Assembly (NCBI RefSeq): GCF_018336915.1
Contig: NZ_CP064923.1
Coordinates: 3,450,001 to 3,482,000 of the forward strand
Length of the DNA stretch: 32,000 nt
Direction of reading: 5' to 3'
Source: Acaryochloris marina S15
GTDB taxonomy: Bacteria > Cyanobacteriota > Cyanobacteriia > Thermosynechococcales > Thermosynechococcaceae
Under the pieces are notes generated by a model that saw only the letters and a program-made list of their open reading frames with translations, made no database searches and was not told where the DNA came from. Both the position numbers and the translations under genes were made by a program. Positions 1 through 32,000 of this stretch are shown piece after piece (position 1 is the stretch's first letter; the number at the start of each line of letters is the position of its first letter).

Positions 1-1287
1 ACCTTACAAGTCGTGGAAGGACGGCTGGAAGGTATCGAAGTCTCAGGAAATAAGCATCTGAAGTCTAGCTATGTTAGCAAACGCCTAAACCTGGGGGCGG
101 GGCCGCCTCTGAATGTGAATGAGCTATTGGGGGCAATGCGATTGCTCCAGATCGATCCTCTGATTGGGAACCTCTCTGCTGAACTGACGGCAGGCTCTGG
201 CCCTGGTTTGAGTATTCTGCAGGTAAAAGTTGAAGAGGCTCCTTCCTTTGATGTGCAGTTCGTCTTAGACAACCAGCGTTCTGGCAGTATTGGTAGTTTT
301 CAACGGCAAGTTGTGGTCAGTGAAGCCAACCTCTTCGGATTTGGAGATGGGGTGCGGTTGGGGTATGCCAATACCGATGGTAGTAATGAATTGGACTTTA
401 GCTATACCTTTCCCATCAATGCTCGCAATGGCACGATCAGCGCTAGCTTTAGCCAGGTTTGGAGTCGGGTTGTAGAAGAACCCTTCGATCAGTTGGATAT
501 TGAAGGGGTTTCACGAGACCTGAGCTTGACCTATCGTCAGCCCGTTATTCAAACGCCCCAGAAGGAGCTGGCCTTAGGGATTACTTTAGGTCGCCAAGAA
601 AGTGATACTTCGTTACTAGGATTCCCCTTTCCTCTTTCTCCTGGAGCTGATGCTGAAGGGCGTACTGAAATTTCCCAACTCCGGTTATTCCAGGAGTGGA
701 CCCAGCGGGGAAATGATTCGGTGTTAGCATTGAGATCAGAATTTGGTATTGGCCTAGATGCCTTTGCCACGATTAATCCAAATCCAACGGCACTGGGTGA
801 ACCTGAAGTTCCTGATGGTCTGTTTTTCCTCTGGCGTGGACAAGCTCAGTGGGTTAAGCAGTTTGCCCCCGGCAACCTCTTACTACTGCGTTCAACTGCT
901 CAATTTGCAGACCGCTCCTTAGTCCCTCTGCAGCAGTACGGTTTAGGGGGACTCAATAGTGTTCGAGGGTATCCTCAAAATCTCTTGCTGGTTGATAACG
1001 GCTTATTTGGTTCCGCAGAGTATCGTTTACCTCTGGCTCGGTTTGGCGATAACCAAGAAGGACTATTACAGCTGGCCCCCTTCTTCGATCTCGGCCATGG
1101 ATGGGGTAACACAGATGGATCGAGAACAGAGACTTTAGCTGCTGTGGGTTTGGGGCTTAGATGGCAGTGGTCCGACCTGATGTCTGCTCGGTTAGATTGG
1201 GGAATTCCAATTATCTCCATTGGGCCAGAAACAAGTGGTTTTGATGATAGTCAGCTCTTTTTCTCAATTGTGGTCAGTCCGTTTTAA
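1..1287 (+). CDS. ShlB/FhaC/HecB-family two-partner-secretion outer-membrane transporter (TpsB), 5'-truncated by the window edge
   Basis: Frame 1 is open from base 1 (TLQVVEGRLEGIEVSGNKHL...), so the GTG at 13 in the ORF track is not the true start. A POTRA-like segment (LEGIEVSGN..., LNVNELLGAMRLLQIDPLI) is followed by a long Gly/aromatic-rich beta-strand region. The C-terminus ...FFSIVVSPF ends in Phe, as is typical of outer-membrane beta-barrels. Confidence 0.8.
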   Translation, partial: TLQVVEGRLEGIEVSGNKHLKSSYVSKRLNLGAGPPLNVNELLGAMRLLQIDPLIGNLSAELTAGSGPGLSILQVKVEEAPSFDVQFVLDNQRSGSIGSFQRQVVVSEANLFGFGDGVRLGYANTDGSNELDFSYTFPINARNGTISASFSQVWSRVVEEPFDQLDIEGVSRDLSLTYRQPVIQTPQKELALGITLGRQESDTSLLGFPFPLSPGADAEGRTEISQLRLFQEWTQRGNDSVLALRSEFGIGLDAFATINPNPTALGEPEVPDGLFFLWRGQAQWVKQFAPGNLLLLRSTAQFADRSLVPLQQYGLGGLNSVRGYPQNLLLVDNGLFGSAEYRLPLARFGDNQEGLLQLAPFFDLGHGWGNTDGSRTETLAAVGLGLRWQWSDLMSARLDWGIPIISIGPETSGFDDSQLFFSIVVSPF

Positions 1288-1375
1288 GTCTTACCCTTCT
1301 GAGCTGTTCTATCTTGCTCTGCACAATAGGCAGAACAGATGGGCAAATTGGGAGTACAAGACACCGCAAGGAAAA

Positions 1376-2110
1376 ATGACGATGCAACTGCCTGCCAATT
1401 GGCAACTCCCCGATGAGATTAAGCGCCGTTTTGGCCAGAAGGGGGCTGGTAAACAGCGTGCGATGCTAGCCAATGGCCATCTGTTGCTGGTTCTCCATAA
1501 ACTCCCCCAACCAGGCAGTCGACAGCGACAAGGGATCTTTTTTTGGCGCCATCCCCAAGGAACCTGGAAATGCAGCGAAGGGGGAGAAGGCTTACCCCGG
1601 CTCAGAAAACATCTCAAAGGCTATAGCAAAGCAGAACAGCAATTGAGTCAAGAATATAGCCAAGCTGCCTTGGCTGAAGACTATTTCCAAATCCTAGAAA
1701 ACTTGGCTCCTATCTGTCGTGCTGCCAAAAATATGATGGATACGCTGCAGGCTGCTCGGGAGGGGGTACCCGAGGATAGAGACATTATTGATCTACGGGA
1801 TTGGGCTAGTGATTTAGATCGGACCTTGGATTTGCTCTATACCGATGTTAAAAATGCTTTGGAGTTTGATTTAGCAAAACGAGCGGAGGAACAAAGTCGT
1901 CTTAGTTTGGAGTCGGTCCGTATGGCTCAGCGCCTGAATCTGTTAGCTGCCATATTTTTACCCCTCACAGCACTGTGTAGTTTGTTTGGGATGAACTTGC
2001 TCAATGGCTTAGAGCATTCGCCTGTAGCCTTTTGGATGATTTTAGGCTTAGGTATTGTCTTGGGGATATTGACCCAACGATGGATTCTGAAGCCCTCTGC
2101 TAAAGCTTAG
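1376..2110 (+). CDS. Short CorA-like divalent metal-ion transporter family protein (GMN motif)
   Basis: The C-terminus has two TM helices with the CorA signature LAAIFLPLTALCSLFGMNLL, then VAFWMILGLGIVLGILT. The start is placed at the ATG at 1376 (MTMQLPANW...), preceded by caaggaaaa. The ORF-track start at 1220 would overlap the TpsB gene. Confidence 0.65.
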   Translation: MTMQLPANWQLPDEIKRRFGQKGAGKQRAMLANGHLLLVLHKLPQPGSRQRQGIFFWRHPQGTWKCSEGGEGLPRLRKHLKGYSKAEQQLSQEYSQAALAEDYFQILENLAPICRAAKNMMDTLQAAREGVPEDRDIIDLRDWASDLDRTLDLLYTDVKNALEFDLAKRAEEQSRLSLESVRMAQRLNLLAAIFLPLTALCSLFGMNLLNGLEHSPVAFWMILGLGIVLGILTQRWILKPSAKA

Positions 2111-2263
2111 CCCCTTCCATTTTTGCGATCTGGGATTATTGCTTGAGGACGAGAGCCTCATTCTTTTCTTAGGAAAAGTCCATGTCGATTTAAGATAAGC
2201 GTCCAATTCAGAGTGGTAGAGTTGGTGCGAAAGAAGGAAGCTTGACTCTGAGAACAATGTGAA

Positions 2264-2995
2264 ATGGTTAATCCTGGGATATTTCTAGCCATCGGCTTAG
2301 CGGTTGTTCATGCCTTTTTCTCCAAACTCACAATTCCCGCTTTTATTCCTCACCATAAGTGGCTCTCATTTGCAGGTGGGGTGTCTATTGGGTTTGTTTT
2401 TTTAGAAATTTTCCCTGAGTTGAGCCATGCGCAAGAGGAGATAGAACATGCACAGTTGCCATTATTGATCTACTTGGAGAATCATGTTTATCTTTTAGCT
2501 CTACTGGGACTAGTCGTCTTTTATGGATTAGACAGCTTAGTCTTACAATCTCGGAAAGCCAATCAGGATCAGAAAAATACTGATAATGCTAGCACCATCA
2601 TTTTTTGGATTCACATTAGTGCGTTTGCTCTCCTTAATGTGATTTTGGGATATTTGCTGCAAGATTTAGGTGCTCATAGTCTTTATACTTGCATCCTCTT
2701 TTTTGCCGCGCTGGCCTTGCACTTTTTCATCATTGATCATCATTTATATGAGCATCACAAAACGCCCTATAACCAACGGGGAAGGTGGTTATTAGTAGCC
2801 GCGATTATTCTAGGCATGATTTTAGGTCAAGCCGCGATGCTGGATAAGGCAGGAGTTTTGGTGATTTGGTCTTTTCTGGCGGGCAGCATTATTCTCAATG
2901 TGCTTAAACGCGAACTTCCTGATGAGCAGGAGAGCTGTTTTATGTCTTTTATTGTCGGGGCTGCTCTGTTTACCGGACTACTGCTGGCAAAATAG
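2264..2995 (+). CDS. Polytopic His-rich membrane protein, possibly a ZIP-like metal cation transporter
   Basis: The 243-aa product has about 7-8 hydrophobic helices. It carries His/acid-rich motifs ([39 protein letters not shown]) that resemble ZIP metal-binding helices. It lies between a CorA-like gene and a Cu-ATPase. The functional call is weak. Confidence 0.5.
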
Positions 2996-5243
2996 GTCCC
3001 GGCTGAAATTTCCGTAAACGAAGGGCATTAGTAACGACGGAGACGGAACTACAAGCCATTGCTGCCCCTGCAATCATGGGATTGAGGAGCAACCCCCAAA
3101 AGGGATAGAGAATTCCGGCAGCGACTGGAATACCAATAATGTTGTAAATAAAGGCAAAAAAGAGATTCTGGCGAATGTTCCTCATGGTGGCGCGGCTGAG
3201 TTTAATGGCCGTGACGATGCTCTGTAGATCACCTGAAATCAAAGTGATGTCACTGGCGGCAATGGCAACGTCAGTTCCTGTGCCAATAGCTATACCTACA
3301 TCGGCTTGAGCTAAGGCGGGGGCATCGTTAATGCCATCTCCCACCATGGCGACGATGTGCCCACCCGTTTGGAGTTGCTGGATGGTTGCAGCTTTTTGGT
3401 CAGGACGGACTTCTGCCTGGACCTGTTCGATGTGGGCTTGAGCTGCGATCGCATTCGCAGTACGCCAATTATCCCCCGTCAGCATCATCACCTCTAAGCC
3501 CATCTGCTTAAGGGTTTTAACTACTTCAACTGATGTGGGCTTCAAGGCATCGGTAATCCCCATCACGGCTTCAAGCTGGTGATCAATCGCTAGCCAAATT
3601 ACAGTTTTGCTCTGCGATTCCCACTGGTGAGCATAGGTTTGCAGCGCGGCAGTTTCGATTCCCAGTGTTTTTAACCAGCGCTGGGTGCCGATATAAACCC
3701 AGTGGTCCTTGACTTGGGCTTGGACGCCTTGACCTGGGATCGCAGCAAAGTTTTGCGTATCACTTAGCAATACGTCCACATCCTGGGATTGGGCGTATCG
3801 CACTACGGCTTCAGCGAGAGGATGCTCGGAGTGGCTTTCGACGATGCCTGCTAGCTGCAACAGCTGTAGTTCATTGCCGCTATCCGTTCCCTTGGTAGTG
3901 ACAAAGTCCGTTACGGTGGGTTTTCCCTCCGTCAACGTGCCAGTTTTATCGAGGACGATAGTTTGAATCTTATGGGCCAGCTCCAGACTGTCAGCCCCTT
4001 TAATTAAAATGCCATGTTCTGCCCCTTTGCCCGTGCCGACCATGACGGAAGTGGGAGTGGCTAATCCTAGGGCACAGGGACACGCAATAATGAGAACGCC
4101 GACGGCTGTGATTAAGGCCAAGGAGAGGGTTTGAGTGGTGAGTAGCCAGACGATAAAGGTAATTCCGGCAATGGTGATAACGGCAGGGACAAACCAGCTC
4201 GTGATCTGATCGGCCAAGCGTTGAATCGGCGCTTTCGAGCCTTGGGCTTCCTGCACTAGTTTGACGATTTGAGCCAAGACAGTGTCTCTGCCCACATGAG
4301 TAGCTCGAAATTGGAAACTGCCCGTTTTATTGAGCGTCGCGCCCACCACTAAATCGCCGGGTTGCTTGTGAACGGGCTGACTTTCTCCTGTCACCATCGC
4401 TTCATCAACAGTGGATTTCCCCTCAATCACTTGACCATCAACGGGGATTTTTTCTCCAGGACGAACTAGGACGGTATCGCCGGGTTGCACAGTTGCGATC
4501 GCAATCTCCACGACCTGCCCATCCCGAATCACGCGAGCCGTTTTAGCCTGCAAACCCATCAACTGCCGAATCGCTGTAGAAGTTTGGCCTTTGGCCCGTT
4601 CTTCAAACCATCGTCCCAACAGAATAAGGGTAATCACCACAGCAGAGGTTTCATAGTAAACCCCAAAGCCCTGGTCGGAGCCCGCTGGGATAAAAGTCAC
4701 TGCCAGAGAATAGAAAAAAGCAGCACTGGTGCCCAAGGCAATCAGGGTATCCATCGTGGCAGTTCGCTGCTTTAGCGCCTTGAGGGCTCCGCCATAGAAG
4801 GAATAGCCACACCAAAACTGAACTGGCACGGTCAGAATAAGCTGCAAGATGGGGTGGTGTGCCCAGGCTGGAATCCATGCCATGGGGACACCTGTCATCA
4901 TGGGCAGTGACCCCACCATTAGCAAAATGCTGATCATGCCGCCGATCCATACTTTGAGCCGCAGCTGTTGGGATGCTTCAGGGGAGGGACTCTGAGAAAG
5001 ATCATCTGATAGCCTGTACCAATCCTGATCATCTAGAATCTCGGCTCTAAATCCAGCTGCATCGATGGATGCAGCTACGGATCTAGGGCAGGTTTGATCG
5101 GGGTTGTAGTGGACTGTAGCTTGCTCAGCCCCAAAGTTGACGCTACAGTTTTCGACACCTGGTAAATTCTTAAGGACTTTTTCAATACTGTTGGCACAAG
5201 CTGCACAGCTCATCCCGTCCAGTTTTAGTGTCACAGTTGGCAT
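2970..5243 (-). CDS. Copper-translocating P1B-type ATPase (CtaA/PacS/CopA class)
   Basis: It has an N-terminal HMA domain with GMSCAACA and the TM6 motif CPC ([15 protein letters not shown]). It also has [16 protein letters not shown] and [11 protein letters not shown]. The start is set at the ATG at 5243 ([16 protein letters not shown]), which has a strong upstream aaggag. The ORF-track start at 5336 is probably too long. Confidence 0.93.
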
Positions 5244-5615
5244 CACGTCACACTCCTTGCCAGACTGGGATTCAAAGTTAGTTACTGCGCAGAAGATTAG
5301 CACTAGTCTATGGGATTTCAACTCTAGCTCATGCAATCACAGAATCAAACTCTGCTAGAGATATCCTGAAGCTATCACTGAACAGTTCCGAATACCTGTT
5401 TATCATCCACTCAACTGTTAAGGCTTTTGGAAGAAATTTAAAACTCTGAAGGGTATAGGGTAAAGCTCACCGACTTAAAGAGGGAACTTTTTTTCCTGAT
5501 CACAGGCACTTTCCTGGTGTTTCAGGATTCTAGACCACTTTCATAAGATTCAAATTAGTTCAATCTAAATTGATGTCGATCCTCTGTTTTGGCTACTCAG
5601 AGCTGGCCATGTTCT

Positions 5616-7562
5616 TCAATCTTTTGTTTTACCCGGTACTTTATATGCTCCTTGAACGGTGAATTTATCAGGGTTACCAATTAGATAGTTTTCCAAAGCT
5701 ACTGGAGAGGTAGCGATCGCATCCGTCTTAATTAACGTCTCTTCTCCCACACTTTGAAAACACGTCGTTACGAATTCAGAGCACATCATAGCTTTTCTAT
5801 TGCCCACGGTTGCAATAACTTCTTGCCTAATGTTTGCCAGCAAAGTTTTTTTGACTCTTTCTAAAGTCAGCTTTGTTACCGTGGCTGCATCTGAAACTGA
5901 ATCTAATGATTCGGTTGCATAGTCCTGCGGCAAGTTCACGCCTTCATCCGTTGCTAAGTTTGCAATATCCTTAATTTGAATTCCTTTTATTCCGCACGCC
6001 TCAAAGGCATGAATATTGCGACACATCCATTCATAGTCTTTTGCATTCAGTGCATCCACTAACTCACCCTGATTGAGCGCTGTTTTCTGCTTTTCTGTTA
6101 GCCTTTTTCCGTATTTTTTAGCCCGCTTTCCATATTGACTACTCCTTGGTCCTGGCACTGCACAATGCGCTTTTGAATATCCCAAATCAGCTAGTGTAAT
6201 CCAGCGAGCGATGCCGACCGCAGCCTTGGCTTGCGTTTCATCGTTTGGTCGGTATATCACAAACACCGTATCGTAGTGACCACCATCTTTTTTCTTAGCA
6301 TGAGTAGAAATATCAGCTAAACCAACTCTTTGGACTTTCTCTCCTCCAGTCGCTTCAGCAAATGTACTATTACCGATATATAGAGCTGCATGGCCACTCC
6401 ATTTAGATCCCATCCCCCCTTTTAAGAACTTCTGTCCCATGACTGGTGTAGTTGAGTGTTCTAGATCTTTGCGAATAGCGACATCACCTGGTTGTAGGCT
6501 ACCCGTATCGAGTTCAGTTAATGTGCCTACCCAAGCTTTCTCGATTTTGTTGCTTACAGATGTTCTTTCCCCCTTCCGAGGAGGCGCCGCTTCCAGCATG
6601 TTCTTAAATTGTTTTAAGGTGATTGGATCTTTTACCTTAACCTTAGATTTATTAGAGTCTTGCTCTAATCTCTTGAATTCCTGAATTGCGCTCCCACGGG
6701 CCGATTTCTTATTTATCTCCACTTCACCTGTAATCTGGGTGTTACCTAACGTACGTTGGTATTGCTGAACCAAATCTATTGCGTCTTTGCGCTCTAAGGC
6801 TCTCTGGACAATCTCTTTCCCCGAACTTGTGATGGATGGATGCCTTTGGACCGTTGAGTTCTGCTGGATAACATGGGTCAATTCATGGGCAATCAACTCT
6901 TGGCCCACTTGAGATTTGGGTTGATATGCGCCCTTCTGAAAAAATACATCCTGACCCGTTGTAAAAGCCCTTGCTTGAATGGATTGATTTAACTGATCTG
7001 ACTGGGAATCCGTATGAACACGGACCCCACTAAAATCTGCCCCCATTGCTTGGCCCATGGATCGCTGTAATCCTTCCTCCAAGGGTTGTCCACTGCCCCT
7101 TTTGCTATTGATAGCAGACTCTAAATCTGGTGATACGCCTCTACTTGCCATAGCTTGCCGACGTTGAATTAAAGCACCAAGCTTTTCTGACTCATGTCCA
7201 TGCTGGACGGGCTTTCCTTGAGTCGGATGTGTAAAAGTAGAAGAATTGATGTGCTGAACCACTTGAGAAGCGGTGCGATCGGCTTCTTGTTCATACTTAT
7301 CTCCTGGCTGTCCAAGGGTTAACTTTCGCTGCAGCCCAGGTTGCACCAACTCGCCATTGAGATTGGGAACCTTGTCCATCCAGGGGGTTCCTAGCCGCGC
7401 CCATTTCTCCTGTTGCGCTTTCCATTCAGCTAAACCTTCTTCATTCGATTTAGCATGGATGGTGGGAGGTAATGGTGCTGTTAATTGAGTTTTTACAGGT
7501 GATTTTGCCTGAGGTATAGGTTTAGATTGAGGCTTTTTCACATAAGAAGCATAAGTACGCAC
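5616..7562 (-). CDS. DUF4157 (HExxH) domain protein with a C-terminal permuted papain-like (YaeF/YiiX, NlpC/P60-superfamily) domain; putative polymorphic toxin/effector
   Basis: DUF4157 signature strings are present: GDKYEQEADRTASQVV and PLEEGLQRSMGQAMGADFSGVRVHTDSQSDQLNQSIQARAFTTGQDVFFQKGAYQP...LIAHELTHVIQQ. The HELTH codons lie at 6873-6887. The C-terminal half has GDVAIRK...SGHAALYIG...FAEATG...VFVIYRP...MMCSEFV, with His391 before Cys594, which is the permuted order. Confidence 0.8.
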   Translation of the reverse strand: MRTYASYVKKPQSKPIPQAKSPVKTQLTAPLPPTIHAKSNEEGLAEWKAQQEKWARLGTPWMDKVPNLNGELVQPGLQRKLTLGQPGDKYEQEADRTASQVVQHINSSTFTHPTQGKPVQHGHESEKLGALIQRRQAMASRGVSPDLESAINSKRGSGQPLEEGLQRSMGQAMGADFSGVRVHTDSQSDQLNQSIQARAFTTGQDVFFQKGAYQPKSQVGQELIAHELTHVIQQNSTVQRHPSITSSGKEIVQRALERKDAIDLVQQYQRTLGNTQITGEVEINKKSARGSAIQEFKRLEQDSNKSKVKVKDPITLKQFKNMLEAAPPRKGERTSVSNKIEKAWVGTLTELDTGSLQPGDVAIRKDLEHSTTPVMGQKFLKGGMGSKWSGHAALYIGNSTFAEATGGEKVQRVGLADISTHAKKKDGGHYDTVFVIYRPNDETQAKAAVGIARWITLADLGYSKAHCAVPGPRSSQYGKRAKKYGKRLTEKQKTALNQGELVDALNAKDYEWMCRNIHAFEACGIKGIQIKDIANLATDEGVNLPQDYATESLDSVSDAATVTKLTLERVKKTLLANIRQEVIATVGNRKAMMCSEFVTTCFQSVGEETLIKTDAIATSPVALENYLIGNPDKFTVQGAYKVPGKTKD

Positions 7563-7824
7563 TATCCACTTTCCCCCATAAGAGTTTCAATCTACTTGCA
7601 ACCCATGCTAATCCCTAAAAAATAACTACGGTGGTAGATATCTAACGGACTGAAAAGTAATACAAATACTATTCAGTCTGCCTAGGAAAAATAGATATCG
7701 TGCGACGCAGCTCAATGGCAGAATAATGTCAGATATTTCTATGCCCTGAAAGTTTTTTTATCAAAGTATTCCAAGGGATTTATGGGCTGCAATACGTGCC
7801 TAAATCGAGTAACTCTGAAGTTCC

Positions 7825-10800
7825 CTATGATTGAACTTCTGAAAGTTGAGAGGATTCCAGCGTTCCTAAAGATCGATAATTATCTGTTTCTCGGAGGCGT
7901 TGACTCAGAAATCGGCAAATTTCCAGAATAATGTGGGGCCGCTGGGTCATCAGGCTAATAAACCGATTTTTCTCTAGCTTTAGCAACGTGCAGTTTTCTA
8001 GGGCAATGGCTCCATCCCAATGGGGCGCATCATCAAATAGGGCCACTTCCCCAAAATATTCACCCACAGACAGCTGCTTTAAATCCCTGGACTGGTCATC
8101 AATGTCTTTAATAATTTGGACCTTGCCTTCCGCAATGATGTAGAAATATGTGCACCAACTGCCTTCTGAGAAGATGGTTTCTCCAGCCAGTTTTTGCTCC
8201 TGTTCAAGGGTTTGGTCAATCAGCAACAGCTCATCCAGAGATAAATTCTTGAAGAGGGCAACTTCCTTGAGCAACAGCAGGCGTTTCATAAATTGATTCG
8301 TAGGTAAGGGGTCTGGATCAACCGACAGAAAAATCTGTTCCGCCACGGTTTTAACGAGGGGGTCTGGATCGTTGACTAAAGCAGAGGGGACACCCGCTAG
8401 GGCGATTAAAGCCCCGATCCGAATCCATCGATCCTGAGTTTCTAAGGCTTCTAACAGTAATTTATACCCTTTATCTCGCATCCATTGTGGTTCAACGCAA
8501 CTTCGTCCGCTGACAGGCTCTTTTTTAACCACCTGTTCTAGCACTGGAAGCAGAGGCAACACAAAGCGACGATTTTTCAGAGAAGCTAAGGCTTCGACTG
8601 CACTGGCTAAATCCTTTTGTTCATTGGTACTGAGGATGCGATTGATGGCATTGACCGTTCGATCATGGCCCAGGCAGGCCAGAATATAGAGCACTTTTTG
8701 CAACAGTCGATTGTGAAAATCTTCAATCGCCAAGGCTAGGGGTTGCCAATTGGGATCTGTACTGGGGATTTGCTGCTGCCATTTACGGGTATGGACGAGT
8801 TGCTGGAACTCAGGGGCTAGATGCTCATACAAGATCTTACCGGCCTGACGATTTCGCACCTGTCCTATGGCTGCGATCGCAGTATTCACTACGTCCGTAT
8901 CATTCGCAGATAAACTCTCTTGGGCCATCAGCAATCCCGGCTTGCCATAGGCGGGCAAAATCTTAGCTGCCTGCTGTCGGACTCGAGAATCAGGATCTTC
9001 AAATCCCAGGGCAATGTGGGTGGCATAGTCCGGGACATGGACTACTCCCAATAACTTAAAGGCAGCAGCTCGAACCAACGGCGCAGGATGATCGAGGGCC
9101 GTAATAGCGATATCCGCTAGATCTCGATCCCCAGCTTGGCCTAGGGTGGCAAGGATAGCCAAGCTCTCTTGCTGAATACCCGGATCGCCCTGGATCAGCA
9201 ATTTCGTTAGCAATGGCATTAAGCTTCGATCTTGGCTGCAGGCGATCACCCGCACCACGGCTTGACCCGCTGCTTCAGAAAGGTCTGAATACCAGATTTG
9301 ATCACAGGTGGCTTGCAGGGTCTCATCCATTTGGCCCACTTGATCTACAGCGACTGCTGCTAAGGGCCGTATGGTTGGATCCGCCTCCGTTAAGAGGGGT
9401 TGAAGTTGTTCCGCCGTAAAGGGGTAACGATTGGCAATCAGAATTTCTAAGGCGGTGGAACGGAGCGGCCCAGAGGCAGTCTGCAGGCAATCTTCAAAAA
9501 TTGCGACGGTTTCTGGATCTGGATTAGTGCTGAATAGGCGAACAATGGCCGTTTGCAGATCTGGATCGTCCTGCCCTAGCAATGGCTGTACATCTAAATA
9601 AAACTGGCTGGGTTGCCCGAGCTGGGTTGCAAACTCCAGACCCTTGATTTGGGTGTAGCGATCGCTATCTTTGAGCAAGTCGCGAATCACTGCATTGGAC
9701 TCTGCTGGGAACTGGGCCTGGACATTGCCCAGCTCATCCAAATTAATGGTGTCCGAGCGGATCATTTCTTCTAGACCCTGGGCATAGTACTTGCCCATGG
9801 GTAAACGCAGACCAAATAAAACGCAAGTCAAGCCGATGGCAATCCAGGAAATTTGAGCCAAGCTCAGGGTGTGATGACAGATCCAGAGGAGGCAGCCCGC
9901 TGTGGTTAAGCCCACCGCATAAAAGAAGCCATCGCTAAGGGTTCGAATGCGACCTAAAAACTCCCGAGGGACCGCATTATAGTTGAGCTGATGGACGGGG
10001 ATATTGATGCTTTTGTAGAGGCCATCTCCATTGATATGGAGGGCGATGGCAGCCGGAAGGCTGGTTTGCAGGACAATGCCAAACAGACCAAACAGAGTGG
10101 TTAGGGGATAGACCACATTCATGCGGGCGACCCCGACCCAATGGAGGAGCGGGCGAGTAAAGCAATAGAGCACCAGCACCTGAATCACGCTAACGCTCAC
10201 CCGCATCAAGCCTAAGAAGCCCGTGAGGGCATCTTCCGTAAAGTTATCGGCATAGATACTGAACCATAAAAATTCCGCGGACAGGTAGATAATCACCAAC
10301 AAGAAGCTGCTGGCGGCCAAAAACAGCATCAGCGGGTAACGCTTCACCAAGTCGGGAAAAGTTTTTAGGGCTTCAATCATGCCCACATTGTCTGTTTTGC
10401 CGACGGTTTCAATTTGGCGTTGGGTGTTTTCCAGGAAAAACAGCTGTGCGATCGCAATCCCAAACACAACGGGTAACCCCAGCAATAGCTCTCGGGTAGA
10501 AAAGAAGTGGGACAACAACGCCGTCAATCCGCCCCCAATTAGGGTGCCAGCGGCCTGGGCCATGCCAATAAATGGGGCATACCGCTTATAGTCCAGAGCC
10601 GAAAAATAATCCGTTAGTAAACTGGCATAGAGAATATTGTTATGAAAGTCCCACTGAAAAAAGACCAAAATCAGGACGATATAGTAGGTAACGAGTCCCG
10701 TTTCTGCCAGCAGGAACCACATACCGACAGCCATAACCGCAGCCAACATCAGCATGTATCGAAATAGCTGGGGGCGGCTGTATTGATCTACTACTTGCGA

Positions 10801-11013
10801 GAACAACGCATAGGCAGGGATTGAAAACAGGCCGATCAAGATAAAGGCTAAGGGCAATCCATCGGCACCCACATGGGTGAGAAAGAGTGAATTAGCCACC
10901 GCCATCTCAATGACGCTATAGGTGAGTACCACCATGGCCAAAAGCAATAGCTGGGCCAGACGTCCCAATTTCCATGGGGACGAACCAGACGGAAGCTCAG
11001 CTAAATTGACCAT
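7825..11013 (-). CDS. Fusion protein: NTT/TLC-like (MFS-type) transporter domain + HEAT repeats + C-terminal cyclic-nucleotide-binding-like domain
   Basis: Residues 1 to about 405 contain about 12 TM helices and resemble ATP/ADP-translocase-like carriers. Residues about 430-900 carry repeated PBS-lyase-type HEAT signatures (DHPAPLVRAAAFKLLG, FEDPDSRVRQQAAKILP, VNDPDPLVKTVAEQIF, DPTIRPLAAVAV). Residues 909 to about 1035 form a cNMP-binding fold (FKNLSLDELLLI...GETIFSEG...FYIIAEGKVQI...GEYFGEVALF...). Confidence 0.75.
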   Translation of the reverse strand: MVNLAELPSGSSPWKLGRLAQLLLLAMVVLTYSVIEMAVANSLFLTHVGADGLPLAFILIGLFSIPAYALFSQVVDQYSRPQLFRYMLMLAAVMAVGMWFLLAETGLVTYYIVLILVFFQWDFHNNILYASLLTDYFSALDYKRYAPFIGMAQAAGTLIGGGLTALLSHFFSTRELLLGLPVVFGIAIAQLFFLENTQRQIETVGKTDNVGMIEALKTFPDLVKRYPLMLFLAASSFLLVIIYLSAEFLWFSIYADNFTEDALTGFLGLMRVSVSVIQVLVLYCFTRPLLHWVGVARMNVVYPLTTLFGLFGIVLQTSLPAAIALHINGDGLYKSINIPVHQLNYNAVPREFLGRIRTLSDGFFYAVGLTTAGCLLWICHHTLSLAQISWIAIGLTCVLFGLRLPMGKYYAQGLEEMIRSDTINLDELGNVQAQFPAESNAVIRDLLKDSDRYTQIKGLEFATQLGQPSQFYLDVQPLLGQDDPDLQTAIVRLFSTNPDPETVAIFEDCLQTASGPLRSTALEILIANRYPFTAEQLQPLLTEADPTIRPLAAVAVDQVGQMDETLQATCDQIWYSDLSEAAGQAVVRVIACSQDRSLMPLLTKLLIQGDPGIQQESLAILATLGQAGDRDLADIAITALDHPAPLVRAAAFKLLGVVHVPDYATHIALGFEDPDSRVRQQAAKILPAYGKPGLLMAQESLSANDTDVVNTAIAAIGQVRNRQAGKILYEHLAPEFQQLVHTRKWQQQIPSTDPNWQPLALAIEDFHNRLLQKVLYILACLGHDRTVNAINRILSTNEQKDLASAVEALASLKNRRFVLPLLPVLEQVVKKEPVSGRSCVEPQWMRDKGYKLLLEALETQDRWIRIGALIALAGVPSALVNDPDPLVKTVAEQIFLSVDPDPLPTNQFMKRLLLLKEVALFKNLSLDELLLIDQTLEQEQKLAGETIFSEGSWCTYFYIIAEGKVQIIKDIDDQSRDLKQLSVGEYFGEVALFDDAPHWDGAIALENCTLLKLEKNRFISLMTQRPHIILEICRFLSQRLRETDNYRSLGTLESSQLSEVQS

Positions 11014-11885
11014 AAATACACTCTGCTCATTAACCTATTGTGACTCAATTCCCTCCGCAATGAAATTGTCGATCCCGAGTAACCAAAATCGAGGAATTGA
11101 TGCCAATGTAATATGCTGAGTGCTGCTATTCAGCCATACCCATAGAGTCGTTAATGGATTGTCACAACTGTTACCCCGACCAAGTCTTTTTACTATAGAC
11201 TCAGTCCATCTTATTTGATTGGCAGGAAAATCATCAAACTGGCAATGAACAAACAGGATTTTCTATAAAAGTCTTGGCTCCTTGCCCACTGGCTTCCAGC
11301 TCACGAATTGGGGATCAGCGATGGGGACAAGGCAACTATCTAAATCTAGATTAAGAATATTCAGGCAGGGTCAGCAAGATCACCACATTCAATCTTAAGT
11401 ATGGCAGGCTATTTTGCTGAAACTTCTAAAGCATTATGGCTATTGGTCTCAATTCCCAAGAAGGAAGAGGATAACAATCTCCATTGGGTGGATCTGAGGG
11501 AAGTCTGCTAGTGAAGTGGTTGAGGCTTACTCTTGGCCTCAGTTGCTGCCAGCGGTAACCATTGAGATACCTACAGATACTCTAGCCTTTGGAGCCAATC
11601 AAAAGCCAGGCAAAGAAGCTCACGTATTCGACAAAATCTTCCAAGGCATAAAACACAAGTGAATACCATACAAAAACACCAAAACATTTAGGGCATATTT
11701 TTATTTACTGTCCGTATAAAATAACCAGATCTTTTGATTATCATGGGTCTTTAGAATTTTATTTGATGCCTGAATTAATTTTTGTCTAAATTGACTTAAA
11801 TTATCTTTCTTTTTTCTTGGCTTATTGGTAATAAAAACAGAGAGTGAACTTAGCTAAATAGAACTTAAAAAAGGTAAAACGAGTT

Positions 11886-12632
11886 ATGCAAAATAAATTT
11901 AAGGTTTTTAGTCTACTAATGGCTATTGGCATGGGAGCAAACTTAACAGCCTGTAACGGATCGCCCTCATCTAGACAAGACACCGCCAACCCTAATGTCC
12001 AAAGTGCCCCTTTAACAAAGTCTGAGCAGACAAATGGACAAGCCGCCGACAACAACCAGGGCAAAATAGCTAATGCTGAATTTAAAGACAAGCTCAGGGG
12101 TGAAGAACTCTTAAGTGCTCTACAAAAGGGCGGGTATATTATCTATTTTCGCCATACCCAGACCAATAAAGGTGAAAAAGATCAGGCTAGCTCTAAGTCG
12201 GACCTCGCCAACTGTGAACTCCAGCGGCAATTGAGTCAAGAAGGCACCCAACAGGCTCAAGAAATAGGGGCAGCATTCACCGCCAAAAATATTCCTGTAG
12301 GGGAAGTAATCACTAGTGAGTATTGCCGAACTTGGAAAACGGCAGATTCAGCATTTGGTCAGCATGTGAAGAATCCTCGGCTCAACTATTTACCGACTAA
12401 AACCCCTTCGCCACAACAAAGAGACGAAGCGGAGAAAAACGTAAAACCATTACTAACTGCACTTCCCAAGGCAGAGAAAAATACTGTTATTGTTGGGCAT
12501 TCCGATATCTTTGAAGTCACTACTGGCATTCTGCCGGAACCAGAAGGGGTGGCCTATGTAATGACTCCCAATGGCAAGGGAGACTTTGTGCTAGAAGCCA
12601 ATGTATTACCTGAGGAATGGTCAAAACTATAG
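11886..12632 (+). CDS. Exported lipoprotein of the histidine phosphatase superfamily (SixA/PGM-like branch)
   Basis: It has a signal peptide with a lipobox (MQNKFKVFSLLMAIGMGANLTAC). It also has the catalytic RH motif (YIIYFRHTQT), R-x-L-S-x-x-G (RQLSQEGTQQAQEIG), SEYCRTWKTA and a second His (VIVGHSDIF). Confidence 0.65.
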   Translation: MQNKFKVFSLLMAIGMGANLTACNGSPSSRQDTANPNVQSAPLTKSEQTNGQAADNNQGKIANAEFKDKLRGEELLSALQKGGYIIYFRHTQTNKGEKDQASSKSDLANCELQRQLSQEGTQQAQEIGAAFTAKNIPVGEVITSEYCRTWKTADSAFGQHVKNPRLNYLPTKTPSPQQRDEAEKNVKPLLTALPKAEKNTVIVGHSDIFEVTTGILPEPEGVAYVMTPNGKGDFVLEANVLPEEWSKL

Positions 12633-12820
12633 GTGGCCTCTCTATTACAAATACTGGACAAGAAGCCAGACAATCACGAATTGCAATAAGTTATCTCTCT
12701 ATTGAGATAGGTCCCAGTCATATCCTGTTTTCAGGTCACTACAATTGGAGTAAAGCATGTGATCCCTACCTATCAATACTGGGCGGGGGAAAAGGACCGT
12801 GCAGTTAGAGGGAAGCCAGT

Positions 12821-15562
12821 ATGGAGTGGTATCAACTGCATCCAGAGGAAGTCTTGCATCATTTGGACGCCTCTCTTGATCAGGGACTTTCCCACGCTGA
12901 GGTAACCCTTCGACAACAGACCTATGGTCTAAATGAACTGATCGAACAAGACCGCGAAAGCCCTTGGCATATGCTGTGGAAACAGCTAACAGCCACCATG
13001 GTCTTGATTCTGATTGTGGCTTCAGTTCTATCCGGTTTGCTAGGGGATCTTAAAGATGCCCTAGCTATTCTAGCTATTGTTATTTTCAATGCGGGCCTAG
13101 GCTTCTTTCAAGATTATCAAGCGGAACAAGCCATTTCTGCTCTCAAGAAACTAGCTGTCCCTAGGGTTAGGGTCCGACGCCAAGAGTCCTGGCAAGCGGT
13201 CGGGGCGCAGTCCCTAGTCCCAGGAGATATCATCGCCCTTGAAGCAGGTAACTTGGTACCTGCAGACTGCCGAGTCATGGACAGTGCTTCTTTACGCGTG
13301 CAAGAAGCGTCTCTAACGGGAGAATCTGAACCCGTTAATAAAATCGTCGACGCCTTAGCCGATCAGCATCCCTTAGCTGAACGTTACAACATGGTCTACA
13401 TGGGAACGGCTGTTACCTATGGCCGAGGTCAAGCGGTGGTCACTCACACGGGGATGAAAACGGAGCTTGGCCAGATTGCAGCGGCGATTCAAACGGCTAA
13501 GCCTAGTCCAACGCTGCTCCAGCAGCGCTTGGATCGGTTTGGGCAACAACTTGCGATCGCAATCACAATCCTCATCCTAATCATCTTTCTCCTGGGGCTA
13601 TGGCAGGGCGAAAATTTGCGATTTATGTTCCTAACTGCCGTGAGCTTAGGGGTTGCAGCCGTTCCCGAGGGTTTACCTGCCATCGTCACGATTGCACTGG
13701 CCTTAGGGGCTCAGCGCATGTTGAAGCATCAAGCCCTTATTCGGAAGCTGCCCGCGGTGGAGACCCTTGGTTCCGTGACGGTTATTTGTTCAGACAAAAC
13801 CGGAACCTTGACTGAGAACCGCATGGCCGTCACTGATTTGGTCTTTGCTGGCACAGAGATGTCTATCCCTGCCACTCCCAACATGCCATTGACGCCCACG
13901 TTACCGCCCAACCCTTGTTTGCAGAGCCTGCAGTCTAACCAGCAATCTGTACTCGATGTGATGCTGACGGGGCTAGCCCTTTGCAATGATGCCTGTTTAG
14001 AATCCGATCCCGATCAACTCAATCACTATCGTCTTCTGGGAGATCCGACAGAAACAGCATTGCTAGCCGCTGCGGCCCAGTTAGGCTCCTGGCCCCCTCA
14101 ATTCCGCCAACATCTCCCTCGTCATCAAGAACTTCCCTTTGATGCCAACCGCAAGTTAATGAGTACGGTGCATCGATTTCAAACGATGCCCGGTCTGGAG
14201 GCACTTGCCCAATCTGCTCCGGCTCCCCTCAGCTCCTTAAATCTCATGTTTACCAAAGGGGCTCTGGATCGTCTATTGGATCAATCCAGTCATATTTGGG
14301 GTGCAGATCTGATCGAGCCCCTCTCAGCAGCCAAACGGCAAGAAATTTCTCAAATTCACGATCGCCTGGCTGCTGACGGGAAACGCATTTTGGGACTGGC
14401 TCTGCGATGGCTTCCCCAAAGTCCGAACGGTTTATCTCCACAGAACCTTGAGCAGGACTTAGTGCTGGTGGGGTTAGTGGCCATGATTGATCCACCCCGT
14501 CCTGAAGCAAAAGACGCTGTATTTTTGTGTCAGACCGCAGGGATTCGTCCAGTCATGATTACTGGGGATCACCCGATTACAGCGAAAGCCATCGCCCAGC
14601 AGCTCAACATTGCTAGCAGCCTCCCTCTGACGGGCCAAGACCTAGACAAAATCAATGAGGCTGAACTCTTAGAAGCGGTTCAGCATGTTTCGATTTATGC
14701 TCGGGTCTCCCCCCAACATAAGCTGGCAATTGTGCGCACATTGCAGCACCAGGGGCAGATTGTGGCTATGACCGGAGATGGAATTAATGATGCCCCCGCC
14801 TTAAAGCAGGCCAATATTGGTGTAGCGATGGGCATCACCGGCACGGATGTCGCAAAACAAGCAGCGGATATGATTCTGCTAAATGATGACTTTTCAACCA
14901 TTGTGGAAGCAGTGCGGGAAGGGCGAGTCATTTATGACAATATTCGCAAATTTATCAAGTACACCTTGAGCGGCAATTGTGGTGAGCTGTGGGTGATCTT
15001 GATGGCTCCCTTAGTGAATATGCCGATTCCGCTGCTACCGCTGCAAATTTTATGGATCAATTTACTGGCTGATGGTCTACTGGCCATCGGGTTGAGTGTG
15101 GAACCCGCAGAGCGCAACATCATGCGCCGATCTCCCTACTCTCCTACCGAGAACCTATTTAGCCGTGGGGTGGGTCGGGATATTGCTTGGATTGGATTAT
15201 TGTTAGGCTGTCTGTTCTTCGGAGTAGGGTACTGGGGTTGGCAGACTGGGCTGGCCCATTGGCAAACCCTGATTTTTTCCACCCTGGCATTTTCGCGAAT
15301 TTTTCTCGTCCAAGCCATTCGCAGTGAGCAAGAGTCCTTGTTCAAAATGGGCGTAATAAGCAATAGACCTTTACTAGGAACGGTATTGCTGACCACAGGC
15401 CTGCAGCTATTGGTCCTCTACCATCCGATGTTTCAAAAAATCTTTGAAACCCAGCCTCTTTCTATGGTGGAGCTGCTGCTTTGCCTTGGAGTTGCCAGTC
15501 TAGGTTTCTGGGCCGTTGAACTACAAAAATGGCGAATGCGGCGGACTTCTCGCCTGGGCTAA
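12821..15562 (+). CDS. P2-type cation-transporting P-type ATPase (Ca2+/PacL-like E1-E2 ATPase)
   Basis: It has a cation-ATPase N-terminal segment ([18 protein letters not shown]), TGES, the TM4 motif [27 protein letters not shown] and [14 protein letters not shown], followed by a 10-TM-type C-terminal region. Confidence 0.9.
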
Positions 15563-17023
15563 TTACTCAATCTGATGAATCTTGATAAAGTTGGTGCCCC
15601 GCGGTTGTTGTGTGGGAATCCCGCCGATAATCAAAATTTTGTCACCCGATTTCACCAAGTTTTTCTCTAATAAACAGGTCTGAGCTTGGGACACCAAATG
15701 CTCGAAGGATTCAACTTGATGATCAATCAAAATAGGCTTAACGCCCCAAACTAGGTTGAGACGATGGTAGACCTTCTCAAAGGGGGTTATGGCAATCACC
15801 GGCGTACGGGGTCGCTCTCCAGCCGCCATCAGGGCGGTGTAGCCCGTGGAGGTAAAGGCAGCAATGCACTTCAAGGAGAGCACTTCTTGAATCGCACTGA
15901 GGGCCTCACTGAGAGCATGGGTCTCATCAAAACAGGCCGGTGGATTATTCACAAAGTTCAGATCGGGTTCCACGTCCGTGGCAATTCGGGCCAGCATCTC
16001 CACCGCTTTGACGGGATATTGGCCCACAGCGGATTCCCCTGACAACATCACCGCATCGGTTCCGTCAATGATGGCATTAGCAACATCACTGGCTTCAGCT
16101 CGGGTGGGTCGGGGGTTGCGAATCATGCTGTCCAGCATTTGGGTCGCCGTTACCACCGGGAGCTTGCGCTTATTGCAGGCGCGAATAATTTGCTTTTGCA
16201 GTTTGGGTACTTTTTCAGCCCGCATTTCCACCCCTAAATCGCCTCGGGCCACCATCACTGCATCACTAGCATCTAGGATGGCTTCGAGATTTGCGATCGC
16301 ATGGGGTTTCTCAATCTTTGCCATCACGGGCACATCTGCTGCCCCATGAGCCGCCAACACCTCTTTTAGGAGGTGAATGTCTGCCGCTCGGCGGACAAAG
16401 CTGAGGGAGACCCAATCCACGCCTTGGGAAAGGCCAAACTCCAAATCTTGCCGATCCTTGTCTGTTAGGGAGGGGAGCTGCAAATCTAAGCTAGGGAGAT
16501 TGACGCCTTTGCGACTGCCTAAAATTCCGCCTTGAATAATTTGACAGTGGATTTGATCCTCTTCAACCTGTTCCACCCTTAATTCCAGCAAACCGTCATC
16601 CATCAAAATCGGCGTTCCGGATTGGGCTTCTTTTGCTAAATAGGGATAGTCAATGGCAACGGTCCGGGGCTGGTTATGAAAATGCTCTTCTGCCACTAAC
16701 GTCAACCGCTCCCCTGGGACTAACTTCATAGCCCCATCAGCAATCTGGCCCACCCGAATTTTAGGGCCTTGCAAATCTTGTAACAAGGTAACGGGCGTAT
16801 CTAGCTCTGCAGAAACAGATCGCAGCAGCTTCACCATTTGAGCATGCTGCTCATAGGTCCCATGGGAAAAGTTCAAGCGAGCCACATCCATTCCGGCTCT
16901 CACCATTTGGCGAATAATATCTGGAGAACTACTGGCCGGACCAATGGTAGCGACGATTTTTGTCCGGTGCGTAAGGGATGCAATCACAGTCGGTATTCTT
17001 CGGAAGTAAAGGCAATCCTTCAA
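15563..17023 (-). CDS. pyk: Pyruvate kinase
   Basis: Diagnostic strings are [43 protein letters not shown] and [11 protein letters not shown]. The start is uncertain: the longest ORF begins at TTG 17023, and an in-frame GTG at 16987 ([12 protein letters not shown]) is an alternative. Confidence 0.93.
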
Positions 17024-17382
17024 CCATATCTTGAATAGATAACTGATCTAAAAAATTGCTTAGGAAAATCCTGTGATCAATAAACGTCCCTTAACGTATT
17101 AGGTGTTGAGCCGTTTTTGTCTCATCATCATAAACCGCACAACTTTGCAAAGGCTTTCTATCTCTACAGTCCCTTTAACGCCAAAAAGTCAGCATTTCTC
17201 AAATTAAATTTATCTTTGACCGCTTTATCTCTGTTTATCTATACCTAAACAGAAATTAAGTTCCGGGTAGAAGATTTGATGGTCAGATCTATAGCTCTAG
17301 CAACAGGAACACGATTTCATCCTGTGAGGGCGATAGGACTGGCTACGAGATATCTGATTTTCGCTGCATGAATAGGGCCTAA

Positions 17383-18459
<1,077 letters not shown>

Positions 18460-18485
18460 TCTATTCGCCCTTTATCTGCACTCCC

Positions 18486-19187
18486 TTAACCGATGGTTGG
18501 GGGAGTGCTTTTGTTGGGGACGAGTAATTCTTCAGCTCGCTGGCGTCGTCGTTTTTGCCATAGTCTGGCAAGGGCTCGAATACTTCGCAAAAATCGATCT
18601 TTTTCGACGGCGGTTAATTGAGTCTGCTGCCAGGCTGGTCTAACCATTAGCGCCTTAAGCCAGTTTTGTAATCGTGGCAGCTGGTCCAAGGAAAATCCCA
18701 AGTCACACACGACGGGGACTAACGATCCCGCCACAATATCTGCCAAACTCAGGTGATCGCCACCAAAATAAGGCCCTTCGAGCAGTCCTTCAAAGATATT
18801 CAGAGCCGTCATCGCTCGATGCTTGGCATAAACTTGCTGGTCTGGCTTTTTCATTAAGCATTCCCCAATCGCCGGGATCAGTTCATTGGTAGTAATCATT
18901 TGCACCTGCCGCACCTTAGCAACTGCCTGGGCAGATTCTGGCAGCAATTTAGGTTGGGGATATTGCAGGTTTAAATAATCCAAAATGGCTTGGGACTCTG
19001 TCACTGTCAAGTCATTGTCCACCAGTACCGGAATCCGACAAAAGGGGTTGAGAGCCCTGAATTCAGGCGTGAATTGATCGCCCCCCATATTGACGACGAT
19101 CGGATCAAACGCTAAGCCCTTTTCAATCAGTGTGATCCAAACCGGACGGCTGAAGAGGGAGGGTTTGGCATAATAAAATGAAATCAT
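18486..19187 (-). CDS. Glutathione S-transferase family protein
   Basis: It has an N-terminal thioredoxin-like GST fold (RIPVLVDNDLTVTESQAILDYL) and a helical C-terminal domain. An unusual basic tail (LWQKRRRQRAEELL) follows. Confidence 0.8.
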   Translation of the reverse strand: MISFYYAKPSLFSRPVWITLIEKGLAFDPIVVNMGGDQFTPEFRALNPFCRIPVLVDNDLTVTESQAILDYLNLQYPQPKLLPESAQAVAKVRQVQMITTNELIPAIGECLMKKPDQQVYAKHRAMTALNIFEGLLEGPYFGGDHLSLADIVAGSLVPVVCDLGFSLDQLPRLQNWLKALMVRPAWQQTQLTAVEKDRFLRSIRALARLWQKRRRQRAEELLVPNKSTPPTIG

Positions 19188-19324
19188 AGCTATACAGAAC
19201 GAACGATCGTACTAAATATATGTCAATCTATACCCTGACTTCAACCCCAACACTAGAAATCTTTCACAGCTCGAATTTAGCCGTCTTGGGCTTGACTCAT
19301 AAAGTCACTAAACAGCCTCATAAC

Positions 19325-19357
19325 GAAGAAGGGCTTGCCTTGGGCAAGCCCTTCTTC
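19325..19357 (-). terminator. Perfect 15-bp-stem hairpin downstream of the diheme cytochrome c gene
   Basis: gaagaagggcttgcc-ttg-ggcaagcccttcttc lies 25 nt after the stop at 19382. No U-tract follows on either strand, so it is either a terminator or an RNA-stability hairpin. Confidence 0.5.
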
Positions 19358-19381
19358 GTTAAATTCAATCATGCAAATGGA

Positions 19382-19957
19382 CTATTGCGTCCACTCAGGA
19401 CTTAGCTGACGGAAGTTGAGTTGGGACACGCCAGGATGGCACCGAACACAAGTGTCAGGGGTGACTGGTTCAGCAAAATCAACGCCAGGATGCAATACCT
19501 TAAAAAATACAGAACGTCTAACTTGATAGGGAATGGGGCGAAGACCATCTTCTCTCATCGGTCGAGAGAAGAAGCTGAGATATGCCCAGGTATCAGTGAG
19601 TTCCGGATTCTTAAACGGGGGCAACACTACGCCGTAATGGTTGGTGTCCGGTAAGAGGGCCTGCCATGTTTGGCTCGGTAATACTTGCGGGGGTAAAGCG
19701 ACATGGCACGTTCCACAGCGTTGTTGATAGAGCTGTTCGCCTCGCTTGAGCTGAGGAGGGACTGGATCAACGTCTCCGATAGCTTCTGTGGTCGGCAGAG
19801 ATTCTGAGACTTGGGCTAATGGAGCAGTCTCAAGGGCCACAGAGGTTTGGATTTGAGATAATCCCCATCCCAGCACGCAACTCCATAGACTTAATAAAAA
19901 AATGAGGCCCCAGATTGAGCGTCGTCGTTTTCTTCTCAGTTTGATCATTTTGGACAT
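19382..19957 (-). CDS. Membrane-anchored diheme c-type cytochrome (DHC-like)
   Basis: An N-terminal basic segment plus one TM (RRKRRRSIWGLIFLLSLWSCVLGWGL) is followed by two CxxCH heme-binding motifs (CGTCHV, CVRCHP). Confidence 0.7.
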   Translation of the reverse strand: MSKMIKLRRKRRRSIWGLIFLLSLWSCVLGWGLSQIQTSVALETAPLAQVSESLPTTEAIGDVDPVPPQLKRGEQLYQQRCGTCHVALPPQVLPSQTWQALLPDTNHYGVVLPPFKNPELTDTWAYLSFFSRPMREDGLRPIPYQVRRSVFFKVLHPGVDFAEPVTPDTCVRCHPGVSQLNFRQLSPEWTQ

Positions 19958-20030
19958 TGCCTTTCACCACCTAATTTAGATTCAGAAGTTTGGGTCAATG
20001 TTCCATTACCTGACATTGTTCAGGGCACAG

Positions 20031-22646
20031 TTATACCACAACGCTGGTTCCAGAGCCTCTCACTAAAATGATGGTCGCCTCTGTCCCTTGAGCAATGGCT
20101 AGGGGAATATTTCCTTTGAGTGCTTGGTGGACTAACCCGGTTGGACTGGCGCCAATAACGATGATGTCTGTCTGTTGGAGCCTTGCCAGTTCCACAATAG
20201 CGTCTGCCACATTTTGAGCACAAATTTGTGTACTTTTGACCGTGCTATCAGGACAGGCCTGCTTGAGAAACTGTGAGTAGTGATCGAGAATGCTGGGGTC
20301 GGGTAGGTCACTACTGGGGGGATAAACTTGAAATAATTTCAGATTGGGTGACTTGCTGATAGGAACTAGGGCTGGAAGGAGTTGAATCGCTTGTTGAACA
20401 TTCGGTCCTCCGGACACCGGAATGAGCCACCGTTGATTTTTGCCCATATTGAAATGGGTGGCAGGTCTAATCACTAAGACTTGGCTTTTAGCCTGTTGAA
20501 GAATTGTTCGAACCGTAGGATTGCCAATTTGTCCACCAGAGAAAAATTGCCCTTGCCACCCCATGAGCAGGAGGTTGATATGTTCGGTCTGTTCGGCTTC
20601 TAAAATGGCTTGAGCCACGTCCTGAGCCACGATGACTTGGGTATGAACAGACACCTGATGGCGTTGGCCATACCGAACAGCCCTTTGCAGGATTCGCCGA
20701 CTTTTTGTGGTTTGGACTGGGGTCTCGGCCGGTAAACGATTACGGGGTAGATGGATAATGTGCAGGCACTCTAGCTCATAGTTGAGGGATTGGGCCATGG
20801 CTACTGCAACTTTTAGGAGCGTTTCAGCTGTGTCAGGATTCGCTAGGGGTAGGAGAATTCGCCCTTCGCCGGTAGCTGGCCCTCGGGTTAGATAGACCCC
20901 ATAGGATGGGGCAAAAGCCTGATTATCTTGTTGCTTCTGGCCTGAAATGTGATCAAATTCGGCGTGAATAATATCAGCACGGGTAATAATACCAATCAGT
21001 TTGCGTCCATCTAATACGGGTAGGCGACTGATATGGGAGCGATTCAGAATATAAAGGACATCTGACAAGGAGGCCGTGGGACTGACGGTTAAGGGCTGGG
21101 GCGTCATTACATCCCGGATTAATGTATCGCCCGGTTTCTGTTGTTGTGTGACTCGGTTGAGATCAGTGCGGCTCAAGATCCCCACTAACCGTCGATCTTC
21201 GAGGATGGGAAAGCCACGATGGTGAGAGCGGGAAAAAATCTTTCGGGCTGCATCTAAGGGCAGATCGCTCGGTAACGTTTCGACTTGCCGCTGCATAATA
21301 TCTTCTGCTGTCAGAGCATCTAACATGCGTTGGGCAGAGGGAGATGCATTCTGTAGTTGAATCCCCTGTTGCTTTAGCAGCAAGTCATAAATAGAACTTT
21401 GATTGACTTGCTCAGCGGTTAGATAGGCCACTACAGAGCTAATCATCAGGGGGAGAACAAGGTTAAAATCCTGGGTGATTTCAAAAATAATCACGATCCC
21501 AGTGAAAGGGACGCGGCTAACGGCCCCAAAGAACGCCCCCATGCCCACAAACGCGTAGGTGGTGGGTAAACCAGCCCCTAGTAGTTGAGCCTGCCCTAAG
21601 CCGACTAAATTACCTAAGGCTGCCCCCATGACTAGACTGGGGGCAAATAATCCCCCTGGAGCCCCTGATCCATAGGCAATCAGGGTTAATCCAAACTGGA
21701 CCATGAAGGCCGTTAGGGCCAACTGCCAACCCAGATCTCCTAGTCCCAATAACCCCCTAAGCCCCGTATTATCCTGAAAAATGCTGGGGAGTTGGCCAAT
21801 GATGCCTCCACAAATCCCCCCTGCCAAGCCAATTCGCCAGGGTAATCCGAGGAACGTGAGGCGGCGATTCAGATCAACACTAAGAAGTAGGCCTCGGTTG
21901 AACAAGGCTCCAAATCCTCCTGCCAAAATCCCCAACAGGATAAAGAAAGGAATTTCTGGAACAGAGAAGCTGGTGGAAGTTGTCACCTGCTCAAAGCTGA
22001 TGGATAGGTTCTGCCCTCCCAAGACATGGGCAACAACCGCACCAATAAAGGAGGACAGAATGGCGGTCCCTAGGGTTAATCCAGATAAATCATGTAACAA
22101 CTCCTCGACAATAAAGAGGACCCCAGCGATGGGAGCCGCAAACCCTGCTGCGAGTCCCGCCCCTGCACCTGCTGCAATCATCTGTTGGCGGTGGTTGGGA
22201 GCTGTTGGAAACCAGTAGCTAAGTTGAGCGGCCAGGGCAGCGCCTAATTGAACGGTGGGCCCTTGCCGACCTAAGGGCAATCCTGTGCCCAGAACTGTAA
22301 TGCCACTGATCAGCTTGACCAGCGCTACTTGCCAATTGAGGGCAATGGGAAATTGTGCCAGTGCAGCCTTCACTTGCGGGATACCACTCCCCTTCGCATC
22401 CGGGGCGATGGTTTCAATCAGCAAACCTGCGATAAAACCACCGATAAAACCAATTAACGGCAACATCAAAGGGGAATGAAACTGGTTGGCAAAGTAGATG
22501 CGCAACCCACCTAACCACCCAATCCCATCCTGTAAGGCGACTGCTGCTAAACCAGAAATAAGACCAATCAGACAGGCTTCAATAATGGCAAAGCGACTGG
22601 ATTGAGTGAGGTGGCGCAGGGGCTGAAATGCCGAGATTAGCTTCAT
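20031..22646 (-). CDS. ClC voltage-gated chloride channel/antiporter fused to a CBS pair and two universal-stress-protein (USP) domains
   Basis: ClC selectivity motifs are present: GSGIPQVKA, GRQGPTVQLG and GGLFAPSL. Two CBS motifs follow (EDIMQRQVETL...FPILEDRRLVGILSRTDL and RDVMTPQPLTV...LPVLDGRKLIGIITRADI). Two USP-like alpha/beta units then follow (ILLPLANPDTAETLLKVA... and WLIPVSGGPNVQQAI...IIVIGAS). Confidence 0.9.
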   Translation of the reverse strand: MKLISAFQPLRHLTQSSRFAIIEACLIGLISGLAAVALQDGIGWLGGLRIYFANQFHSPLMLPLIGFIGGFIAGLLIETIAPDAKGSGIPQVKAALAQFPIALNWQVALVKLISGITVLGTGLPLGRQGPTVQLGAALAAQLSYWFPTAPNHRQQMIAAGAGAGLAAGFAAPIAGVLFIVEELLHDLSGLTLGTAILSSFIGAVVAHVLGGQNLSISFEQVTTSTSFSVPEIPFFILLGILAGGFGALFNRGLLLSVDLNRRLTFLGLPWRIGLAGGICGGIIGQLPSIFQDNTGLRGLLGLGDLGWQLALTAFMVQFGLTLIAYGSGAPGGLFAPSLVMGAALGNLVGLGQAQLLGAGLPTTYAFVGMGAFFGAVSRVPFTGIVIIFEITQDFNLVLPLMISSVVAYLTAEQVNQSSIYDLLLKQQGIQLQNASPSAQRMLDALTAEDIMQRQVETLPSDLPLDAARKIFSRSHHRGFPILEDRRLVGILSRTDLNRVTQQQKPGDTLIRDVMTPQPLTVSPTASLSDVLYILNRSHISRLPVLDGRKLIGIITRADIIHAEFDHISGQKQQDNQAFAPSYGVYLTRGPATGEGRILLPLANPDTAETLLKVAVAMAQSLNYELECLHIIHLPRNRLPAETPVQTTKSRRILQRAVRYGQRHQVSVHTQVIVAQDVAQAILEAEQTEHINLLLMGWQGQFFSGGQIGNPTVRTILQQAKSQVLVIRPATHFNMGKNQRWLIPVSGGPNVQQAIQLLPALVPISKSPNLKLFQVYPPSSDLPDPSILDHYSQFLKQACPDSTVKSTQICAQNVADAIVELARLQQTDIIVIGASPTGLVHQALKGNIPLAIAQGTEATIILVRGSGTSVVV

Positions 22647-22912
22647 AGAGAGACGCCTAGAAGCCTTTGTTTAATTAGAAGATGGTCTGGGCAGAAATAC
22701 GTGCGGCGGAATCGTAGTTTGAGATTAGAAAACGCTGGGGGTGGATAGGATGCGATCGCATCTTCCGTATCATCACTACGTCTAACCAAAAACCACATCC
22801 TATAGGTGTAATAAGTTGTGATGGGCAGGGTGTTGCCGGAAGGCTAAAGAACAGTCCACATGACGCTTTGTGGAACCACTTCACAGCAACCTACCTCATC
22901 TTACCTTGGCCC

Positions 22913-23818
22913 CTAGCTTTGATCGGCATCCCGTCGCTGCAAAGGATTGAAGAACTCACTCAGGCCTTCACTGGCAAGGGATAATCCCACCGATAATGAG
23001 GCCATGGCCAAGCCAGGGAATAGGGTTGTCCACCAAACTTCCCCAGTGAATCCTTCCAAAGCAACTTTTAAGTCATATCCCCATTCTGGGATTTCAGCAG
23101 GCAAACCTAGCCCCAAGAAACCCAGAGCACCCAAGGTTAAAACTGAGTCCGCTGCATTTAAGGAAAACAAGACAGGCACACTCTGAATCACATTGCCGAA
23201 TAGATATCGAGTAATAATTCGCCACGGAGAAGCCCCCAAAGCTCTAGCTGCCTCCATAAACAGCTCTGTCTTAATGCTGACGGTATGATTGCGAACCACG
23301 CGATAGTACTTGGGAATATAGGCCACTCCCAACGCAGCAGCAGCACTCGGAACCCCTCGTGCTGCCTCACCAATAGAAAAAGACAAAGTTACGGCGATCA
23401 GTAAACCAGGTATGGCATAAATCGAATCCATTAAGAAGAGTAAAATTCGATCCACCCAGCCCCCAAGGTATCCACTGACTAGCCCCAAAATAACGCCAAA
23501 GACAACACTAAATAAGGTTGCTGCTACCACAACTTGCAGCGCTGCCCGAGCACCATAAACCGTCCGAGCAAATACGTCATACCCAAGTTTGTCTGTTCCA
23601 AACCAATGTTCACCTGAAGGCGCACTATGGGGAATATTGTCAAGAATGCTGGTGGGGGTTGGATCTTGAATCCAATCCCACTGCTGTAGGGATGGAGCCA
23701 TTAGAGCAATTATGATGAAAAAGAGAGTAATAAGAATGCCTGTAATCATTAACCAGACTGAAAGACTGGCATGGCGTGGAAACTGCAGAAAACGGGGCCA
23801 AACTTTAGTAGGAGTCAT
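22913..23818 (-). CDS. ABC transporter permease, DppC/OppC/NikC (peptide/nickel) family
   Basis: It has six TM segments and the EAA loop MEAARALGASPWRIITRYLFGNV, plus an OppC-type N-terminal segment (HWFGTDKLGYDVFART). Confidence 0.85.
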   Translation of the reverse strand: MTPTKVWPRFLQFPRHASLSVWLMITGILITLFFIIIALMAPSLQQWDWIQDPTPTSILDNIPHSAPSGEHWFGTDKLGYDVFARTVYGARAALQVVVAATLFSVVFGVILGLVSGYLGGWVDRILLFLMDSIYAIPGLLIAVTLSFSIGEAARGVPSAAAALGVAYIPKYYRVVRNHTVSIKTELFMEAARALGASPWRIITRYLFGNVIQSVPVLFSLNAADSVLTLGALGFLGLGLPAEIPEWGYDLKVALEGFTGEVWWTTLFPGLAMASLSVGLSLASEGLSEFFNPLQRRDADQS

Positions 23819-23944
23819 TGGCGAAAGAGAATAGGGATAAAGAATTCACAACAATTGATGCAGAATATGAGAGGAATGTTACAAAAGTTCTGATTTTTTG
23901 GCCGGTTTTAGGGTACACTCTAGACCACATTCCCCTGCAAATTT

Positions 23945-25297
23945 TTGGTGTGGTGTAGGCCATTGAATACTCTTAAAACCGTTTCTTCCCCCGTTAGCAT
24001 AGTGGATCAGTCTGTTTCGACCAAAGCACACTCGTCGATCCTTGAGGTATGGGGGGGGACGCCACTTCAAGGTAAAGTCAAAATTAGTGGAGCCAAAAAC
24101 TCCGCCCTCGTGCTGATGGCCGGAGCACTCCTATGTTCAGAACCCTGTCGTTTACGGAATGTTCCATCTCTTGCTGACATTCAAGGAATGGCCAAAATTC
24201 TCAAAACCTTAGGCGTCAAAATTAAGCAAGACAACGATGTTTTAGATCTGGATCCGACCCATATCACTACAACGGATGCCCCCTACGAACTCGTCAGTAA
24301 GCTAAGAGCCAGCTTCTTTGCCATTGGTCCTTTACTCGCTCGTATGGGCGTTGCCAAAGTTCCCTTACCTGGCGGCTGTGCAATCGGTGCAAGACCCGTA
24401 GAAATTCACGTTCGGGGCCTGAAGCAACTCGGAGCCGAAGTTTACATTGAACATGGTGTCGTCCATGCCTATGCTTCTAAGCTCAAAGGGGCCAAGATTT
24501 ACCTCGATTATCCCAGTGTAGGGGCAACCGAAACCCTGATGATGGCGGCAACTCTAGCTGAGGGTGAAACCATTTTGGACAACGCGGCCCAGGAGCCTGA
24601 AGTTGCAGACTTAGCTAATTTCTGTATCTCCATGGGAGCCAAAATCACGGGGGCGGGCACCAAAACGATTACCATTTCCGGCGTCCCTAAACTGCACAGC
24701 ACCGATTACAACATTGTGCCGGATCGGATTGAAGCAGGCACATTTTTGATGGCGGGAGCCATTACCCATTCTGATATTCTCCTGGCACCCGTCGTTCCTG
24801 ACCACTTGACTGCAGTCATTGCCAAGCTCAGGTCTATCGGATTTAAATTGACAGCAGATGCCCAACAAGGTTTGCGGATTCAGTCCAAAGGTGTTCATGC
24901 AGGGACCGAGATCGAAACCCTTCCTTATCCTGGTTTCCCCACCGATATGCAGTCTATTTTCATGGCACTACTGACCTTAAGTGAAGGAAACAGTGTTGTG
25001 ACTGAAACAGTATTTGAGAACCGTTTGGGTCATGTCCCTGAATTGGTCAGAATGGGGGCTGATATTCGAGTTAAGGGCAACATCGCCGTTATTCATGGTG
25101 TGCCATTCTTGTCAGGAGCACCGGTAACAGGCACTGACTTGCGAGCCACAGCAGCATTAGTGGTTGCCGCCCTAGCAGCTAAAGGTAAAACCAGTATTGA
25201 AGGGCTACAGCACCTTGATCGGGGCTATTCGGACTTTGAAGAGAAGTTACGCGGCTTAGGCGCCAGAATCGAGCGAGTTCCTGCTCCCACCCCCTAA
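23945..25297 (+). CDS. murA: UDP-N-acetylglucosamine 1-carboxyvinyltransferase
   Basis: [18 protein letters not shown], the catalytic loop [12 protein letters not shown], and GFPTDMQ are present. The start is uncertain: the longest ORF begins at TTG 23945, with in-frame alternatives at TTG 23963 and GTG 24002. Confidence 0.93.
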
Positions 25298-25312
25298 ATT
25301 GTTTTCGATCTG

Positions 25313-25368
25313 AACCAAAGTCCCAGCCCCAAGATATTCATTTCTTTTAGGCTAGGACTTTGGTTTTT
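25313..25368 (+). terminator. Rho-independent terminator after murA, in the convergent gap with the deaminase gene
   Basis: An 11-bp stem pairs aaccaaagtcc (25313-25323) with ggactttggtt (25355-25365) and is followed by ttt. The loop is long, with a possible inner agcc/ggct pairing. Confidence 0.55.
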
Positions 25369-25398
25369 GACTTCAATGACTTTGAATTGAGATGGGCT

Positions 25399-25860
25399 TC
25401 AGGCTCTCTCAACACCAATATCCTCATACCAAAGTTGAGGGGTTCCGTTAATGAACGCCTGCATCATTTGGTAACACTGGGGATGGTCTAGGACTGTAAC
25501 CTGAACGCCACGAGATTTCAGCCAGACTTCTTCTCCCATAAAGGTTCGATTTTCACCTATAACGACATGGGGAATTTTGTAGAGTAAAATAGCGCCTGTA
25601 CACATGCTGCACGGCGACAATGTGGTGTATAAAGTGACGTCTTGGTAAAACGTGGCAGGTTGACGGCCCAGAGTTTCCAAAGCACTCATCTCTGCATGCA
25701 AAATTGCACTACCTTGTTGAACCCTGAGGTTATGGCCTCGGCCAACAATGCTCCCACCCTTAACCACAACAGATCCAATGGGGATACCTCCAGCAGCTAA
25801 TCCCAACTGGGCTTCTTGGATGGCTGCATCCATAAATGAATCTGAATTCATCTGCTCCAA
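25399..25860 (-). CDS. CDA-fold cytosine deaminase, yeast Fcy1-like
   Basis: Zinc motifs HAEMSALE and PCSMCTGA are present. The protein is collinear over its full length with yeast Fcy1 as I recall it (GRGHN.R.Q.GSA.LH.E...LE, TLYTTLSPC.MCTGAI..Y.IP..V.GEN, C-terminal W.EDIG). Confidence 0.8.
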   Translation of the reverse strand: MEQMNSDSFMDAAIQEAQLGLAAGGIPIGSVVVKGGSIVGRGHNLRVQQGSAILHAEMSALETLGRQPATFYQDVTLYTTLSPCSMCTGAILLYKIPHVVIGENRTFMGEEVWLKSRGVQVTVLDHPQCYQMMQAFINGTPQLWYEDIGVERA

Positions 25861-25876
25861 TGAGTAATATTCGGAC

Positions 25877-27367
25877 TTAGCCTTTCAACTTTTTAGCCAG
25901 CATCTGATTAGTGGCTTTGGGATCAGCTCGTCCACTGGTTCGTTTCATGACTTGTCCCATGAAAAAGCCTTGAAGTTTGGTTTTGCCATTGCGGAACTGC
26001 TCTAACTCTTGGGGGTGAGCCGCTATGACTTCATCAATCAGCGTTTCCAAGGTAGCCGTATCCGAAATCTGAGTTAGTCCTTTCTTCTCAACTAACTTTT
26101 TAGGTGAACCGCCTTTTGTTAACAAATCCGGTAAGAGTTCTTTGGCAATTTTGCCACTGATGGTGTTAGCTTCGATCAACTCAATGAGTTCAGCTAGGGC
26201 CTCAGGAGTTAAAGCAATGTCCGTAATAGATAAGTTCTCATTGTTGAGGTAGCCGGTAATATCTCCCATCAGCCAGTTAGCTGCTTGCTTAGCAGAAGCT
26301 CCAGCTTTTAAGGTTGTCTCGAAAAATTGGGTGATGGCATGATCATCTGTGAGAATTCGGGTGTCATAAGGGGACAATCCGATTTCTTCCTCATATCGAT
26401 GCCGCTTGGCTGCAGGGAGTTCGGGTAGTTCTGACTGCCATTGTTTCAGCAGCTTAGGGGCGACTTCAATCGGTGTTAAGTCTGGCTCGGGAAAATATCG
26501 ATAGTCACTAGCGCCTTCTTTGCTGCGCATACCGATGGTGCGTTGGGCGCCTTCTTCCCATAAGCGAGTTTCTTGAATAATGGACTCACCCTCGCCTGCT
26601 TCAATGGCTGCAGTCTGGCGGGCGATCTCATAGTCGATGGCTCGATGAATGGCACTAAAGGAGTTCATGTTTTTGATTTCTACTTTGGTGCCAAATTCTT
26701 TCTGGCCTTTTGGGCGTACAGAAATGTTGACGTCGCAGCGCAAGGAGCCTTCTTGCATATTGCCGTCACTCACTCCAAGATATCGGACAATCCGACGAAT
26801 CTCTTGGGCATATTCGGCTGCTTCGAGTCCCGTTCTCATATCGGGTTCGGAAACAATCTCGATTAGAGGGACACCGGTTCGGTTAAAGTCCACCAGGGAG
26901 TGGGTGGAACCCGCTAGGCGATCGCTGCCGCCATGGACCAATTTGCCAGCATCTTCTTCCATATGTAGACGGGTAATGCCGATCTTTTTGCGGGTGGCTT
27001 CCCCTTGTTCGTCAACAATCTCGACTTCTATCCAGCCATGCTCGGCAATGGGCAAGTCAAACTGAGAGACTTGATAGTTTTTGGGCAGATCGGGGTAAAA
27101 GTATTGCTTCCGATCGAATTTACTGTACTTAGCAATCTCACAATTGAGGGCATGACCTGCCTTGACGGCATATTCTAAAACGGTTTCGTTGAGGACAGGT
27201 AAAACACCGGGCATACCCATGCAGATTGAGCAAACTTGATGATTCGGAGCTGCTCCAAAGGCAGTGGAACAGTTACAAAAGATTTTGGTGTTTGTACTGA
27301 GCTGGCAATGGGTCTCTAAACCAATTACCGCCTCATATTCAATCTTTGCAGGTGCCTTTGTGACCAT
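25877..27367 (-). CDS. gatB: Asp-tRNA(Asn)/Glu-tRNA(Gln) amidotransferase subunit B
   Basis: [49 protein letters not shown] and a C-terminal GatB/YqeY tail domain are present. Confidence 0.95.
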
Positions 27368-27433
27368 GTAGCGTTTGCCTTATTGCAATAACTCTTCCCT
27401 ATTCTAGAAGGTTTGGGGAGGAGAACGAATTGC

Positions 27434-27449
27434 GGTTGCGATCGCAACC
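27434..27449. repeat. Extended HIP1 palindrome (16 bp)
   Basis: ggttGCGATCGCaacc is a perfect 16-bp palindrome centred on the cyanobacterial HIP1 octamer. It is one of 13 HIP1 copies in the window. Confidence 0.9.
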
Positions 27450-27494
27450 ACACCCTTAGCAAACTCAAAACGTGATTTGGAGCATTCTGAAACG

Positions 27495-27547
27495 AAAAAA
27501 TCCTTGCCGAAAGCTTGGGGAATCCTGAATTCCATCCAAGCTTTCGG
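27495..27547 (-). terminator. Rho-independent terminator of petL
   Basis: A perfect 12-bp stem pairs ccgaagcttgg-type arms, ccgaaagcttgg (27507-27518) with ccaagctttcgg (27536-27547), and has an inner ggaat/attcc extension. It begins 16 nt after the petL stop. On the minus strand it is followed by aaggattttttcg, which supplies a U-run. Confidence 0.6.
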
Positions 27548-27562
27548 GTTGATGCCGTTTTC

Positions 27563-27655
27563 CTAGATCAATTTGACGGCTTTGAGACCAAAATAAAGGC
27601 CAAGAGCCATACCGGTAAAAAGACTAATGAATAATATGTAGGCGATAAAACCCAT
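27563..27655 (-). CDS. petL: Cytochrome b6-f complex subunit 6 (PetL), 30 aa; absent from the ORF track
   Basis: My manual translation of the minus strand gives MGFIAYILFISLFTGMALGLYFGLKAVKLI*. This is a single TM helix that closely resembles cyanobacterial PetL as I recall it (..[28 protein letters not shown]). A gaggt lies upstream of the ATG and a strong terminator lies just downstream. Confidence 0.75.
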   Translation of the reverse strand: MGFIAYILFISLFTGMALGLYFGLKAVKLI

Positions 27656-27804
27656 GCGGATACCTCTAACTAGAACTTAATAGTGAACGATTGTAATCAT
27701 AAATCCCACTCTTGAGTAGCTTATCGGATGGTGATCCCACCTGTCCAAGTTTGATTCAGAGATTGAGACTGCCCCCATCTTCCCAAGAGAAAGACTGAGT
27801 TGAA

Positions 27805-28152
27805 TTACCCGTTTGTTTCAATAAATTCATTCAGATCTTCGATAGTACGGGTGAGTTCAGCTTCTGTTGTGAGTCGAATGCGATCATCCCTCACGGTAAT
27901 CAGAACTTTTGCCGCAAAAGGACTAGGCCAAATATTAGGGTTGCAAAAGCATTCTAAGAAAACATCCCCGGTATACTGGTATTCCATCGAGGGTTGGGGC
28001 TGTACTTTTTCTCCAGGTGTTTTATTAGCAACGGCCTTCAGGCTTGTCATTAAGGCTGAAATTGCAGTTTTAAATTCTTGGGCTGCTTCGGCAGTAAAAC
28101 TAAAAGTAACGGATCCTTCTATTAGATTTAAGCGCAGTTGTGCGGTTGACAT
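27805..28152 (-). CDS. Hypothetical protein (115 aa), function unknown
   Basis: The ORF has balanced, acidic, protein-like composition (MSTAQLRLNLIEGSVTF...IEDLNEFIETNG). The mirror ORF on the + strand is Ser/Arg-rich and looks like an antisense shadow. I recognised no motif. Confidence 0.5.
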   Translation of the reverse strand: MSTAQLRLNLIEGSVTFSFTAEAAQEFKTAISALMTSLKAVANKTPGEKVQPQPSMEYQYTGDVFLECFCNPNIWPSPFAAKVLITVRDDRIRLTTEAELTRTIEDLNEFIETNG

Positions 28153-28535
28153 AGGGAAAACGTTGGCGAGTGGCTTTGCTCCTCAATAGTACCTGGGTAT
28201 CGGCAGCAGATCTTATGAGAAATGTAGAGGTATCCATCCATTTGAATGGATGGCCCAGCTCAAAATAAATTCATCACGCTTCATAACAATTGACAGATTA
28301 AAGTGCGCTCGGGAACATCCTAGAAGCTAGACACATCATGCAATAAGTACCGTAAATATGATGAAATGTGTCAAAAACAAACTAAATTGCTTAACTTAAA
28401 TAGCGCTTTGTCGCAGGGAAGGCTTAAATAGATGAATTATCAGCCTACGATTACAAAGGTTTGATCATTCAATTCCAAAGCAGGCCGATTCCTTGGTGTT
28501 GTTCTTCACTCTTTTCACTTATAGGAGAAGTTTTT

Positions 28536-28919
28536 ATGGTTCGTTCTATTCGAGCTTTATCAATCACCTTTACTGTAGCGAGTACAGTGGGGTGTTCTAG
28601 TCTATTGATTCCAAGTCAGGCCAATGCTCACCACACCCATTCAGCTCAAATTGCATCTGCCAAATATACCTACAATCCTCAGCTGGTGCGTTTATATACT
28701 TATGAGTGCACTAAAAAATTGAGAGAAGTAAAAGGGGATTCTGCTGATAAAGCATCGCAGATTTGCCAATGCTCAATTTCCCAAATGCAGCAACAGCATT
28801 CTCAAATGCAGGCGATTCAAATCTTTACGAAAGCCCAAGCTAGTATCAAAGACGATCCTAAAGCGATGCCCCCAGAGCTATCTCCGTACTTCACACCTTG
28901 TATTTCTACCAGCGGCTGA
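28536..28919 (+). CDS. Small secreted Cys-containing protein, function unknown
   Basis: The ATG at 28536 is preceded by aggag at good spacing. It has a signal peptide (MVRSIRALSITFTVASTVGCSSLLIPSQANA) and a mature region with four Cys (YECTKK, ICQCS, TPCIS). Confidence 0.55.
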   Translation: MVRSIRALSITFTVASTVGCSSLLIPSQANAHHTHSAQIASAKYTYNPQLVRLYTYECTKKLREVKGDSADKASQICQCSISQMQQQHSQMQAIQIFTKAQASIKDDPKAMPPELSPYFTPCISTSG

Positions 28920-29182
28920 GGACAGGGCATCACCCTCACAGCTCGCTCCACGTAATGCGAGGGTGATAGAACCGGCAAATGGCACAGCTAATACTCCTGG
29001 ATTAATGCTCAACAAGCCCCTAGAAGGAGATCAGCGAGTATCGTTCTAATCACACTGTTGGACGAACACTAAAGGTGTGCTTGGGGGAGAACTTCTACAT
29101 TTATCGGAGCGATACGACTCGGTCTCCTGACAGATGTTAAAAATAGGGAAGGCCCTCTTACCTTCAGCGAATCCCTTGATTG

Positions 29183-30175
29183 ATGTTAAAGTCACCATCA
29201 CCTTCTTTGCTGGTTGTGATTGTCAATTATCGAACGCCCCAGCTGACGATTGATTGTTTGCAGTCTTTGCAAACAGAGGTGGAGCACCATGGCAATACAA
29301 GGGTTGTGGTTGCCGATAACCAGTCTGGAGATGAGTCCGTTGTCGTATTGCGAGATGCGATCGCATCCCATCATTGGCAAGATTGGGTCACGCTCCAATC
29401 CCTAGATACAAATGGGGGGTTTGCTGCTGGCAACAATGCCATGATTGGCCCTGCCCTTGAGTCTACCCATCCCCCTGACTATATTTGGTTGTTAAATCCC
29501 GATACGGTGGTTCATCCTGGAGCCCTCAAGACATTACTCACATTTCTTGAACAACACCCTGATGTAGGCATCGCGGGCAGTCGCCTAGAAAATTTAGATG
29601 GCACCCCTCAATATTCAGCCTTTCGATTCCATACACTTTGGAGTGAATTAGATCAGGGATTACGGTTGGGACTGGTTTCTAAAGTCCTATCCCGGTGGAT
29701 CTTAGCCCCCCCAATTGCTGACCAGGCGATAGCCACAGATTGGCTAGCTGGTGCCAGTATGATGATTCGGCGCCAGGTCTTTGAGCAAATTGGGCTACTG
29801 GATGACGACTTCTTTATGTATTACGAAGAAGTTGATTTTTGCCTTAGAGCAAGACAGGCAAATTGGACCTGTTGGTATGTCCCCGCCAGTCGCGTGGTTC
29901 ATCTTGTGGGGCAAAGCTCTGGGGTGACTGGAGCCCAAGCGACCCAACAGCGACGACCGCAATATTGGTTTGACTCCCGCCATCGATATTTTCATAAGCA
30001 CCACAGTCATGGGTATGCGGTCCTGACGGATCTGGCATGGCTGGGGGGATATTCTCTGTGGCAGCTACGGCAGTTAGTCCAGCACAAGCCTCAAGTCGAT
30101 CCCCCCCATCTTTTACAAGACTTCTTTTGCAATAGTGCCTTTGTCAAGGGGGGGCAATGTCGCAGCAAGATTTAA
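29183..30175 (+). CDS. Family 2 glycosyltransferase (rhamnosyltransferase-like)
   Basis: LLVVIVNYRTPQLTIDCLQSL, VADNQSGD, NGGFAAGNN, LLNPDTVV and YYEEVDFCLR are typical of the GT2 (GT-A) fold. Confidence 0.85.
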   Translation: MLKSPSPSLLVVIVNYRTPQLTIDCLQSLQTEVEHHGNTRVVVADNQSGDESVVVLRDAIASHHWQDWVTLQSLDTNGGFAAGNNAMIGPALESTHPPDYIWLLNPDTVVHPGALKTLLTFLEQHPDVGIAGSRLENLDGTPQYSAFRFHTLWSELDQGLRLGLVSKVLSRWILAPPIADQAIATDWLAGASMMIRRQVFEQIGLLDDDFFMYYEEVDFCLRARQANWTCWYVPASRVVHLVGQSSGVTGAQATQQRRPQYWFDSRHRYFHKHHSHGYAVLTDLAWLGGYSLWQLRQLVQHKPQVDPPHLLQDFFCNSAFVKGGQCRSKI

Positions 30176-30705
30176 GCCTCTGGCAACAAATTAGGGAAGA
30201 CTGGCGAGCCCATCAGTCCGATTGGACCAAACCGGGATTTCGAGCAGTCGCCGTCCATCGGTTTGGGGTTTGGCGAATGCAGCTGCAGCCAAAGCTGTTA
30301 AGAGCCCCGTTTAGCCTGATTTACCGGGGGCATTACCGCTACATTCGCAATGTCTATGGAATTGATTTACCCTATACCGTCAAATTAGGGCGTCGGGTGG
30401 TGATTGAGCATCAAGGAGCCATTGTTATCCATGGAGATAGCGAAATTGGCGATGAGAGTATTATTCGTCAGGGGGTTACCTTGGGGAATCGATATTTGGA
30501 TCATCCTTTGGATGCCCCCAAGCTAGGAGCACGAGTGAATATTGGGGCAGGAGCCAAAATCCTAGGAAATGTGGTGCTGGGGGATGATGTCAATATCGGG
30601 GCTAATGCGGTCGTTTTGTCAGACGTTCACCCAGGACAAACAGCAGTGGGCATTCCGGCCAAAATCTTGACATCCCATAGCCTCCCCATCCCTGGTGGAG
30701 ATTAA
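30157..30705 (+). CDS. Hexapeptide-repeat O-acetyltransferase (serine acetyltransferase/WcaB-like)
   Basis: Left-handed beta-helix repeats are present (IHGDSEIGDESIIRQGVTLGN...LGARVNIGAGAKILGNVVLGDDVNIGANAVVLSDV). The gene overlaps the upstream GT2 gene by 19 nt. Confidence 0.85.
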   Translation: MSQQDLSLWQQIREDWRAHQSDWTKPGFRAVAVHRFGVWRMQLQPKLLRAPFSLIYRGHYRYIRNVYGIDLPYTVKLGRRVVIEHQGAIVIHGDSEIGDESIIRQGVTLGNRYLDHPLDAPKLGARVNIGAGAKILGNVVLGDDVNIGANAVVLSDVHPGQTAVGIPAKILTSHSLPIPGGD

Positions 30706-30725
30706 GATCGCCAGCATTCACTTTT

Positions 30726-31745
30726 ATGTCTAAGGACTTAGTAGAACCCACAGCAGCAGAACAAACCATAGGCTTAGTGGCCATTGGTCGCAACGAAGGT
30801 GATCGTCTCAAAGCCTGTTTGAATTCTGCGATCGCACAATTGTCTACCAACCATATTGTCTATGTAGACTCTGGTTCTACGGATGATAGTGTGGCCTGGG
30901 CCACGAATTTAGGGATCACAGTGTTGACCTTAGACTTATCCATACCCTTTACTGCGGCTCGGGCCCGCAATTCTGGATATAAATCTCTCTATACTGACTA
31001 TCCTCAGCTGCAGTTTATCCAATTCATCGATGGGGACTGCCAGTTAGCAACCGATTGGTGCGCAACAGCATTAGCGACTCTAGTTGCTCATCAAGATGTA
31101 GCGGTCGTGTGTGGTCGGCGACGAGAAAAATATCCTGAACAGTCTGTCTTTAATCAGCTCTGTGATATGGAATGGAATACACCCATTGGTGAAGCGTTAG
31201 CTTGTGGAGGAGATGCCCTCATTCGGGTCTCAGCCCTTCAACAAGTGGACGGATATCGAGGATCTTTAATTGCGGGAGAAGAACCAGAACTCTGCCTGCG
31301 ACTGCGGCGCCACCATTGGCGTATTCTCCGAATTGATGCAGATATGACCTGGCATGATGCTCAAATCACACATTTCAGTCAATGGTGGCAGCGTACTGTT
31401 CGGGCTGGACATGCCTATGCAGAAGGCGCATGGCTCCACAGCGCACCTCCCGAACGCCATTGGGTACGAGAAAGTCTGCGCAGTTGGATATGGGGGTTTA
31501 TTCTGCCAATTACGATATTGGCAACATTGCCTGAGAGTAACGGATGGAGTCTATCTGGTGGTCTAGTTTATGTATTTCTGGTCGCAAAAATATGCTGGAA
31601 TCAGCACTCCAATCATTCCTGGCCAGCGTCAATACAATATGCACTATTCTGCGTACTAGGAAAGATTCCAGAAGCACAGGGGCAGCTCCAGTTTCATTGG
31701 CACCGGATCACGGGTCGTACGCCAAAAATTGTGGAATACAAATGA
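30726..31745 (+). CDS. Family 2 glycosyltransferase with C-terminal membrane segments
   Basis: GLVAIGRNEGDRLKACLNS, YVDSGSTDDS, IDGDC (DxD) and IAGEEPELCLRL are present. Two hydrophobic helices follow near the C-terminus (WIWGFILPITILATL, LSGGLVYVFLVAKI). Confidence 0.8.
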   Translation: MSKDLVEPTAAEQTIGLVAIGRNEGDRLKACLNSAIAQLSTNHIVYVDSGSTDDSVAWATNLGITVLTLDLSIPFTAARARNSGYKSLYTDYPQLQFIQFIDGDCQLATDWCATALATLVAHQDVAVVCGRRREKYPEQSVFNQLCDMEWNTPIGEALACGGDALIRVSALQQVDGYRGSLIAGEEPELCLRLRRHHWRILRIDADMTWHDAQITHFSQWWQRTVRAGHAYAEGAWLHSAPPERHWVRESLRSWIWGFILPITILATLPESNGWSLSGGLVYVFLVAKICWNQHSNHSWPASIQYALFCVLGKIPEAQGQLQFHWHRITGRTPKIVEYK

Positions 31746-31780
31746 GGAGCCTAATCTATCAGAAAATTAGGCACATGGAA

Positions 31781-31990
31781 TTAGTAGGCTAAGGTCTCTA
31801 GGGTCTGCTTAAGATAGGACCGCACCAAACCGTCTAGGGGTTTGCCTTGGGCATTCGCATCTAAGCCTCGCTCTAGTACCCAGCGCTTGAAGCCGGAACT
31901 ACTTGAGATGACTTGCTTGAGATCAGGCCAGAATAGCTCTGAATCATCAGAGAGATAATGATTAGCTGTAGGAGACGAAAGAGGACTCAT
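31781..31990 (-). CDS. Small hypothetical protein (69 aa)
   Basis: It is a complete ORF with reasonable composition, convergent with the GT cluster. I saw no recognisable motif and no clear RBS. Confidence 0.35.
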   Translation of the reverse strand: MSPLSSPTANHYLSDDSELFWPDLKQVISSSSGFKRWVLERGLDANAQGKPLDGLVRSYLKQTLETLAY

Positions 31991-32000
31991 AACTGTCTTC

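Follow-up and report, generated by a model that had tools for sequence, protein, structure and literature searches.

The window, by which we mean the whole 32,000-nucleotide stretch of Acaryochloris marina S15 DNA that was analysed, carries on its minus strand a gene whose product is a two-module protein of toxin type: a widely shared DUF4157 front is joined to a rare, unannotated putative cysteine-hydrolase back (Table 1). The reading frame lies where the first-pass annotation had placed it, and the positions given there for the HELTH motif and for the codons of His391 and Cys594 proved exact. The protein has no signal peptide or transmembrane segment, as had been claimed (highest 19-residue hydropathy 0.79). 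An identical protein (P0001) is on record solely from Logan assemblies; the proteins of its chromosomal neighbours are in NCBI. Two syntenic orthologs, P0002 (89%) and P0003 (83%), share the start of the window protein, as P0001 does. There are no internal stops, and dN/dS over the whole gene is 0.36-0.44. A related strain holds a truncated second copy, in which part of the C-terminal domain stands as an orphan.

Table 1. Features of the gene and its site, with positions counted in the window
Feature	Residues	Position	Strand	Remarks
Strain-variable segment (gene and both intergenic regions)		5308..7825	.	blastn
Complete CDS	648 aa + stop	5616..7562	-	start codon GTG
N-terminal region (leader)	1-159	7086..7562	-	Pro/Lys/Gln/Ser-rich, common to other DUF4157 proteins
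GDKYEQEADRTASQVV motif	87-102	7257..7304	-	outside the Pfam model
DUF4157 / eCIS_core domain	160-237	6852..7085	-	Pfam PF13699
HELTH, HExxH zinc-binding-type motif	226-230	6873..6887	-	kept in 117/117 homologs
Variable linker / module junction	238-333	6564..6851	-	similarity breakpoint, indels, raised dN/dS
Putative C-terminal effector domain	334-648	5619..6563	-	permuted NlpC/P60-like; family without a Pfam model
Predicted catalytic His	391	6390..6392	-	His in 32/33 family domains
Predicted third triad member, Glu	403	6354..6356	-	Glu 19/33, His 11/33
Lineage-specific helical insert	496-586	5805..6077	-	aa 542-547 align to the family's R..P.. segment
Predicted nucleophile Cys, MMCSEFV motif	594	5781..5783	-	invariant, 33/33

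A solitary gene at a strain-variable site

The gene stands alone between a Cu-ATPase gene and a gene for a HEAT/cNMP-binding membrane protein, at a site that differs between strains. Nucleotide homology (blastn) to A. marina NIES-2412 and Acaryochloris sp. 'Moss Beach' ends at 5261/5307 and restarts at 7826. In NIES-2412 the site is empty, with 222 nt separating the two flanking genes, and in Moss Beach 2.19 kb of unrelated DNA occupies the same position. GC content is 42.5-44% in the variable segment versus about 50% in its flanks, and no terminal repeats, tRNA or transposase were found flanking it.

The gene had been described as an orphan with no injection-system, T6SS or immunity gene nearby, and this holds for the window and for its relatives. 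None of the 20 neighbouring genes scanned in the 32-kb window is an eCIS, T6SS or phage-tail gene, and the 32 kb contain no immunity-sized ORF, the intergenic regions of 279 nt and 262 nt holding only ORFs of 22-31 aa. Likewise, no CIS, T6SS, other secretion or immunity gene was found at the syntenic loci or beside another DUF4157 protein that carries the same C-terminal domain. A scan of a genome collection with an 11-sequence subset of the family alignment of the C-terminal domain returned only three loci; none had a secretion system nearby, and no downstream gene was common to them. Two Acaryochloris genomes were included in a published survey, which detected no eCIS operon in either (Geller et al. 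2021), and our literature search returned no papers on Acaryochloris and contractile injection systems. At one paralogous Acaryochloris locus, a CdiI_5 immunity-type gene and an RHS toxin adjoin the gene. Two other readings of the neighbourhood were rejected. Anti-phage defence or a phage origin for the gene is unsupported, with no PADLOC or PHROGs matches. Export through the ShlB/FhaC-type transporter encoded four genes away was dismissed as well, the protein having no signal peptide or TPS domain and the transporter gene being retained at the NIES-2412 locus that lacks the effector.

Exchangeable modules and their history

The front module of the protein is readily identified. Pfam PF13699 (eCIS_core, formerly DUF4157) matches it at E 2.4e-32 (111.4 bits versus a cutoff of 22), and the alignment covers profile positions 1-78 of 79. 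The first-pass annotation had assigned both this region and the upstream GDKYEQEADRTASQVV to the DUF4157 signature; the domain itself stands, and the upstream motif is no part of the Pfam model yet is recurrent, since [YFW]E[QRK][EHQ]AD precedes HExxH in 112 of 117 N-terminal homologs. The leader ahead of the domain is shared too: in BLASTP, many homologs from Acaryochloris and related organisms align from residue 1 or 2 onwards, at 50-67% identity. At least 10 paralog clusters from five Acaryochloris strains, encoded on chromosomes and plasmids, are among the best matches and have both leader and DUF4157 in common. One paralog, P0030, comes from the same genome. DUF4157 marks eCIS toxins (PMC8213781), and in AlgoCIS the equivalent N-terminal domain of the cargo proteins Cgo1 and Cgo2 is needed for tube loading (preprint 10.64898/2026.05.27.728243). 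By analogy, we infer that the leader of the window protein is a loading or recognition sequence.

Behind DUF4157 the resemblance breaks off. In 108 of 119 cases likeness to other DUF4157 proteins stops at aa 230-270 (BLASTP), and the linker that begins in this interval contains indels among the orthologs. Only three proteins cover the full length, and more than 5,600 share just the N-terminal 25-50%. The 106 homolog C-termini that could be scored fall into 70 unrelated groups, that of the window protein being a singleton; this is the pattern of one N-terminal module before many unrelated C-terminal domains that characterises polymorphic toxins. Pfam domains of known toxins or enzymes are recognised in certain of them (such as ribonuclease, Endonuclease_NS_2 and calpain). 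The C-terminal domain, in turn, also follows different front ends. Of 37 relatives, 13 have signal-peptide-like leaders, one has Phage_base_V, one a PTPase and two eCIS_core. One relative has it fused to M23 and PG_binding_1, another to OmpA and PG_binding_1. Its family recurs in Planctomycetota, Verrucomicrobia and cyanobacteria, with spike, signal-peptide and peptidoglycan-binding modules in front. The dispersed C-termini, the breakpoint at aa 230-270 and the alternative front ends together indicate that the effector is built of exchangeable modules. At the level of sequence the two modules are proven to be independently exchangeable, and both recombine freely. The suggestion of a swappable C-terminal half is thus upheld, as opposed to an invariant half always paired with this N-terminus.

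Substitution patterns follow the same division. DUF4157 has a dN/dS of 0-0.2, the C-terminal core 0.23-0.35 and the insert within it 0.22-0.33; the linker, at 0.74-1.14 (dN 0.22-0.27), lies far above both flanking modules. Synonymous divergence between the window protein's gene and that of P0003 is up to about 8-fold lower in the N-terminal module than in the C-terminal domain, and this inequality points to a mosaic history. These values also bear on whether the gene could be a decaying remnant, an orphan cargo left non-functional after loss of an injection system. The orphan site without partner genes, the two-genome survey that found no eCIS in the genus, the record of the exact protein from Logan assemblies only and the truncated second copy in a related strain would all fit such a remnant. 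Against it, three diverged strains have an uninterrupted frame in which every catalytic and HExxH residue is retained, and purifying selection acts on DUF4157 as well as on the C-terminal domain and insert (0.22-0.35), so that we regard decay as very improbable.

A second alternative is a self-directed enzyme that is never exported and acts in the producer, for instance in stress-induced lysis, where it would be an autolysin or would remodel membranes, or else in a housekeeping function of the envelope. For such lysis there is a parallel in Streptomyces and filamentous cyanobacteria, whose cytoplasmic or thylakoid-anchored CIS bring about the death of the cell that makes them. The missing signal peptide and adjacent immunity gene are consistent with action at home, as is the lack of eCIS in the surveyed Acaryochloris genomes. 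Many eCIS toxins are without immunity genes and may aid lysis of the producer (Geller et al., PMC8213781), and mycobacteria, which have no eCIS, possess DUF4157 proteins adjoining the housekeeping NlpC/P60 gene ripC (PMC12067865). Yet the gene is dispensable and strain-variable, its site being empty in NIES-2412, and this speaks against housekeeping. About 70 unrelated C-termini, nuclease-type ones included, occur behind the same front end, as is the signature of offensive polymorphic toxins, and relatives of the C-terminal domain are fused to spike and secretion modules. We therefore hold a self-directed role to be distinctly unlikely.

The C-terminal domain, its fold and its insert

No Pfam family matches the C-terminal domain of the window protein. 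Word-indexed homolog searches, run first with the C-terminal half and later with the family profile, gave almost no matches; an exhaustive search of representatives recovered the family. Among 1.84 billion proteins phmmer found 38 cluster representatives, 22 of them at E<1e-10, and most matches consist of two stretches, one on either side of the insert. The motif order proposed earlier is confirmed: GDVAIRK (359-365), SGHAALYIG (389-397), FAEATG (401-406), VFVIYRP (433-439) and MMCSEFV (592-598). Across the family a His, a third polar residue and a Cys are conserved (32/33, 30/33 and 33/33), with His before Cys. His391 aligns to the His region of the NlpC/P60 and YaeF profiles, and Glu403 follows it by 12 residues, a spacing equal to that of His23 and His35 in PLAAT3. 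The predicted triad is His391-Glu403-Cys594. Further conserved elements are YS..HC (aa 462-467 here), an AK.RA helix and P..LEDYLN. The family would thus be a rare group of putative cysteine hydrolases.

The first-pass annotation had gone further and made this domain a permuted papain-like member of the YaeF/YiiX group (peptidase C92). The His-before-Cys order and papain-fold links, the latter weak, were recovered; membership of YaeF/YiiX was not. NCBIfam YaeF (NF008552) matches the His motif at E 8.6e-5, with 21.8 bits versus a cutoff of 279, and Pfam Peptidase_C92 (PF05708) does not match the window protein. It reaches 25.7 bits versus a cutoff of 27 in one relative (P0133, profile positions 2-99 of 166); no sequence scored reached the cutoff of C92 or NF008552, and neither model aligns the Cys half. 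LRAT (PF04970) is not matched by the window protein, and one relative matches it faintly at E 0.18. The permutation shows in the matches of other relatives to NLPC_P60 (PF00877), where it is the C-terminal end of the profile that pairs with the N-terminal, His-bearing part of the domain. Searches of PDB chain sequences with the full protein and with the family profile gave nothing significant, only NlpC/P60 His-motif matches below threshold. The profile search that had been expected to return DUF4157 and then Peptidase_C92 or NlpC/P60 therefore delivered the first, very strongly, and no Pfam match for the second. Since the curated cutoffs of Peptidase_C92, LRAT and NLPC_P60 are all unreached, the domain is best treated as a separate permuted-clade family and not as a YaeF/YiiX member.

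Structure prediction leads to the same clade. The AF2 model of the window domain has a pLDDT of 85.4 and a pTM of 0.84, and that of a natural relative free of the insert a pLDDT of 94.8; in both, a helix starts with Cys594 or its equivalent, and His391 lies on a beta-strand, which fits a papain-like arrangement. Foldseek gave no useful ranking with the insert-containing window domain, and the insert-free relative was modelled for the ranking. Its top five matches, aligned over the full length, are entries for PLAAT3, AdPLA, HRASLS3 and PLAAT4 (best probability 0.87, TMt 0.57), and PLAAT or NlpC/P60 domains fill ranks 1-15, statistically non-significant at E >= 0.12. After the PLAATs come about 20 classical NlpC/P60 domains that align in the His half only. 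In hhalign, H391 falls on PLAAT3 His23 and E403 on His35, over 18 columns with a probability of 17.6%. A separate family within the circularly permuted NlpC/P60 clade is supported by these matches, every one of which is below significance or curated cutoff.

The insert that interrupts the domain does exist, and it is smaller and of another composition than had been described (about 120 aa, aa 465-590, Lys-rich). The residues unique to the lineage, in comparison with 32 relatives, are aa 496-541 and 548-586, about 85 in all and rich in Ala and Leu; the Lys-rich stretch at 477-493 and the YS..HC element belong to the conserved core. The insert is restricted to the window protein, P0002, P0003 and P0121, is predicted to be helical (AF2, pLDDT about 58-85) and on its own matched nothing among 1.84 billion proteins (phmmer). 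Purifying selection on it suggests that it is probably functional, perhaps as a lid, a specificity element or an autoinhibitory element.

Proposed function and comparison with known systems

Taken together, the window protein is probably an effector of polymorphic-toxin type, in which a leader and DUF4157 are combined with a permuted NlpC/P60 cysteine hydrolase or acyltransferase; its export, toxicity and substrate, and the role of its insert, are what we infer from likeness to other proteins. The leader would guide the protein to an export or packaging machine, and the warhead, once delivered, would cut or transfer an amide or ester bond in a molecule of the cell envelope. It is unlikely, though conceivable, that the shared leader is instead read by a non-eCIS route of delivery or release, with DUF4157 serving, independently of delivery, in the handling of toxins (processing, autoinhibition or refolding) and the warhead as a new permuted NlpC/P60 family with a helical regulatory insert.

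Two substrates come into question, peptidoglycan stem peptides and phospholipids, and the former appear slightly more likely. Under the phospholipid alternative, which is possible if somewhat doubtful, the warhead would harm target membranes from the cytoplasmic side after injection, acting as a phospholipase A or acyltransferase like those of the PLAAT/LRAT family. Several observations lean that way: all five top structural neighbours are PLAAT/HRASLS phospholipase-acyltransferases, the His...His/Glu spacing is that of PLAAT3, and one relative gives the faint LRAT match. Solved structures of permuted NlpC/P60 proteins of the YiiX type have lipid-binding pockets. Moreover, eCIS cargo enters the target, where peptidoglycan is not directly reachable. 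However, because Foldseek alignment is sequential, the PLAAT matches may reflect shared permuted topology alone, and a C-terminal membrane anchor of the PLAAT kind is missing. The PG_binding_1, M23 and OmpA-like fusions and the many signal peptides among relatives point to the peptidoglycan layer.

DUF4157-tagged proteins are the main bioinformatic handle on eCIS cargo, and eCIS are under engineering as protein-delivery tools. This locus offers a clean, compact example of such a tagged protein, its surroundings showing no injection system and its genus being reported to be without eCIS, and could thus help to test whether DUF4157 is independent of eCIS. It also defines a rare family of putative cysteine-hydrolase warheads, with H391, E403 and C594 as catalytic candidates.

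Among known systems, the closest in architecture are AlgoCIS, for which cargo composed of an N-terminal domain, DUF4157 and a C-terminal domain has been demonstrated (PMC8894135), and the EATs of Geller et al. 2021. Cgo1, Cgo2 and the EATs have the same order as the window protein: a hydrophilic N-terminus, a DUF4157 with HExxH, a linker and a variable effector. Its leader, conserved among paralogs with differing C-termini, resembles the system-specific loading sequences of Cgo1 and Cgo2. The warhead family is a different one, and whereas the genes for Cgo1, Cgo2 and most EATs lie within or next to a CIS operon, the window gene stands alone, with no such operon in the 32 kb or at the syntenic loci.

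The warhead itself can be compared with three groups of enzymes. First, PLAAT/HRASLS/LRAT proteins (PDB 4FA0, 4DOT, 7ZOM, 7C3Z, 7ZOT) also have His before Cys, in a layout of a PGD-type strand, an H-x-x-x-Y-x-G His strand, a second catalytic residue at +12 and a Cys at a helix N-terminus in an (N/M)C(E/S)(H/E)F-type motif. The warhead has MCSEF and not NCEHF, its scores against this group are non-significant (Foldseek E 0.12-0.23), it has no C-terminal membrane anchor, and it differs in carrying YS..HC, the AK.RA helix and P..LEDYLN, plus the 85-aa insert here. Second, YaeF/YiiX (PF05708/NF008552) share the permuted papain-like order, and no YiiX structure is among the Foldseek matches. Third, classical NlpC/P60 hydrolases (RipA/RipB, Spr/MepS, SagA) and secreted amidase effectors share the His-strand motif and the beta-sheet half, and the fusion of warhead relatives to peptidoglycan-binding and M23 modules is a further likeness. 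In these enzymes, however, Cys comes first, opposite to the warhead; only about 60-70 columns align structurally, and all Pfam NLPC_P60 matches of the warhead family are below cutoff.

With polymorphic toxins such as Rhs and CDI proteins the window protein shares a conserved N-terminal module, hypervariable C-termini and a sharp recombination junction, as well as mosaic divergence, loci that vary between strains and an incomplete, orphaned copy of the C-terminal domain elsewhere. It differs from them in that no cognate immunity gene adjoins the gene and DUF4157 is its sole recognised trafficking domain. The window gene product is thus a new member of a known effector class, a protein of the expected kind and no surprise.

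Modular architecture of the probable effector

The first-pass annotation had read the gene as an orphan effector in which a DUF4157 module is fused to an exchangeable C-terminal domain, the warhead; the coordinates it gave for the reading frame and key residues were all exact on recomputation (table), and the motif order GDVAIRK / SGHAALYIG / FAEATG / VFVIYRP / MMCSEFV was likewise as described. Hydrophobic segments are absent from the protein (maximum 19-residue hydropathy 0.79). The exact 648-aa sequence, P0001, is on record from Logan assemblies only, and the same-chromosome neighbours QUY40815.1 and QUY40823.1 are in NCBI; the deposited annotation may have used another start codon for this gene or called it a pseudogene.

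Features of the effector locus (window positions)
Feature	Position (nt)	Strand	Detail
Effector ORF	5616-7562	-	648 codons, GTG start
HELTH	6873-6887	-	aa 226-230
His391 codon	6390-6392	-	
Cys594 codon	5781-5783	-	
Strain-variable slot between Cu-ATPase and HEAT/cNMP genes	5308-7825		holds effector gene here

The DUF4157 assignment is borne out by a match of aa 160-237 to the whole of Pfam PF13699 (eCIS_core, formerly DUF4157; E 2.4e-32). The GDKYEQEAD motif lies upstream of this model and outside it, but is a true companion feature because [YFW]E[QRK][EHQ]AD precedes HExxH in 112 of 117 homologs. Of more than 5,600 matches in a search of 5.8 billion proteins, only three span the protein from end to end (P0001, identical; P0002, 89%; P0003, 83%), the rest being limited to its first 25-50%. 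In BLASTP, similarity stops at aa 230-270, directly past HExxH, in 108 of 119 cases, and many alignments start at residue 1-2; the shared module therefore runs from aa 1 to about aa 240 and comprises the leader and DUF4157. What follows this module is highly variable: among 106 N-terminal homologs there are 70 groups of C-termini unrelated to one another (the window warhead is a singleton), and some of these C-termini carry precomputed Pfam domains such as ribonuclease, Endonuclease_NS_2, calpain and aldo/keto reductase. A DUF4157 paralog of 433 aa whose C-terminus differs, P0030, is encoded on the same chromosome.

Exchange is seen from the other side as well. When pairing of the C-terminal half with a single N-terminus was looked for, other front ends were seen instead: signal-peptide-like leaders in 13 of 37 relatives, a Phage_base_V spike domain in a Planctomycetota MAG, Peptidase_M23 with PG_binding_1, OmpA with PG_binding_1, and PTPase, as well as eCIS_core in two further proteins. 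The warhead is thus not always paired with the DUF4157 N-terminus. In the Planctomycetota protein (L012:567-2689) a long low-complexity linker joins Phage_base_V (gp5/VgrG-type OB) to the warhead, and the gene is followed by a 119-aa ORF, a candidate immunity gene, and then by an ECF sigma factor gene. A second, partial warhead copy, 80% identical, lies at a Logan contig end (SRR12447953, L003:1-783) beside cellulose-synthase-type genes (BcsB-like CBM, GT2/MshEN). It begins at FAEATGG (equivalent to aa 401), past the predicted catalytic His, with an in-frame stop before it, four codons into the contig, and may represent either an orphan C-terminal cassette or a break in the assembly.

A probable permuted NlpC/P60 warhead

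The C-terminal half has no significant match in Pfam, and in NCBIfam its His motif matches the YaeF permuted-papain model locally (E 8.6e-5, 21.8 bits vs a cutoff of 279). An exhaustive phmmer search with aa 330-648 against 1.84 billion cluster representatives matched 38, of which 22 fell below 1e-10; the matches were mostly in two parts (query positions ~10-160 and ~260-315). The family is recognized by the motifs PGDILLKK, GS..T.HA.LY.G, AEA, VYR, YS..HC, AK.RA, MMCSEFV and P..LEDYLN. Across 33 warhead domain sequences, Cys594 is kept in all, His391 in 32, and position 403 is Glu in 19 and His in 11; Gly359, Asp360, Lys365, Tyr462, Glu624 and Gly638 are invariant. One relative, P0133, matches positions 2-99 of 166 of Pfam Peptidase_C92 (25.7 bits, cutoff 27), and in others the N-terminal His part of the domain aligns to positions ~60-102 of 105 of the NLPC_P60 profile, that is, to its C-terminal end, which is direct sequence evidence for permutation. 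The warhead is probably a distinct family, without a Pfam model, within the permuted NlpC/P60 clade; under the curated criteria of C92 and LRAT it belongs to neither. A further family member, P0153, is on record from the transcriptome of a marine diatom (MMETSP, Synedropsis) and from JGI data, reflecting either bacterial contamination or eukaryotic acquisition.

An AlphaFold2 model of aa 334-648, built with the 33-sequence alignment (pLDDT 85.4, pTM 0.84), places Cys594 as the first residue of a helix and His391 on a beta-strand; Foldseek found no significant match to it in the PDB. The domain of P0122, a natural relative lacking the insert, gave a model with higher scores (pLDDT 94.8, pTM 0.92), and the five highest-ranked structures for it in the PDB are PLAAT/HRASLS enzymes, each aligned over its full length (best 4FA0, probability 0.87, TMt 0.57). 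These enzymes, themselves circularly permuted NlpC/P60 domains, are followed by some 20 domains of the classical NlpC/P60 type, whose alignments cover no more than 60-70 columns, as would be expected with one half permuted. For this predicted structure the ranking is consistent and non-significant, with all E-values at least 0.12. In hhalign, His391 falls on His23 and residue 403 on His35 of human PLAAT3, over 18 columns only and at a probability of 17.6%; the PLAAT3 sequence used was checked against the PDB (E ~1e-88 to 4FA0/4DOT/7ZOM).

The insert was correctly noticed in the first-pass annotation, and its size and composition were not: aa 496-541 and 548-586 of the window protein correspond to about 10 residues in relatives, so that the insert spans some 85 residues rather than 120, and it is Ala/Leu-rich, the Lys-rich helix 477-493 belonging to the family core. 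It is helical in the model of aa 334-648, and its dN/dS of 0.22-0.33 indicates that it is kept by selection.

Selection and the strain-variable locus

Nei-Gojobori dN/dS among three orthologs is 0-0.2 for DUF4157, 0.23-0.35 for the warhead core and 0.74-1.14 for the linker, a pattern that indicates a functional gene. A decaying remnant is contradicted by these data and seems very improbable. Synonymous divergence among the orthologs is lower in the N-module (0.01-0.13) than in the warhead (0.16-0.47), which indicates different histories for the two.

The neighbours are ordinary chromosomal genes: ShlB/FhaC-type Omp85, CorA-like and ZIP-like transporters, Cu-ATPase, a HEAT/cNMP-binding membrane protein, P-type ATPase (identical to QUY40815.1; NCBI, Acaryochloris marina), pyruvate kinase, GAPDH, GST, ClC channel, EPSP synthase, GatB (identical to QUY40823.1) and glycosyltransferases. 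The 32-kb window holds no CIS, T6SS or phage-tail gene, and the intergenic regions beside the effector gene hold nothing beyond ORFs of 22-31 aa, leaving no immunity gene there; the window also has no tRNA. Two orthologs are syntenic with the window. In A. marina NIES-2412 the slot is empty, with 222 nt between the Cu-ATPase and HEAT genes (L015:4768-4989), and in Acaryochloris sp. 'Moss Beach' it holds 2.19 kb of unrelated DNA (L014:2749-5000); the effector gene therefore sits in a strain-variable slot. In both strains the sequence homologous to the window ends at ~5261/5307 and picks up again at 7826. Repeats flanking the slot were looked for and not found, and GC at the effector locus is 42.5-44% vs ~50% in the flanks. 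Within the 'Moss Beach' DNA are an ORF of 119 aa and a pair of short ones, of 85 and 87 aa, that resemble a split Uma2-type endonuclease gene. Directly upstream of the effector, and kept in all Acaryochloris loci examined, is the HEAT/cNMP gene (7825-11013, - strand), whose 1062-aa product has a multi-pass hydrophobic N-terminal half, HEAT repeats and a C-terminal cyclic-nucleotide-binding domain. The gene at 13-1287 (+ strand), which is truncated by the start of the window and has a 593-aa product in relatives, encodes a two-partner-secretion transporter of the ShlB/FhaC/HecB type (Omp85 with POTRA domains); no TpsA-like exoprotein gene lies beside it in the window or syntenic loci.

Proposed function and known systems

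The reading we consider probable is that of a polymorphic-toxin-type effector, in which the leader and DUF4157 would guide the protein into packaging or export and the warhead would act on an envelope molecule, hydrolysing or transferring an amide or ester bond. Two substrates are candidates: peptidoglycan, in view of the modules fused to the warhead in relatives, and phospholipid, in view of the PLAAT-like topology of the model. A self-directed lytic or remodelling enzyme is an unlikely reading of the protein. With the insert and family membership corrected, the overall first-pass reading of a polymorphic-toxin-type effector is supported.

Elsewhere in the genus, close N-terminal homologs are scattered over chromosomes and plasmids, often adjoining transposases. 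One of them, a DUF4157 protein of 630 aa, is encoded in a toxin island of Acaryochloris sp. CCMEE 5410 (AFEJ02000006.1, L010:1-12498), and a CdiI_5-family immunity-type gene comes after it; the island further has a transposase, a TIR-domain protein, an RHS/YD-repeat protein longer than 4,296 aa and, about 10 kb downstream, a second eCIS_core protein. DUF4157 is an eCIS core marker at the N-terminus of toxins (Geller et al., 2021, PMC8213781), and the same survey lists no eCIS in two Acaryochloris genomes and eCIS in 3 of 4 from Pseudanabaena (Supplementary Data 6). The window protein joins this known class of DUF4157-tagged modular effectors with a warhead family that has no Pfam model, and its layout is the NTD-DUF4157-CTD layout of AlgoCIS Cgo1/Cgo2, which are located in the tube lumen (PMC8894135).
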